A stretch of 64,000 bases of DNA. It comes from Mobula hypostoma (taxonomy: Eukaryota). The notes beneath the pieces are model-generated. The model was not told the origin of the DNA, ran no database searches, and was given only the letters and a program-made list of their open reading frames with translations. Position numbers and translations under genes: made by a program. Below, piece after piece: positions 1 through 64,000 of this stretch. The first letter of the stretch is position 1; the number at the start of each line of letters is the position of its first letter. The stretch spans positions 11,656,001 through 11,720,000 of the forward strand of contig NC_086097.1 of NCBI RefSeq assembly GCF_963921235.1. Reading direction: 5' to 3'.

Positions 1-161
1 CAAATCTCTTACTAGCTCTTCCTTCAGTTAGTCCTGACGAAGGGTCTCGGCCCGAAACGTCGACTGTACCTCTTCCTAGAGATGCTGCCTGGCCTGCTGC
101 GTTCACCAGCAACTTTGATGTGTGTTGCTTGAATTTCCAGCATCTGCAGAATTCCTGTTGT
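1..161 (+). mobile_element. Penelope-like element (PLE) pseudo-LTR / 3' end, young copy cut by the window edge
   Basis: Near-identical to 63690-63865(-), 28385-28513 and 52899-53025. A related diverged tail follows a GIY-YIG C-terminal coding remnant at 51305-51930. Confidence 0.8.
29..66 (+). ncRNA. Minimal type-I hammerhead ribozyme in PLE terminus
   Basis: Stem I TAGTC(29-33)/GACTG(62-66); core CTGACGA(34-40); stem II GGG(42-44)/CCC(51-53); GAAA(54-57); palindromic stem III ACGT(57-60); predicted GUC cleavage after C61. Confidence 0.75.
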
Positions 162-279
162 TCCCATCACCTCTGCTAGTTCCTACACTGTTAACCCAAA
201 TCAAAGTCCCATTCCACTGACCACCTCCCACTACATGATTAGCTGCAGTTCAAAAGCAATATCTGAAGTTCAGAAGTAA

Positions 280-1035
280 AAGATTCAAAGATTCAAAGTG
301 CATTTATTATCAAATTATGTATGCAATATACAACCCTGAGATACATCTTTTCCACAGACAGTCATAAAACAAAAAAAAACCATGGAACCCATTCAAAGAT
401 AAAACATCAACCCCCACTCCCTGTGCAAAAAAAACCAAATGAGCTAAAAATACAGAAAATAAGAAAATACTGGTGATATTCTGCAGGTGAGGCATTTTCT
501 GCACAAAGAAAAACAGTTCATTTCAAGTTCAAGTTTATTATCATCTAACTGTACATATATACAACTCAACGAAACAACTTTTCTCTGGGCAAACGGTGCA
601 CCCACAATACATATCATACACAGCACATAAAATAAAATACTACTACAAATAAATTAGTAAAATTTACTTCAAAATGCACAGGTAAACTGTAAATAGTGAA
701 CAGTTAACAGAAGAGTAAACAGTAAACAGCTGACTGTCCTAGTGACGAGACTTTGGTGGTGGCAGGGTATTCGTTAGTCTCACAGCCTGAGGGAAGAACT
801 GTTACCCAGTCAGAAAGTCGTCATCCTAATGCTCCTATACCTCCTTCGTGAATTTAGTGGGTCAAAGACTGTGGGATGAGTGGTAGGCATCCTCAACACT
901 GTTTTAGGCCTTTCGTATAAAACGCCTAACTATCCTCTATAGGACCTTGTGGACCGATGCCTTGCAGCTTCAGTGCCACACAATGATGCAGCCAGTCAGG
1001 ACACTCAATGGTGCTCCTGTAGGAAGTTGATCTCA
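280..1035 (-). mobile_element. Rex1/Babar-type LINE 3' fragments (two adjacent)
   Basis: (TTCAAAG)/(TTCAAG) tandem tails followed by TTTATT; RT C-terminal remnant similar to other Rex1 copies in the window. Confidence 0.55.
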
Positions 1036-1285
1036 CAGGTCAATGACTTTTCATTTCCTATTTTGCTCAGGCTAGTTGCTCTCTCACACTGACATATAAT
1101 CAATCCTTATTGCATTCCTATCATCTGTTGGACATCCATAGGCATTCTAACCCAAACGTGCACGTGCTGTGCCTTACGTTTGGTCTATGCTGTGTGTTCT
1201 ACACTACACCATGGGTATGTTGCACTGTGTATGTATTTTGCACATTTGTGTGTCATCCTATGCACGTGCTTTGCTGCACCACCTA

Positions 1286-1693
1286 CAGCCCTGTGGAAAG
1301 GTCTTAGGTACCCTAGATTTTTTAAATGATTTCAGCCAATATTGCTTCCATAGAGCCCTGATCTCAACATCATCGAGGCTGCCTGGGATTACCTGGAGGG
1401 ACAGAAGCAAGCGAGACAGCCTAAGTCTGCAGATGAACTGTGGTAAGTTCTCGAGGATGCTTGGAACAACCTACCAGCTGTTTTTCTTACAAATCTGCAT
1501 AACAGTGTACCTAAGAGAATTGGTGCAGTTTTAAGGCAGAGGCTGGCCACAGCAAATATTGATTTGATTTGGTATTTTATAGTTTACTGCCCTTTATAGT
1601 AATTTTTCTGATATTTAGGAACTTTTCAGTTCATTATTTTGAAAGCATCTTCACTTTGCAGAATTTGTTTTCATGTGTCTAAGACGTTACTAT
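1286..1693 (+). mobile_element. Internally deleted Tc1-like transposon
   Basis: TA then TIR-like CAGCCCTGTGGAAAGGTCTTAGG; 1354-1562 reads SPDLNIIEAAWDYLE...ELW*VLEDAWNNLP...PKRIGAV (Tc1 SPDLNPIE motif, with a stop); degenerate right TIR GTGTCTAAGAC. Confidence 0.75.
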
Positions 1694-2249
1694 ATGCTGG
1701 ACCATGCTCTATAATTGGTAATGATATAATCTATAAGTGTTTAATTATCCCAGGGTTATAATGAACCAACCTTCAAACAACTGATTTACTGTAACCCAAC
1801 ATTAATGCACATCCTCATCAACATCTGCCATTCACCCCTGTACTAGGGGAAAGTTACTGTGGCCAAGAAAGCTAACAAGGCAGATGTCATGGGATGTGAT
1901 AAAAAAACTAGGGCATTGTAACGTGCAAAATTCACACAGGCAGCATCTGAGGATGGGATGGAGCCTAGGCCTTCAGCACTGAGGGACAGCAGCTCTGCTA
2001 CGCACATCACTGTGCTGTCTGTGGCATTGTCTCGTTCAGAGTTCAAGTTGATCAATGGAGGAGGAATGTGAACAGAAGCTGATGATCAGTCATTATGTTA
2101 TCTTGTCTTGTACTCGTAATGACACAGAAAGAGACCATTTGGCCCGAAACGTCGTCTATTATTCCTCTCCGTAGATGCTGCCTGGCCTGCTGAGCTCCTC
2201 CAGCATTTTGTGTGCTCCTCTGGATTTCCAGAATCTCTTGTGTTTACCT

Positions 2250-2560
2250 CTAAAAGGCGGCATCCATCATTAAGGCCCCTCACTGCTCAGGATATATGCT
2301 CTTCTCATTGCTACCATCAGAGTGGAGGTAGGGGAGCCTGAGGGCACACACTCAATGATTCTTCCCCTCTGCCATCAGATTTCTGAATGGGCAATGAACC
2401 CTTGAAGATAACCTTATTACTTTTTTTTTCTTTTTTGCACTACTTATTTATTTTACCGTAATTTACAGTTTTATATTATTATGCATTGCAATGTACTCTT
2501 GCCGTATAACAACATATTTCATGACATATGCCCATGATATTGAACCTGATTCTGATTCAG
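2250..2560 (+). mobile_element. Rex1/Babar LINE 3' end (preceded by PLE fragment 2140-2240)
   Basis: KAASIIK..H-like coding remnant, CTGATT tail. Confidence 0.6.
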
Positions 2561-3329
2561 CTCATTGTATCCATAACAGCTCTCGGGGAAGCATCTCACT
2601 TGGACTGAAATGCACAGACTACACCTATGATCTGGATCAACCCCGAGGCATTCAGTGCAAGTAACCTCATGGCTGATTTCTACTCTCATTGCTCATGTAG
2701 CCGTATTTTTACCACATGTCATCTAAATTTTGACTGTAATTTCTTTTTTATCCTCGCAAGACAATTTTGCAAGTCAATGAAATCCCTTTAATGGAGTAAG
2801 CCGTCGCGATAAAACAGTGACAAATCATTTGCTGGCTTGTTTACAAACACTTAAAGCAAAGTTGTAAATCATATTGCATTGTTGTGTGACCAGCATGGGA
2901 TATGATACATAGCTTTTCTCCCTGTGCAAACAACAAATGGTTTTCTAAACACTTATTTTATAAAGATATTGTCCTTTTTACTTAACTAGATATTTCTGAA
3001 ATAGATTGCCCCAATATAAGTGAAACAATTGTCCTCATAGTACAGAGTTGGTCCTTTGTAAGTCAAGAACAGTCTCAGCTCCACCTACATGCTGACCCTT
3101 GCATTAAATGCCTCCAAAATTCAACTTCAATATTTATACAGATCTCTACACGTACAATTTGCAAATTTGAACTTGTGAGTTTCTTTTGACTAATACAGCA
3201 GATATACATAGCAGCTAGCCATTTACAGTGGTTAGTTATATTTATCAGTTAACATTTATATTTATCAGGAGCGTTGCACACACAGGGATCTTAGCATGGT
3301 CAGTCATCTGTCCAACAATCTCTTTGACC

Positions 3330-3660
3330 CCCTACCATCAGGCAGGAGGTACTGTCGCATTAGGACAACTGCTGTTAGGATGGGAAGCAGCTTCTCCTCC
3401 AGGCTGTGAGACTACTAAACTCCCTGCTACCACCCAGGTCTCATCGCTAGTTAAGTGCTAGTAGCATTATACTGTTTTCTTTTCGACCTGTGTCATAAAT
3501 GCACCTTATTATTTGTTATCTTAATTGTGGTAATATTACTTTATGTGTTGTGTGTGAGTTATATGTGCTGAGTTGAGCACCTTGGTCCAGAGGAACATTG
3601 CTTCATTTGGCCACGTACATGAATATGGTTGAATGACAAGAAACTTAAACTTGAACTTGT
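3330..3660 (+). mobile_element. Rex1/Babar LINE 3' end
   Basis: LPSGRRY-like remnant (ccatcaggcaggaggtac), CTTGAA tail. Confidence 0.55.
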
Positions 3661-3687
3661 AAGTTTGTACATCTTACATTAAGCACT

Positions 3688-4070
3688 CAAGAACATAAGA
3701 AATAGGAGCAGAAATAGGCCATCTGGCCTGTCAAGCCTGCTCCACCATTCCATAAGATCATGGCTGATCTGGCCGTGGACTCATCTCCACCTACCTGCCT
3801 TTTCCCCATAACCCTTAATTCTGCCTACTAGGCAAAAATCTATCCAACCTTGTCTTAAGTATATTTACTGAAGTAGCCTCCACTGCTTCATTGGGCAGAG
3901 AATTCCATAGATTCACTACTCTCTGGGAAAAGCAGTTCCTCCTCATTCTGTCCTAAATTTACTCCCCTGAATCTTGAGGCTACGTCCCCTAGTTCTAGTC
4001 TCACCTACCAGTGGAAAGAGCTTTCTTGTCGCTATCTTATCTATCCCTTTCATAATTTTATATGTTTCTA
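3688..4070 (-). mobile_element. CR1 LINE 3' end
   Basis: Reverse complement of the CR1 ORF2 C-terminus (QRVVNLWNSLP) and the 3' GGCC hairpin/8-mer tail. Confidence 0.8.
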
Positions 4071-4779
4071 TTTTAAGGTATAACACTGAAATCCCCAAGA
4101 TGGTCTCTTGTTGGACCTTTGGCTTACACTGATTCTAGATGGGGAAGATGGGGACACGGTAATTTGCTCCAGCATTGCAGGCACAGATGGGTGGAGAGAG
4201 GAGAGCATGGAAAATGAATCAGAAAAGAGATTGAATAAAATATTGTAAAGACAGGAGGTCAGGCAGCATCTGTAGAAAGAGTTCGTGTTTCAGATTGAAG
4301 GATCTTTGGTATGAAAAATGAACTTTGTTTCTCTTTCCAGAGATGCTGCCTGACCTGCTGAATATTTCCAGCACATTTTTGATTCTCTCTCCACAGATGC
4401 TATCTGACCAGCAGCGAATTTGTAACATTCTCCGTTTTACTTACGTTTTCCAAAATCAGTAGTTTTAAATTTTCTGTTTGTTTTAGCTTTGCTACTGACT
4501 GTCGAATCCATGCTGCAGTTTCCAGCAATATTCAAGATTTGGTTCTTAAAAGATTTACAGGAAAAGTATTTACAACAAACTGCAGAGAGAATTGATGGAG
4601 CCACTCAAACTAGTCAAATCAGTGAAGAGAAACTGTTGCAATTGTGGCACTTATCTGATCAATGTACATTGATTTATTTCACTCCTTCTAGGACTAAACA
4701 GCCATCCCTGCTTAAAATTAAGGCAAAATTCTGCAAATCAGAAGTGAAAGCAGAAATTACTGGAAATACTCATCAAGTC

Positions 4780-5200
4780 AAAGTTTGAAATTCAAAAGCT
4801 CAGAGTAAATTTATTATAACAGTACATAAATGTCACCATATACTACCCTGATTTTCATTTTCTTGTGGGCATTCACAGCAAATACAAAGGTACACAATAG
4901 ACTCAATGAAAAAATGCATGTGACGAAGACAAACTACCCATGTGCAAAAGACAACGAATTGTGCAACACACAAAAAAGGGGAAAATAAATTAATAAATAC
5001 ACAATAAATATAAAGAACATGAGTTTTAGAGTCCTTTAAAGTGAGACGATAATTGTGGAATCAGTTCAGTGTTGGGTGAATGAAGTTATCTCCTCTTGTT
5101 CAACAGTCTGGTGATTGAGGAAGCTGGTAGTGTGGGACCTGAAGCTCCTTTACCTCCTTCCTGATGACAGCTGTGAGAAGAGGACATGACCTGGATGGTC
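4780..5200 (-). mobile_element. Rex1/Babar LINE 3' end
   Basis: Same 3' UTR family as 43500-44005 and 52500-52790. Confidence 0.55.
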
Positions 5201-6229
5201 AGGCAGCATTTCAAGAGAGAGAAACAGAACTAGTGTTCTAGATCTACAACCTTTCATCAGACCTTGTTCCTAACAAAAGGTTATTAATCTGAAGCAACAG
5301 CCTAAACATAGTGGTCCTCCAAAAAGAAAAAGACGTATCAGACAGTTTGGAGTATTGGTATATTTTCTGTGAGCAACAGAAACAGCTTGTGTTAAATAAC
5401 TTTGGCTTCTCTTTCCACCCAAGCAACATATCTTCTGGTGTTCCTCCAAGACACAGTCCTTGGCTCTTGCCTTGTTCACATCTACAGGCTGTCTTTCATC
5501 TTTTGAAAACCCATCAGTTTGCTCATGTCCCCTAACAACACTCAGTCCTACCACAGCATTATCTCTTTCAACCCCTCCAAATTGTCAACTTACTTATCAG
5601 GCACCCAGTGTTGGACGTGATGGAATTTCCCCTAACCTGAACGTTGGCAAAATTAGGTCATTGTCTTCAATACTTCGCCAGTTGTCCAAGATGAAAATAG
5701 ATTCTTTGTAAACTTGGAACCAGATGCATTTGTGATTTTACTTTTGGACCACATATCTCATCGGTGCATCTAAATATTTTCATGATGGTTCCCAGTTTCA
5801 CCCCACCACAGCACATCTGCAACTATGGCTGAAGCTTTTAACCATGCATCCTTTGTACTTCAGGATTGCCACCCCGCCAACCATCTGATCCCCTTTGCTT
5901 TGCTCTCTCTCTCTTCAACATGCTCCTTAAGAACAAACTTAATCTCATTTGCCCCAAATGTGACACAGTATCAAATTTGGCTTGCTATATTTCCTGTGAC
6001 AATCTTTGGTACATGCATGGTCAACAGTCTCATCTTATACAGAATAAACCTGTATATTAAAAGAAGTTTGGGAATCCTACAGTACATATTTTTGATATAA
6101 TACGAGGATTTTCCCCATTTAGCCAACAGAGAATTTGGTCTGCAGGGCTGGGAGTTGCCAGGCAAGTTAAAAATACTGTAAAAAGAATGCCACAGTTCAT
6201 TTTATAATGTGATATATGGGTTGTGGGGT

Positions 6230-6580
6230 GGAGATACGTCTCTACTAAGGAGGTGTAAGGCTCTCCTTCCCTCCACCGGCCTGTAGGTGACCCTTGAGCA
6301 AGGTGTAGCACCTCCTTAGCCCCCCTGATCAGGGTCACAGGAAGCCATGGGAGCAGGGGTGGTGGATGGTCATATAAGCAGCCGGTGCATATCACAAGCC
6401 CTGGTTATGCAACCACTGACACCAGGTAGACAGTCTCTGAAGAGTATTGGTAATGGCTGTGGTCATTCATTTTCAAAGACACAGTGCTGACGAAGGCAAT
6501 GGCAAACCACTTCTGTAGAAAAATTTGCCAAGAACAACCATAATTGCCCACGTCATATGACAAAGCACGTAATGATGATT
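6230..6580 (+). mobile_element. RTE-related non-autonomous retroelement/SINE
   Basis: Contains GAAGGCAATGGCAAACCACTTCTG...TGCCAAGAA, a motif I associate with BovB/Sauria-SINE RTE-related elements; (ATG)n tail. Confidence 0.45.
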
Positions 6581-6789
6581 CTATATACTGTATCTCTGGT
6601 GGTTTGCACGTTCAGTAAAATAGCTTATTTGTATGGTGCAAGGATTTAAGAGTAGACCAGAAGTAGGGTATCTAAAATTTCCTAAATGATTAATATTATT
6701 ACAGCCTCATCAACCTGGAGAAATCCTTGACTACAAATTATATCCCTGGTTCTCTGTGCCTGATGCTCTTGCTCATCTTATCAACATCT

Positions 6790-7140
6790 CTTCACTAGTG
6801 CTGGTATCAAGAGATGTCCGAGGTAAAAGGTTAAGGGGGCTGGGAAGAAATTGAGGATCAGAAGGTTCATGAAGAGACTGGACATTGGAAAAGTGTAGTG
6901 AGATCAGGGACGGGGAAGGCTGAGAAGTGACTGGAGATGGAGAGGCTTGTACAGAATGTGGAGGGAGAGAGGATTCAGGAGGGATTGAAGAGGAGGAGGG
7001 CTGGGAGAAACTGGAGATAGAGAAGGTTGGCGTGAGAATGGGTAAATGGCAGAGCTGAAACAGAGAGCAGGAGATGAGGAGATACTGGAGGTTCTGGAGA
7101 GAAAGAGAGACAACAAAGGTCAGGAAGTCTAGGGAGGTTG
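6790..7140. repeat. GA-rich degenerate minisatellite / low complexity
   Basis: Recurrent (A)GA(G/A)CTGGAG-like units, purine-rich plus strand. Confidence 0.5.
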
Positions 7141-7200
7141 AAACATTACTTTCACGTTGCAAGATTGCAGCTGCTGTCATTCAATCCACCGACCACTCAC

Positions 7201-7560
7201 TCATAGTCATAGTCATAGTCATATTTTATTGATCCTGGGGGAAATTGGTTTTCATTACAGTTGCACAGTAAATAATAAACAGTAATGAAACCATAAATAG
7301 TTAAATAGTAATACATAAATTATGTCAGTAAATTATGAAATAAGTCCAGGACCAGCCTATTGGCTCAGGGTGTCTGACCCTCCAAGAGAGGAGTTGTCAA
7401 GTTTGGTGGCCACAGGCAGGAATGACTTCCTATGGCGCTTTGTGTTGCATCTCAGTGGAATGAGTCTCTGGCTGAATGTAATCCTGTGCCCAACCAGTAC
7501 ATTATGTAGTGGATGGGAGACATTGTCCAAGATGGCATGCAACTTAGACAGCATTCTCTT
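7201..7560 (-). mobile_element. Rex1/Babar LINE 3' end
   Basis: ORF 7357-7554 LHAILDNVSHPLH...RLIPLRCNTKRHRKSFLPVA is the Rex1 RT C-terminus; (GTCATA)n tail. Confidence 0.75.
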
Positions 7561-7689
7561 TTGTTTTGAATTCCATTAATGGAATGGCCAGGAGATAATT
7601 TTGGCTCATTCAGTCTTGTGGGAGTTCAAATGAACAGTGAGTTCCCTGGACAAACCATGCAAGGTGTACTGGGCATATGGCCACAGGAG

Positions 7690-8260
7690 GACACCTCACT
7701 TGGAGTACTGTGGGCAGTTTTGGTCTCCTTATTTAGGAAAGGATGTGCTGACGTTGGAGAGGGTACAGAGAAGATTCACTAGAATGATTCTGGGAATGAG
7801 AGGGTTAACATATGAGGAAAGTTTGTCCGCTCTTGGACTGTATTCCTTGGAGTTTAGAAGAATGAGGGGAGACCTCATAGAAACATTTCGAATGTTGAAA
7901 GGCATAGAGTGGATGTGGCAAAGTTGCTTCCCATAATGGGGGAGTCTAGTATGAGAGGGCATGACTTAAGGATTGAAGGGCACCCATTCAGAACAGAAAT
8001 GCGAAGACATTTTTTTAGTCAGAGGGTGGTGAATCTATGGAATTTGTTGCCACGGGCAGCAATGGAGGCCAAGTCATTGGGTGTATTTAAGATAGAGATT
8101 GATAGGTATCTGAGTAGCCAGGGCATCAAAGGTTATGGTGAGAAGGTGGGGGAGTGGGACTAAATGGGAGAATGGATCAGCTCATGATAAAATGACGGAG
8201 CAGACTCGATGGGCCGAATGGCCGACTTCTGCTCCTTTGTCTTACGGTCTTATGGTCTTA
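7690..8260 (+). mobile_element. CR1 LINE 3' end (frameshifted ORF2 C-terminus)
   Basis: PHLEYCGQFWSP...LERVQRRFTRMI...RGDLIETF...FFSQRVVNLWN; GGTCTTAT tail. Confidence 0.9.
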
Positions 8261-8319
8261 CGGACATCTCAACAAGTCCCAATAACTGAAAATGGCCATA
8301 AGTTTTTACAAAGTACTAA

Positions 8320-8610
8320 TAGAGTCATAGAGTCGTGGAGTCATACAACACAGAATCATGCCATACAGACCATCTAGTCCATGCCAAACCATTTAAGCTG
8401 CCTATTCCCATTGACCTGAACTGACACCATAGCCCCCCATACCCCTACCAACCATGTACCCATCCAATCTTCTTTTAAATGTTGAAATCAAGCTCACATG
8501 CACCACTTGCACTGTCAGCTCGTTCCACACTCTCACCATCCTCTGAGTGAAGAAGCTTCCCCTCATGTTCCACTTAAACTTTTCACCTTTCACCCTCAAC
8601 CCATGACCCA
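8320..8610 (-). mobile_element. CR1 LINE 3' end
   Basis: ORF 8402-8611 GHGLRVKGEKF...FFTQRMVRVWNEL. Confidence 0.85.
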
Positions 8611-9449
8611 CCCAACCTTTGGAAGATCAGCCCAATCAACAGTTGCTTGTACAATGTGTTTTATAGGATTGCTTTTATATTTATATTTATTGTGTGTTTT
8701 ATTTTTCCTGCATCGGATCCAGAGTAGCAATCATTTCATTTTATTTTACAACTGAATACTGAAGAATGACAGTAAACAATCTTGAATTAGAACAGAGACA
8801 CAACAGACTAAAACCCTGTCCACAGCAAGTCCCAGCCATAATCTATTGCTTTTTCTTGAGATACTGTACACCATCAATCATATTTCAGGGATTTTACTGT
8901 GTTGAAAAAATTGTATATAAATGTGCTTATAAATCAGGGATAGTAGTAGTGAGATCACTCAAGTGGGTAAGATGTTCTCCTAAGGGGCTGACAATTGGTG
9001 GGTCCTCAGGTGGCTTTAGAGGCCCATTCTGCATCCACTTTGGGCGGGATTGAAGCCAGAGAGCAAAAAACACTCTGGTATTTTAAGTGCCAAACTACAT
9101 TAAAGATTAAGGTGTTGTGGCTGAGGGCAATGATTGAACCAGTTTTCAGCTCATTGTTTCATGAAGCTTTACTCACCTCAGCACTGAAATGACTATGTGG
9201 CTGTGGCCTGCAGCCATCGGCACTCCCCTCATCACTAAACTGATTCTGTGGTTGTGGACTCACCTTCAGAGTCTCTGTGGTTCATGTTCTGTGAGTTATT
9301 TGTTTACTTTTTTTATTGGTTCGCATGATTTGTTCATTTTTTTGAACACTGGATGTTTGTTGGTATTTGTAGTGTGTGTTTTTTTCATGGAGTATTTTGT
9401 GTCTCTTTGTTTTGGACTGCCTGCAAGAAGATGAATCTCAAGGGTTTGA

Positions 9450-10962
9450 TCAGAATCAGAATCAGGTTTATTATCACTGGCACGTGACGTGAAATTTGTT
9501 ACCTTAGTAGCAGCAGTTCAAAGCAATACATAATATAGAGAGAAAAAGAATAAGTAATAGTAAATAAATCAATTACAGTATACGCATGTTGAATAGATTA
9601 AAAAACGTGCAAAAACAGAAATACTGTATATTAAAAAAAATGAGGTAGTGTCCAAGGATTCAATGTCCATTTAGGAATTGGATGGCAGAGGGGAAGAAGC
9701 TGTTCCTGAATCGCTGAGCGTGTGCCTTCAGGCTTCTGTACCTCCTACCTGATGGTAACAGTGAGAAAAGGGCATGCCCTGGGTGACCTCAGGGACACTG
9801 CCTTTCTGAAACACCGCTTCCTGAAGATGTCCTGGGTAATTTATAGGCTAGTACCCAAGATGGAGCTGACTAGATTTACAACCCTCTGCAGTTACTTTCG
9901 GTCCTGTGCAGTAGCCCCTCCATACCAGACAGTGATGCAGCCTGTCAGAAAGTTCTCCACAGTACAATCATAGAAGTTTTTGAGTGTATTTGTTGACATG
10001 CCAAATCGCTTCAAACTCCTAATGAAGTACAGCCACTGATCTGTCTTCTTTAGAACTACATTGATATGTTGGGACCAGATTAGATCCTCAGAGATCTTGA
10101 CACCCAGGAACTTGAAGCTGTTCACTCTCTCCACTTCTGATCCCTCTGTGAGGATTGGTATGTGTTCCTTCGTCTTACCCTTCCTGAAGTCCACAATTAG
10201 ATCTTTCATCTTATTAACGTTGAGTGCCAGGTTGTTGCTGCGACACCACTCCACTAGTTGGCATATCTCACTCCTGTACGCCCTCTCTTCACCACCTGAG
10301 ATTCTACCAACAATGGTTGTATCGTCAGCAAATTCATAGATGGCATTTGAGCAATGCCTAGCCACACAGTCATGTGTATATAGAGAGTAGAGCAGTGGGC
10401 TAAGCACACACCCCTGAGGTGTGCCAGTGTTGATTGTCAGCGAGGGGGAGATGTTATCACTATTCTACACAGATTGTGGTCTTCTGGTTAGGAAGTCGAG
10501 GATCCAATTGCAGAGGGAGGTACAGGGCTCCAGGCTCTGCAACTTCTCAATCAGTATTGTGAGAATGGCGGTATTAAATGCTGAGCTATAGAAGCTGAAC
10601 AGTGAGATGGATGTTTGTGTTGTCCAGGTGGTCTAAAGCCGTGTGGAGACACATTGAGATGCGTCTGCCTTTGACCTATTGTGGTGATAGGCAAATTGCA
10701 ATGGGTCCAGGTCCTTGCTGAGGCAATTCAGTCTAGTCATGACTAACCTCTCAAAGCACTTCATCACTGTAGATATGTGTGCTACTGGGCGATAGTCATT
10801 AAGGCAGCTCACGTTGTTCTTCTTAGGCACTGGTATAATTGTTGCCTTTTTGAAGCAAGAGGGAACTTCCGCCAGTAGCAGTGAGAGGTTGAAAATGTCC
10901 TTGAATACTCCCGCTAGTTGGTTGGCACTTAGCCTTAGCAGATACTCCATCTGGACCTACCA
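9450..10962 (-). pseudogene. Rex1/Babar LINE, 5'-truncated reverse transcriptase pseudogene
   Basis: ORFs 10633-10950 ([24 protein letters not shown]) and 9892-10407 (LSPLLYSLYTHDC, FADDTT, FKFLGV); CTGATT tail. Confidence 0.9.
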
Positions 10963-13249
10963 CTTTGCGATAATAAATTTAGTTTTAACTTTGAACATAT
11001 TTGAATTCTATTTGAAATGGTGAGATTGTAGGAACCAACCCAACAGCAAACTGAGTGGTCAATTATGACTGAAATAGGAAATGTGTTTCAGCAGAATTGT
11101 ACCAACGTATATATTTGGGCTGATAAAGGGAAAGAGTCACTATTCCATGCATCTATAATCATGTAAAGGAATTAAAAAAATGTCTGAATAAGTGTTAGGA
11201 ACGGGTTTGCTTTAGGTTGCAAGTTGACCAGAATCAATCTGTTTTAAATGTTGCCAGTAGAAATAATTTTCAAAATGTACCACCATGTGAGTTATTAGGA
11301 ATCCACTGTGCAGGCAACAGCTACCATAGTGTGGTAAATAAAGAGAGCAAACAGCACCTTCTATTGGAGAGAGGCAGAATTGCAGCCTCCTGGCAGATGG
11401 ATCAGCAAAACCAAGGCTCTGTTGTCTCATTTGCTTTTGTGTCCATCCGCACCTCTGAGATGTCAGTTAGATCCCACTACTCTTGAAACTCTGTCAAGTG
11501 CTCCAACACTGGGCTTATTCACCTGTGAAAACGTTATTTCACCAAGAGAGAAAATTAACAGCAGCTTTTTTTTTCCCTTCACTGATCATTGCTTGTGTCC
11601 TTTTTGAACTTAATTTTTGCCAGAAGTCATTGTAATTTGGTGACTATTTGTCACTGTCACTCTCGACGTGTTCTACTGCTCTGCAAGGTTCCGCCTTCTT
11701 GACAAGAGCAGACGTTCAGAAGAGGGAAGTCTGAGTAATGAGAAATGAATAAAAGACCATGACTGTCTTTTTTTACCCCAATTTATGTTTTTTTTGTTCT
11801 TGAACAATGATGATCAATTAATCTCTAATTTAAAAAAAATGTATTATCTCATAGGATAATTTGAAAAGTCATGTTCTACAATTTTAAATTCCCCACTTTA
11901 GTTCTAAAATGAGATTCTAATACATGCTATAGATTATTAAAATGGAAAAGAGCTAATATCTAACATCATGGGTAACAGATACTATATATCAAATCAAAAT
12001 ATAGATAGACTTTCAAAAAGATTTGTTTCCATTGATCTTTCGGTTGTTATTTATATTGGTTTAGTTTTGGATAATTTGTTGTTTTTTTGTATATTAGTAA
12101 TGAGATAAAAAGTATGGAAATGCTTCTTAATAAATTGTACTCTTCCCTTCTTAATTTCTAAAGTCAATAATTGGATAATTATAAGGTGCATCTGGAACGA
12201 AGCACAGGGAAATGCAAATTGTCATGTGGTAAATTCCAGCAGGTTTTACTACGAGAAACTCCCTACTTTGAATTCTTTACTGCTGAAATATTACACTTTA
12301 TTAAAATATGATTTCTGTTGCCCTGGTTGTCAGGATATCAGCAATTTACACATCCAAGAAGACATGGCATGGAGCCACTTTCACAGGAATCCAAAGCATA
12401 GGCGGAAGCAAGGAATTGGCGGAATTTCCACAGCAGCAAGTTACGGATTGTTTTGATCCTGTTTGTTACCTATTCGAACATTCAGTGTTGCAATGGTGAA
12501 AGCGATGACGACCTTTGTTGCTTGTGTCCTCTTTGTAGGGTTAAACTAGATGAAATTGGGCAGGAATTTGTGTCCCCGTACACAGAGATTCCTTATCAAG
12601 TTGAATGTGTCAATCTGATTAGGTTTCTTTCCCCCATTGATAATGCCCTTACTTCCCCCCAACCAACAAATGCAATGTTCCATGACTATAAGCTGCTCCA
12701 TCCTGTGGGTTAACTGAGAACTGACATGGCCAATGAAACAATTTGCTACTAATATTTCGTCATTATATCCCAATTAACCTTGAAAATCCCCGTTTTGCAA
12801 TGAATTCCTGCCCAGGGGCTGCCCCACAGGCAGAAAACAAAGGAAATACAGCTCAAACTAGTAAGGCATATTCTTTACCATTGAGATTCTTTTGGTTGAT
12901 CCTGCTGTTAATTCCCAAATATTTGACCATATTTTCTTTGGGAGTGGTTATAAAGAGCACACCGAAGAGGGACTCCAGAGATGAATACTGTATATGAAGC
13001 TCCTTTATGTTAAATGGCTGCCTTTAAATGGGTTTCTTTTATTATACTTCATTGAGATAGCTAGTTGCAGGAGGAGATGGGAGCAGGTTACCACAGGTGT
13101 AGCCTACTTTCTCCTTCCTCTCCCAGGGATGAGATCCTTAGAGCTTCTGTTGGCTTTTCTGTAGCTTTGGGTTTTTATGTGTTGGGGTTGCTAGCCCCAT
13201 TCCCATTCCTCCTCTTTTCACAGCCTGGATTTGGACTGTCAATGGCGGG

Positions 13250-13380
13250 GTTAACTAATCTACCCACCTGCTTATTTTTGGGATGTTGGAGGAAATTAGA
13301 GAACTTGTGGGAAACTCCACACAGACATCACCAGAGGTCAGGATTCAACCCAAGCTGCTGGAGATGGAGGCAGCTGCTCT
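13250..13380 (-). mobile_element. V-domain SINE fragment
   Basis: Reverse complement of the V-SINE core (gggatgttggaggaaattagagaac...gaaac). Confidence 0.5.
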
Positions 13381-13399
13381 AGTTAAAGGGCCATTAAAG

Positions 13400-13850
13400 T
13401 ATATGGAGCATTTGATGGCTCTAGGCCTGTACTCCCTGGAATTTAGAGGAATAAGGGGAGAACTCGCTGAAACCTTTTCAAAATTGAAAGGCCTAGATTG
13501 AGTGGACATGGAGAGGATGTTTCCTCCAGTGAGTGAATCTAAGACCAGAGGGCACAGGCTCAGAGCAGAGGGATGTCTATTTATAACAGAGATGAGAAGG
13601 ATTTTCTTTAGCCAGTAGATAGTGAATCTGTGGAAATTATTGCCACAGACACCTGTGGAGGCCAAGTCATTGAATATATTTAAAGCAGAGGTTCGTAGGT
13701 ACTTGGTTAGGGCATCAGGGGTTATGGGAACAAGGCAGGAGGCTTGGTTTGAGAAGGATAATGCAGTATATCAGCCATAACAGAATAGTGGAGCAGACTC
13801 CATGGGCCAAGTGGAATTCTGCTCCTATGCTCTATCATCTATGGTCTACA
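13400..13850 (+). mobile_element. CR1 LINE 3' end, decayed
   Basis: LGLYSLEFRGIRGEL...; CR1 tail remnant. Confidence 0.8.
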
Positions 13851-14269
13851 TAATAAAGTCACAAAAGTAGTGTGCATACAGACCTATCAAGAACTTTTCC
13901 AGTGATACATTGGCATACAGATCAAGAACAGGTAGGGATCTAGTGAGATCAGGTTAGAAGTTATTGTAACAGTCATGGATGTTGTTAACCACCATAGAGA
14001 ATGTACACAGAAGCATTGGAAAGAGTGCAGAATTGATTACTAGGGGGATTCTAGAACTGCAAAGATACTTTGCTATATGGCCAGATTAAGAATCATTTCT
14101 CTTGGTAAGTTTGAGAGTTGATTACAGGTTTATAAAATAATGAAACCTATAAACCTTATTTTTCATTAAACCTATAAACCTTAGTTTTCATTAAAACAAA
14201 GTGCAAAAAGTAACAGCCAACCAAAAAAAAAGAGTCCATGAGAAATCAAGTAAGAAATTCAATTAAAAA

Positions 14270-14715
14270 AAATCAGAATCAGGTTTAATATCACTGGCAT
14301 ATGTTGTGAAATTTGTGGCTTTGCATCACCAGAACATTGCAACACATAATAATAAAAAAACTTAGAAATTACAATAAGAAATATATGTAGATATACATTA
14401 AATATTTCATATAGAATAAAGTTACATTAAATAAGTAGTGCAAATGGAGCATAAGAAAATACTGAGGTAGTGTACATGGGTTCATTGCCCATTCAGAAAT
14501 CTGATGGTGGAGGGGAAGAAGCTGTTCCTAAACGATTGCTTGTGTATCTTCAGCCTCCTGTACCTCCTCCTTGAAGGTAGCAATGAGAAGAGGCCATGTT
14601 CCTGGCTGATGGGGGCATTAATGCTGGATGCCACCTCTTTGAGACGTTACTTTTTGAGGTGAAGACAAGAAATGATAGAGCTGACTGACTTTACAACTTT
14701 CTGCAGCTTTTTATG
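14270..14715 (-). mobile_element. Rex1/Babar LINE 3' end
   Basis: TCAGAATCAGGTTTA tail; homologous to 9450-9900. Confidence 0.7.
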
Positions 14716-15580
14716 AAAGGAGAGATGAGAATATGTTTAGGCCTGAAACCTATGTCTGACTTAAATGTTCTGTATTCTAGAAATTTGATCGATTAGCACC
14801 TATGGATAAGAACATTTTACCCTGTGGTAGATCATTTCTCGGTAAAATGGCATCTTCAGTAATGTGCAGGTGCAGCATGTAGTGTTTCCACCCCTCAGCT
14901 TCAGAGACCGCTGTCTGATCCCGACCTTATTGGTTCATTGGCGAGACTGACAGTGAGGGGGGTTGCTTGTTGCAAGGATCAAACCCTCATGCCAAGGCAT
15001 CGCTGTTCCTCCACTCAAGGAAGGAGGTGCCGGAGGTGGTGTGGGGAAGAGCAGAGGCATAGCGGGTGCATTTGAATACGTGCTGGGATGGGGTCTGCCC
15101 CTTCCATCAGTGTTGCCCTCTAGTATTCATTCAGCTGAAGACAAGCCAGATTGCGTTAATTTGCGGATGCACTAGCACATGATGAGGAACAGCTGCGTGC
15201 TTGTTCATTATGAAACATGGATGCAGGTAAACATCCCACGCACCATCAATCTTTAGGCCATGCCTCTCAGGGATTTGGGCTACATTATTTTTCTGTGATT
15301 GTATGTTTTTCTGTTCTTGCAACTACTATATATGCACAATACTGTACATGCTAAGGGTGGTGTGCTGTATACAGGTGGCCTCCGTTTTCCGAACGTTCGC
15401 TTTACGACATCTCGCTGTTATGAAAGGCCTACATTAGTTACCTGCTTTCGCTAACAGAAGGTGTTTTCACTGTTACAAAAAAAAGGCAGCGTGTGCGCGA
15501 ACAGCCCCAGAACTGCATTCTAGTCGGCATTGCTTAAACACATGCTTTATCTCGATTTATTTTGTGCATCCATTAGCAAA

Positions 15581-16141
15581 ATGAGTTCTAAGGTATTGGA
15601 ACAGCCTAAAAGAGCTCGTAAGGGTGTTACACTTTGTGTAAAACTAGACATAATTAAGCATTTCGATTGTGGTGAACGAAGTAAGGACACGGTCCGCGCG
15701 TTGAACTTGCCTGTATCCACCATTCGCACTATTTATACGCAGAGAGAAAGAATTTTGAAAGCTGCTGATGTTAGTGTTGGTTCTGCTCGTTGCAAAGTGG
15801 TCTCTCTTAGTCAGCATCCAATAATGGATAAAATGGAAAGGCTATTGCTTGAGTGGATTGATGGGTGTACAAACTCTGGTGTTCCATTAAGTTTTCTTAT
15901 ACTTAAGGAGAAATCAGTTAGTCTTTTTAATAAGCTGAAACAGAAAGCACTGGACGATGATGATGAAAGTGTTGCAAAAGTGGAATTTAAAGGTAGTCAT
16001 GGGTGGTTTGATCGGTTTCTGAGGCGAGGGCAGCTTTATAGTTTAAGCAGTGGTCCCCAACCTCCAGGCCGTGGACCGATACTTTGCCGCAAAGAATGCA
16101 GGGGTGCAGCGGTAGTTGGAATGCACCCAGCACATCTTTAA
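15581..16141 (+). CDS. Truncated Tigger transposase: CENP-B-like DNA-binding domains (psq-type HTH + Tc5 HTH), no intact catalytic domain
   Basis: RKGVTLCVKLDIIK..., MERLLLEWID, KEKS, FKGSHGWFDRF motifs; C-terminal ~30 aa come from an inserted fragment. Confidence 0.6.
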   Translation: MSSKVLEQPKRARKGVTLCVKLDIIKHFDCGERSKDTVRALNLPVSTIRTIYTQRERILKAADVSVGSARCKVVSLSQHPIMDKMERLLLEWIDGCTNSGVPLSFLILKEKSVSLFNKLKQKALDDDDESVAKVEFKGSHGWFDRFLRRGQLYSLSSGPQPPGRGPILCRKECRGAAVVGMHPAHL

Positions 16142-16225
16142 GAAAAGCCGAAATAAACAAGTTAATTAGGTGCCACCCGGCACGTAAATGTCGGCCCAGA
16201 TCAGAGGCGATTGCCGATTGCGTCA
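16048..16225 (+). mobile_element. hAT/Charlie-like terminal fragment inserted in the Tigger element
   Basis: Starts CAGTGGTCCCCAACC (hAT-type TIR) and separates the transposase HTH from FNCDET. Confidence 0.45.
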
Positions 16226-17449
16226 GGTGGTTATTCGTATAAGCAAGTGTTTAACTGTGACGAAACTGCAATTTATTGGAGTCTTTCCACTCCAGTGAGT
16301 GAAACTACACTGAAAATACATTATTTCTACTTTATATAGGCTGTGTATTTTTATGTGTTATTTGGTATGATTTGGCAGCTTCATAGCTTAAAGGTTACTA
16401 GAGAGAATGTTTCTGCCGAGAGTGCTTCCGCAAGATTTTTGCTGCGCTAGATGGTGCTGCTGAAAAGTATTTCTACTTTATACAGACTGTGTATTTATCA
16501 TATCATTCCTGCTTTTACTATATGTTACTGTTATTATGGGTTTTATGAGTTACTTGGCATGATTTTGTAGGTTATTTTTTGGGTCTGGGAACACTCAAAA
16601 AAATTTCCCATATTAATAAATGGTAATTGCTTATTCACTTTACAACATTCCAGCTTACGAACCATTTCATAGGAACACTCTACCTTTGGATAGCAGGGGA
16701 AACCTGTATAACTGCTTTTTTTGCACCTTAGCCCTGGAGAAACAGTGTTTCGTTTAGCTATATACATGTGTATGGTTGAATCACAATTAAACAAACTTTC
16801 ATTTAGAGTTTGCACATTTTATCTGTGACTCTGTAGGTTCTCTCCAAGTGACCTAGTTTCCTCCCACAGCCACTCAAATTTTAGACGATTACCTGGCTTC
16901 TGCTTCAGATGCTGATGGAAAATGAGTCAAAAGGGAGTAAATGGCAATGTGATTTAAGCTTCGAAGTTTGGGGAATATGGAGTTTGCGACTGCCTGACCT
17001 GCTGCGTTCTTCCCCCATTTTGTGTGTCACTCTGGATTTCCAAAACCTGCAGAATTTCTTGTGCTTACAATTATTTTTCATGTTGAGACAAATCTGTTAT
17101 GGATCTCCTGTCACCGTGTGTTTACCTTGGCAACAGATGAAGTTGACAATATGCTTTTCTTCTGGTAAAATGGCCAGCAATCAAACTACCTAGAACACTG
17201 AGAGGATAGATCTTAGAATATAGCACAGCACAGTTGGGTTGAGATATTCCCCAATCTTGGCAACTCATTTGGAAACATTACATCACCATACAAGGGGGCA
17301 TCATCAGTGCTCTGCTAATTTGTGGTGTGTCCTCCGAATGCTTGGCCTTTATATACTTATCAACCAGCTGACTGGTCATCATTGCGGATACTCAATTGTG
17401 ATGTAGGCGTGAGATTTCATTGCCGATTGGTTACGTGGTGAACTCCATG

Positions 17450-17720
17450 CATAGGACAGTACAGGACAGGAACAGGCCCTTCAGCCCACAATGTTGTGCC
17501 AAACCAATTAAATTAGTCATCAAATAGCCAACTAAACTAATCCCTCCTGCCTGCACAGTATCCATATCCTTTCATTTCCTTCACATTCATGTGCCTATCT
17601 AGAAATCTCTTGAAGTCTCTAATGTATCAGCCTCTACCACCACCCCTGGCAGTGCATTCCAGGCACCCACCACTCTAAAATACTTGCCTCTCACACCTCC
17701 TTTGAAATTACCCCATCCCA
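17450..17720 (-). mobile_element. CR1 LINE 3' end
   Basis: aggaacaggcccttcagcccacaatgttgtgcc tail; same subfamily as 49255-49450. Confidence 0.7.
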
Positions 17721-18619
17721 GCAGGATATTTAATACTCATAAGCCACTGATAACAAGTCATTAGCCATGGATTGAACAAAAAGGAAAATATACCAGAAAC
17801 TGACTTGTCTGCTAAAAGTGTAAAGGGTCAGTTTGAAACGAAGCAAATGATGAGGTTTGGGATGAGATTGCTCTGAAGACAGGAGCAGGAATCACTTAGT
17901 GATGTGTCGTAGATCCTGCTGGAGTACTGAGAGATGCATTGTTTCTATTCCAACTGCCAGCTCTCTGAAAAGGCACACACAAAAAAAATCAGAAACAATT
18001 CTGTCAATTGTATTTTGTCTCTGGGTGGCTGACTAAGAACTTCAAAGCAAAAAAACAAGTTACATTTCTCAGCCTATGAAGGATTATTCTAAACTGAGTG
18101 AGAAAGCAGACAAAATGATCAGATGTTATATGTAATGAAATATCTCTGTACTTTATTAGCAAAATTTGTGGTAAATATACACTAGGTTGTATTGATTTTC
18201 TTGTTTATTAACCATAAGAAAGAATGCCATAGTGCTTTTGTGATTGGCTATCGAATCCAGTCATTACCCACGGATTGCTTCAGATGCAATAACTGCAACC
18301 AGACAAATGCAAGATTAGTTCATACTGTATATAAACACCCTCCGGCCAATTTCTCCCTGAGTACTAAGCCTTGCTCAAGTTTCCATTCCATGTCATGACC
18401 TCAGTCAGCTTAATGAGCATTTTGTACAGCCTTGATAGAATATTAACAATCAAGTCAATAACCTGAGTCCTCCAAATCAAATCCAGCTCTATCCTCAGCT
18501 TCACCTAGAAATTCATCTCCTGCCAGTTGCGGTGAAAGTGTAAATTACTAATAACAGTAAACTTGTTTTCTCTCTTCGCCAAATGAAAAACCTTGGACCT
18601 GAAACATTATCTATGTTTC

Positions 18620-18810
18620 ATGAACCATCTATCAGCTTCTAGCTTCTCTTCCTTCCCCTCCCCCCTACATTTTTATTCTGGCATCTTACCCTTCCTTTCC
18701 AGTCCTGAGGAAAGGTCATGGCCCGAAACATTGACTGTTCATTCACTTCCATAGATTGTGGCCTGACCTGCTGAGTTCCCCCTGCATTTTGCACTGTATG
18801 TGTTGACACG
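18620..18810 (+). mobile_element. PLE terminus with degenerate hammerhead
   Basis: cagtcctgaggaaaggtcatggcccgaaacattgactg. Confidence 0.65.
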
Positions 18811-19029
18811 AAATATAAACTGTTTCCTTGTGTAAAGATGTTTTGGACTTGCTGAGTTTTTCTGCTTTCAGAATAAAATAAAAAATAAAGATTAGCTTTA
18901 ATTGTCACATGTACATTGAGATATACAGCAAAATGTATTATTTGTGTCAAATCAAATCAGCAAAAATTGTGCTGGGGTATGATTCTGTTCCAAATCTCAC
19001 TAATCCTAACCACAACTACATGAAATGAA

Positions 19030-19770
19030 TGTCATAGGACAGCAGGGACCCCACCACCCAGGCCGTGCTCTCTTCTTGCTGCTGTCATCTGGTAGAAGGT
19101 ACAAGAACCTCATGACTAGCACCACCATGTTAAGAACAATTACTACCCCTCAACCATCAGGCTCTTGAATAAACGGAATAATTACACTTAGGAGAGGTGA
19201 TTGATAAGTTCGTGGCCTATGGTAGAAGGACTCAATTTTAGAAAACCGAGCACATTTATTTTTCAACATAGTCCCCTCCTACATGTGCACACTTAGTCCA
19301 GCAGTTGTGGAGCATGCGGATCCCTTCTTTGTAGATGTGGTCTGCAGCAGGGGTGATTGATAAGTTCATGGCCTTGGGTAGAAGGAGATGAGTTATACAG
19401 CTCTCGTTACATGCACATGCAGTTCAACTGAGTGAAAATGCAGAAAGTTTGAAGTTAATAACTCATCTCCTTCTACTGTAGGCCACGAACTTATCAATCA
19501 CCCCTCGTACTTGTGTCATTATCAAAATGTTCCTACAACCAGTTATCTCACTTTAAGTACTCTATCTCATGTTCTCATTATTTATTACTAATTATTTATA
19601 TTTGCATTTGCACAGTTTGTTGTCTCCTGCACTCTGGCTGTTCTTTCATTGATCCTGTTATAGTTACTATTCTATAGATTTGGCAAGTATGCCCACAAGA
19701 AAATGAATCTCAGGGGTTGTACATAGTGACATATGCACTTTGATAATAAAATTTACTTTGAACTTTGGAA
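19030..19770 (+). mobile_element. Rex1/Babar 3' end interrupted by a mariner MITE
   Basis: DPTHP/LPSGRRY-like remnant, CTTTGAA tail. Confidence 0.6.
19191..19507. mobile_element. Mariner-type MITE
   Basis: TA-flanked TIRs GGAGAGGTGATTGATAAGTTCGTGGCCTA / TAGGCCACGAACTTATCAATCACCCCTCG; extra internal TIR copy near 19350. Confidence 0.85.
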
Positions 19771-21429
19771 TGTGGGGTGAAACCAGAGAACCCAGAGGAA
19801 ACCCACGCAAACAATATTTTATATACAGCAGTGCAAAATGAACCCCGATCTTATAGCTAGCACTGTGAGAACATTATGCTAACCAGTGCACAACTATGCT
19901 GCCCAGAAAACTACACTGAAATTCATCTCATGCTGACTCACAGGGAAATACACTGGTAATATTATATAGCTTGTAACATAAGGGGAAGGTATGACCTGAA
20001 CAAGGATGGGTTACACCTGAACCCAATGAGAACCAACATCCTTGTGGGTAGGTTTCCTAGATCTGTTGGGGTGGGATTTAACTAAGTTGGCAGGGAGAGG
20101 GTACAAGAGTGTTATACTGAGGATGGGGCGGTTAGTATACAAGTCAATGCAGTGTGTAGTGGGACTCAGAGGAAGGACAGACAGATGATAGGGTAAAATT
20201 GTTGTCAGTGGGGTGAGGGGAAGTGTACCATGGGGGGGAAAAAATCAAAAAGGGTGATGAATACAGGGCTGAAGGTGTTATATTTGAATGCATGCAGTAT
20301 ACAGAATAGGGTAGATGATCTTGTAGCGCAAGTTAAAGATTAACAGGTATGTTGTTTTGGGCATCACTGAGGTGTAGCTGAAAGAATGTCAGGGGGAGCG
20401 TAACATCCAAGGATACACTTTCTATCAAAAGGATAGACTGGTAGGCAGAGAGGGTAGGGTGGCTTTTTGGTAAAAAATGAAATTAAATCCTTAAAAGGAG
20501 GTGACACGTGATCAGAAGATGTTGAATCTTGGTCAGTAGCTAAGAAACTGCAAGGGTACAAAGACCCTGATGGAAGTTACATGCAGGCCCCTGAACAGTA
20601 GGCAGGCTATGGGAAATTAATTTCAATGAAAATAGAAAAGGCATGTAATAATGGGAAATATTATGATAGTCATGGGTGATTTCAATATGCAGGTGGATTG
20701 GGAAAATTTGGTTGGTGCTGAATCCGGAGAGAGAGAAATTGTCGAATGCCTGCATGATGGCTTTTTAGAGCAGGTTGTATTTGAGCGTACTAAGGAAAAG
20801 GCAATTCTGGATTAGGTGTTGTGTAATGAAGCAGATTTAATTAAAGAGCTTAAGATAAAGGAACCCTTGCGAGGCATTTATCTTAATAAGATAGATTCAC
20901 TCTGCAGTTTGAGGGGAGAAAGATAAAGTTAGTCTTATCAGTATTATAGTGGAGTAAGGGGAATTACACAGGCATGAGAAAGTTGCTAGGAAGGGGAAAC
21001 TAGCAGGGATGACAGTAGAACAGCAATATCTGGAGTTTCTGTCAGCAAATCGGAAGAATGATAGAAACATTCCAAAGATGAAAATGTATTCTAAAGGGAG
21101 GATGAGGCAACTGTGGGTGACAAGGGAAGTCAAAGACAGCATAAAAACTAAAGAGAGGGCATAAATAGTGGGAAGTTAGAGGATTGGGAAGCTTTTAAAA
21201 ACCGGAAGGTAACTAAAAACCATAAGTAGAGAAAAGATGAAATATGAAGATAAACTAGCCAAAAAATATCAAAAAGGTTGCCTAAATTTTTTTCCCCCCC
21301 GGAGATACAAAGAGTAAAAGAGGTGAGAGTGGATATTGGACCATTGGAAAATGATGCTGGAGAGGTAGTAATGGGGCGGGGGGGGGGGGGAAGAGACAAA
21401 GAAATGGCTGATAAACTGAAGAGCATTTT

Positions 21430-21845
21430 TAGGAAGACAGAATATTTACACCACACGCTGTTGGCGCAGTGCTGCCAGGATAATCAAGAACACGACCCAC
21501 CCAGCCAACGCAATTTTCGTCCCTCTTCCCTCCGGGAGAAGACTCAGGAGCTTGAAGACTCGTACGGCCAGATATGGGAACAGCTTCTTTCCAACTGTGA
21601 TAAGACTGCTGAACAGATCCTGACCCGGATCTGGGCCGTACCCTCCAAATATCCAGACCTGCCTCTCGGTCTTTTTTTGCACTACCTTACTTTCCCTTTT
21701 TTATTTTCTATTTATGATTTATAATTTAAATTTTTAATATTTACTATTGATTTGTACTCCAGGGAGCGCCAAGCGCAGAATCAAATATCGCTGTGATGAT
21801 TGTACGCTCTAGTATCAATTATTTGGTGACAATAAAGTATAAAGT
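21430..21845 (+). mobile_element. Rex1/Babar 3' end nested in CR1
   Basis: IIKNTTHPANAIFVPLPSGRRLRSL-like remnant; AATAAAGTAT tail. Confidence 0.7.
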
Positions 21846-22889
21846 ATTTTTGTAAAAGTATTTTGTCTTCACTGTGGAAGACACTAGCAGTATGTCAGAA
21901 GTTCAAGAGTATCAAGCACAGAAGTGAATGTAGCTGCTATTACTAAAGAGAAGCTGCTCGGGAAGCTGGAAGATTTAAAGGTGGATACAGTAAGTCACCC
22001 GGACTAGATGGATAACATCCCAGGCTTCTAAAATAGGTAGCTGAAGAGATTATGGAGGCATCAGCAATAATCATTCAAGAATCACAAGATTCTGGATTAG
22101 TTATGGAGAACTGGAAAATGTCACCTCACTCTTTAGGAAGGAAAACGTCACCTCACTCTTTAAGAAGATGCAGAAGAAAGGAAATAGGCCATTTAGCCTG
22201 ACATCAGTGGTTCAGAAGATGTTGGAGTCCGTTATTAGAAGAGATTTCAGGGTACTTGGAGGTGCATGATAAAGTAGGCCAAAATCAGCACGCTTTCCTT
22301 AAGGAGAATTCTTGCCGGACAAATCTGCTGGAATTCTTTGAGGAAATAACAAACAGGATAGACAAAGTAAAGTCAGTGGATGCTGTTTACTTGGATTTTC
22401 AGAAGGCTTTTGACAGGGTATGCACATGAGGCTGTTTAACAAGAAAAGAGTCCATGGTATTACAGAAAAGATACTAGCTTGAATGGAAGATTGGCTGACT
22501 GGCAGGAGGCAAAGTGTTGGAATGGAGTGTTCCTATTCTAGTTTGCTGGCAGTGACAATTGATGTCCAACAGGGATTGGTGTTGGGACTGCTTCTTTTCA
22601 CATTATAGAACAACGATTTGGATGGTGGAATTGATGGATTTGTGGTTAAGTTTTCAGATGATACAAAGATAGACTGAGGGGCAGGCTGTGCTGAGGAAGC
22701 AGGGAGACTGCAGAAGGAATTAGATAAATTGGGAGAATGGGCAAAGAAGTGGAAGATGGAATCTAGTGTAGGGAAGTGTATGGTCATGCATTTTGGTACA
22801 AGGGATGAGGCCATGAATTATTTTATAAATGAGAAAATTCAAAAATCAGAGGTGCAAAGGGACTTAGGAGTCCTTGTGCAGGATTCCAC

Positions 22890-25590
22890 AAGACATTAAG
22901 GTATAGGAGCAGAATTAGGCCATTTGGCCCATTGAGTCTGCTCCGACATTTCATCATGGCTGATCCATCTTTCCTCTCATCTCCAACCTCTTGCCTTCCC
23001 ACCCATGTATCCCTTCATGCCCTGAAGAATCAAGAATCTATCAACTTCTGCATTAAATACTGTATACATAAAGACTTGATCTCCACAGCCATCTGTGGCA
23101 ACGAATTCCAAAGAATCACCACTCTGGCTAAATTGTGGATTAGGAAAATTTGTTTTATGGGAAGGATGTAACAGAGAAATGGAGGATATTTAAAGGTGAA
23201 ATTTTAAGGGTTCAGAATCTTTATGTTCCTGTTAGGTTGAAAGGAAAGGTTAAAAGTTTGAGACAGCCATGGTTTTCAAGAGGTATTAGAAACTTGATTC
23301 AGAAAAAGAGAGGGATCTTCAATAAATATAAGCAGCTTGGAGTTAATGAGGTACTCAAGAAACATAAAGAATGTAAAAAGAATCTTAAGAAATTAGAAAA
23401 GCTAAAAGATACGAGGCTGCTTTGGCAAGTAAGGTGAAAATAAATCCAAAGGGTTTCTACATTTATGTTAGTGGCAAAAGGATAGTGAGGGATAAAATTG
23501 GTCCCTTGGAGAATAAGAGTGGACGGCAATGTGCGGAGCCAAAAGAGATGGGGAAGATTTGGAAAAATTTCTTTTCTTTGGTATTCACTAAGGAGAAGGA
23601 TATTTAATTGTGTAAGGTAAAGGCAACAAGTAGGATAGTTATGGAAAGTATGACAATTAAAGAAGAGGAAGTACTGGCACTTTTAAGGAATATAAAAGTA
23701 GACAAGTCTCCAGGTCTGGAGAAGATATTCCCTAGGACTGAAGGAAGTTAGTATAGAAATAGCAGGGACTCTGATAGAAATATTTCAGATGTCATTAGAA
23801 ACAGGGATGGTGCCGGAGGATTGGCATATTGCTCATATGGTTCCATTGTTTAAAAAGGGTTCTCAGAGTAAACCTGGCAATTATCGGCCTATGAGTTTGA
23901 CGTCAGTGGTGGGTAAATTGATGGAAAGTATTCTTAGAGATGGTATATATAATTTTCTGGATAGACAGGGTCTGATTAGGAACAGTCAAAATGGATTTGT
24001 GCGTGGAACGTCATGTTTAACAAATCTTATTGAATTTTTTGATGAAGTTACTAAGAAAGTTGACGAGGGTAAAATGGTGGATGTTGTTTATATGGACTTC
24101 AGTAAGGCCTTTGACAAGGTTCCACATGGAAGGTTAGTTAGGAAGGTTCAATCGTTAGACATTAATATGGAAGTAGTAAAATGGATTCAGCAGTGGCTAG
24201 ATGAGAGACGCCAGAGAGTAGTGGTGGATAACTGTCTCAGATTGGAGGACAGTGTATGGTAGTGTGCCTCAGGGATCTGTACTGGGTCATTGTTTGTAAT
24301 ATATATTAACTATTGTTTGTAATATATATTAATGATCTAGATGATGGGGTGGTAAATTGGATTAGTAAGTATGCAGATGATACTAAGATAGGTGGTGTTG
24401 TGGATGATGAGGTAGGTTTTCAAAACTTGCAGAGAGATTTAGGACAGTTAGAAGAGTGGGCTGAAAGATGGCAGATGGAGTTTAATGCTGAAAAATGTGA
24501 GGTGCTACATTGTGGTAGAACTAATCAAAATAAGACATACATGATAAATGGTAGGGCATTAAAGAATGCTTTAGAACAGAGGGATCTAGGAATAATGGTG
24601 CATAGTTCCCTGAGGATAGAATCTCATGTGGATAGGGTGGTGAAGAAAGCTTTTAGTATGCTGGCCTTTATTAATCAGAGCATTGAGTATAGGAGCTGGA
24701 TGTAATGTTGAATTTGTACAAGGCCAAATCTGGAGAATTGTGTACAGTTCTGGTCACCGAATTATAGGAAAGATGTCAATAAAATTGAGAGAGTACAGAG
24801 GTGGTTTACTAAAATGTTGCCTGGGTTTCATTTCCTAAGTTACAGAGAAAGATTGAACTAGTTAGGTCTTTATTCTTTGGAGCGTAGGAGATTAAGGGGG
24901 GGGACTTGATAGAGGTGTTTAAAATTATCAGGAGGATTGATAGAGTTGACGTGGTTAGACTTTTTCCATTGAGAGTGGAGAAGATTCAAACAAGAGGACA
25001 TGGGTTGAGAATTAGAGGACAAAAGTTTAGGGGTAACATGAGGGGGAACTTCTTTACTCAGAGAGTGGTAGCTGTGTGGAATAAGCTTCCAGCAGAAGTG
25101 GTTGAGGCAGGTTCGATGTTGTCGTTTAAAGTTAAATTGGATAGATATATGGACAGGAAAGGAATGGAGGGTTATGGGCTGAGTGCAGGTCGGTGGGATT
25201 AGGATAGGGTAAGAGTTCGACATGGACTAGAAGGGCCGAGATGGCCTGTTTCCGTGCTGTAATTGTTATATGGTTATAAAGAAATTCCTCCTCAACTCTG
25301 TTCTTAAAGGATGCCCCTCTGTGTCCTCTGGTCTTAGATGCTCTCACCATAGAAAACTTTCTCTCCACATCATCATATTGTCTGCAAACTTTGCAACAAA
25401 GCCATCAATTCGATCATCCAAATCAGTGACATATAATGTTAAAAGAATCAGTCCCAACATCACTAGTCACTGGCAACCAACTAGAAAAGGTTCCCTTTAT
25501 TCCCAGTCTTTGCCTCCTGCCAATCAACCACTGCTTAATCCATGCTAGAATCTTTCCTGTAATACCATAGGCTCATAACTTGTTAAGCAA
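22890..25590 (-). mobile_element. Antisense CR1 3' fragment, split into 22890-23131 and 25277-25590
   Basis: Sequence actctggct-aaagaaattcctcc is continuous across the inner insertion. Confidence 0.7.
23135..25276 (+). pseudogene. CR1 LINE RT pseudogene (younger subfamily), innermost insertion
   Basis: ORFs 23789-24262 (PGNYRPMSLTS, DFSKAFDKVPH), 24313-24705 (YADDTK) and 24906-25202; tail GTTATATG. Confidence 0.9.
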
Positions 25591-26659
25591 GTTTAACTTG
25601 CAGGTTGATTTGGTATAAAGGCGGCAAATGCAATAAGGCAAATGCAATATTCGGACTAGGTTATGAGAGCAAGAATGCGATGCTGAGGCTTTATAAGGCA
25701 TTGGTCAGACTGCACATTAAAGATTAGGGCCATTTTGGGCCCCGTATCTATGAAAATGTGTGCTGGCATTGGGGAGGGGCCAGAGGAGGCTCATGAGAAT
25801 GATTCTGGAAAGGAAAAGGTTAACATATGAGGGCCGTTTCAAGTCATTAGGCCTGTGCTCAGTGTATTTTAGAAGGAGGGGTTTTCTCATTGAAACATTG
25901 AATATTGAAAGACCTAGACAGAGTTGATGTGGAGGGGATGTTTCTTCTAGTGGGTGAGACTCAAAGGGCTCAGCCTCAGAATAGCTGGATGCCCATTTAG
26001 AACAGAGATGAGGAGGACCTTCTTAGCCAAAGGATGGTGAATTGGTGGAATTTATTGCCACGGAAGATTGTAGAGGCCAAGTCATTGAGTATATTTAAAG
26101 TAGCGTTTGATAGGTTCTTGGTTAGTAAGGACATCAAAGGTTATGGGAAGAAGGCAGGAGAATAGTGTTCAAGGATAACAAATCAGTCTTGCTAGATTGA
26201 CAGAGCAGGCTCAATGGGCTGAATGGCCTAATTTTGCTCCTATGTCTTGCGGTCTTATGATATTATACTAACTCTACCAATTGGGATGAAATGTTAGGCA
26301 AAGCTTTCTATAATTAAAATATATTTTAAAATGTGTTCATATATGTTTAAAGGAATTCAAACAATTTGTAACTGAGATAGAAGTAGTTCCCTGTCCAGTT
26401 ACTGAAGAGCAAAGGATATAGCTTTAAAGTAATATGGAAAAGTCTTGGTGACCTCGGGTGGGACAAGAGGAATAAACCACTTTAGTGTTGAGGCCAGTTC
26501 GGAAAATTTTTCAGCCCATTCTGCACAGCAACTATTGCATCAGTTCTCTATTTTGTGTCTTCTAAAATGTGGATGCAGAGTGGATAAGTAATATTTAATC
26601 TCAGAAGCATTCACTTCTATAAATTTCACCTTCAAGGAATGGAAAATATCTAAGCTTAA

Positions 26660-27066
26660 TTACTTACTGCCCATTACGCTGCTGGTGTTTAGGGCAGCAC
26701 TGAAGGTCCTCCATCGCTGGCGGTATTCGGGGCTTCCGTCCTCTCATTTTCACTACTGTCAGTCATGCAAATCTCAGATGGAGACTCAGGAATACCGTCG
26801 CCTACAGACATAGAAGAATCCTTCATTGCTGTTTCCGTAACAGTTTTGTTTTACCAGTCAGGTTTGTTAGCCCTGAGCTGAACCCCCGAATCTGGAGAGC
26901 CAGTGCATCACTCTTAGTCTAGCCTCTACCTTTTGACCTGTTTGGCATGGGTGACACTACCAAGAGTGAAAGCACCAAGTCATTACTCCAGCCAACGTAG
27001 CTCTCTGGGTCATTGAGGCACACAAGACTTCAAACCCAATGACAAGGTTGTGATCCTCTTGGAGGG
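26660..27066 (-). mobile_element. RTE (Expander/Rex3-like) non-autonomous element: 5' UTR fused to 3' end
   Basis: Minus strand accttgtc...ttgtgtgcctcaatgaccc...ggtagtgtcacccatgccaaacaggtc resembles RTE 5' UTRs. Confidence 0.5.
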
Positions 27067-27254
27067 AGGCTTAGTTACATCAGATTAATTCTGAAAGAAG
27101 TTCATTGGCCTGAACTTATCTGTTTTCCCTTTACAGAAATTGCATGGTTTGTTAACTATTTCCAACATTTTCTGTGTTTATCTCAAGTATCCAGCATCTG
27201 CAGGATTTTGCTTTACACTTGCGTGGATACATATCTAATTCTTTGTGATCTGAG

Positions 27255-27485
27255 AAGATCCATCATCATGGACCACCAGCATCCAGGCCATGTTTGCTTC
27301 TCATTCCTGCCATCAGGTAGGAGGTACAGGATCCTTAGATACCACATCACCAGGTCCAGGAACAGTTATTACCCTTCAACCTGAGGATTCTGAACCAGTG
27401 TGGATAACCTGGATCACCTCAACACTGACCTGATTCTACAACTTATGGACTCACTTTCAATTACTGTACAATTCATGTTCTCGAT
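27255..27485 (+). mobile_element. Rex1/Babar 3' fragment
   Basis: SIIMDHQHPGH..LPSGRRY remnant. Confidence 0.6.
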
Positions 27486-27880
27486 TAACAATAGACAAAC
27501 AATATGGCTTACGTCAGACGTGAATTGCAAATTATTTAAAATGGAATTGGACACTGGCTCAGCTGTCTACAAAATGACTTTGAATGGCATTTCAGAAATG
27601 CTAAACAGAAACCTGCAGATATTCAACTAAGAACTTATACTGGAGAAAAGACAACTCCTGTGGGAATGACACCTGTAACAATGAAGTACAACAACCAACA
27701 AGTCACAATGAGCTTGTATGTGGTAAAAACAGAAGGACCAGCTTTGTGGGGGCCTGATCGGCTGAGACAACCACAACTCGTTTGGAGATCCATTCACTAT
27801 TTGTGTGCTACATTCCCTGCAATGAAACCAACTGAAAGTGAATTAAGAAAGTCACTGGATGATGCCACAACTGTCTTCAT
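27485..27880 (+). pseudogene. Ty3/Gypsy aspartic protease remnant
   Basis: IWLTSDVNCKLFKMELDTGSAV (DTG motif), LRTYTGEK, LYVVKTEGPALWG, ELRKSLDD; frameshifted. Confidence 0.85.
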
Positions 27881-27881
27881 G

Positions 27882-28180
27882 CTGAGCACCATGAACCTTT
27901 GGTGCCAACCTCTGTGCTTCTGGTTGGAAAACACATTGGACCAATGAAGGACTGAAAGTGATGAAAGCAGTGGTCCGACTACTAGATTTTGTAGGCAACA
28001 TACCTGAGAAAGCTCCTGATATGTTGATCAGGAAGTTGCTTGTGAAATGTGGCTTGGTTTTAAGCTGGGAGAGTGCTCAGGAAGCGTCAGGAAAGTTGTA
28101 TTCACTTGACTTTTGTGGTTATAAAGAACAGAATCTACTCTGTGCATTAATGTTATTGCATGAACTTCAAGTAGGAGCTT
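27882..28180 (+). pseudogene. RBM25: Processed RBM25 fragment (N-terminal RRM) captured inside a Gypsy element
   Basis: LVPTSVLLVGKHIG..., DESSGPTT, FVGNIPEKAPDMLIRKLLVKCGLVLSW...ASGKL..FC.YKE...LLHELQVG closely matches RBM25 as I recall it (FVGNISEKASDMLIRQLLAKCGLVLSWKRVQGASGKLQAFGFCEYKE...LLHDLQIG); frameshifts, no introns. Confidence 0.88.
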
Positions 28181-28199
28181 ACAGCTAAGCAGGGAGTAG

Positions 28200-28238
28200 T
28201 GTTTTGTATTTAATATTTTAATAAGATTTGAGTAATAT

Positions 28239-28280
<42 letters not shown>

Positions 28281-28334
28281 TATACACACACACACACTTA
28301 ATTAAACTATATATTATTTAATTAAGCATTCTTA
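28200..28334 (+). mobile_element. Partial 3' LTR of the Gypsy/RBM25 element (contains a TG/TA/CA microsatellite)
   Basis: Purine tract AAGCAGGGAGTAG(28187-28199), then TGTTTTGTATTTAATATTTT...TAAGCATTCTT, homologous to 49761-50015 and 28789-29029(-). Confidence 0.75.
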
Positions 28335-29029
28335 CTCACACTCATTTTCATTCCTGACTGCAACCTAATTGCGTCTCTCTCGACTTTCAAATCTCTTACT
28401 AGCTCTTCCTTCGGTTAGACCTGACGAAGGGTCCCGGCCCGAAACGTCAACCGTACCTCTTCCTAGAGATGCTGCCTGGCCTGCTGCGTTCACCAGCAAC
28501 TTTGATGTGTGTTGAGTCTCTCTCTCTCTCTCTGCAGTTTCCGTTGAAACAGCGATTTCCATTGCTCTTTTTTAATGATTATTTTCACTCAGTGCTCACT
28601 CTTTATAAAAGCTGAATTCTTCTGTTTACTGCTTTTTTTTTGAAAAGTTGATCAAGTCCTTCCTTCCAAAGAATGTGCTGCTTTTGTTTCGTTGTTCCTT
28701 ACTGCAGTTTTCAAAAACTTGAATGAATCGCTGCCCTTGAACTGGTCAGTAGCCATCTTGGATTAATTTTAAAAATGCCTCATTGCCAAAACATTGAAGT
28801 GTCAAAACATTAAACTGATTCAAAGGAAGACCAGGGAGTCCAAAATGTGAGTCGAGCATCAAGCTTACCTTAAGCGGGACATGCAGATATAATATGGTAG
28901 CGTAACGATGAATGCAATTAAGGTATTTTTATGTATAACCCATAATTAATTATTTAAATGAACAAGAATGCTTAATTGAATATATGTTCCAGATTACTCA
29001 AATATTATTAAAATATTAAATACACATCA
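28335..29029 (-). mobile_element. 5' LTR (29029-~28789) + PBS + leader of the same Gypsy family
   Basis: Minus strand TGATGTGTATTTAATATTTT..., followed by PBS-like TGGCAATGAGG (28788-28778). Confidence 0.75.
28385..28513 (+). mobile_element. Short PLE-derived unit with hammerhead (stem I mutated)
   Basis: Same boundaries as 52899-53025; GTCTCTCTC lies close on both sides. Confidence 0.75.
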
Positions 29030-29089
29030 GATCCAACGGCATTATCTGTGCAAAGATGAGGAGAGTTCAACCAATGTCCAGACTTATCC

Positions 29090-29332
29090 TTGTCATTCTC
29101 GGGATTACTGCCTGTGCCACGCGACAGTGAGAGTAGGAATGCGATGAGGTGGAGGATAAATGCGTGGCTGAGGGATTGGAGCAGGGGGCAGGGATTCAAG
29201 TTTTTGGATCATTGGGACCTCTTTTGGCGCAGGTGTGACCTGTACAAAAAGGACGGGTTACACTTAAATCCTCGGGGGACCAATATCCTGGCAGGGAGAT
29301 TAGTGGGGGCTACTGAGGTGACTTTAAACTAG
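29090..29332 (+). CDS. CR1 ORF1 C-terminus (SGNH esterase-like), 5'-truncated
   Basis: SGLLPVPR...INAWLRDW...F.FLDHW...LYKKDGLHLN.RG..IL (DxxH motif). Confidence 0.8.
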   Translation: MSFSGLLPVPRDSESRNAMRWRINAWLRDWSRGQGFKFLDHWDLFWRRCDLYKKDGLHLNPRGTNILAGRLVGATEVTLN

Positions 29333-29337
29333 AATGG

Positions 29338-32337
29338 TTGGGGGGTGGGAATCAAATTAAAGCGGCTAGGTGTGAGGAGGTTAGTTCACAACAGAGGGAT
29401 GGGAACCAGTGCAGAGAGACAGAGGGGTGTAAAGTGAGCGTAGAAGCAAAAAGTACAAAGGGGAAAAGTAAAAGTGGCAGGCCGACAAATCCAGGGCAAG
29501 CATTAAAAAGGGCTAAGAGAGTTGTAAAAGAGTGCCTGAAGGCTTTATGTGTCAATGCAAGGAGCATTCGTAATAAGGTGGATGAATTGAAAGTGCAGAT
29601 TGTTATTAATGATTATGATATAGTTGGGATCACAGAGACATGGCTCCAGGGTGACCAGGGATGGGAGCTCAACGTTCAGGGATATTCAATATTCAGGAGG
29701 GATAGACACGAAGGAAGGGGAGGTGGGGTGGCGTTGCTGGTTAAAAAAGAGATTAACGCAATAGAAAGGAAGGACATAAGCCGGGAAGATGTGGAATCGA
29801 TATGGGTAGAGCTGCGTAACACTAAGGGGCAGAAGACGCTGGTGGGAGTTGTGTACAGGCCACCTAACAGTAGTAGTGAGGTCGGAGATGGCATTAAACA
29901 GGAAATTAGAAATGTGTGCAATAAAGGAACAGCAGTTATAATGGGTGACTTCAATCTACATGTAGACTGGGTGAACCAAATTGGTAAAGGTGCTGAGGAA
30001 GAGGATTTCTTGGAATGTATGCGGGATGGTTTTTTGAACCAACATGTCGAGGAACCGACTAGAGAGCAGGCTATTCTGGACTGGGTTTTGAGCAATGAGG
30101 AAGGGTTAATTAGCGATCTTGTCGTGAGAGGCCCCTTGGGTAAGAGTGACCATAATATGGTGGAATTCTTCATTAACATGGAGAGTGACGTAGTTAATTC
30201 AGAAACAAAGGTTCTGAACTTAAAGAGGGGTAACTTTGAAGGTATGAGACATGAATTAGCTAAGATAGACTGGCAAATGACACTTCAAGGATTGACGGTG
30301 GATATGCAATGGCAGGCATTTAAAGGTTGCATGGATGAACTACAACAATTGTTCATCCCAGTTTGGCAAAAGAATAAATCAAGGAAGGTAGTGCACCCGT
30401 GGCTGACAAGAGAAATTAGGGATAGTATCAATTCCAAAGAAGTAGCATACAAATTAGCCAGAGAAAGTGGCTCACCTGAGGACTGGGAGAAATTCAGAGT
30501 TCAGCAGAGGAGGACAAAGGGCTTAATTAGGAAGGGGAAAAAAGATTATGAGAGAAAACTGGCAGAGAACATAAAAACGGACTGTAAAAGCTTTTATAGA
30601 TATGTAAAAAGGAAAAGACTGATAAAGACAAATGTAGGTCCCCTGCAAACAGAAACAGGTGAATTGATTATGGGGAGCAAGGACATGGCAGACCAATTGA
30701 ATAATTACTTTGGTTCTGTCTTCACTAAGGAGGACATAAATAATCTTCCAGAAATAGTAAGGGACAGAGGGTCCAGTGAGATGGAGGAACTGAGCGAAAT
30801 ACATGTTAGTAGGGAAGTGGTGTTAGGTAAATTGAAGGGATTGAAGGCAGATAAATCCCCAGGGCCAGATGGTCTGCATCCCAGAGTGCTTAAGGAAGTG
30901 GCCCAAGAAATAGTGGATGCATTAGTGATAATTTTTCAAAACTCGTTAGATTCTGGACTAGTTCCTGAGGATTGGAGGGTGGCTAATGTAACCCCACTTT
31001 TTAAAAAAGGAGGGAGAGAGAAACCGGGGAATTATAGGCCGGTTAGCCTAACGTCGGTGGTGGGGAAACTGCTGGAGTCAGTTATCAAGGATGTGATAAC
31101 AGCACATTTGGAAAGCGGTGAAATGATCGGACAAAGTCAGCATGGATTTGTGAAAGGAAAATCATGTCTGACGAATCTCATAGAATTTTTTGAGGATGTA
31201 ACTAGTAGAGTGGATAGGGGAGAACCAGTGGATGTGGTATATTTGGATTTTCAAAAGGCTTTTGACAAGGTCCCACATAGGAGATTAGTGTGCAAACTTA
31301 AAGCACACGGTATTGGGGGTAAGGTATTGGTGTGGGTGGAGAATTGGTTAGCAGACAGGAAGCAAAGAGTGGGAATAAACGGGACCTTTTCAGAATGGCA
31401 GGCGGTGACTAGTGGGGTACCGCAAGGCTCAGTGCTGGGACCCCAGTTGTTTACAATATATATTAATGACTTGGATGAGGGAATTAAATGCAGCATCTCC
31501 AAGTTTGCGGATGACACGAAGCTGGGCGGCAGTGTTAGCAGTGAGGAGGATGCTAAGAGGATGCAGGGTGACTTGGATAGGTTGGGTGAGTGGGCAAACT
31601 CATGGCAGATGCAATTTAATGTGGATAAATGTGAAGTTATCCACTTTGGTGGCAAAAATAGGAAAACAGATTATTATCTGAATGGTGGCCGATTAGGAAA
31701 AGGGGAGGTGCAACGAGACCTGGGTGTCATTATACACCAGTCATTGAAAGTGGGCATGCAGGTACAGCAGGCGGTGAAAAAGGCGAACGGTATGCTGGCA
31801 TTTATAGCGAGAGGATTCGAGTACAGGAGCAGGGAGGTACTACTGCAGTTGTACAAGGCCTTGGTGAGACCACACCTGGAGTATTGTGTGCAGTTTTGGT
31901 CCCCTAATCTGAGGAAAGACATCTTTGCCATAGAGGGAGTACAAAGAAGGTTCACCAGATTGATTCCTGGGATGGCAGGTCTTTCATATGAAGAAAGACT
32001 GGATGAACTGGGCTTGTACTCGTTGGAATTTAGAAGATTGAGGGGGGATCTGATTGAAACGTATAAGATCCTAAAGGGATTGGACAGGCTAGATGCGGGA
32101 AGATTGTTCCCGATGTTGGGGAGGTCTAGAACGAGGGGTCACAGTTTGAGGATAGAGGGGAAGCCTTTTAGGACCGAGGTTAGGAAAAACTTCTTCACAC
32201 AGAGAGTGGTGAATCTGTGGAATTCTCTGCCACAGCAAACTGTTGAGGCCAGTTCATTAGCTATGTTTAAAAGGAAGTTAGATATGGCCCTTGTGGCTAC
32301 AGGGGTCAGGGGGTATGGAGGGAAGGCTGGGTTCTGA
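29338..32337 (+). CDS. CR1 ORF2: APE endonuclease + reverse transcriptase, intact 999 codons (no AUG start)
   Basis: NARSI, GITETW, YRPP, MGDFN, LDWVL, SDH (EN); PGNYRPVSLTS, QHGF, DFQKAFD, GVPQGSVLGP, FADD, DLGV (RT). Confidence 0.95.
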   Translation: MGGGNQIKAARCEEVSSQQRDGNQCRETEGCKVSVEAKSTKGKSKSGRPTNPGQALKRAKRVVKECLKALCVNARSIRNKVDELKVQIVINDYDIVGITETWLQGDQGWELNVQGYSIFRRDRHEGRGGGVALLVKKEINAIERKDISREDVESIWVELRNTKGQKTLVGVVYRPPNSSSEVGDGIKQEIRNVCNKGTAVIMGDFNLHVDWVNQIGKGAEEEDFLECMRDGFLNQHVEEPTREQAILDWVLSNEEGLISDLVVRGPLGKSDHNMVEFFINMESDVVNSETKVLNLKRGNFEGMRHELAKIDWQMTLQGLTVDMQWQAFKGCMDELQQLFIPVWQKNKSRKVVHPWLTREIRDSINSKEVAYKLARESGSPEDWEKFRVQQRRTKGLIRKGKKDYERKLAENIKTDCKSFYRYVKRKRLIKTNVGPLQTETGELIMGSKDMADQLNNYFGSVFTKEDINNLPEIVRDRGSSEMEELSEIHVSREVVLGKLKGLKADKSPGPDGLHPRVLKEVAQEIVDALVIIFQNSLDSGLVPEDWRVANVTPLFKKGGREKPGNYRPVSLTSVVGKLLESVIKDVITAHLESGEMIGQSQHGFVKGKSCLTNLIEFFEDVTSRVDRGEPVDVVYLDFQKAFDKVPHRRLVCKLKAHGIGGKVLVWVENWLADRKQRVGINGTFSEWQAVTSGVPQGSVLGPQLFTIYINDLDEGIKCSISKFADDTKLGGSVSSEEDAKRMQGDLDRLGEWANSWQMQFNVDKCEVIHFGGKNRKTDYYLNGGRLGKGEVQRDLGVIIHQSLKVGMQVQQAVKKANGMLAFIARGFEYRSREVLLQLYKALVRPHLEYCVQFWSPNLRKDIFAIEGVQRRFTRLIPGMAGLSYEERLDELGLYSLEFRRLRGDLIETYKILKGLDRLDAGRLFPMLGRSRTRGHSLRIEGKPFRTEVRKNFFTQRVVNLWNSLPQQTVEASSLAMFKRKLDMALVATGVRGYGGKAGF

Positions 32338-32719
32338 GTTGGATGATCAGCCATGATCATAATAAATGGCGGTGCAGGCTCGAAGGGCCGAATGGCCTAC
32401 TCCTGCACCTATTTTCTATGTTTCTATGTTTCTATAAAGCATAAAATAAAAACATCATTGTCAAGTCATAACCTCACTGCTGTAGATAGGATCTCGCTGC
32501 GCACAGTATTTGTCTGCTCTGAACAAAGTATGTAATATGTAAATGCTAAATATTTTAGGATCTGTATACTATCAGTATTCAGGTTCTTCCTCTCAAAACA
32601 TTACATACCAGATATGTAACTGGTATTAATATTAAAAATGGTTTGTTGGTAAGGGATTGATTAATAATAAATGGGGAGGTTTTCTGTTATTGTGAACTAG
32701 TAGAGGCACATAACTATCT

Positions 32720-33380
32720 TCAAAGAACATAGAATGGTCCAGCACAGCAAGGCCATTCAGCCCAACGTTATGCCAACCCTTTAACCTACTCCAAAATCGA
32801 TCCAACCCTTCACTCCCACATAGCCCTCCATGTTCCTTTCATCCATGTGACTATCTTAGCATTCTTCAAATGTCCCTTATGTGTCTCTCTCTAGCACCAT
32901 TCCTGGCAGTGCAATACATGCATTCATCACTAAACCTACCTCTGACATTCCCTCATATTTTCCTTCAAACACTATAAAAGGTATATTTTGTTATATTAGC
33001 TATTGCTGCCATGTGGAAAGCTATTGTCACCATGAGATTCTGACATCTTCCTCCTTCCTATTCAGTCCTGAAGGAGGCTCTCAGCCCAAAATGTCAACTG
33101 TTTATTCGTTTCCATAGATGCTACCTGACCTGCTGAGTTCCTCCAGCATATTTTGAGTGTTGAATAAGGAAGAGGTGCTGGTTCTCCACTCAATCTATGC
33201 CTCTTATCATCTTGCACACTTCTAGCAAGTCACTTCTCATTGCTGCAAGGGAAAAAGCCCTACCTTTCTCAACTTGTCCTCATAGGACATGTTCTCTGAT
33301 CCAGGCTGAATCTTGGTAAATCTCCTCTGCAACCCCTCCGAAGCATTCACATTCTTCTTATAATGAGGCAACAAGAACAT
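32720..33380 (-). mobile_element. CR1 3' fragment with a PLE fragment (33030-33165,+) inside
   Basis: CR1 tail at ~32725; degenerate cagtcctgaaggaggctctcagcccaaaatgtcaactg. Confidence 0.6.
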
Positions 33381-33635
33381 GCAGAACTATCATTAATTAA
33401 AACCTATATACTTGGAAGAGTTTCTACAATTGTCTTCCATAAATGTTGACACAAGGCATTATCTGTGTATGGTTCACCCTTTTAGTACCATGCTATTGAT
33501 TATTTTATATTGTGTATGTTATAATCCAAACAAGATCTCCTGATCAATGTTAATAACATTGAGAATAAAAGACTCAGATTTATGGTTTCACTTACCTTCT
33601 CCCTGGTAGAGGAGGACAAAAGCAGTACTACACAT

Positions 33636-34128
33636 GCACTCAGTGGCCACTTTATTAGGAACGTCTGTACATCTGCGCGTTTAATGCAAGTATCTAATCA
33701 GCCAATCACATGGCAGCAACTTAAACGATAAAGGCATGCAGATATGGTCAGGAGGTTCAGTTGTTGTTCAGACCAAACATCAGAATGGGAAAGGAGTGTT
33801 GTAAATGAATTTCATGTGGAATGACTGCTGGTGCCAGATGGGGTGATTAGACTATCTGAGAACCTACTGATCTCCTAGGATTTTGATGCACAGTCTCTAG
33901 AGTTCATAGAGATGGTACAAAAAACATCCAGTGAGCGGCAGTTCTGTGGGCAAAAATGCCTTGCTAATGAGAGAGCTCGAAGAAGAATGGCCACGTTGGT
34001 TCAGGCCGACAGGAAGGTGACCATGTTACAATAGTACAGAAGAGCAAATCTGAATGCACAACATGTTGAGCCTTGTAGTGAATAGGCTACAGCAGCAGAG
34101 GAGGTTTCAAATAAAGTGAGCACTGAAT
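33636..34128 (+). mobile_element. Tc1-like non-autonomous transposon
   Basis: TIRs CACTCAGTGGCCACTTTATTAGG ... AATAAAGTGAGCACTGAATG; decayed N-terminal transposase remnant. Confidence 0.75.
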
Positions 34129-34182
34129 GAATAAACTAGGAAGGTGCAAGTTTCAGTGCCTCTCTACACACTTTTTTGGCTT

Positions 34183-35145
34183 CTAAGACCATAAGACATA
34201 GAAGCAGAAATAGGCCATTTGGGCCATCAACTCTGTACCTCCATTCCATCATGACTAATTTATTATTCCTCTCAACCCCATTCTTCTGTCTTTTCCCTAT
34301 AACCTTTGGTGCCCTGATTGATGAAGAACCTATTCACCTCTGCCTTAAATATACCGAGTGACTTGGCTACCACAGTCACCTTTGGCAATCAATTCCACAG
34401 ACTCACCACCCTCTGACTAAAGAAATTCCTCTTCATCTCTGTTCTAAATAGACGTCCCTCTACTCCGAGGCTGTCCCTTCTGGCCCTAGGCTCAGCCACT
34501 ATAGGAAACATCCTATTTACATCCATTCAATCCAGACCTTTCAATATTCAATCGGTTTCAGTGAGATCACAAGATCACAAGACACCCCTCATTCATCCAA
34601 ACTCCAGCACGTACAGGCTCAGAGTCATCAAACGCACCTTGTACATCAACCTTTTTTTGCCAGAATCATTCTCCTGAACCTTCTCTGGAACCCCTCCAAT
34701 GCCATTACATCCTTTCCTAGAGCTCAAAAAGGAGCTCAAAACTGCTCACAATATTTCAAGTGTGGTCTGACCAATGCCTTATAAAGCCTCGGTATTACAT
34801 TCTTTCTCTTATATTATAGTCATTTCCAAATGAATGCTAACATTGCATTTGCCATCCCTCCTACTGTCTCAATCTGCAAGTTATCCTTCATCGAATCCTG
34901 CACAAGGACTCCCAAGTCCCATTGTACTTTTGATTTTTCAATTTTCTCCCCATTTAAAAAAATCACTTACACCTTTATTACTTCTACCAAAGTGAATGAC
35001 CATACACTTTCCTAATCTATTTTACATCTGCCACCTATTCTCCCAATCTGTCTAAGTCCTTCTGCAGACTCGGTGCTTCCTCAACACAACCTGCCCCTCC
35101 ATCTATCTTCAGATCATCCACAAACTTGGCCACAAGGCCATCAAT
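34183..35145 (-). mobile_element. CR1 3' portion, decayed
   Basis: Reverse complement of RT C-terminus and tail (taagaccataagacatag). Confidence 0.8.
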
Positions 35146-35149
35146 TTGC

Positions 35150-38100
35150 CCTTACAAAGGGGATGACTTGAACTTGAATCCGAGGGGGACCAATATTCTT
35201 ATGGGCATGTTTACTAGAGCTGGTGGGAGTGGTTTAAAATAACATGGCAGGGGGATGGGAACCAGTATGATAGAGCTGAGGACGAGCTTGCAGCTTTACA
35301 AGTAGATGTTGGATGCCCAGTAGACGGATATAACATGAGTGTACAGAAGCACAAGCCAATGATTGGGTACAAATGCAGACAAAACAAACAGTTCAAAAGG
35401 GTCAAGAATACAGGACCAAATGTGATGTATTTAAATACATGTAGCATTCAGAATAAAGTGGACAAACTCATGGCGCAATTACAAATTTGTCAGTATGATG
35501 TTGTGGGCTTCACTGAATCACGGCATCAATGGATATACTTTGTATCGAAAGGGCAGGCAGGGAAGGATAGGTGGTGGTGTGGCTCTGTTGGCAAGAGATG
35601 GAATTTCATCTTAGAAAGAGGCGACATAAGGTCAGAGAATGTTGAATCTTTGTGGGTGAAGCTTAGAAACTGCAAGTGTAAAAAACTATTATGGGAATCA
35701 TATAGAGGCCTTCAAATAGTAGTCAAGATATGGGGTTGAGATCGAAGGGAGCTGCAAAGGGCATGTAATAGGTGTAATGACACAATTGTAATGGGGAACT
35801 TCAATATGCAAGGGGATTGGGAAAATCAGGATGGTGTCAGATCACAAGAGATGGAATTTTTTGAATGCCTACAAGATGTTCTTTTTATACCAGCTTGTGC
35901 TTGAGCCTGCTCAGGCTATCTTGAGGCTCTCTTAGATTGGGTGTTGTGTAATAACCCAGATCTTATTAGGGAGCTTAACGTAAAGGAACCCTTAGGAGGC
36001 AGTGATCATAATATGATTGAATTCCTACTGCAATTTGAGAAGGTGGAGCACAAGTCACATGTATCAGTATCATAATGGAATCAAAGGAATTACAGAGGCA
36101 TGAGAGAGGAGCTTGCTCAGGTGGATTGGAAGAGGATACTGGTGGGGATGACGTCAGGGCAGAGATGGCTGAAGTTTCTGGGGATAGCTCACAAGTTGTG
36201 GGATAGACATGTTCCACAGAAGTTCTCAAATGGCAGGGGTAGGAAACCATGGCTGACAAGGGAAGTTAAGGACTGCATAAAAGCCAAGGAAAGGGCATAT
36301 AAAGAAACAAAAATGAGTGGAAAGTTGGATGATTGGGTAGTTTTTTAAAATCAACAAGAGGCAACTAAAAAGTTAAGGGAAATGATGAAATACGAGGGCA
36401 AACCAGCCAAAAATATTAAATATTAAGGATACTAAAAATTTTTTCAGTTACATAAAGAGTAAAAGGAAGGAGAGAATTGATATTGGACCACTGGAAAACG
36501 ATACTGGTTATGTAGTAATGGGAAACAAAGAAATGGCAAGTGAACTTACTAGGTACTTTGCAGAGAAGACACTTGTAGTATGCCAGATGTCCGTAAGTGT
36601 CAGAGGGCAGGAGTGATTGCCATTGCTATTACAACGGAAAAAGTGCCAGGCAAACTCAAAGGTCTAAGGAGGACAACTCACCTGTATCAGATGGACTACA
36701 TCCCAGAGTCCTGAGAGGGGTTGCTGAAGCGATAACGGATGTATTGGTCATGATCTTTTGACAATCACTTGATTCTGGCATGGTCTCAGAGGATTGGAAG
36801 ATTGAAAATGTCACTCCACTCTTGAAGAGAGGAAGGCAAAAGAAAGGAAATTATAGGCCAATTAGCTTAACTTCAGTAGTTGGTAAAGTATTGGAGTCCA
36901 GTATTAAGGACAAGGTTTTGGGGTACTTGGAGACTAATGACAAAGTAAATCCAAGCGAGCATTGTTTTCTAAAGGGAAATCTTGCCTGACGAATCTGTTA
37001 GAGTTCTTCAAGGAAGTAACAAGCAGGGTGGACAAAGGAGAGGCAGTGGATGTCATTGAATTGGATTTTCAGAAGGCATTTGATAAGATGCCACACATGA
37101 GGCTGCTTAACAAGATAAAATCCAATGGCATTACAGGAAAGATACTGACATGGATAGAGGAATAGCTGACAGACAGGAGGCAATGAGTGGGAATAAAGGG
37201 GTCATTTCTGGTTGGCTGCCAGTGACTAGTGGCATTCCTCACAGGTAAGTATTGGGACCGCTACTTTTCACATTGTTTCTCAATTACTTAGACAATGGAA
37301 TTGATGGTTTTGTGGCAAAGTTTGCAGATGATATGAAGATAGCTGGAGGGGTAACTAATGCTGAGGAAACAGTTTAAATGCAGCAGGATTTAGACAAATT
37401 GGATGAATGGGCAAAAAAGTTGCAGGTGGAATACAGTGCTGGAAATATACGATGATGCATTTTGGTAAAAGGAACAATACTGCAGACTATTGTCTTAGTG
37501 GGGAGAAGGTTCAAACATCAGAGGTGTAGAGGGATTTAGGATTAAATGCTGAGGGACTTGTGCAAGACTTGCAGAAGGTTAACTTGCAGGTTGAGTCTGT
37601 GATAAAGGCAGCAAATGCAATATTGGCATTTATTTCAAGGGGATGTTGGCGCTGAAGCAGGGACCCAATCGCAGACCAAGTACTGTGTGCACTGTGATAT
37701 TTACTGAGTAGCAAATCCAGAGGGGCAACAAAGTTGGCATCAAAGTTCAGGTGGAGATCAAAAATTCTGGAGAAATCCAAAAACCAGAATCGGGAAACAG
37801 GCAGAATCGATATTCGGATGGACAGAGTTCAGATACGAATGCTGGAAAGGCTCAGGAAAACTCACTGGCACAATCTGGCAACAAACAGGTGAAAACACAG
37901 GACTGAAATATACTGAGCAATAAACAGAGAGGCAGATGATAGGTGGAGCACAATGAGACACAGGTGGCAGCAATACAGGTAATACTGAGAAACAGGTGAG
38001 AGACAGAGTACTCAGTAATACAGGGGTCGGAGTAGAGCAGGAGTGGGGACAGGAGCACATGGGGCATGAAAACGAACAAGGGCACATGGCAATACCAAAC

Positions 38101-38650
38101 CACAGACTGACGGCTAGGGGGAAAACACACAAAAATACAAAGTTCAACTGGAGGTACTGACAGGGAAATAGAATATGAAAGCAAAAAGATAATGCTGCAG
38201 CTTTATAAGATACTAGTCAGGCTGCACTTGGAATACTGTCAACAGTTTTGGGCCCCATATCTCAGAAAGATGTGCTGTCATTGGAGGGAGTCTAGAGGAA
38301 GATCACAAGGATGGTGGGGATGGGGGGGTATCCAAAACTAGAGGCCACAAGCTCAACTTCAAGGAGTGACCTTTTAAAACAGAGGTAAGGAGACTTTTTT
38401 TTATATAAAATAAAAGCCAGAGAGTCATGAATTTGTGGAATGCTCAGCCACAGACTGCAGTGAAGGCCAAGTTCATGGGTATATTTATGGCAGAAGTTGA
38501 TAGTTTCCTGATCAGTTAGGACATGAAAGGATATACTGAGAAGGCATGTGTATGGGGTTGAATGTGATCCAGGATCAGCCATGATGGAATGGCAGAGCAG
38601 ACTCAATGGGCTAAATGGCCTAATTCTGCTCCTATGCCTTTTGGTCTTAT
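35150..38650 (+). pseudogene. Old CR1 LINE (ORF1 end to 3' tail) with many stops
   Basis: LNPRGTNIL ORF1 end, GNYRPISLTS, DFQKAFDK, KFADD, tail. Confidence 0.85.
37644..38162 (-). mobile_element. Solo LTR (Gypsy-type), 519 bp, inserted in CR1
   Basis: TG...CA termini and a 4-bp TSD GGGA (37640-43 / 38163-66); CR1 coding sequence continues across it. Confidence 0.8.
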
Positions 38651-38654
38651 GGAT

Positions 38655-38915
38655 GAATTCTGTCATCCAAATCCTTGACATATAACATGAAAAGAAGTGG
38701 TCCCAACACTGACCCCTGTAGTACTCCACTAGTAACCGGCATCCAACCAGAGAAGGTTCCCTTTGTTCTTATTTTTGCCCCCTGCCAATCAGCCAATCCT
38801 CCGTCCATGCTAGCAGCTTTTCTGTAATGCCATGGGCTCTTGTTAATCAGCCTCTTGTATTGCACCTTGCAAATGCCTTCAGAAAATCCAAGTGAACAAC
38901 ATCCATCTGCCTTGA
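38655..38915 (-). mobile_element. CR1 RT fragment
   Basis: WMPVTSGVLQGSVLGPLLFMLYVKDLD. Confidence 0.8.
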
Positions 38916-39288
38916 GGTTTGCAATTGTGCATTGCACCTCTTGGGCAAGGACTTTGGTTGATCATGGCTGCTGCTGCTGCTCCTGACTCCTACTGGGGAA
39001 ACCCATGTAGGTTACCAGCTGGCAAGGACACAAGTGGACTCTATTCTGGTGCTCTCTGGTAAACAGCCAAAGAGCTCACATCATCCTAAACTAAAATGTG
39101 AAAATGGATTTCCCAGCAGAGTGGCCACACTGGTCTCTTCTGGGAGAGGGTAAAGCACTTAAGGAACTCTGAGTATTTGGAGGGACTTTATTTTATTACA
39201 TGTTTAAAATTCCATCACAGATTTAGTTTAATTTCTGCACAAGGCATTAAGGGTAAAAACTAAACACATTTGTGATCTTTTCTCTTAC

Positions 39289-39529
39289 TTGCACATTATG
39301 GTTCCATGAGGTGATGAAAGTATCTCTCGTTCCCAAAGGATAAACGAAAATGTTTCGAACCTTCACAATGAGTAAAGGTTTATTACAGGAGAGGGTTTTT
39401 ACATCTGACTCAATGTTTTGATAGACTTGACACCAATGATGGGGGATAGAGCTTTCACCTATTGGAAAGTGATCTCCTGGAGTTAATCTCGGTATCTCTA
39501 TGGATTTATTCAAACATTTGTCTTGTCCT
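39289..39529 (-). CDS. Candidate exon of an unrecognised gene (241 nt, phase 2 to 0)
   Basis: ctgcattcag| acceptor, CAA|gtaaga donor, 80 open codons GQDKCLNKSIEIPRL...SWNHNVQ in non-repeat DNA; no homology recognised. Confidence 0.3.
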
Positions 39530-40182
39530 CTGAATGCAGATAGGAATCACATTTCTGGACTGATGCAATAGAGTCTTCAATTACTTGAGTTTTTCAGTGG
39601 TTATTCATGTGGCATCTTAATAATAATAATGAGATGATGTTAAAGATCTCATTTAATTTTGATCATTGTAACTTGCACTATGATCTCAGTCAATCCCATC
39701 TGCTCAGAGCTGGGTTTGTGGGTAGCATGATATTCTAAAAGCATCAGAAAAGTGGAATGATTAGTAAATTATATAATAGTCAGTTAAACCTTTCAGCATC
39801 CTACACTTACCTTGCTTGTCTACCAAGTGATGTGAGGTGAATGCTACACCCACACAGCTTCTGTTATGTGCTCCAATAGCAAAGTCACCTCCTTAACACT
39901 TCAGCTTCCAGGACTCGTGACCCATGAGCAATTGATGGAAGGCTATGATACACACTGTTTCAACCTTCTCTAACAGTGCTTCATTTCTTCACCAAAGCAA
40001 GCCTAAGATAAAGATCAATGTCAGAAAACTTTTATTTTGTGTCGACAATTATCAAATGAGGTTTAGGAACTTCTGTGCACTGCATTACCTAAAAAGAAAC
40101 ATATTGAAGTCAAATTTCTTTAATTATCTCACTGTGCCATGAGTTACATCTGGGTTTCCTGCCGATTCTCTTACATTTTCCA

Positions 40183-40510
40183 GAATCAGAATCAGATTCA
40201 GGTTTAATATCACCAGCATATTGTGAAATTTGTTGTTTTGCAGCACAGTACATTACAATACACAATAACTAAAATAAAACAATAAGATAACAATATATAC
40301 ACACACAAACACACATATGCAGTATATATAATTAAATTAAACAAGTACTGCAAAAAGTAAGGTAGTACATGCGAGCTCGTTGACCAATCAGAACTATTAC
40401 GGTGGAGGGGAAGAAGTTTTTCCTGAAAAATTGAGTGTGTGTCTTTAGGCTCCTGTGCCTCCTCACCTCTTCTTGATGGTAACAATGAGAAAAGGACATG
40501 TCCTGGGGCT
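40183..40510 (-). mobile_element. Rex1/Babar 3' end
   Basis: CAGAATCAGAATCAG tail and RT C-terminal remnant. Confidence 0.65.
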
Positions 40511-40889
40511 ATTTGTCTTCCAAGCAATATGCACTTTTCTAAACTTGGTTTTATATATATCTCAGCGTCTGATAAAACTAATAAACAAGACATAAATGCC
40601 CATTCTCCATTTCCCTCTGAACTGAAAACTTGCCAGATCATTTCATTCCAGGTCATTAAGCCAACCATATTATTAGCACCTGTAAATGAGTCCAGGTAAA
40701 GGAGGCATAGTTTCTTCCCTGCAAGATATTGGTAAACTGGGGAGATGTTTAGAACAATTAGTAATTTCACCATAATGGATCTTTCAATTTTATTCCATAT
40801 TTATTGTTATTTTTGAACCTAAAGTTCCCTGTTGCTGTGCTGCTGTAGAATTTGTAAACATGTCTGCACATCTTTAGTCCAGTAAACAG

Positions 40890-41735
40890 GTTATCAGTCT
40901 CCCCCATTTGCAAGATTTTGGCAGCAGAGTCAAGACAGTTAGATCTAAGCAAAATCCAGATGTGGGCTAGTAATTGGCAGATGAAATTTGATGTAAGTAA
41001 ATATAAAATATTACATATAGGAAGCAGAAATATTAGATATAAATATACCAAGTGGGGTGGGGGGGGTTCCTGAGTAAGAAAGTGCACTGTATGAGAAGGA
41101 TTTAGGCACCCTAGTAGACTCATCACCATCTAGACAATGAACAGAAGCATTTAGGAAGGCTAATAGAATGTTGGGCTATATAATGCGCTCAGTATTCAAG
41201 TCTAGAGACATTCTCCTTAAGCTGTATAAAGCGCTTGTGAGGCCACACCTTGAGCGCTGTATATAATTTTGGTCTCCATATTTTGCGAGGGATGTGAAGG
41301 CACCAGAGAGAGTTCAGAGAAGGGTGACTAGATTCATTCCAGGTCTGCAGAGCTATGAAGAAAGGTTGAAAGTATTAAATCTTTTTAGCCTAAGTACTCA
41401 TAGAATGAGAGGAGACATGAAAGAAGTGTTCAAAATCACCAAGGGTATAAGTAAGGTGGATGTCAGAGCTACTTCAAAATGAATCTATCAACGAGGCCAC
41501 AGGGCCAAAGATGGAGACTGGTTAAAGGGAGATTTCAGACTACCATTAGGAAGCATTTCCTTACACACTGAGTTGTGGACATATGGAACAAACTACCTAG
41601 TTGTGTAGTTGAGAGTAGTACCTTAGGGACTTCCAGATCTAAACTCGATAGCTACTTCAATATACTAGGTGAATTTGGCAAGCTCTGTTGAGCCAAATGG
41701 CTTGTTCTTATTATAAACTTTCTAATGTTCTAAGT
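40890..41735 (+). mobile_element. CR1-clade LINE 3' part (distinct subfamily)
   Basis: WQMKFDV, LVRPHLE, ERVQRRVTRFIPGL; TTCTAATG tail. Confidence 0.8.
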
Positions 41736-41751
41736 TAAACATTACTCTTAT

Positions 41752-42025
41752 AGGGCTGTATAGTAGAATAGTGGTTCGTACAATACTTTACAGTACAGGT
41801 GACCCAGGTTCAATTACTGACGCCTGTAAGGAGTTTGTATGTTCTCCCCATGACTGTGGGTTTTCCCCGAGTGCTCCAGTTTCCTCCCGCCGTCTAAAGA
41901 CTTACTGGTTGGTTGGTTAATTAGTCATTGTAAGTTGTCCCATGATTAGGTAAATCGGGGGATTGTTGGGCAGCATGGCTCAAAAGGCCAGAAGGACCTA
42001 ATCTACAGTGTATCTCAATAAATAA
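41752..42025 (+). mobile_element. tRNA-derived V-domain SINE (HE1-like)
   Basis: A/B-box remnants; GGAGTTTGTATGTTCTCCCC...GTGCTCCAGTTTCCTCCC core; CR1-like tail. Confidence 0.8.
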
Positions 42026-42179
42026 GAGACACACATAGCTGGAAGCAAGATCTTCAACCAACTGAGTCCATATCGTAACTACCCATTTCCACTTTTTGGA
42101 TCAGAATGGCCTGTTACCATGCTGCCTCACTAAAAATATATACATATATATTCTGATCCAAAAAGTCTACACTGCTCAG

Positions 42180-42595
42180 TTACACCCATGTGACCGACTG
42201 CTAACCCATATGTATTTAGAATGTGGGTGGAAACAGAGCACCCCAAAGAAAATCATGTGATCATGGGGAGAATGTACAAACTCCTTACAGACAGTGGAGG
42301 CCTTGAACCTGGGCTGCTGGCACTGTAGTAGCATTACCTTAAGTGTTATGCTACCATGTTGCTCCCACACTCCCATCATCTCCCCAAAGATTCAACTCGT
42401 CGCTTACATACTAGGAGCGATTTTCAGCAGTCAATTAACCTATTAACAATGTCTTTTGGATGTGGGAGGAAAGGAGATCACCTAGAGGAAACCCATGTGA
42501 TCAGAGGGAGAATGCATGAGTTCCACAAAGTTAGCACCAGAAGTCAGGATTGAACTTCAATCTCTGGTACTGTGAGATAGGAGCTGCACCATGTT
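42180..42595 (-). mobile_element. Two V-domain SINE copies
   Basis: Reverse-complement V core twice (gaatgtgggtggaaacagagcacc; ggatgtgggaggaaagg). Confidence 0.7.
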
Positions 42596-43499
42596 CTAAC
42601 CCACTTTAAATCAAGCATTTCCTTCAAAAGGCAACCTTCTACACTCCTCCATCTATTGTTTGTGTAACTCATTCTGAAAGAAATTTATAGAAAGAGGATT
42701 GTAGGAAGATGGCAATGCTTTACTTATTAATACCCACATCAAACCCTTAAATGGAAAAGAATAATTGATCTGGCCTGGATAAAGAAGTGACATTTAGAAA
42801 ACTCTTCCAGTGTGTAAAATGTGATTTTCACTGACAATGTGTAAAACTATCAAAAAGTTTAAATGGTTCTGAGTACTCACGCACCACTTTTCTCTGCCAC
42901 ACTTCTGTAAGCTGCTAATTTGTTTTTTTTTGATTGCAGCAAGTGATAAGTTTATGATCTTACTGAGCTGGTATCAGTACAAGGTGCAAGTAATATTCCT
43001 TGCCATCTTGAGTCGCCCAAAACTGCAAACCTTAACAAGATGAGATTAGTGGGAAGCCTTAACAAGGCTGAGACTGGTGGGATCGATTTCTCTCCCCCAT
43101 GAGGACTGGAGGTGAAATAGGAAGTGGTGAAGCCTGCAAAGTATATATAGAAAAGGTTAGATTAAAAAAAAGAGTAACTTTCATATATGATCAAGAGTCT
43201 ATAATGACCAGAACATTGCAAATTCTCTTACTCTAAAGTTTGGAGTCCAAATCAATGATTTCTGGTTTTAGACAGACATACAATCAGAATCAAAATTAGT
43301 CTTATTATCACTGACTTAGTTGACATGAAATTTGTTGTTTTGTAGCAGTACAGTGCAATGATATTAAAATACTATAACTTTTAAAGAAATACAGGAAAAA
43401 AAGGGGAAAAAAAACAATGTCGTGTTTATGGATAACAGTGAACAAAATTTGGGTGTTATCATTTTCCATTACGCAAGGCCAGTAAGCCTTGTTGTGCAC

Positions 43500-44005
43500 A
43501 ATAGTTCAAGTTCAAAGTAAAATTATCATCAAAGTGTATATGTCAACAAATACTTCCCTGAGAATCATTCTTGTGGGCTTGCACAGTGGATACAAAGAAA
43601 CACAATGGAATCAATGAAAAACCACACATGACAAAGGTGGACAATCAACCTGCAAAAGACAACGGATTGTGAAGATGCAAAACAAAATAGTAATAATAGA
43701 TTAAGCAATAAATATCAAGAACACAAGTTGCAGTGTCCTTAAAAGTGAGTCAATAGATTGTAGAGTCAGTTCAGTTTTCAATAACCTGAGGGGTAATAAC
43801 TGTCCCTGAACCTGGTGGTGTGAGTCATGAGGCTCCAGTACCTCGTTGCCAGCAGCAAGAAGAGTGCATAACCTGGGTGGTGGGTCTCCCCGATGATGGA
43901 TGCTGCTTTCCTGTGACGGCACTCAGTATAAATGTGCCCAGTGGTGGGGAGGGCTTTACCCAACTGCGAAGTATCCTCTACTTTTTGTAGGATCTTCTAT
44001 TCAGG
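43500..44005 (-). mobile_element. Rex1/Babar 3' end
   Basis: ORF 43778-43963 KAASIIGETHHPGYALF...TTRFRDSYYP. Confidence 0.75.
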
Positions 44006-44472
44006 AAAGTAATAGATTATGAGAACACTCAGTCCTCTTTTAATGTCATTTAGAAATGCATACATGCATTAGGAAATGATACAATGTTTCTCCAGAGTGA
44101 TATCACTAAACAGGACAAACCAAAGACTAACACTGACAGAACCACATAATTATAACATAGTTACAGCAGTGCAAAGCAATACCATAATTTGATGAAGAAC
44201 AGATCATTGGTACAGTAAAAAAAAGTCTCAAAGTCCCAAGTCGATCGACTCCTGAGTCTCAAATAGCAGGCGGCAAAAGGGAGAAACTCCCTGCCATAAA
44301 CCTCCAGACACCATCAACTTGCTGGTACCTTGGAAGCAGCCGACCACAGCCGACAAGTATTTTGTTCACATTTGTTAAGAGATAAATAGGTGTCAGGGAA
44401 TCAGCTATTAACTCAAAAGAAATAGAATCAAGAAATTGTTTAATGTCCAGTTACGTGGGCAGTTATTCCACC

Positions 44473-46765
44473 CAGAATCAGGTTTATTATCATCGTCATG
44501 TGTCACGAAATTTGTTAACTTAGCATCAGCAGTTTACTGCAATGAGTAATATAGAAAAAGAAAATAAATAATAATAAGTAAATTAATTAGTGTACATATA
44601 TTGAATAGATTTAAAATAGTGCAAGAAACAGAAATAATATATTTTTAAAAATTGAGGTAGTGTTCATGGGTTCAATGTCCATTTAGGGATCAGATGGTAG
44701 AGGGGAAGAAGCTGTTCCTGAATCGCTGAGTGTGTGCCTTCAGGCTTCTGCATCTCCTAACTAATGGTAACAGTGAGCGTAGGGCATGCTCTAGGTGCTG
44801 GAGGTCCTTTAATGGACGCTACCTTTCCGAGACACTGCTCCTTGAAGGTATCCTGGGTACTTTGTAAGTTAGTACCCAAGATGAAATTGACTAAATTTAC
44901 AACCCACTGCGGCTTTTTTCAGTCCTGTTCCAGTAGCCCCCTCAAACCGGACAGTGATGCAGCCCATCAGAACAGCACATCTATAGAAGTTTTAGAGTGT
45001 ATTTGTTGACATATCGAATCTCTCCAAACTCCTAATGAAGTACAGCCACTGATCTGTCTTCTTTAGAACTACATTGATATGTTGGGACCAGATTAGATCC
45101 TCAGAGATCTTGACACCCAGGAACTTGAAGCTGCTCACTCTCTCCACTTCTGATCCCTCTATGAGGATTGGTATGTGTTCCTTCGTCTTACCCTTCCTGA
45201 AGTCCACAATCAGCTCTTTCGTCTTACTAACATTGAGTGCCAGGTTGTTGCTGTGACACCACTCCACTGGTTGGCCTATCTCATTCCTGTACACTCTCTC
45301 TCATCACCACCTGAGATTCGAGCAATGGTTGTATAGTCAGCAAGTTTATGGATGGTATTTGAGCTATGCCTAGCCACACACGTGGGCATGTGGCCAAGTG
45401 GTGAAGGCATTCGACTAGCGATCTGAAGGTCATGAGTTCGAGCCCCAGCCGAGGCAGCATGTTGTGTCCTTGAGCAAGGCACTTAATCAGTGCTCCGTGA
45501 CGACATTGGTGCCAAGCTGTATGAGTCCTAATGCCCTTCCCTTGGACAACATTGGTGTCATGGAGAGGGGAGACTTGCAGCATGGGCAACTGCCTGTATT
45601 CCATACAACATTGCCCAGGCCTGCGCCCTGGAGAGTGAAGACTTTCCAGGCGCTGATCCATGGTCTTGCAAGACTAAAGGATGCCTTTATTTATTTTCTA
45701 GCCACACAAACATGGGTATATAGAGAATAAAGCAGTGGGCTAAGTACAAACCCAAGGTGCACTAGTGTTGATCGTCAGCAAGGGGGGGGAGATGTTATCA
45801 CTATTCCACACAGATTGTGGTCTTCTGGTTAGGAAGTCGAGGATCCAATTGCAGAGGGAGGTACAGAGGCCCAGGTTCTGCAATGTTCCAATCAGGATTG
45901 AGAGAATGATGGTAATAAGTGCTGAGCTATAGTCGATGAACAGCATCCTGAGGTAGGTGTTTGTGTTGTCCAGGTGGTCTAAAGCCACATGGAGTGCCAT
46001 TGAGATTGCATTTGCCTTTGACCTTTTGTCATAATAGGAAAATTGCAATGGGTCCAGGTCCTTACTGAGGCAGGGACTCAGTCTAGTCATGACCAACCTC
46101 TCAAAGCACTTCATCACTATAGACATGAGTGCTACCAGGCAATAGTCATTAAGGCAGCTCACATTATTCTTCTTAGGCACTGGTGTAATTATTGCCTTTT
46201 TGAAGCAAGTGAGAGCATCCACCCATAGCAGTGAGAGTTTGAAAATGTCCATGAATACTCCCACTAGTTTGGCACAGGTTTTCAGAGCCTTACCAGATAC
46301 TCCATCAGGACCTTCCTCCTTTTGAGGGTTCACTCTCTTTAAAGACAGTCTAACATTGGCCTCAGACAGAGATCACAGGGTCATCAGGTGCAGCAGGGAT
46401 CTCCACAGCTGTAGTTGTATTCTCCCTTTCAAAGCGGGCATAGAAGGTGTTGAGTTCATCTGGTAGTGAAGCATCACTGACATTCATGCTATTGGGTTTC
46501 ACTTTGTAGGAAGTAATGTCTTGCAAGCCCTGGCTACATTGTTATGCATCCAATGTTGCCTCCAACCTCATTCAAAATTGTCTTTTCACCCTTGAAATAG
46601 CCCTCCACAAATCATACTTGCTTTTCTCATACAGGCCTGGGTCACCAGACGTGAATGCCACAGATCTAGCCTTCAGCAGACAATGTACCTCCTGGTTCAT
46701 CCACAGCTTTTGGTTTGGGAATGTGCAGTAGGTCTTTGTAGGCACACACTCATCCACACAGTGTT
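44473..46765 (-). pseudogene. Rex1/Babar LINE RT pseudogene, split by a SINE
   Basis: ORFs 45740-46333 ([38 protein letters not shown]) and 44992-45294. Confidence 0.9.
45381..45697 (+). mobile_element. tRNA-derived SINE with CORE-like domain, 11-bp TSD
   Basis: A box TGGCCAAGTGG, B box GAGTTCGAGCC, GTGTCCTTGAGCAAGGCACTTAA; TSD CTAGCCACACA at 45370-80 and 45698-708. Confidence 0.85.
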
Positions 46766-48172
46766 GGCAATGACTCAAGCCCAGGAGCAGACAGTGACAG
46801 GCTCACACCTCAACCCAAGAGTGTAGGAACAGCAGCATCCCCTGGAGGAGGAATGAACTAGAGGTTAGACATAGAAATACTAGTACAGCCTCAAAGGAGT
46901 AACTAAGCATCACCATCAGACAATTCATTCTCTTACACAATAACTCTGCTAAGGCACCAATCGAGGTTCCTCTTTAAATAATCACAGAATGCACAAACCT
47001 TGGGCCAGTCACAATTAACTTGACAAGATTAAGCACAAGGACTTAACAGTTCTAGTTAAGGTAATAATTAGTAAATACAGATGCTCAAGAACCCTGGAAG
47101 CTCATTGCTCTGTAGAGCTTGTGACAAGTGCTGGTAAACAGGATTACTATGGATGGGCGAACAATGAATACAATGGGTCAAAGAGCCTGGGCCTGTGCAG
47201 TATGATTCTCCAACCAAATGGCAATTTACAAGCTGAGTCCATCAACAGCAGCTATTGTATTATGTGCTTAATTCAAGCAATTGAAGATGAATTTTTATCA
47301 GTTACTCGAAGCAGGACAGAGGAGAAGGAAGCTGGCAGCAAATCTAAGGAGAGATATCTGCCTTGGATTGATCGACGGTCCATTCTTTCATTCCGTACCC
47401 ATTAAAGCAAGGCCTGCTCCTCTAAGGAACTTCTGAACAGTGGGAAGCTAGTTACACAGCTGCTTCAGAAACACTTAACCTGGTCCAAGTGTAGATTTCT
47501 AATGTACCAAATCACTTCCTATTCACTGCCATTGCACAGTGCTTCTGATCCAGACATAACACTTGAATATATAATCTTGATTCAAACATACAATTTTCCT
47601 CAATTATTCATATTTTCAATGCTGAGCACACTGAATATCATTAGCACATTGCCTAATTTCACCCTTAGTGCAGCATGTTAGAAGACTGTGCTTTCTCACA
47701 TTAACACCTTCCTGTAACACGATGAAATTATGATCTAAGTCAATATGTGATCTTATCGGTTTTATCCTCCCAAATGCACCAAGGTGGAGCGGGATAAAAG
47801 AAGGGTTTTCAGAACTTTGTGATATAGAGCTGGAAGTGTGTGTCTTTTCCCTGAGGGCCTTGTAACAAGGCTGCCTTGATGCAGATTTTACTTAGACCTA
47901 CATTTCTGGGCCTGCCTTGAGCGAACGCTGCATAAATCCATATGTTCATTTTCAAAAATGTGCATTATTACTAGTTAACTCCTGCTCTTCGAAAAAATAA
48001 CACCAGTAATAATGCCCTCCTGGCAACGTTTGATGGTATGTCCTCCTTTCACATGTCAAAAGGTGTTATAATAGCCTTTTTCCTGATGTCAGCTGAATTG
48101 AGTTCTCTAATAGCTCAGTTCAGATACCAGGCCCTCACTAAAGCCGCTCTTGTTATTTTTTGACACAAAGCG

Positions 48173-48190
48173 CGACGCCATCTGGCGCAC
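48173..48190 (-). promoter_or_regulatory. Candidate CTCF binding site
   Basis: Minus strand GCGCCAGATGGCGT is close to the CTCF core CCASYAGRKGGCR; CpGs retained in CpG-poor DNA. Confidence 0.4.
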
Positions 48191-49254
48191 ATACAAGTGA
48201 GGAAATATGCAGGAAAGGAAAGAGAATTTTCCAGAGCAGATTTTCAGTATCAAAAAGTTTGGCAGGAATACAGAAAAAAATTGAGAGCTGTCGGTGTGGA
48301 GATATGACAAGTTGTTAGTAGCACACAACCGTTGTCACGCAGGTCAGAGGGACTCATCCGATCTTGCAGGTTCAGTCTTTTAGGAGAAGTGGGAAAAACT
48401 GCAGGGCAATAGACGCAGAGCAGGGAAATGGATTAAATGTCTCTTTCGGAGCTGGCATTTATACAGTGGTCTCCTTCTGTGTTGGAGGACTTTATGATTC
48501 ACTGACCTCAGCTCGAGGTACTGTGCACGGGGCCAGGATTAAGTGTGATAGCAGATGCTGACACAGAAATACTGCTCCTGCCCTGACCGTAGTTATTTCA
48601 GATTATTTTTCTTCACAGGTTTGGATGATGGGCAAGTCTAAACAGTGCTTCCACATGACTGTCCAACTAAAACTATCCATCTGGTTTTACGACTATTTTA
48701 AATAGGAAATCGGCAGCCCAGAAGAGTGTTTTGAAGCCAAACGTGTGATTGTTAGGGATACTAAAACTGCGTGTGCTTCAATAGAGGTTTAATGTGGTTA
48801 AAGACAATGCATTGGGCCAAAGCAAAAATACTTCTAAAACATTGTTTTTCATTTCTTACACCAGCCATTATCTGTGTAACACAGCCAGTTTAATGCTGAC
48901 CTCTGAAGAACATATCATATATTTGTGGCCAGAAACCATTATGACCTGCGTTCAGGAAATTTCAAATTGCAATGGAACAGGTTTGCACTCATTTTCTTGA
49001 GGAAATTTTCACATTGGCAGGAAGAGCTCTGAGCAGGAGGACAACGGGAAAAGTTTACTTCACAATAGTTCCTTTCACTGGTATCTGAGTTTTGCATGTG
49101 GTCCTATCTCCTAATTTACCAAGAATTACATGGACATATCACACAGTACAGAATGAGGTTACAACGTCCAACCAGTGCAAGCCATTGTTAATGAACTGAA
49201 CCACCTCCAGTCTTTCTGAATTCCTTGTTCCGGTAACTATTTTCCATGGATTGA

Positions 49255-49450
49255 CTCTAGAACATAGAACATAGGACAGTTTCACACAGGAACAGGTACC
49301 TCGGCCCATAATGTTGTGCCAAACCAAATAAACTAGTAACCGAATGGCCAACTAAACTAATCCCTTCTGCCTACACTATGTTCATATCCCTCCTTTCTAT
49401 CTAAACATCTATTAAATGTCTCCAGTGTGTCTGCTTCTACCCACCAGCCC
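49255..49450 (-). mobile_element. CR1 3' end
   Basis: tagaacatagaacatag tail. Confidence 0.7.
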
Positions 49451-49760
49451 AGACTCCAGTTTTGCTCTTGCTTGTTGCAGGAAATCCATGCCATTAAAGC
49501 TAATCACAACTTTAATGAAGATGCAAGAGGCTGCAGGTGATGGAATGTGGAGCAATAAGCAAATTGCTGGAAGATCAGAGTGGGTCAAGCAGCATGGGAT
49601 AGTCGACGTTTCAGGTCGGGACCCTGCATGCGAAACATCAACTGCTCCTTTGCCTCCGCAGATGCTGCTTGATTTGCTGAGTTCCTCCAGAAGTTCACTT
49701 ATTGCTTCACAGATTTAATGGGTCAGGTCTCAGCCTTTTCCTTTCCGACATAAAGAAATC

Positions 49761-50015
49761 TGTTGTGTATTTAATATTTCAGTAATACTTGAGTAATCTA
49801 ATGGGTATATATATATTGTTTGATTAAGCATTCTTGTTCCTTCAAATAATTCATTACAGGTCATATGTATAAATATGTTAATTGCATATGTCATCACGCT
49901 ACCACATGATATGTGCCTGCCTTGCTTAAGGTAAACTCAAAGTTTGACTTGCATTCCTGGACTCTCATATCTTTCTTTAAACCGGTTTAATGTTTTGAAG
50001 TTACAAATCATAACA
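49761..50015 (+). mobile_element. Solo LTR of the family flanking the RBM25-carrying Gypsy element
   Basis: TGTTG...TAACA termini; alignable over its whole length with 29029-28789(-); no clear TSD. Confidence 0.75.
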
Positions 50016-50111
50016 AGGCATATCTTTTACCTTCCGCAGATGCTGCTTGACCTGCTGTGACCCTAAATCACCCTAGTAATTCATTCTAACTTGGCATTCC
50101 TATTCATCCTG

Positions 50112-50405
50112 GGGATCCGCAGTAGTGTAGCGATTAGCATGACATTATTACAGCTCAGGGCGTCGGAGTTCCGAGTTTAATTCCAACGTCCACTGTAACA
50201 AGTTTGTAGTTTCTTCCCATTAGCACATGGGTTTCTTCCGGGTGCTCCAGTTACCTTCCACATTTCAAAGATGTACTGGCTAGTAGGTTAGTTGGTCATT
50301 GCAAATTTTCCTGTAATTAGACCAGAGTTAAAATAGGTGGGACGCCAGGTTGTGCAGATCATTGGGATAAAAGGGCCTGTTCTGTCCTATATCTCTAAAT
50401 AAATA
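50112..50405 (+). mobile_element. V-domain SINE
   Basis: tRNA head + GGGTTTCTTCCGGGTGCTCCAG core. Confidence 0.75.
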
Positions 50406-50729
50406 TATAGTATTCTTGTGCAGTTTTGTGCCTTTTCAGATGCCTCTATGTGCTTCTGTAACAAAATTACCACTGTATATTTATATGTAGTACTCTAGGA
50501 ATAGTCAAACAATGTCAGACACAAACATAATATAACCTTTTATTTCTGTCCCTGTATTTGCTGATTTGTTTCTTAACCTGCATCATTTCATTTATTGATT
50601 TGTTTACTTGTACTCCAAACCATTTACCTCCTTTTTAGAAACTTATTTTTAAAGCAATATTGGACATCTTTACTTTTTTTTTTCCAAAATGTAAGATCTC
50701 ACTCTCAACTATGTTGAACTTCATTTTGT

Positions 50730-50900
50730 AGAGTCATAGAAAAGTACAACATAGAAACAGTTCCTTTGGCCCATCTAGTCCGTGTTGAGCCATTTAAACT
50801 GCCGACTCCATCGACCTGCTCCTGGACCATAGCCCCCCATACCCCTGCCATCTGTGTACCTACCCAAACTTCTCTTAAACTTTGAAATTGAGTTTGCAAG
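50730..50900 (-). mobile_element. CR1 3' end
   Basis: Same tail as 8320-8610 and 61205-61460. Confidence 0.7.
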
Positions 50901-51044
50901 CCCTTCCTGAATTTTCTCTTCTGATGGTCAAGTTAGTGAATCAAACTGTTTTCCAAAGTTTGCAAAGGATTCCGGTTGTATTTCTAATGGTGGGACAGCT
51001 CCACTGTCTGCTCAATGGTTACTGTATTTGAAAAGTGACCATGA

Positions 51045-51930
51045 AACACAGGCAAACAAGAGAAAATCTGCAGATGCTGGAAATCCAAGCAACACACAAA
51101 ATACAGGAGGAACTCAGGAGACAAGGCAGCATCTATGAAAATAAGTATAATCAACATTTGTGGTGGAGCCCCGTCATCGGGGCTCAATCACAGTCCTGAG
51201 TTTAAAGTTGCATCCTAAAGATGGCAGCTCTATCTTTAATGATTATAAGGCATATGCATGTGTTTTCTGATGTTGCTCAGTTTGGTGAACAAGTAGTAAA
51301 TACTGGGGGGACTGCTTTGTTGAGCACCTCTGTTCCATCCACAAAAAGTGGAATTTCCCAGTGGCCAACCATTGCAATTCCTATCCGCATTCTCATTCCA
51401 ACATGTCAGTCCGTGGCTTTCTCTTCTGCCATGTTGAGGCCACTCTCAGTGTGGAGGAGCAACACCTCATGGTCGATCTAGGTAGCCCCTAACCTGATGA
51501 TTTCTCTTCTTCCAGTAATTTTTTTTTCAATCCCCTTCCCCCTTCTTCTTTTCCCCACTTACCTCTTCTCCTCACTTCCCTATCATCTTCCGCTGGTGTC
51601 CCTCCTCCTTTCCTTTCTTCCATGGTCAATTCTCTTTTCCTATCAAATTCGTTCTTTTCAGCCCTTTGTCTTTTCCTCCTATCACTTCCCAGCTTCTTAC
51701 ATAATCCTCCCTGCCCACCCACCTGGCTTCACCTCTTAGAACTCCTTCCCCTCCTCCCACCTATTTATTGTGACAACTTCACCCCTTCCTTTCCAATCCT
51801 GCTGAAGGGGCTCAGCCTGAAACATTAACTGTTTATTCCTCTCCATCGACGCTGCCTGACCTGCTGAGGTCCTCCAGCATTTTGTGTGTGTTGCTTTGGA
51901 TTACAACATCCAGAATCTCCTGTATTACTG
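51045..51930 (+). mobile_element. Penelope-like element: inverted terminus (51045-51200,-) + GIY-YIG C-terminal remnant + pseudo-LTR
   Basis: 51305-51495 reads FVEHLCSIHK..FPVANHCNS.PHSHSNMSV.G...EEQHL..LGS (PLE endonuclease C-terminus), followed by a pyrimidine tract and a degenerate hammerhead. Confidence 0.75.
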
Positions 51931-52239
51931 TTTAAAATTCCTTGGGTTGAAAAATACATTTCTGATAAGGAAGTCTGAAAAAAAAATGTTTGTGCTAGGT
52001 GCAAATGGTTAAAAATATAGAACTCACTATCTGATCATGAGGTTGAGCAGAAGTGGAATGTTGCACTTAAGGTGTGTCTAGATAACGATATGAGCATAAA
52101 AATTGAAAAGAAAGATTTGGTTATTTGTAGGGATTCAGCTGGTTGAAGGTGGTTTATACAGAATATGATGACAGGAACTGACCTGATTGATCACGCGCTC
52201 TATTTCTATAAAGTAAAATCAACATGTTCTCGATATCTA

Positions 52240-52790
52240 CGGCTTACTTTTTTCTTTGTCTTTTGTATTTTCAGTTTGTTGTCCTTTGCACGTTGGTTGT
52301 TTGTCCGTCCTGTTGGGTGCAGTCTTTCATTGATTCTGTTCTTGGATTTACTGAGTATGCTTGCTAGAAATTGAATCTCAGGGTTGTATATGGTGACGTA
52401 TATGTACTTTGATGATAAATTTACTTTGAACTTTGAACTTTGAAAATGTAGGTTCTTACATCCCAATTTAACCTGGGTCAATAATATGCAAGCCAATCAC
52501 AGAAAATTTATTATCTAAGTACATATATGTCACCATATACTTTTCTTGTGGGCATTAACAATAGATACAAAGAAATGCAATAGAATCACGAGAAAGATGG
52601 AGAAACAACCAATCTACAAAAGACAATAAACTATGCAAATCTAAAAAAATGAAACATGATCATAATAATAATAGTAATAATAATAATAATCCTAAAGCAA
52701 CAAATATCGAGAACATGAGTTGTAGAGTCCTTAAAAGTGAGTTTATAGATTGTGGAATCCATTCAGTTTCGGAATGAGTGAAGTTAATCT
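52240..52790. mobile_element. Two Rex1-type 3' UTR fragments, tail to tail
   Basis: (CTTTGAA)n tail at 52425-52443; reverse copy from ~52500. Confidence 0.55.
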
Positions 52791-52898
52791 TGGATAATCT
52801 TGGAAATGGACTCATTTAAACTATTGAGTGTGAACTTTAGACTTGCTGCCTTTACAGTTAACTGCTTAGGGAAGGAGCACCTGAGCAAAGAAGCTGGG

Positions 52899-53025
52899 CT
52901 TTCAAATCTCTTACTAACTCTTCCTTCAGTTAGTCCTGACAAAGGGTCTCGGCCTGAAACGTCGACTGTACCTCATCCTAGAGATGCTGCCTGGCCTGCT
53001 GCGTTCACCAGCAACTTTGATGTGT
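52899..53025 (+). mobile_element. 127-bp PLE-derived unit with 9-bp TSD
   Basis: GAAGCTGGG at 52890-98 and 53026-34; hammerhead core mutated (CTGACAA). Confidence 0.8.
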
Positions 53026-54099
53026 GAAGCTGGGAATTATACTTTTTGTAGTTTAGTTCATCAGTTCACAAACTCCCAGCACTGGGAGAACAAGGTACCG
53101 TTAATCACCGATACCAAAATAGTCCAGCCACTAAAAGATGCCATCTCACTGCGGATCATCAGCTTGTTACTCAGAGAGAGACAGGACAGTAAATTAGACT
53201 TATGGCTCAATGCTTGACAGAAATAGGTCTCTCTGATAGTTTAAGGGAGTAGTGATAGTTCGCCAGGGTGCTTAGATTAGGGGGAGGGTGGGTTGTGGGT
53301 GGGGGGAAGGGAGTCAGTGGCAGTGTCAGAATCATTTCTACCCTGGCACCCTGGTGCCTCTGATCTTTCTGAAAATTCCGGGCACGCGTGCTTCATTACC
53401 GAGAGACACCAGGGACTTGTTTTTTGCAAGATTAATGAGCGCCACGGAAATTCTCCGGCGCATCTTGATAATTAAGTCTTTGTTTATCAAAAAACAAGTT
53501 ATATTAGGAGCAGAAAATTCACAGTAATTATTCATAATCCTAACAATTCAAGTGTAGCTACCTCATTTGCCTGTGTAATGCTGCTTTTTAATTTCTTGCA
53601 TATATTTGCATATTAATTTTGTCCGTCGGCTGCGGCAGGTTTTTGACAGCTTCTCTCTCTGCTTTTCTCTTCCCTCATTTTTGCAGGAGCGCGACTCAGC
53701 TGGGTGGCATTTTGACTGGGTGTAATGATAAATTATGAATTTTCTAATTTGCTGCATAATCATTTAACTCCTTCTGTCCCTAATTGGGAAGGTGGCACAG
53801 ACCAATTTTTTTTTTTGGCTTATATTACAGAGATAGAAAGGCCATCACAACGCATGGTTATTCACCAGCGAAGGCCAGATAACAAAGGAGCAGATTACTT
53901 GCTGAAACAAATTCAAAAAGTTTAGGCATATCATTTCAATTTATGAGTAAAGGTCAGGGATTTCAACATAATTTGAGCCCACAGATCAAGTTTCAACCTT
54001 TAATAATCTTCCACTTCAGTCACCTCTTCCAATTCTTCACAGAATGCAGGGAAATTTCTATTATCATGCTTTCTTTCAGGTTACTCTTCTTCCTTCAGA

Positions 54100-55105
54100 G
54101 ATATTTATCGTCAGTGATCCCTCCCATCCGTTCCACAATCTCTTCGAGCAGGCAGGTGGTACAACAGCATTAGGACAAGAACTATTGGGATAGGATACAA
54201 TTTATTCCCACTGGCCTTGACACAACCGAACTCCCTGCCATAACTCAGGTCTCATCACGAATGAAACGCCAGTAGAGTTATACAGTTTAGTTTTTAACTT
54301 GTGTTGTAAATGCACCTCATTATTTGTTAATTTATTTGTGGCAATATTACCTTATGTGTTATGTATGTGAGTTATATGTACTGTGCTGTGCTGTGCATCT
54401 TGGTCCCGGGGAACGTTGTTTTGTTTGGTGATATATGTGTGTACTGTTGAATGACAATAAACTGAACTTGAATTGTACAAAGAACATTATACAGGTGTCA
54501 ATGCAGTTGCAAAGAAGGCAAGTCAGTGGCTATATTTCATCAGGAGTTTGAGGAGATTTAGTCTGTCACCAACAGACACTCGCAAATTTCTAGGGATGTA
54601 CTGTGGAGAGCATTCTAACTGGCTGCATCACCATTTGGTATGGGAGCGGGGCTACAGCACAGGATTGAAATAAGCTGCAGAGAGTTGTAAACTTAGTCAG
54701 CTCCACTATGAGCACTAGCCTCTGAGTATACAGGACATCTTCAAGGAGAGATGCCTCAAAAACAAGGCATCCATCATTAAGGACCTCCCCCCCCCCCATC
54801 ACCCAGGACATGCCCTCTTCTCATTGACGCCATCAGGAAGGAGGTATAGAAGTCTGAAAGTACACACTCAATGATTCAGAAACAGCTTCTTCCCCTTTGC
54901 CATCTGATTTCTGAATGGACATTAAACCCATGAACACCACCTCACTACATATTTTAATTTTAATTTTTACACTGCTTATTTAATTTAACTATCACATTAA
55001 TTCAGATTTTTTTTTCTCCATTATTGTGTACTGCAATGTACTGCTGCCACAAAGACAACAAATTTCATGACATATGCCAGTGATATTAAACCTGATTCTG
55101 ATATT
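54100..55105 (+). mobile_element. Two Rex1/Babar 3' fragments
   Basis: KKASQWLYFIRSLRRF, SILTGCITIWYG, KASIIKD; CTTGAA and CTGATT tails. Confidence 0.8.
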
Positions 55106-55469
55106 ATGAGTTCTCTCTATTAATCAGGCAGCCATAAAGACTGCATGTTATGGGACAGCTTTGAGAGAGCTATATGATCTACTTTATGTACAAATCAGAT
55201 TTTAAGTTGTAGTTGAGAGTGGGTAGGTTCCTAATCAATTTAATTATTTTGAGTGGTACTATTAACAGAAAGGACTGCACAGGAATGTCTGTCGACTCTC
55301 AGATGGTGTGACTAAACAACATACTGCCACGTTAGCACGAAAGTACTTGATACTGTGTTGCTTGAGGAACACTCTAGCTTTTCAGACCTTATGTAATGCC
55401 TCAATCATTAACTTTGTCAATATTCAGGCTCTCACTTCTAACATCCAAGAACTGATATCAAAACTTTGC

Positions 55470-55845
55470 TGATGGTAAGATGGGGATCAGCAGCCATTGT
55501 TTGCAGCTCTTCTAAGAGAAGGAAAACTCTGATCTCAAACTTCTGCTGCCTTGTGGCTATACCCACTCATGGGGAAGACTTCAGGAGTAAATCTCGAGGA
55601 AAAATCTGGAGCTGGAGTCCCTAAGGCAGTCCAACATTGAGTTTATCGCTGACGGGTACTTCTACGATACCGCTGGTAAACTGTATTGTTTCTGCTGTTC
55701 CTTTGGATTCATCAGCTGCGTGGAGAGGAGCAGCCTACTGCATAGGCATCAGTTTGCCCTCCGTATCGTACTGTCCTCGCTTGTGTGTAGGTGGACAGCT
55801 CGGAAGCAACATCCATTGTCAACCCCGACCCATGAAGGGCTTCAA
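55470..55845 (+). mobile_element. RTE-related non-autonomous element
   Basis: GAGAAGGAAAACTCTGATCTCAAAC RTE-like 5' motif; 3' part resembles the SINE at 45560-45690. Confidence 0.45.
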
Positions 55846-55927
55846 TCAGTAAATAATGTTGCAAAGCTTCCTAGAAAGTGCACTCATAGAACGACGGCCT
55901 TAAGAGAACTCAGGCGATACATGAATT

Positions 55928-56192
55928 GTCCTTTGGAACAGAGATGAGGAGGAATTTCCTTAGCCAGAGAGTGGTGAATCTGTGGAATTCGTTGCCACAG
56001 GCAGCTGTGGAGGCCAAGTCATTGTGTATATTTAAAGCGGAGGTTGATAGGTTCTTGATTAGTAAGGGCATCAAAGATTGTGGGGAGAAGGCGGGAGAAT
56101 GGGGTTGAGAAAGATAGTAAATCAGTCATGACGGAATGGTGAAGCAGACTCAATGGGCCAAATGGCCGTTTTCTACTATCTCTTATGGTCTT
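55928..56192 (+). mobile_element. CR1 3' end
   Basis: TEMRRNFLSQRVVNLWNSLP. Confidence 0.85.
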
Positions 56193-56989
56193 GCAGTGTG
56201 AATGGTCTGGTGCTAAGGGGAAGGAAGGAAGTTTGAGGGAATTTTTCTCAGTTACTTTAAGTTCCATGTCTGCAGTGTGGTTTGGGTATGACTGAGAGTA
56301 CATGGTGTGCAGGTCATTCGGCCAATCAGCTTTGTGCCAGCTCTTTTGAATAGCTTCCAATCCATAGCTTTTCATACCATAATTGTTGGAGATTTTATCC
56401 CATTCAAAATTATTTAATTGCTGTTCATCAGTTCCCTGGTGAAGGTAAATCACTCCAAGTCATTTCCATTGATTGCTTTAACAGGTGCATTAAATTTGTT
56501 GTCTTCGTTATCGAGTCTTCATCCAGTGGAAGCTGTTTACCTTCATTCTCAATCTAAAACCTTCAGGATTTTAAACACTTGTACTGAATTTTTTTTTTCC
56601 CCAAGGAAAACAATCTCCATTTCTCCGATCAATGTATGCAGTGTAGATCCTCAACCCAAGAATCTCTCCAGCCGTTCTTCTCTACCTTCTTTGTATTGCC
56701 TGAAAAGAAACAAAGCCTTCCTAAATTGTCATGCACAAAACTGGGGATGATGCTTCTATAAGAGTTATACTTTATAACAAGTACACTGGCATAGAAAAAC
56801 ATACAGCACATACCAAAACATTGGACCGTAGCCTTGAATTCACAGATATTTCATTACTTGGTATTATTTGTTATGTGCTGTTTGTGATATACACTCAGTG
56901 GTCACTTTATTGGGTACCTCATGAAGAGGTCACTGAGTATATTCATGGTTTTCTGCTTCTGCAGCCACCTGCTTCAAAGTTCAACATTC

Positions 56990-57400
56990 AGAGGGGATGA
57001 AGCTGTTCCTGAATCACAGAAATAATTGTTATTTCAGGCTTCTATACCTCCTTCCTGATGCGAGCAGTGAGAAGATGGCATGTCCTGGGCGGTGGGGGTC
57101 ATTAATAATGGACACCACTCCATGAAAATGTCTTGGATACTACGGAGGCCAGAACCCATGATGGAGCTGCCTGCTTTTACAACCTTCTGTAGCTTTTCTC
57201 GATCCTGTGTAGTAGTGTCACCTCTTCCCCCGCCCCCACACACCCATACCAGACTAGACGCAGCTTGTCAGAATGCTTTCCATGGTAGATCTGTAGAAGT
57301 TTTTGAGTGTTTAAGGTGTCAGACCAAATCTCCTCAAAATCCTAACGACATATAGCCGCTCTCTCACCTTCTTTATAGCTGCATCGATATGTTGGGACCT
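56990..57400 (-). mobile_element. Rex1/Babar RT C-terminal fragment (preceded by Tc1 end 56890-56990)
   Basis: QDREKLQKVVK..SSIMG; TATACACTCAGTGGTCACTTTATT TIR. Confidence 0.7.
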
Positions 57401-57888
57401 GTATTTATATTTATTGTGTTTTGTTAACGGTCGTGGTAATCCCAGCTCCCAGTTACTACCTTAGTTCCAAACATCAGTTGCCTATCACCCATTGATTTTT
57501 CTTCCTGTCCTTCATGACGTTATGGGACTCTGCTGGAAAAATTAATTGGCGATGCTTCCGGAAATCAGGCGAAACACTGCAAAGACAGAATGCCGCACAG
57601 AACTGCTAACCAGTAGGTAGAGCAATGCACAGAATGTTGAAGGCATTCAGCAGGTCAGGCAGCATCTATGGAAGGGAATTAATAGTCAATGCTTCATGCC
57701 TGAGGTCCTGAGTTCTTGAAAAAGTTGAATAGGTTAGGACTATATTCCCTGCATGATTGGAGAATGAGGGGTGATTTGACAGGTGTGTATAAACTTGCGA
57801 GTTGTTGCCACACTGCGGGTTTTGGTGAAGGTCACGTTCCCCTTCGAAGGTGTGGATTTTGTCTGTCGAAGGTGTGGAAGGTGTATCC

Positions 57889-57990
57889 GTCCTGATGAAG
57901 GGTCTCGGCCCGAAACGTCGACTGTACTTCTTCCTATTGATGCTGCCTGGCCTCCTGCGTTCACCAGCAATTTTTATGTGTGTTGCTTGT
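57889..57990 (+). mobile_element. PLE terminus starting within hammerhead stem I
   Basis: GTC-CTGATGA-AGGGTCTCGGCCC-GAAACGTC-GAC; core intact. Confidence 0.75.
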
Positions 57991-58594
57991 GGATTTTAAA
58001 GATCAGATGGCAGGCCACAATAAAACATACAATGCAAAGATTTTTATTTTTCCGAGATGGAAACAAAAGTAGAAATAGAACAGTAGACCCCCACAGGCAC
58101 CTCACCTCACCTCACCATGTTGTTACCATGAGCCTGAACAATTAGCCAAAAACCAAAACAGAGGAATTCACATCATTCTTCACAATCACAAATGTCCACA
58201 ATTGCATTTTTCACAATAAGATCTCAATGACATTGCACAACAAAATCAATCAATTTCCGAGAGCCAGCACTCTCCCCCATCCCCCAAACTGAACTCTTCC
58301 TCTGAGCCAGCACCGAGCATGTGCCACCACAAACAGGCACCTTTTTGAAGTCACCCTGCCCATCAGTCAGATCGCCTCCCTGAAACTGGAAGGAATAACA
58401 AACAGAGAATGCCACTGTCCTGGAGTGTGCAACGACAAAGTGTCTGTGCTGTGCATTAGCCTAGTGTGTGCACCCGATAAGCATAACATCAGCACTGCCA
58501 GACAGGGAAAATGAGAATTACGGGGGCTACTGGGGTGGGGGTGGGGGGAATTGGATGGGAGAAGAAATTGTGACAGACCCACTCTGTCACTGTG

Positions 58595-59005
58595 GTATAG
58601 ATAGGGTAAATGTAAGATGGCTTTTTCCACAGGGGTTGGATAGGACTAGGACTAGAGGTCATAGGTTAAGTGTGAAAGGTGAATTACGAAAGGGGAACAT
58701 GAGGGGAACTTCTTTACTCAGAGGGTGGTGAGAGTGCGGAATGAGGATGTGTTGGGTGTGTTTGATTTGGTCCATAAGACATAGAAACAGAATTTGTCTG
58801 TTGGGCTCATTGAGTCTGCACTGTCATTCCAATATGGCAGATTTATTATCTCTCTCAGCTCCATTCTCCTGCCTTCTCCCCATAACCTTTGACACTTTCG
58901 ACTAATCAGGAACCTATCAACCTTCACTTTGAATATACCCAATGACCTGGCCTCCACAGCCATCTGTGGTGATGAATTTCACAGATTCACCACCCTCGGG
59001 CTAAA
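58595..59005. mobile_element. CR1 fragments (58595-58745 +, 58770-59005 -)
   Basis: RTRGHRLSVKG; VEARSLGIFKVKVDRFL. Confidence 0.75.
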
Positions 59006-59294
59006 GCTAGTTTTTTTATAGTGGAAAATAGGAAGCTGTGCCAAGCTAATTTTCCATCATGTAGTCGTTCAAGCTGCCAAATGTGTTGGAGATAATTATG
59101 AACCCACTTTCAAAAAGAAATAAAAATTCATCCAACAGCTAATGGCCCTTTAATATATGACAATGAATCTGTTTCTTTGCTTTTGGGGGAGACTTAGAAA
59201 AGTGTTTGATTCAAAAACAGGCAGAAAATGATCCAATGTTTGCATATTAATTTTTGCCTATGTTTGTTTATGGAAGCTAACAGACAAAAGTGTA

Positions 59295-60047
59295 TCCTCC
59301 TCTCCTCTCTCCTCACTCCTACCTCCAAACTCCAAATTCCAAACTCCAACCTCCCTTCCTCTCCCATCCTCACCTCCCTCTCCTCTCCCTCTCCACTCCC
59401 TTACCCCTCCCTCTCTCCTCCCTCTTCCTCTCTCATCCCTCTCCCTCTCTCATCCCCTCTCCTTTCTCCCTCTCCCCTGCCCCTCTCCCTACAATCGCCT
59501 ACCTCCTCTCCCCTCTCCCTCTCTCTCCTTCCCTTCTTCCCCTCCTCTCTCCCTCTCTCCTCCCTCCTGTCTCCACCCTCCAAACTCCATCCCTCCTTCC
59601 CTCCCCTCTCCCCTATCCTCTTTTCTTCCCCTCTGTCCTTCTCTCTCTTCTCCTCTCTCCCCTCTTTCCCTCTCCCTCTCTCCCTCTCACCTCTCTCCCT
59701 CTCCCCTTCCCCCCTCACTCCCCACCTTCTCACTCTCTCCCCTTCACTCCCTGTCTCTTTCTTTCTCTCACTCCCTCTTGCTCCCTCTTTCTCCCTCTCC
59801 CCCTCTCTCTTTCCCCATCTCCCCTCCCCTCCCCCATCTTTCCCCTCTCCTCGCTCTCCCCTCTCTCCCCCTCTCTTCCCCCTCTCCACCCTTCCCCCAT
59901 CCCCATTTTCTCCTCTCTCTCTTCCTCTCTCTCCCCTTCTCTCCCTCTTTTCTTCTTTCTCCTTTCCCTCTCTTTCTGTCTGTCTGTCTGTCTCTCTCTC
60001 TTTCTCTTTCTCTCTTTCTCTTTATCCATCTCTCCCTCTTTCTCTCC
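59295..60047. repeat. ~750-bp CT-rich polypyrimidine/polypurine low-complexity tract
   Basis: Almost exclusively C/T on the plus strand. Confidence 0.95.
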
Positions 60048-60544
60048 ATCACAATGCTTCCAACTGCTTCACATTACTCTAATGTGGAAATTGGTATCAA
60101 CACAGGAGATGCCAGTTCTGTAAAGGGACCGCTACAGTCAGAGCGTGTGCTTTGAACTATCATTTCCCTCAGCCTCTCCATTCCGCATGTAGCTTAGCCC
60201 TTTGTCACATTGTACTCTTGCTGCTCTGATAGCTTCAAGTGCCTTAACTGAATCTAGGCATCCCTAGTCTTTTTTAAAGTTTAAATGAATAAAAGCTTTG
60301 GGATCAGTTCCCAGCTACAGTGCAAACATTTTAAAACTTATCGGGGTATTTTTTTAAAATGTTTTATTAAATGTAAGCTTGGTAAAAGGGTTCTCAAAAT
60401 TTGTGCATGTATTTACACCAATGAGTTATAAAACCTGTTGCAACCTTTTATAAAATTGTTTCAGATCACAGGTGAGTCATTTTGTTGCTTGCTTTATGAT
60501 TAAAATTCCTTGTGCTCAGCTTTCTGCTAATTTTATGCAGTGTT

Positions 60545-60830
60545 TGTTGTGTTAGGACCTCTCAGTTCCAATGACCCCAGCTCAGTCCTGACCTCTGGTG
60601 CTGTCTGTGTGGAGTGCTCCAGTTTCCTCTCACATCCCAGGGATGTGTGGGTTGGTAGGTTAATTATCCATGTTAAATAGCTCCCAGTGCGCTGATAAGT
60701 GGCAGAATCTGGGGGGAGTTCAGAGGAATGTGAGGAGAATGGGTTACTGGGATAATGAGTGGGAGGGTGAGATTGCTTGGATGACCCAGCAATAGACACT
60801 GCAGACTGAAATAGCCTTTTTCTATGTTGT
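60545..60830 (+). mobile_element. V-domain SINE, decayed
   Basis: ggtgctgtctgtgtggagtgctccagtttcctc core. Confidence 0.6.
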
Positions 60831-61204
60831 AAGGGCACGTATAAATCTCTCTAGTGATGATGGTTGTAAGAAAGCATGAGATATGAGATACATGGTCCTG
60901 ATGAGACCATGACCTTCTGAATTTTGTGAAGAGCATATTCAAAACCCTGTTGCATAAATCATAATTTGAGCCAAGAATAACTTGTTCTGTTTTAATTCTA
61001 AAATTCTCCTTCTTGATTTCAGATTCTGCCACGTCTTTGACCAGAATGTGTGGAGAATAGATCTCAGGGAAATAGAGTAGGATCACTCTGTGGGCCTGCT
61101 TATACTGTGTGGGACATACCATATACCTTCCTTCTATCTTGTAAGGCAACGTAAGCTTTTACTTTGACTATTGCAATGTTTCTCCAAATGTCTAAAATGC
61201 TTTC

Positions 61205-61460
61205 CAGAATCATAGAGTTCTACAGCACAGAAACAGGTCCTTCGGCCCATTCTAGTACATGCCAAACTTGTATTCTGCCTAAGCCATCAAACTGCAGCCG
61301 GACCATACCCCTCCCACTCATGTATTTATCCAAAATTCTGTCAATTATTGCAATCAAATCCACATCCATCATTTCCCCTGGCAGCTCATTCCACAATCGC
61401 AGCACCCCTCTGAGTGAAGAAGTTCCTCCACAAGATTTCCTTAAATATTTCTCTCTGAAC
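61205..61460 (-). mobile_element. CR1 3' end
   Basis: LWNELPGEMM...; agaatcatag tail. Confidence 0.7.
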
Positions 61461-61719
61461 TGTTCCAAAATTCATCAGTGTAAAGTCAGGGGATAGATTT
61501 TCAGATCCTTTTCAGACACAAGTAATGTTTTCATCCCCCATCCTTGGCTCCAGCAGTATGAGCTATGAGCCTCCTACAGAGTCCTGTAAGATAGTTTTAT
61601 TCCTGGATCACTTCTGAATCTCTCAGTAGCCACTCAGTCTTCCTTGTGCCAATTGCTCACTTCAAGCATCCTTACTTTGATTGTCCCATTCTCTAACACT
61701 ACCAAGCTTGCTGTGTGCA

Positions 61720-62212
61720 TCAGTCATTAAGGAGTCCCATCAGCCAGGACATGCCTCTTCTCAATGCTACCATTAAGGAGGAAGATACAGGAGCCTACAG
61801 GAACCAAAAGACATGCAATCAGTGTTCTTCCCCTCTGCAATCAGGATGCTGAATGGACAATGAACCCATGTACGCTAACTAGATACTTTTTTAATTCTTT
61901 CTTTTGCACTAAATATTTAATAATATAATTAGATGTATTTAAACATCTAACAAAATTTCCTGTTGTAATTTCCATGTAGAAGAATCTGTGGAATGTTCTG
62001 CCACAAACTGCAGTGGAGGCCAAGTCCATGGGTATATTTAAGGTGGAAGTTGATTGTTTCTGATTGGTCAGGGCATCAAAGGATATGGCAAGAGGACAGG
62101 TGTATGGAGTTGAGTGGGATCCAGGATCAGCCATGATGGAATGAAGGAGCAGACTCAATGGGATGAATGGCTTAATTTTGCTCCTATGTCTTATAGTCTT
62201 GTGGTCTTATAG
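61720..62212 (+). mobile_element. Rex1 3' end with a CR1 3' end (61978-62212) inserted
   Basis: IIKESHQPGH remnant; NLWNVLPQTAVEAK and GGTCTTAT tail. Confidence 0.7.
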
Positions 62213-62239
62213 ATGTATAGCTGTGATATATATGAAGGT

Positions 62240-62975
62240 GTGCTCTATGTGTAGATGTGGATATGTGGTATCCATGAAATTGTGGTGAAAGTAAAATCCA
62301 CGTAGATGTAGAGAAATGTTATCCATGAAAATGAGGGGAAGTAGATATCTAAGAAGATGTGGAGAAGTTGGTATCTATAAAGCTGTGGCGAAGTGGTATC
62401 CATATTGATGTGGAGTATTGTTATCCATTTTGAGATGGTATCCATGTAGGTGTAAACAAGTGGTGTCCACGTAGATGAGGAGATGTGGTATCCATGTAGA
62501 TGTATTGTCTATAGAGATGTGGTGGAGTTGTATCCACATAGATGTGGAGGTGGAACCATGAAAGTGTGGCGAATGTGGTATCCATAAAGATGTGGATAAC
62601 TGGTACCTATGTAGGTGTGGAGACATGGTATCCAAGTTAATGTGGTGTACTGATTTCATGCAGGTTTGGACAACTGGTATCTATGTTATCCATGAAGATG
62701 TGATAGAAGTGGTATTCATGTAAATTTGGAGAACAGCATTCATGGAAATGCAGAGTAGGTGGTAGCCATGAAGATCTGGAAAATTGGTATTCATAAAGAT
62801 CTTGAGAATTGGTATCCATGTACATGTGGGGAAGTGCAATACATGATAATGTGGGGTAGTGTTATCCATGTACTGTAGATGTGGTATCCATATAGCTGTG
62901 GACAAGAGGAATCCATGTAGATGTCGTAAAGTTGAGATCCTGTAGGTGTGGAGAAGAGTTATTCATGTAGATATG
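62240..62975. repeat. Degenerate minisatellite, core GTGGTATCCATGTAGAT (units ~17-25 bp)
   Basis: Many variants of (G)TGGTATCCATG separated by (TA)GATGTGGAGAA. Confidence 0.8.
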
Positions 62976-62979
62976 ATAT

Positions 62980-63680
62980 TCAAAGGTTCAAAGGTCCATT
63001 TAATTTCAGAAACATATATACCCTCTACATGCTGAAAGGCTTTTTCTTCGCAACCATCCATGAAAACGGAGAAGTGTCCCAAAGAATGAACGACAGTTAA
63101 ATGTTAGAACCCCAAAGTAACCCCTCCCCAGCTCCCCTTGCTCCTGCGCATAAGCGGCCGCAAGCAACAATCCCCCCTCCCCTCACGGGCAAAAAAAGCA
63201 AGGGCACCTGCCACCGAGCACTCAAGCGTGAGCAAAGCAACAGCAAAGACACAGACTTGTAGTTGCCCCAGAGGCTTTGCGTTTCACCTGATATACAACA
63301 TACCACAGGCTCTCTCTCTCCCTAATAAGGGAGAAAAGGGTGTCTCCATTTTCCCAGCAAGTGGGGAAACAACAAACAACTCGCTAGTTTACGATGTTAA
63401 AAGTCCGTTACGTCACTTTTTTCGAGCTCTGTGCCAGAAGATCTCAAAGATCTCAGGTCTCCGGGCACACAGCAGATATCCCCACTCCACCGACAACACA
63501 CGGGTCTCCTGCCATGACACCAACCCTCACTTTGCCCGTCTCCAGAACCCCGAGATCCTAGGCTTCCAAATCCAAGCTGGACTCTTAGGCCGAGCCCCTG
63601 CTGTGCCGAACAACAACGGTCGGTTATGAAACCCCAAGAACGGGTCTCATTCCCACAAAGAACCGAAGTCAGCATGTAAT
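62980..63680 (-). mobile_element. Retroelement 3' region with (TTCAAAGG) tail, probably Rex1-related non-autonomous
   Basis: ttcaaaggttcaaaggtccattta tail; CpG-retaining body; related fragments at 44010-44350 and 58000-58590. Confidence 0.45.
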
Positions 63681-63689
63681 TCCAGAATT

Positions 63690-64000
63690 TAAAAACGTAA
63701 ACACGAGGAATTCTGCAGATGCTGGAAATTCAAGCAACACACATCAAAGTTGCTGGTGAACGCAGCAGGCCAGGCAGCATCTCTAGGAAGAGGTACAGTC
63801 GACGTTTCGGGCCGAGACCCTTCGTCAGGACTAACTGAAGGAAGAGTGAGTAAGGGATTTGAAAGTGGGAGGGGGAGGGGGAGATCCAAAATGATAGGAG
63901 AAGACAGGAGGGGGAGGGGATGGAGCCAAGAGCTGGACAGGTGATTGGCAAAAGGGATATGAGAGGATCATGGGACAGGAGGCCCAGGGAGAAGGAAAAG
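63690..64000 (-). mobile_element. Young PLE pseudo-LTR / 3' region (continues past the window)
   Basis: Reverse complement of 1-161 plus the upstream pyrimidine tract. Confidence 0.8.
63796..63833 (-). ncRNA. Minimal type-I hammerhead ribozyme (identical to 29-66)
   Basis: Reverse complement of TAGTCCTGACGAAGGGTCTCGGCCCGAAACGTCGACTG. Confidence 0.75.

What the first reader, a model, noticed from the sequence alone, without database searches (positions are those of the whole stretch)
27485..28334. Gypsy LTR retrotransposon that has transduced a spliced host RBM25 (splicing factor) RRM in place of its pol gene
Seen: the Gypsy protease remnant (MELDTGS...ELRKSLDDATTVF) switches abruptly at ~27880 into RBM25 coding sequence (VPT..VGKH, GPTT, FVGNI..KA.DMLIR.LL.KCGLVLSW, LLHELQVG). 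It then runs directly into a purine tract and an LTR at 28200; RT, RNaseH and integrase are absent. From my recollection of the vertebrate RBM25 gene, this stretch crosses at least two introns, so it came from mRNA. Inference: template-switch capture during reverse transcription, as in retroviral transduction, created a non-autonomous LTR family that carries and could amplify a splicing-regulator RRM. The same LTR recurs at 49761, so the LTR family is dispersed. This copy is frameshifted, but others could express a PR-RRM chimera or RBM25-targeting small RNAs.
Basis: partly seen in the sequence, partly recalled or inferred. Interest (0 to 1): 0.8.

Follow-up and report, generated by a model that had tools for sequence, protein, structure and literature searches.

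The report
Jumping gene carrying captured RBM25 fragment
This stretch is a broken, long-dead copy of a virus-like jumping gene that once swapped its own copying enzymes for a spliced piece of the host's RBM25 splicing-factor gene and then spread, apparently to thousands of copies, through this vertebrate genome.

Summary
Window 27484-28333 is a truncated copy of a ~2.9 kb non-autonomous Ty3/Gypsy-type LTR element. Full copies read 5'LTR-PBS-gag-protease-[RBM25 cDNA]-last ~50-75 pol codons-PPT-3'LTR; RT, RNase H and integrase are gone. The insert matches, base for base, eight consecutive exons of the host's own RBM25 gene (contig C1, ~99.80-99.83 Mb) with all seven introns removed, so it came from spliced mRNA. 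All 30 loci examined share the protease|RBM25 junction, and the 20 that hold the 3' tail share that junction too, so there was one capture event. Copies have their own LTR pairs, TG..CA ends and, where readable, 5-bp target duplications, so the chimera itself retrotransposed. 150 of 150 scored loci are intronless RBM25 copies; first-look candidate counts run to 5,000-7,700. The fusion was in frame at origin, but copies now differ by ~20% with no codon-position bias, and 23 of 25 carry stops: an old burst, now decaying neutrally. The window copy lacks gag and the 5'LTR, has an internal deletion, and abuts a second, inverted copy; the family LTR recurs at 49761-50015. Its 5' junction falls exactly on an exon boundary. 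The capture mechanism is already known (LTR-mediated retroposition, retroviral-style transduction). What is unusual is the copy number in a vertebrate. No autonomous partner was found.

The parts
27484..27872 (+). Aspartic-protease coding remnant of the element (MELDTGS..ELRKSLDDATT). The family match begins abruptly at 27484, so gag and the 5' LTR are missing from this copy.
   Evidence: tblastn of gag-pol polyprotein P0123, residues 281-420, 53% identity, E 1e-30. 11 full copies align from 27484/27486.
27873..27897 (+). Remnant (first 25 nt) of host RBM25 exon Z. The capture junction is ACT|GTC at 27872|27873. About 26 nt (the rest of exon Z and the first 3 nt of exon A) are deleted after 27897.
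   Evidence: Read against host exon Z (L048 9633-9586). The junction is shared by 30 of 30 loci.
27899..28044 (+). RBM25 exon A equivalent (VPTS..VGKH..GPTT..FVGNI..DMLIR), with a 20-nt deletion.
   Evidence: blastn to the host spliced exons.
28045..28102 (+). RBM25 exon B equivalent (KCGLVLSW..), joined directly to exon A. The host's 1,738-bp intron is absent.
   Evidence: The host intron is confirmed by spliced contigs in 4 of 4 runs.
28103..28177 (+). First 78 nt of RBM25 exon C (..LLHELQVG), joined directly to exon B. The host's 2,778-bp intron is absent. The family match then jumps to the PPT, an internal deletion of the rest of the insert and of the pol tail.
   Evidence: The paralogous copy L043 has the same deletion.
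28178..28199 (+). Polypurine-tract region (..AGCTAAGCAGGGAGTAG) immediately 5' of the LTR.
   Evidence: Matches the 26 nt upstream of the 3' LTR in L033, L034, L035, L039 and L042. Sequences compared.
28200..28333 (+). 3' LTR remnant. The LTR start TGTTTTGTATTTAATATT.. lies at 28200-28240, a (TG)n/(TA)n microsatellite at 28241-28307, and a short further LTR piece at 28308-28333.
   Evidence: blastn of family LTRs.
28326..29029 (-). Second, inverted partial copy of the same family. It comprises a 5' LTR (29029-28802), the PBS/5'UTR/gag start (28801-28538) and a gag fragment (28381-28326), with a SINE-like repeat at 28383-28523 in between.
   Evidence: blastn of full elements and LTRs; sequence read; SINE-like family D2/I4.
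49761..50015 (+). Isolated LTR of the same family (TGTTG...ATAACA). No internal sequence is attached and no readable target duplication was seen.

Best explanation
The finding is a decayed, 5'-truncated and internally deleted copy of a chimeric, non-autonomous Ty3/Gypsy-type LTR retrotransposon. In the founder, the stretch from the start of RT to near the end of integrase (about residues 420-1245/1270 of a related polyprotein) was replaced by ~0.95 kb of spliced host RBM25 mRNA: a 48-nt upstream exon, the RRM exons, the Glu/Arg-rich region, and 31 nt of the next exon. The insert was joined in frame to gag-protease. The chimera kept its LTRs, primer-binding site, polypurine tract, gag and protease. 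It could therefore be packaged, reverse-transcribed and integrated by RT and integrase supplied in trans by a related autonomous element. It went through one old burst of retrotransposition that left many copies (thousands by first-look candidate counts), and these have since decayed neutrally. The RBM25 piece is most likely a passenger. Shown: the anatomy, the spliced origin from the host's own gene, the single capture event, and independent LTR-type insertions. Inferred: mobilisation in trans, and the capture route. That route was either two template switches inside the particle, or read-through and splicing from a provirus upstream of exon Z followed by one switch.
For: Family: a 721-nt query across the junction gave 42 matches from 40 scored loci, out of 5,372 first-look candidates, at 72-88% identity. 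40 of the 42 rows span the junction.

Full copies: 11 of 13 ten-kb loci show ~190-250-nt direct terminal repeats about 2.6-3.8 kb apart, 79-85% identical within an element.

LTR hallmarks: TGTTG..TAACA ends; PPT AAGCAGGGAGGAG before the 3' LTR; a TGG-type PBS (TTGGTGACGAGGT) after the 5' LTR; 5-bp flanks matching 4 of 5 in L032, L040 and L042.

Gypsy identity: copies match P0123 (1,319 aa; RVT_1, RNase H, Integrase_H2C2 and rve in that order) over residues 1-419. In the two copies where tblastn detected the tail (2 of 11), they also match residues ~1271/1296-1319.

RBM25 identity.

Host gene and exons.

Exon-by-exon nucleotide colinearity with introns absent. The host introns Z-A, A-B and B-C are confirmed by spliced contigs in 3, 4 and 4 of the 4 runs laid.

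Shared junctions: 30 of 30 loci at the 5' junction. The tail probe was found in 20 of 30 loci, and in each it is preceded by RBM25-derived purine-rich sequence.

Copy number: 150 of 150 scored loci hold a contiguous match to RBM25 residues 68-258, from 5,039 candidates. The gag probe gave 7,661 candidates, with all 40 scored loci matching.

Origin in the host lineage: copies differ from the host exons by a median K2P of 0.164 and from each other by a median p of 0.198. They share the host's lineage-specific exon Z and residues such as KDHAAQRN.ESDESSG.
Against: No autonomous partner with matching LTR, gag and protease was found. The best RT-bearing loci belong to other families, so trans-mobilisation and the exact parental sequence at the breakpoints are inferred.

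Copy number rests on first-look candidate counts, which the tool says are not copy numbers. Only 40 to 150 loci per search were actually scored.

Target duplications were readable in about 5 elements: 3 match 4 of 5, 1 is ambiguous (L039) and 1 does not match (L031). L040 lies inside a tandem repeat, which weakens its case.

Pfam did not recognise the window's own frames, and the protease hits on family members fall below Pfam's cut-off (E 0.0025-0.0036).

The tRNA that matches the PBS is only recalled (possibly tRNA-Ser-GCT) and was not tested.

The 'passenger' reading rests on neutral decay after insertion. That says nothing about selection on the active lineage during the burst.
Confidence: 0.9

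Rival explanations
1. Capture route A: two microhomology-guided template switches inside the virus-like particle (the Tan et al. 2016 model). Minus-strand synthesis began on element RNA, jumped to a co-packaged RBM25 mRNA within exon G, copied it back to exon Z, and jumped back to element RNA at the protease/RT boundary.
For: pol is replaced rather than interrupted. Only part of the mRNA is present, with no poly(A), and the 3' junction lies inside an exon, 31 nt into exon G. Relatives read ..VF at the breakpoint (P0123 AAPVF; L052 EEVF), so a parent ..ACT GTC TT. would share about 4 nt (GTCT) with the start of exon Z. Tan et al. report microsimilarity at 25 of 29 junctions, median 6 bp (PMC5131818, passages read).
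Against: The 5' junction coincides to the base with the first nucleotide of exon Z, right after its AG acceptor. A random switch point would do this only a few percent of the time. The parental sequence is unknown, so the microhomology is a guess.
Confidence: 0.45
2. Capture route B: retroviral-oncogene-style transduction (the read-through model of Swain and Coffin, named in Tan et al.). A parent element sat in the RBM25 intron upstream of exon Z in sense orientation. A read-through transcript was spliced from a weak donor at the protease/RT boundary (ACT|GTCTT.) to the exon Z acceptor and on through the RBM25 exons. One illegitimate template switch, from a co-packaged normal element RNA into exon G, then restored the 3' end.
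For: This route explains why element sequence stops, and host sequence starts, exactly at an exon's first base, with no intron bases. Exon Z is a genuine spliced exon: contigs join it to exon A in 3 of 4 runs laid. Yet it is absent from the 110 of 120 fetched RBM25 relatives that held the anchor motif and could be checked, so its acceptor is real but not universal. The route needs only one non-homologous switch. The fusion is in frame with gag-protease, as in gag-onc fusions.
Against: The presumed donor ACT|GTCTT is a poor splice site and is only inferred from relatives. No family LTR or gag remnant was found in the ~41 kb of the host gene that I could fetch, but only 367 nt upstream of exon Z were available.
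Confidence: 0.4
3. DNA-level origin: a LINE-made processed RBM25 pseudogene landed inside a Gypsy copy, and later deletions produced the chimera, which was then mobilised.
For: The genome is rich in LINEs, including an intact 1,006-aa LINE ORF 1 kb away. Nested insertions are common here.
Against: None of the 20 tails examined holds a poly(A) or a 3' UTR. The insert ends in coding sequence 31 nt into exon G and starts at an internal exon. About 2.5 kb of pol is precisely replaced and the reading frame is preserved. This route would need at least three independent events.
Confidence: 0.04
4. One-off retrocopy or local duplication: the RBM25 piece is unique to this locus, or to a segmental duplication.
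For: The nearest copy (88% identical, 46 kb away, inverted) shares the same internal deletion and the same PPT/LTR start, so those two do derive from one already-broken copy by local duplication.
Against: 39 other scored loci on many contigs share the junction. Flanks differ between copies beyond the LTRs. 150 of 150 scored loci carry the intronless insert.
Confidence: 0.01

Closest known systems
LTR-mediated retroposition / chimeric retrocopies inside LTR retrotransposons (Tan et al. 2016, Genome Res, PMC5131818; abstract and passages read, supplements not seen)
   Same: An intronless, partial host mRNA replaces an internal part of an LTR element. There is no poly(A). The insert is often in frame. 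The chimera can behave as a non-autonomous LTR element and be retroposed again. [quoted passage not shown]
   Different: In the passages I read, the reported cases are single or few-copy young loci. Here one chimera amplified to at least 150 verified loci, and apparently thousands, and the copies are old (~20% pairwise divergence). The 5' junction falls on an exon boundary. Microsimilarity at the junctions could not be measured because the parent is unknown.
Maize Bs1 and rice LTR elements carrying host gene fragments (cited within PMC5131818 as Elrouby and Bureau 2001, 2010 and Wang et al. 2006; those papers not read)
   Same: An LTR retrotransposon that transduced spliced host gene fragments, retains gag, and lost its enzymes.
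   Different: Plant versus vertebrate host. Bs1 is low-copy (recalled). Here a single gene fragment is fused in frame to gag-protease, and the copy number is very high.
Acutely transforming retroviruses (gag-onc transduction; Swain and Coffin 1992 model, cited in PMC5131818, paper not read)
   Same: The architecture is LTR-gag-[spliced host cDNA in frame]-short 3' viral remnant-LTR. Replication genes are replaced, so a helper is needed. The 5' junction is compatible with a read-through/splice origin and the 3' junction with an illegitimate switch.
   Different: This is a germline, endogenous Ty3/Gypsy element with no env and no sign of infectivity or of any cellular effect. It became fixed as a dispersed repeat family rather than a rare somatic virus.
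Non-autonomous LTR elements that keep gag (TR-GAG, LARD and TRIM types; recalled, with TRIM and non-autonomous LTR papers seen only in the listing)
   Same: LTR, PBS and PPT plus gag but no RT or integrase, amplified in trans to high copy number.
   Different: Those elements carry no recognisable host gene. This one also keeps the protease and carries ~0.95 kb of RBM25 coding sequence.
Host RBM25 gene (G000 contig C1, ~99.79-99.83 Mb, minus strand)
   Same: The insert is 81-88% identical in nucleotides to exons Z-D of this gene, in the same order and frame.
   Different: The insert has no introns and lacks the N-terminal Pro-rich exon, everything after 31 nt of exon G, and the PWI domain. The copies are interrupted by stops and indels.

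Membership tests
LTR retrotransposon (structural definition) | Two direct long terminal repeats flanking an internal region | tested here: met
   11 of 13 ten-kb loci have paired ~190-250-nt direct repeats 2.6-3.8 kb apart, 79-85% identical. The window copy keeps only the start of the 3' LTR.
LTR retrotransposon (structural definition) | LTR termini 5'-TG..CA-3', with a PBS just after the 5' LTR and a polypurine tract just before the 3' LTR | tested here: met
   TGTTG...TAACA ends. TTGGTGACGAGGT-type sequence directly follows the 5' LTR, and AAGCAGGGAGGAG directly precedes the 3' LTR, in the readable copies. The tRNA identity of the PBS was not tested.
LTR retrotransposon (structural definition) | Short target-site duplication flanking each insertion | tested here: inconclusive
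   5-bp flanks match 4 of 5 in L032 (TAGAG/CAGAG), L040 (CACAC/CACAT, inside a tandem repeat) and L042 (TAACC/TAATC). L039 is ambiguous, L031 does not match, and the rest are unreadable.
Ty3/Gypsy (Metaviridae) | gag and protease homologous to polyproteins with domain order PR-RT-RNase H-IN | tested here: met
   Copies align to P0123 residues 1-419 at 31-67% identity across segments. P0123 holds gag-asp_proteas 297-383, RVT_1 504-645, RNase H 708-839, Integrase_H2C2 950-1003 and rve 1037-1110.
Ty3/Gypsy (Metaviridae) | Own RT placing it in the Ty3/Gypsy clade | not testable with these tools
   RT is absent from all 11 full copies, and the autonomous parent was not found.
LTR-mediated chimeric retrocopy (Tan et al. 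2016) | Intronless host mRNA segment replacing internal element sequence, with a discontinuous element on both sides | tested here: met
   Exons Z, A, B, C, D, E, F and part of G are contiguous between the protease and the pol tail.
LTR-mediated chimeric retrocopy (Tan et al. 2016) | Microsimilarity between element and mRNA at both switch points | tested here: inconclusive
   The parent sequence is unknown. Relatives suggest up to ~4 shared bases (GTCT) at the 5' junction. The 3' junction lies in purine-rich sequence.
LTR-mediated chimeric retrocopy (Tan et al. 2016) | Further rounds of retroposition as a non-autonomous element | tested here: met
   Identical junctions occur at 30 of 30 loci, which have different flanks and their own LTR pairs.
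LINE-mediated processed pseudogene | 3' end of the mRNA with a poly(A) tail, long target duplications, no LTRs | tested here: not met
   The insert ends 31 nt into exon G and runs directly into pol-tail sequence in the 20 of 30 loci where the tail was found. No A-tract is present.
RBM25 (functional gene or paralogue) | RRM with best matches to RBM25 | tested here: met
   L042 frame: 302 hits at E<=0.001; the named ones among the 120 listed are RBM25; RRM_1 E 1.8e-5.
RBM25 (functional gene or paralogue) | Complete open frame with the N-terminal region, ER-rich domain and C-terminal PWI domain | tested here: not met
   Only the part from exon Z to 31 nt of exon G is present. The PWI exons map solely to the host gene (9 candidates, 3 matches, all at C1 ~99.79-99.80 Mb). 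23 of 25 copies have in-register stops.

The most novel reading that the evidence does not exclude
The captured RRM plus Glu/Arg-rich domain was not a mere passenger. As an in-frame Gag-protease-RBM25 fusion it may have given this defective element its unusual success, for example by binding or retaining its own unspliced RNA, by steering particles to splicing-factor compartments, or by interfering with host RBM25. That would make it a germline transposon counterpart of a gag-onc fusion. A weaker form of the idea: some of the copies still act as RBM25-related transcripts or small-RNA sources that touch RBM25 regulation. My data do not exclude this. They show neutral decay only after insertion. 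They leave unexplained a third-codon-position excess in copy-versus-host differences (0.201 versus 0.149 and 0.133), which could come from the host gene or from the active element lineage.
Probability: 0.1. Interest if true: 0.8.

Novelty: new member of a known kind. Interest (0 to 1): 0.5.

Why it matters
Capture of host mRNA by LTR elements is documented in animals, but mostly as isolated young loci. Here a single captured splicing-factor fragment was carried to a very high copy number in a vertebrate genome, so one ancient accident left at least 150, and apparently thousands, of RBM25-like RRM sequences. This has three practical consequences. Gene finders and homology searches in this and related genomes will report spurious RBM25-like hits. 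The family is a ready-made marker for dating and for comparing related species. Its two contrasting junctions (exon boundary at the 5' end, mid-exon at the 3' end) give an unusually clean natural test of how LTR elements and retroviruses pick up host genes. It also brought to light a 48-nt RBM25 exon that is spliced in RNA-derived contigs but absent from the RBM25 proteins of other vertebrates that I fetched.

Tried and rejected
- Pfam on the window's four frames: no meaningful hit.
- Word-based protein search with the window's 97-aa frame: 52 candidates, none significant. I switched to a better-kept copy.
- Search for the autonomous parent. P0123 against the genome gave 49 matches from 35 scored loci out of 75,819 candidates. 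The two best (L050, L051; 4.86 kb, 199-nt LTRs) share no nucleotide similarity with the family at E<1e-6. Three further protease regions (L052-L054) belong to another family, with only 38-78-nt patches at 71-89%. None of the 40 scored gag-DNA hits lies next to any of the 35 scored RT-bearing loci, by my comparison of coordinates.
- Family remnants in the host RBM25 locus: none in L044-L049, but only 367 nt upstream of exon Z were in hand.
- Junction-spanning proteins elsewhere: phmmer of a 109-aa protease/Z/A fusion frame against 1.84 billion representatives gave 40 hits. 39 align only to the RBM25 part. One (P0172) is an unrelated repeat protein.
- RNA evidence: no listed holder of the host-gene stretch is on record as RNA.
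- tRNA (0 genes, whole window) and Rfam (0 matches, 26500-29500) scans.
- Earlier scan notes: nothing on this genome or sequence.
- Literature. 'RBM25' with 'LTR retrotransposon' gave 6 papers, none relevant by title or abstract. 'RBM25' with 'retrocop' gave 1 paper, irrelevant. 'non-autonomous LTR retrotransposon / gene fragment / captured' listed no animal case like this among the 15 shown.
- My own early reading that the window had no LTR (after) was wrong and was corrected.
- Considered and dropped: a single inverted element explaining the + and - fragments at 27484-29029. The L043 paralogue shares only the + part.
Full report
**What is in the window**

Window 27475-27878 aligns to residues 281-420 of P0123 at 53% identity, E 1e-30. 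P0123 is a 1,319-aa gag-pol polyprotein found with a family member's gag-protease frame. Its Pfam layout is aspartic protease 297-383, RVT_1 504-645, RNase H 708-839, integrase zinc domain 950-1003 and rve 1037-1110.

At 27872|27873 (..GCCACAACT|GTCTTCATGCTG..) the sequence switches to RBM25. From there to 28177, 242 of 304 aligned bases match the host's spliced RBM25 exons.

The window's own frames are too decayed for Pfam or a word-based search. They gave only a weak RRM match, to CstF-64 at E 0.007. A better-kept relative (L042, 137 aa) gave 302 proteins at E<=0.001; the named ones among the 120 listed are RBM25, best 5e-36. Pfam RRM_1 scored E 1.8e-5 on the same frame.

**It is a repeat family, and the window copy is a fragment**

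A 721-nt query across the junction found 42 matches from 40 scored loci, out of 5,372 first-look candidates, at 72-88% identity. 40 of the 42 rows span the junction. Among the other copies, homology runs about 1.3 kb further upstream and 0.7-1.5 kb further downstream than in the window.

In 11 of 13 ten-kb loci, the family unit is bounded by direct repeats of ~190-250 nt, 79-85% identical within an element. These repeats begin TGTTG and end TAACA. The 3' one is preceded by AAGCAGGGAGGAG. The 5' one is followed by TTGGTGACGAGGT-type sequence. These are LTRs with a polypurine tract and a primer-binding site. That the PBS may fit tRNA-Ser(GCT) is only my recollection and was not tested.

Five-base flanks match 4 of 5 in L032, L040 and L042. 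L039 is ambiguous, L031 does not match, and the others could not be read.

**Anatomy of full copies**

tblastn with P0123 matches residues 1-419 (gag with its CCHC knuckles, then protease) in the copies. It matches residues ~1271/1296-1319 (the C-terminal ..RYPTRIHNPPKRLDL) in the two copies where the tail was detectable. Nothing matches residues 420-1270, so RT, RNase H and integrase are gone. In their place lies the RBM25 insert.

**The insert is spliced host mRNA**

The host RBM25 gene lies on contig C1 at about 99.79-99.83 Mb, on the minus strand. It was located through its PWI-domain exons and an internal exon, then mapped by tblastn.

At nucleotide level the 11 full copies align, in order and abutting, to these exons:

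| Exon | Host locus coordinates | Length |
|---|---|---|
| Z | L048 9633-9586 | 48 nt |
| A | L048 6160-5990 | 171 nt |
| B | L048 4251-4194 | 58 nt |
| C | L048 1415-1255 | 161 nt |
| D | L047 6430-6254 | 177 nt |
| E | L047 200-117 | 84 nt |
| F | L049 ~6652-6317 | Glu/Arg-rich |
| G (first part) | L049 5226-5196 | 31 nt |

Seven introns are missing. Three of them (3,425, 1,738 and 2,778 bp) are independently confirmed as introns by contigs that join Z-A (3 of 4 runs laid), A-B (4 of 4) and B-C (4 of 4) with GT..AG ends. The kind of these runs is only guessed, but they contain spliced contigs.

Exon Z reads VSMLYTMNRCPTEGKQ in frame. It is absent from the 110 of the 120 fetched RBM25 relatives that held the anchor motif and could be checked.

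Many copies carry different deletions within the low-complexity E-F region.

**One capture, many insertions**

The protease|exon Z junction is present in 30 of 30 loci. 28 show the motif ..CCACAACT|GTCTCC.. or a point variant of it, and 2 have small local changes.

A probe for the start of the pol tail was found in 20 of 30 loci, always directly after RBM25-derived purine-rich sequence. Copies that keep the region show ..GATCCAG|AGAGAAAAG..GGAGAAGAAAGGT|GTCCAGAGCTG... There is no poly(A).

A protein query for RBM25 residues 68-258 matched 150 of 150 scored loci contiguously at 55-76% identity, out of 5,039 candidates. By my count, 22 of the 150 rows have no stop inside the match. The longest open frame listed is 381 aa. 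A gag DNA probe gave 7,661 candidates, with all 40 scored loci matching at 74-79%. The tool states that candidate counts are not copy numbers, so 'thousands' is an estimate.

**State of the copies**

The junction is in frame (GAT GAT GCC ACA ACT | GTC TCC ATG). Several copies still read protease-Z-A in one frame.

Against the host exons Z-D, copies are 81-88% identical, median K2P 0.164. Mismatch rates by codon position are 0.149, 0.133 and 0.201 (three truncated loci aligned poorly and inflate the totals slightly).

Between copies (25 copies, 300 pairs; I dropped L001, L002, L025, L027 and L029), the median p-distance is 0.198 with a range of 0.155-0.267. Rates by codon position are 0.210, 0.193 and 0.197, so there is no codon bias. 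23 of 25 copies carry in-register stops.

This is the pattern of one old burst followed by neutral decay. The third-position excess against the host is what purifying selection on the host gene since the capture would give, though I could not assign it. Any age in years would rest on an assumed rate, so I give none beyond 'old'. Within-element LTR divergence of about 15-21% agrees with the copy-to-copy distance.

**Back to the window**

Family LTRs and whole elements were aligned to the window.
- After exon C stops at 28177, the sequence jumps to the polypurine tract (28178-28199) and the first ~40 nt of the 3' LTR (28200-28240).
- A microsatellite follows, and then a short LTR piece at 28308-28333.
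- A second, inverted partial copy follows directly: a gag piece at 28381-28326, 5'UTR/PBS at 28801-28538, and a 5' LTR at 29029-28802. A SINE-like repeat sits inside it at 28383-28523.
- An isolated family LTR lies at 49761-50015.

The nearest relative is 88% identical, lies 46 kb upstream and is inverted. It shares the same internal deletion and the same PPT/LTR start. Those two copies are therefore a local duplication of one already-broken copy.

**How the capture happened (inferred)**

The 3' junction lies 31 nt inside exon G, in purine-rich sequence, as expected for an illegitimate template switch.

The 5' junction falls exactly on the first base of exon Z, with no intron bases. Two routes fit.
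- Route A is two microhomology-guided switches within the particle, the model of Tan et al. 2016 (PMC5131818; abstract and passages read). Relatives read ..VF at this point, so a parent ..ACT GTC TT. would share GTCT with exon Z.
- Route B is a provirus upstream of exon Z whose read-through transcript was spliced to the exon Z acceptor, followed by a single switch. This is the oncogene-capture route, which that paper cites as Swain and Coffin 1992.

I cannot separate the two. The parent element was not found. Only 367 nt upstream of exon Z were available, and they hold no family remnant.

**Comparison with what is known, and novelty**

The kind is known: LTR-mediated retroposition in animals (Tan et al. 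2016), Bs1-type elements in plants, and gag-onc transduction in retroviruses. The latter two are known to me from that paper's citations and from recall. Tan et al. also note that such chimeras can act as non-autonomous elements.

I found nothing in print on RBM25 in this role (listing). No junction-spanning protein turned up among 1.84 billion representatives. The scan's earlier notes hold nothing either. I did not see the supplementary tables of Tan et al., which list their fish and bird cases.

I file this as a new member of a known kind. It is notable for its copy number in a vertebrate, for the in-frame gag-protease-RBM25 fusion, and for the exon-boundary junction.

**Left open**

Whether the founder had one long open frame, and whether the insert was under selection during the burst, is therefore not answered here.

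Noticed in passing
window 29317-32337 (+): An uninterrupted 1,006-aa frame with endonuclease-like and reverse-transcriptase-like motifs (..YRPVSLTSVVGK.., ..FQKAFDKVPH..). It looks like an intact LINE ORF2, about 300 bases past the inverted family copy (ending 29029) that abuts the finding. Related 3' ends recur at about 7990, 13580, 26000, 38390, 55940 and 61980 (repeat families D1 and D3).
   Followed up: no
window 1-162, 28383-28523, 52899-53038, 57859-57994, 63700-63866: A ~140-160-nt SINE-like repeat with copies 92-97% identical to each other, much younger than the RBM25-carrying family. One copy sits inside the inverted family copy.
   Followed up: no
L048 9586-9633 (host RBM25 gene, G000:C1:99832586-99832633, minus strand): A 48-nt in-frame exon (VSMLYTMNRCPTEGKQ) with good splice sites, joined to the next exon in contigs of 3 of 4 runs. 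It is absent from the 110 fetched RBM25 relatives that could be checked. It may be a lineage-specific or alternative exon. Two fish RBM25-like predictions (P0161, P0168) carry a different extra segment at the same position.
   Followed up: partly
L043 4333-4431 and 5446-5544 (oriented; G000:C1 ~11.637 Mb): The paralogue of the window copy is bracketed by 99-nt direct repeats that are 94% identical and do not belong to the family. It may be a piece carried within another repeat or a local tandem duplication.
   Followed up: no
L050 (G000:C50:36857300-36865300) and L051 (G000:C18:105047000-105055000): Two 4.86-kb autonomous Gypsy-type elements of another family, 88% identical to each other, with 199-nt LTRs (91% identical within L050). 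Both carry several stops. The genome gave 75,819 first-look candidates for this polyprotein type.
   Followed up: partly
L040 3128-3390 and 6110-6510 (oriented): One family copy is inserted in a tandem array of ~110-nt units (..CCCTTTAACCACAC..), so its flanks resemble each other beyond any target duplication.
   Followed up: no
L048 position 6122 (host exon A), runs X1 and X2: 12-15 separate contigs per run carry a variant base over exon A at 90% likeness or more. This would fit reads from family copies being present in those runs, as DNA or as RNA.
   Followed up: no

Follow-up and report, generated by a model that had tools for sequence, protein, structure and literature searches.

A survey (PMC13343379) names CR1 as the principal retrotransposon in the majority of vertebrates. 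The closest described system is the canonical vertebrate esterase CR1 (ORF1 type IVB, CR1 subgroup 7, PMC4120745; survey, PMC13343379), which has the same SGNH esterase in ORF1 and the same APE endonuclease and reverse transcriptase (RT) in ORF2 as the element described here; the survey consensuses also show the same ORF1/ORF2 junction. The words 'frameshift' and 'overlap' are absent from the main text of both papers, and the passages available from them do not address the mode of ORF2 translation. Our literature search, which did not reach the older CR1 papers, found no report of CR1 frameshifting.

ORF2 translation is understood for few LINEs, and reviews assign reinitiation to L1 and SART1 (PMC5972666). 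CR1 resembles these two in its bicistronic LINE RNA, and some shark CR1s share the UAAUG of SART1, but CR1 lacks a conserved start codon and has a conserved heptamer in -1 phase. The stated precedent for -1 frameshifting in non-LTR retrotransposons is that of TRE5-A and TRE3-A of Dictyostelium discoideum, APE-type elements for which a review figure legend (PMC5911963), our only source on this point, gives a -1 frameshift as required for ORF2; they belong to a different clade and have a different ORF1. Coronavirus ORF1a/1b and retroviral gag-pol have in common with CR1 the site U_UUA_AAC and a structural protein upstream of a polymerase, and the HIV-1 site U_UUU_UUA is shared with loci L029, L040 and L041 of the survey below. 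In contrast to these viral signals, the vertebrate-type CR1 junction has no pseudoknot or hairpin, its stop codon directly follows the heptamer, and its host is a LINE. PMC5009743 counts U_UUA_AAC and G_GGA_AAC with the heptamers most prone to shifting. In the arterivirus PRRSV, nsp1beta/PCBP stimulate -2/-1 frameshifting in nsp2 through a C-rich motif (PMC4937337, PMC7618472); CR1 likewise has a short, unstructured, conserved motif 10 nt past the slip site, but this motif is G-rich and its binding protein putative.

Here we describe the CR1 ORF1/ORF2 junction in a 64-kb window (the whole stretch of DNA analysed) of Mobula hypostoma, which is likely to be a programmed -1 ribosomal frameshift signal giving an esterase-endonuclease-RT fusion.

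Classification of the element

The ORF1 fragment matches P0001, a 311-aa protein of M. hypostoma. Pfam PF13472 was found in the fragment with an E-value of 1.7e-6, below the curated cut-off for the fragment, and in P0001, its full-length relative, with 4.7e-16; the solved ZfL2-1 esterase 4C1B matched the ORF1 profile with an E-value of 5.9e-34. With an SGNH/GDSL esterase in ORF1 and an APE endonuclease and RT in ORF2 (Pfam), the element is an esterase-type CR1. In the PMC13343379 supplement, its junction has matches in rows that carry the label LINE/CR1; the RT tree covered the sampled loci only. No target-site duplication was accepted for the window CR1, the best candidate being a 7-nt match. 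Because the copy is 5'-truncated it cannot make a fusion itself, and the frameshift claim therefore concerns the CR1 family.

Features of the junction

The features are summarized in Table 1. ORF1 ends in ACT TTA AAC TAG (29321-32), and its last two codons present the heptamer as T_TTA_AAC in X_XXY_YYZ phase. ORF2 lies in the -1 frame, overlaps ORF1 by 16 nt and continues uninterrupted for 1006 codons; an in-phase heptamer within a -1 overlap is what defines a -1 signal (PMC7618472). The ORF2 frame has a TTG at 29338, and its first ATG, at 29941 (residue 202 if counted from the TTG and 209 if counted from the stop), is located downstream of the endonuclease motifs NARS (29554), ETW (29635) and YRPP (29854). 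A G tract (29336-49) starts 6 nt 3' of the heptamer. On re-reading, the junction agreed with its initial annotation. Across both strands of the window there is a single TTTAAAC with TA[AG] directly after it, and in-phase slippery heptamers occupy 0 of 1003 codon positions inside the window ORF2 and 16 of 3366 within five ORF2s. Since ORF1 ends in the heptamer and ORF2 is set one base back, the ORF2 enzyme is likely made by slipping, which joins the two proteins.

Two older copies had been credited with the same layout. This is borne out at 35233, where TTTAAAA is a valid heptamer in phase, but the linker there contains in-frame Met codons; the copy at 20077 is decayed and one base short.

Table 1. 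Features of the CR1 junction region in the window
Feature	Positions	Strand	Remarks
3' end of CR1 ORF1, last 78 codons (29096-29329) of the SGNH/GDSL esterase plus TAG	29096..29332	+	5'-truncated copy; 97% identity to P0001
TGA bounding the ORF2 frame upstream	29314..29316	+	sets the 16-nt overlap limit
Slippery heptamer T_TTA_AAC	29323..29329	+	no variant at or above 1% in related contigs
ORF1 stop TAG, directly 3' of the heptamer	29330..29332	+	
Out-of-frame ATG (29334) opening an 8-codon ORF past the stop, not in the ORF2 frame	29334..29360	+	
GGGGGnnGGG, +11 to +20 from the heptamer, candidate 3' stimulator	29340..29349	+	same position in related junctions
-1-frame linker from slip site to endonuclease, with GTG 29434	29329..29553	+	open, poorly conserved; 0.5% of its shuffled versions are open
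ORF2 frame, APE endonuclease and reverse transcriptase	29317..32337	+	Pfam PF03372, PF14529, PF00078
3' UTR and short terminal TTCTATGT-type repeats, presumably the CR1 tail	32338..32437	+	from sequence
Second CR1 junction, diverged: TTTAAAA, TAA, G motif with the same spacing	35233..35259	+	
Third CR1 junction, decayed: heptamer one base short, TAA, G motif with two mismatches	20076..20102	+	

Conservation of the proposed slip site

Loci were retrieved by an endonuclease-motif pattern and not by the slip site, which gave 43: 39 from metagenomes, where the matches are estimated at 880, and 4 others. The end of an esterase ORF1 was visible in 10, seven being called by profile match (L002 and L041 weakly), L001 and L015 by eye, and L005 from its last residues alone, a partly circular assignment. 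A canonical heptamer stands at this end in nine of the 10, although counts of loci, as of the tails and junctions below, are not phylogenetically independent: TTTAAAC in L001, L002, L003, L005, L007 and L015, and TTTTTTA in L029, L040 and L041, of which the last two are one family. L019 has TTTACGA instead. The -1 phase and a frame open to the endonuclease were found in 8/10, and the endonucleases of these loci are 36-58% identical to that of the window. The feature occurs across esterase-type CR1 elements, beyond the CR1 lineage for which it was initially proposed. Under the codon usage of the element concerned, the three synonymous codon choices would coincide by chance with a probability of 0.013 in the window, 0.003 in the GC-rich L007 and 0.012-0.31 in the others; shuffled linkers of the other loci remain open in <0.1% to 20% of cases. 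The endonuclease-motif pattern and P0082 had no match in viral contigs, nor did the esterase alignment profile in viral and metagenome contigs.

Closer to the window, no variant over 29320-29339 reached 1% in either of two species, represented by 1561 and 607 contigs, at a required likeness of 80-85% that clipped diverged subfamilies. A search of the PMC13343379 supplement for TTTAAACTA, biased toward the motif, placed 17 of 23 matches at CR1 junctions, from sharks, rays, chimaera, bowfin, coelacanth, frog and crocodilians. When junctions were picked by esterase codons instead, TTTAAACTA was carried by five of the six visible ones, and synonymous spellings were at a junction in none of the 23 matches listed (of 35). 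The four passages listed from the Suh 2014 supplement (PMC4316615) contained no CR1 junctions.

The ORF1 proteins were compared through 150 representatives, in 87 of which the last esterase motif lies 20-45 residues from the end, giving 80 distinct tails. Terminal dipeptides compatible with slipping end 27/30 tails of 26 residues, 18/42 of other lengths and 1/8 L2-like tails (background 4.9%; tail groups defined after data inspection). The residue before terminal LN is of 11 kinds, and a T-ending codon is possible for it in 37 of 38 tails (background for not possible 17%, P 0.007). Terminal GN is preceded by Q in 7/7 tails, and QGN is compatible with a predicted G_GGA_AAC heptamer.

These tails bear on the reading that terminal Leu-Asn is a constraint of the esterase protein, with TTA, AAC and the -1 overlap inherited as ancestral codon bias. 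Asn311 is invariant in esterase alignment A1, and the codon choices are unexceptional where the element is AT-rich (L003 0.13, L029 0.31). Such a constraint is nevertheless hard to reconcile with the location of LN or GN 24-39 residues past the last esterase motif, with the near-absence of LN/GN from L2-like esterases (though the alignment of 4C1B reaches profile position 305 of 311), with the retention by L007 of TTA, about 3% of its Leu codons, and with a preceding residue that varies while its T-ending codon is kept; we consider it very improbable. The AlphaFold model of ORF1p has a pLDDT <50 across residues 275-311 and is uninformative on the terminal LN. In these sequence comparisons, whose counts are not phylogenetically independent, the heptamer is conserved beyond the protein's needs.

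Nucleotide conservation by itself does not identify the reader, and the heptamer might be kept for another nucleic-acid role (as a promoter, or as a signal for splicing, polymerase slippage or RNA binding), with a subgenomic or processed RNA as the template for ORF2 translation. The conserved G tract could bind splicing-type proteins. Against this reading, the AG does not persist across copies, many of which have TAA, and it lacks a preceding pyrimidine tract; related contigs showed no joint recurring at the junction; and codon phase and an open linker would not be required by any such role. We consider this reading very improbable, if marginally less so than the protein constraint.

Proposed mechanism

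Programmed frameshifting at the CR1 junction is favored by nucleotide-level conservation, the swap to T_TTT_TTA in distant relatives, the fixed -1 phase and the open linker. A minority of ribosomes would slip at the heptamer and make an esterase-endonuclease-RT fusion of about 1310 residues, while most would stop after it and release ORF1p, giving a high ratio of ORF1p to ORF2p. If this is true, the CR1 polymerase is a fusion bearing a membrane-binding esterase, ORF2 annotations beginning at a downstream Met are in error, and a virus-like recoding signal, possibly with a stimulator of a new kind, is present in abundant vertebrate transcripts. Among longer proteins, a search for natural in-frame esterase-endonuclease-RT fusions returned 3 matches in 7995 scored; P0176, an L2-type candidate (E 5.5e-4), was too weak for use.

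Start codons upstream of the endonuclease

The initial annotation had combined the fusion with the absence of an upstream ORF2 AUG. None was found in the window, L001, L003, L005, L029 or L041, but an in-frame ATG precedes the endonuclease in 3/8 in-phase loci (5 nt past the stop in L007), which counts in part against the fusion. In related contigs, G>A at 29434 (GTG to in-frame ATG) accounts for 25%, 95%, 1% and 43% of the summed depth in runs X1, X5, X6 and X13, the 25% and 95% coming from two species. A UAAUG stop-start in the ORF2 frame was seen by eye in 3/17 supplement junctions (ScyCan_CR1-1a, SquAca_CR1-17a, SquAca_CR1-6c); this SART1-type overlap is absent from the window and, judging by related contigs, from its close family.

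Such codons would allow a separate ORF2 protein to be made by termination-reinitiation, as in L1 or SART1, starting from an AUG or near-cognate codon close by (TTG 29338, GTG/ATG 29434 or, in some sharks, UAAUG); the heptamer, stop and G tract would then be kept as a signal for termination or ribosome retention and not for slipping. L019, which lacks the heptamer, has the G motif and two adjacent ATGs in the -1 frame, and reinitiation is used by both LINEs whose experiments the reviews describe (PMC5972666). The absence of an AUG cannot separate frameshifting from reinitiation, because L1 ORF2 is expressed independently of its AUG (PMC5009743). However, the position of the start codon is not conserved, the nearest window ATG is out of frame, and reinitiation leaves unexplained the X_XXY_YYZ form, the strict -1 phase, the heptamer swap and the stops lying 3-30 nt beyond the heptamer in L002, L015, L029 and L041. 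We regard reinitiation as unlikely to be the general mode, while some subfamilies may use it in addition to frameshifting.

Candidate downstream stimulator

Downstream of the vertebrate-type slip site, local RNA structure did not exceed that of shuffles (z +0.6, +0.7), no stable stem of an H-type pseudoknot was found 5-9 nt downstream (nested folds only), and an Rfam scan gave nothing near gathering score. The proposed likeness to coronaviruses thus holds for the heptamer and not for the structure. Stimulation by a G-quadruplex had also been suggested; a three-tier pattern is absent from the 91 nt near the slip site, and only a two-tier quadruplex is predicted; the G4Hunter score of 1.48 falls within the highest 1.7% among 25-mers of the element. 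Long-range pairing between the G tract and the 3' UTR (-18.9 kcal/mol) was rejected, since 3/30 shuffles equal it and 14/30 also choose the 3' UTR.

GGGGGnnGGG, a motif defined after data inspection, recurs at the same position without mismatch at 35233 and in L007 and L019, with one mismatch in L005 and with two in the 20077 copy. It has the exact spacing in only 6/17 supplement junctions, whose consensuses are gap-rich. The motif is a candidate protein-bound stimulator in vertebrate-type junctions, where it would act unstructured, 10 nt downstream, perhaps helped by slow termination. Much more speculatively, esterase CR1, the dominant retrotransposons of most vertebrates, might make a Gag-Pol-like fusion via a -1 cassette that travels with the esterase ORF1, its jawed-vertebrate stimulator being this G-rich motif, read by a trans-acting protein with no RNA structure; this would parallel, in a cellular genome, the protein-stimulated frameshifting of arteriviruses and give the host a point at which to control CR1 activity. 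We advance this only tentatively.

Some distant elements may use a hairpin as stimulator instead. Hairpins 6-10 nt downstream gave z-scores of -2.9 (L001), -1.9 (L003), -1.85 (L041), -1.0 (L002) and +0.2 (L029), that is, below -1.8 in three of the five distant esterase elements.

Junction organization

The CR1 copy in the window is 5′-truncated. Its 78 remaining ORF1 codons match a 311-residue protein of Mobula hypostoma at 97% identity, making a ray the probable host, and the question therefore concerns the CR1 family and not this copy. ORF1 encodes an SGNH esterase and ORF2 an endonuclease and reverse transcriptase (RT), as determined by Pfam. When the window sequence was re-read, all coordinates of the initial annotation proved correct, including that of the first ORF2-frame ATG (29941), downstream of the NARS, ETW and YRPP motifs.

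Features of the CR1 junction in the window
Feature	Position	Strand	Basis
ORF1 end, ACT TTA AAC TAG	29321-32	+	sequence
TGA bounding the ORF2 frame upstream	29314-16	+	sequence
ORF2 frame, 1006 codons	to 32337	+	sequence

In-phase slippery heptamers are rare away from the junction (0 of 1003 codon positions inside the window ORF2; 16 of 3366 across five ORF2s). Regarding the two diverged copies said to share the layout, the one at 35233 has a valid heptamer, though its linker contains Met codons, and the one at 20077 is one base short.

The likely explanation is a -1 programmed frameshift. Ribosomes would arrive at TTA AAC with the stop codon next, where the majority would most likely terminate; a fraction would shift by one base in the 5′ direction, decode CTA GAA TGG and traverse the linker into the endonuclease and RT, yielding with the 311-residue ORF1 a product of approximately 1310 residues. 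The sequences themselves show the layout and its conservation; from these we infer the slippage, how often it would occur, what would stimulate it and what would become of the fusion.

Variation within the close family

Contigs from public sequencing runs were aligned to the junction under a likeness threshold that clips diverged subfamilies. No variants of at least 5% were found between 29307 and 29362 in the contigs of four runs, and none of at least 1% over 29320-29339 (1561 and 607 contigs from two species; one contig each from the other two runs). Loss of one base in the G run accounted for 3.1% and 0.2% of depth. TTTAAA was still read in several loose contig ends, after differing upstream codons. 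The proposed lack of an upstream ORF2 AUG is true of the window copy, but part of the family has one: 29434 G>A converts an in-frame GTG to ATG upstream of the endonuclease, at 25%, 95%, 1% and 43% of summed depth (which is not copy number) in runs X1, X5, X6 and X13, respectively.

Distant loci

Loci were collected independently of the slip site, with a degenerate pattern matching the first endonuclease motif; there were 43, of which 39 came from metagenomes (out of an estimated 880 matches there) and four from genome contigs. The esterase ORF1 end was visible in ten, called by profile in seven (two weak matches), by eye in L001 and L015, and by the last residues only in L005; six others are truncated ahead of the junction, and in the remaining 27 ORF1 is of another or an unclassified type. 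Conservation of the heptamer and its phase, which the initial annotation had suggested checking, was observed: a canonical heptamer lies at the esterase ORF1 end in 9/10 loci (TTTAAAC in six and TTTTTTA in three, of which L040 and L041 belong to one family), and in 8/10 the ORF2 frame is in -1 phase and stays open over the 117-315 nt linker leading to the endonuclease. The exceptions are L040, which has decayed, and L019, in which TTTACGA stands in place of a canonical heptamer. Endonuclease identity of the esterase loci to the window was 36-58%. Given each element's own codon usage, the three synonymous choices would arise by chance with a probability of 0.013 in the window, 0.003 in L007 and up to 0.31 in AT-rich L029; shuffled linkers stayed open in <0.1% to 20% of cases. 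A FastTree tree of 20 ORF2s does not unite the esterase loci: L003 is sister to the non-esterase, heptamer-less L042 (support 99), and the putative frameshift cassette thus seems to go with the ORF1 module.

Named vertebrates

Sequences in the supplement of a vertebrate CR1 survey (PMC13343379) are visible to 400 bases, hence most junctions fall outside view. Within the visible part, 17 of 23 matches to TTTAAACTA, judged by eye and query-biased, lie at CR1 junctions, the hosts being sharks, rays, a chimaera, bowfin, a teleost (element labelled Crack), coelacanth, a frog and crocodilians. Where rows were selected by esterase codons instead, TTTAAACTA is carried by five of six visible junctions, the sixth being a low-confidence consensus. 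None of six synonymous spellings occurred at a junction among the 23 matches listed of 35.

Three shark rows of the visible supplement contain UAAUG with the AUG in the ORF2 frame. Expression of ORF2 by termination-reinitiation, in the manner described for SART1 and L1 in sections of two reviews (PMC5972666, PMC5009743), is the main rival; it accounts for these cases, the scattered AUGs and L019, but leaves the form, phase and replacement of the heptamer unexplained. Frameshifting and reinitiation may coexist. The CR1 junction arrangement is real and family-wide, and it is probably functional.

ORF1 protein tails

LN is C-terminal in 14 of 18 close ORF1 homologs, and IN in one. Among 150 representatives at 50% identity, the final esterase motif lay 20-45 residues short of the C-terminus in 87, giving 80 distinct tails. 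With groups defined post hoc and related tails counted as if independent, slip-compatible terminal dipeptides (background 4.9%) occurred in 27/30 tails of 26 residues, 18/42 of other lengths and 1/8 L2-like tails; the residue before terminal LN was of eleven kinds, being unable to end in T in 1/38 (17% expected, P 0.007). Terminal GN was preceded by Gln in 7/7 tails, which is what G_GGA_AAC would need.

Candidate stimulator

Of the suggested G-quadruplex stimulator, the three-tier form is absent near the window junction; neither a stable downstream fold (z +0.6 and +0.7) nor an Rfam match was found there. GGGGGnnGGG at +11..+20 is kept in vertebrate-type junctions, where a fold is absent: L007, L019 and two junctions of the window carry it without mismatch, L005 has one mismatch and the 20077 copy two. 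Within the element, an exact match occurs at 2 of 3340 positions. The motif stands at exact spacing in 6 of 17 rows of the visible PMC13343379 supplement. The layout, a 10-nt spacer ahead of a short unstructured motif, is that of the PCBP/nsp1beta-stimulated signal of PRRSV, as portrayed in parts of PMC4937337 and PMC7618472, and may be a parallel to that protein-stimulated signal. A hairpin lies 6-10 nt downstream in several of the distant esterase elements (z -2.9, -1.9, -1.85, -1.0 and +0.2; -1.5 was reached by 4-16% of control windows).

Literature

Full-text searches, whose coverage did not extend to Repbase Reports or the first CR1 descriptions, listed no report of CR1 frameshifting among their matches; an earlier proposal, e.g., in those sources, is possible. 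The term 'frameshift' was absent from PMC13343379, PMC4120745, PMC3905857, PMC8665684 and PMC10888918 in a term search, and a 2016 frameshifting review (449,034 characters) makes no mention of CR1 within its first 300,000. Among non-LTR elements, a figure legend in PMC5911963 states that TRE5-A and TRE3-A require a -1 frameshift, the same portion of the 2016 review that HeT-A gag requires a frameshift, and a passage of PMC5405496 suggests +1 shifting or readthrough for Paramecium elements.

Related elements and other window features

The sister CR1-like elements L011 (+, ~1645-1651) and L018 (~732-738) have a non-esterase ORF1 in the same frame as ORF2, divided from it by a single TGA followed by CTG, with no ATG ahead of the endonuclease; they are candidates for stop-codon readthrough. 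Five loci with non-esterase or unclassified ORF1 (L008, L023, L027, L033, L030) have -1 overlaps of 79-451 nt and in-phase A_AAA_AAC or A_AAA_AAA 9-135 nt past the ORF2-frame opening, L027, L030 and L033 without ATG ahead of the endonuclease. This is possibly a second frameshift cassette, but the Lys-Asn may be protein-level. L022, a related element, has an in-frame ORF2 ATG two bases past the ORF1 stop, a reinitiation-like layout.

CR1-like endonuclease motifs of L040-L043 lie on contigs of prokaryotic genome assemblies; since L040-L042 align to the window ORF2, they are probably eukaryotic contamination. A single 1211-residue protein record, P0176, has endonuclease and RT in one reading frame with the C-terminal portion of an L2-type esterase, and could be a mutated copy.

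Just 5′ of the CR1 copy, a 24-nt inverted repeat (28315-28338/28959-28982; 88% complementary, 620 nt apart) may form the termini of a small DNA element. A 205-codon open frame (15524-16141, +) resembles the N-terminus of a pogo/Tigger-type transposase.
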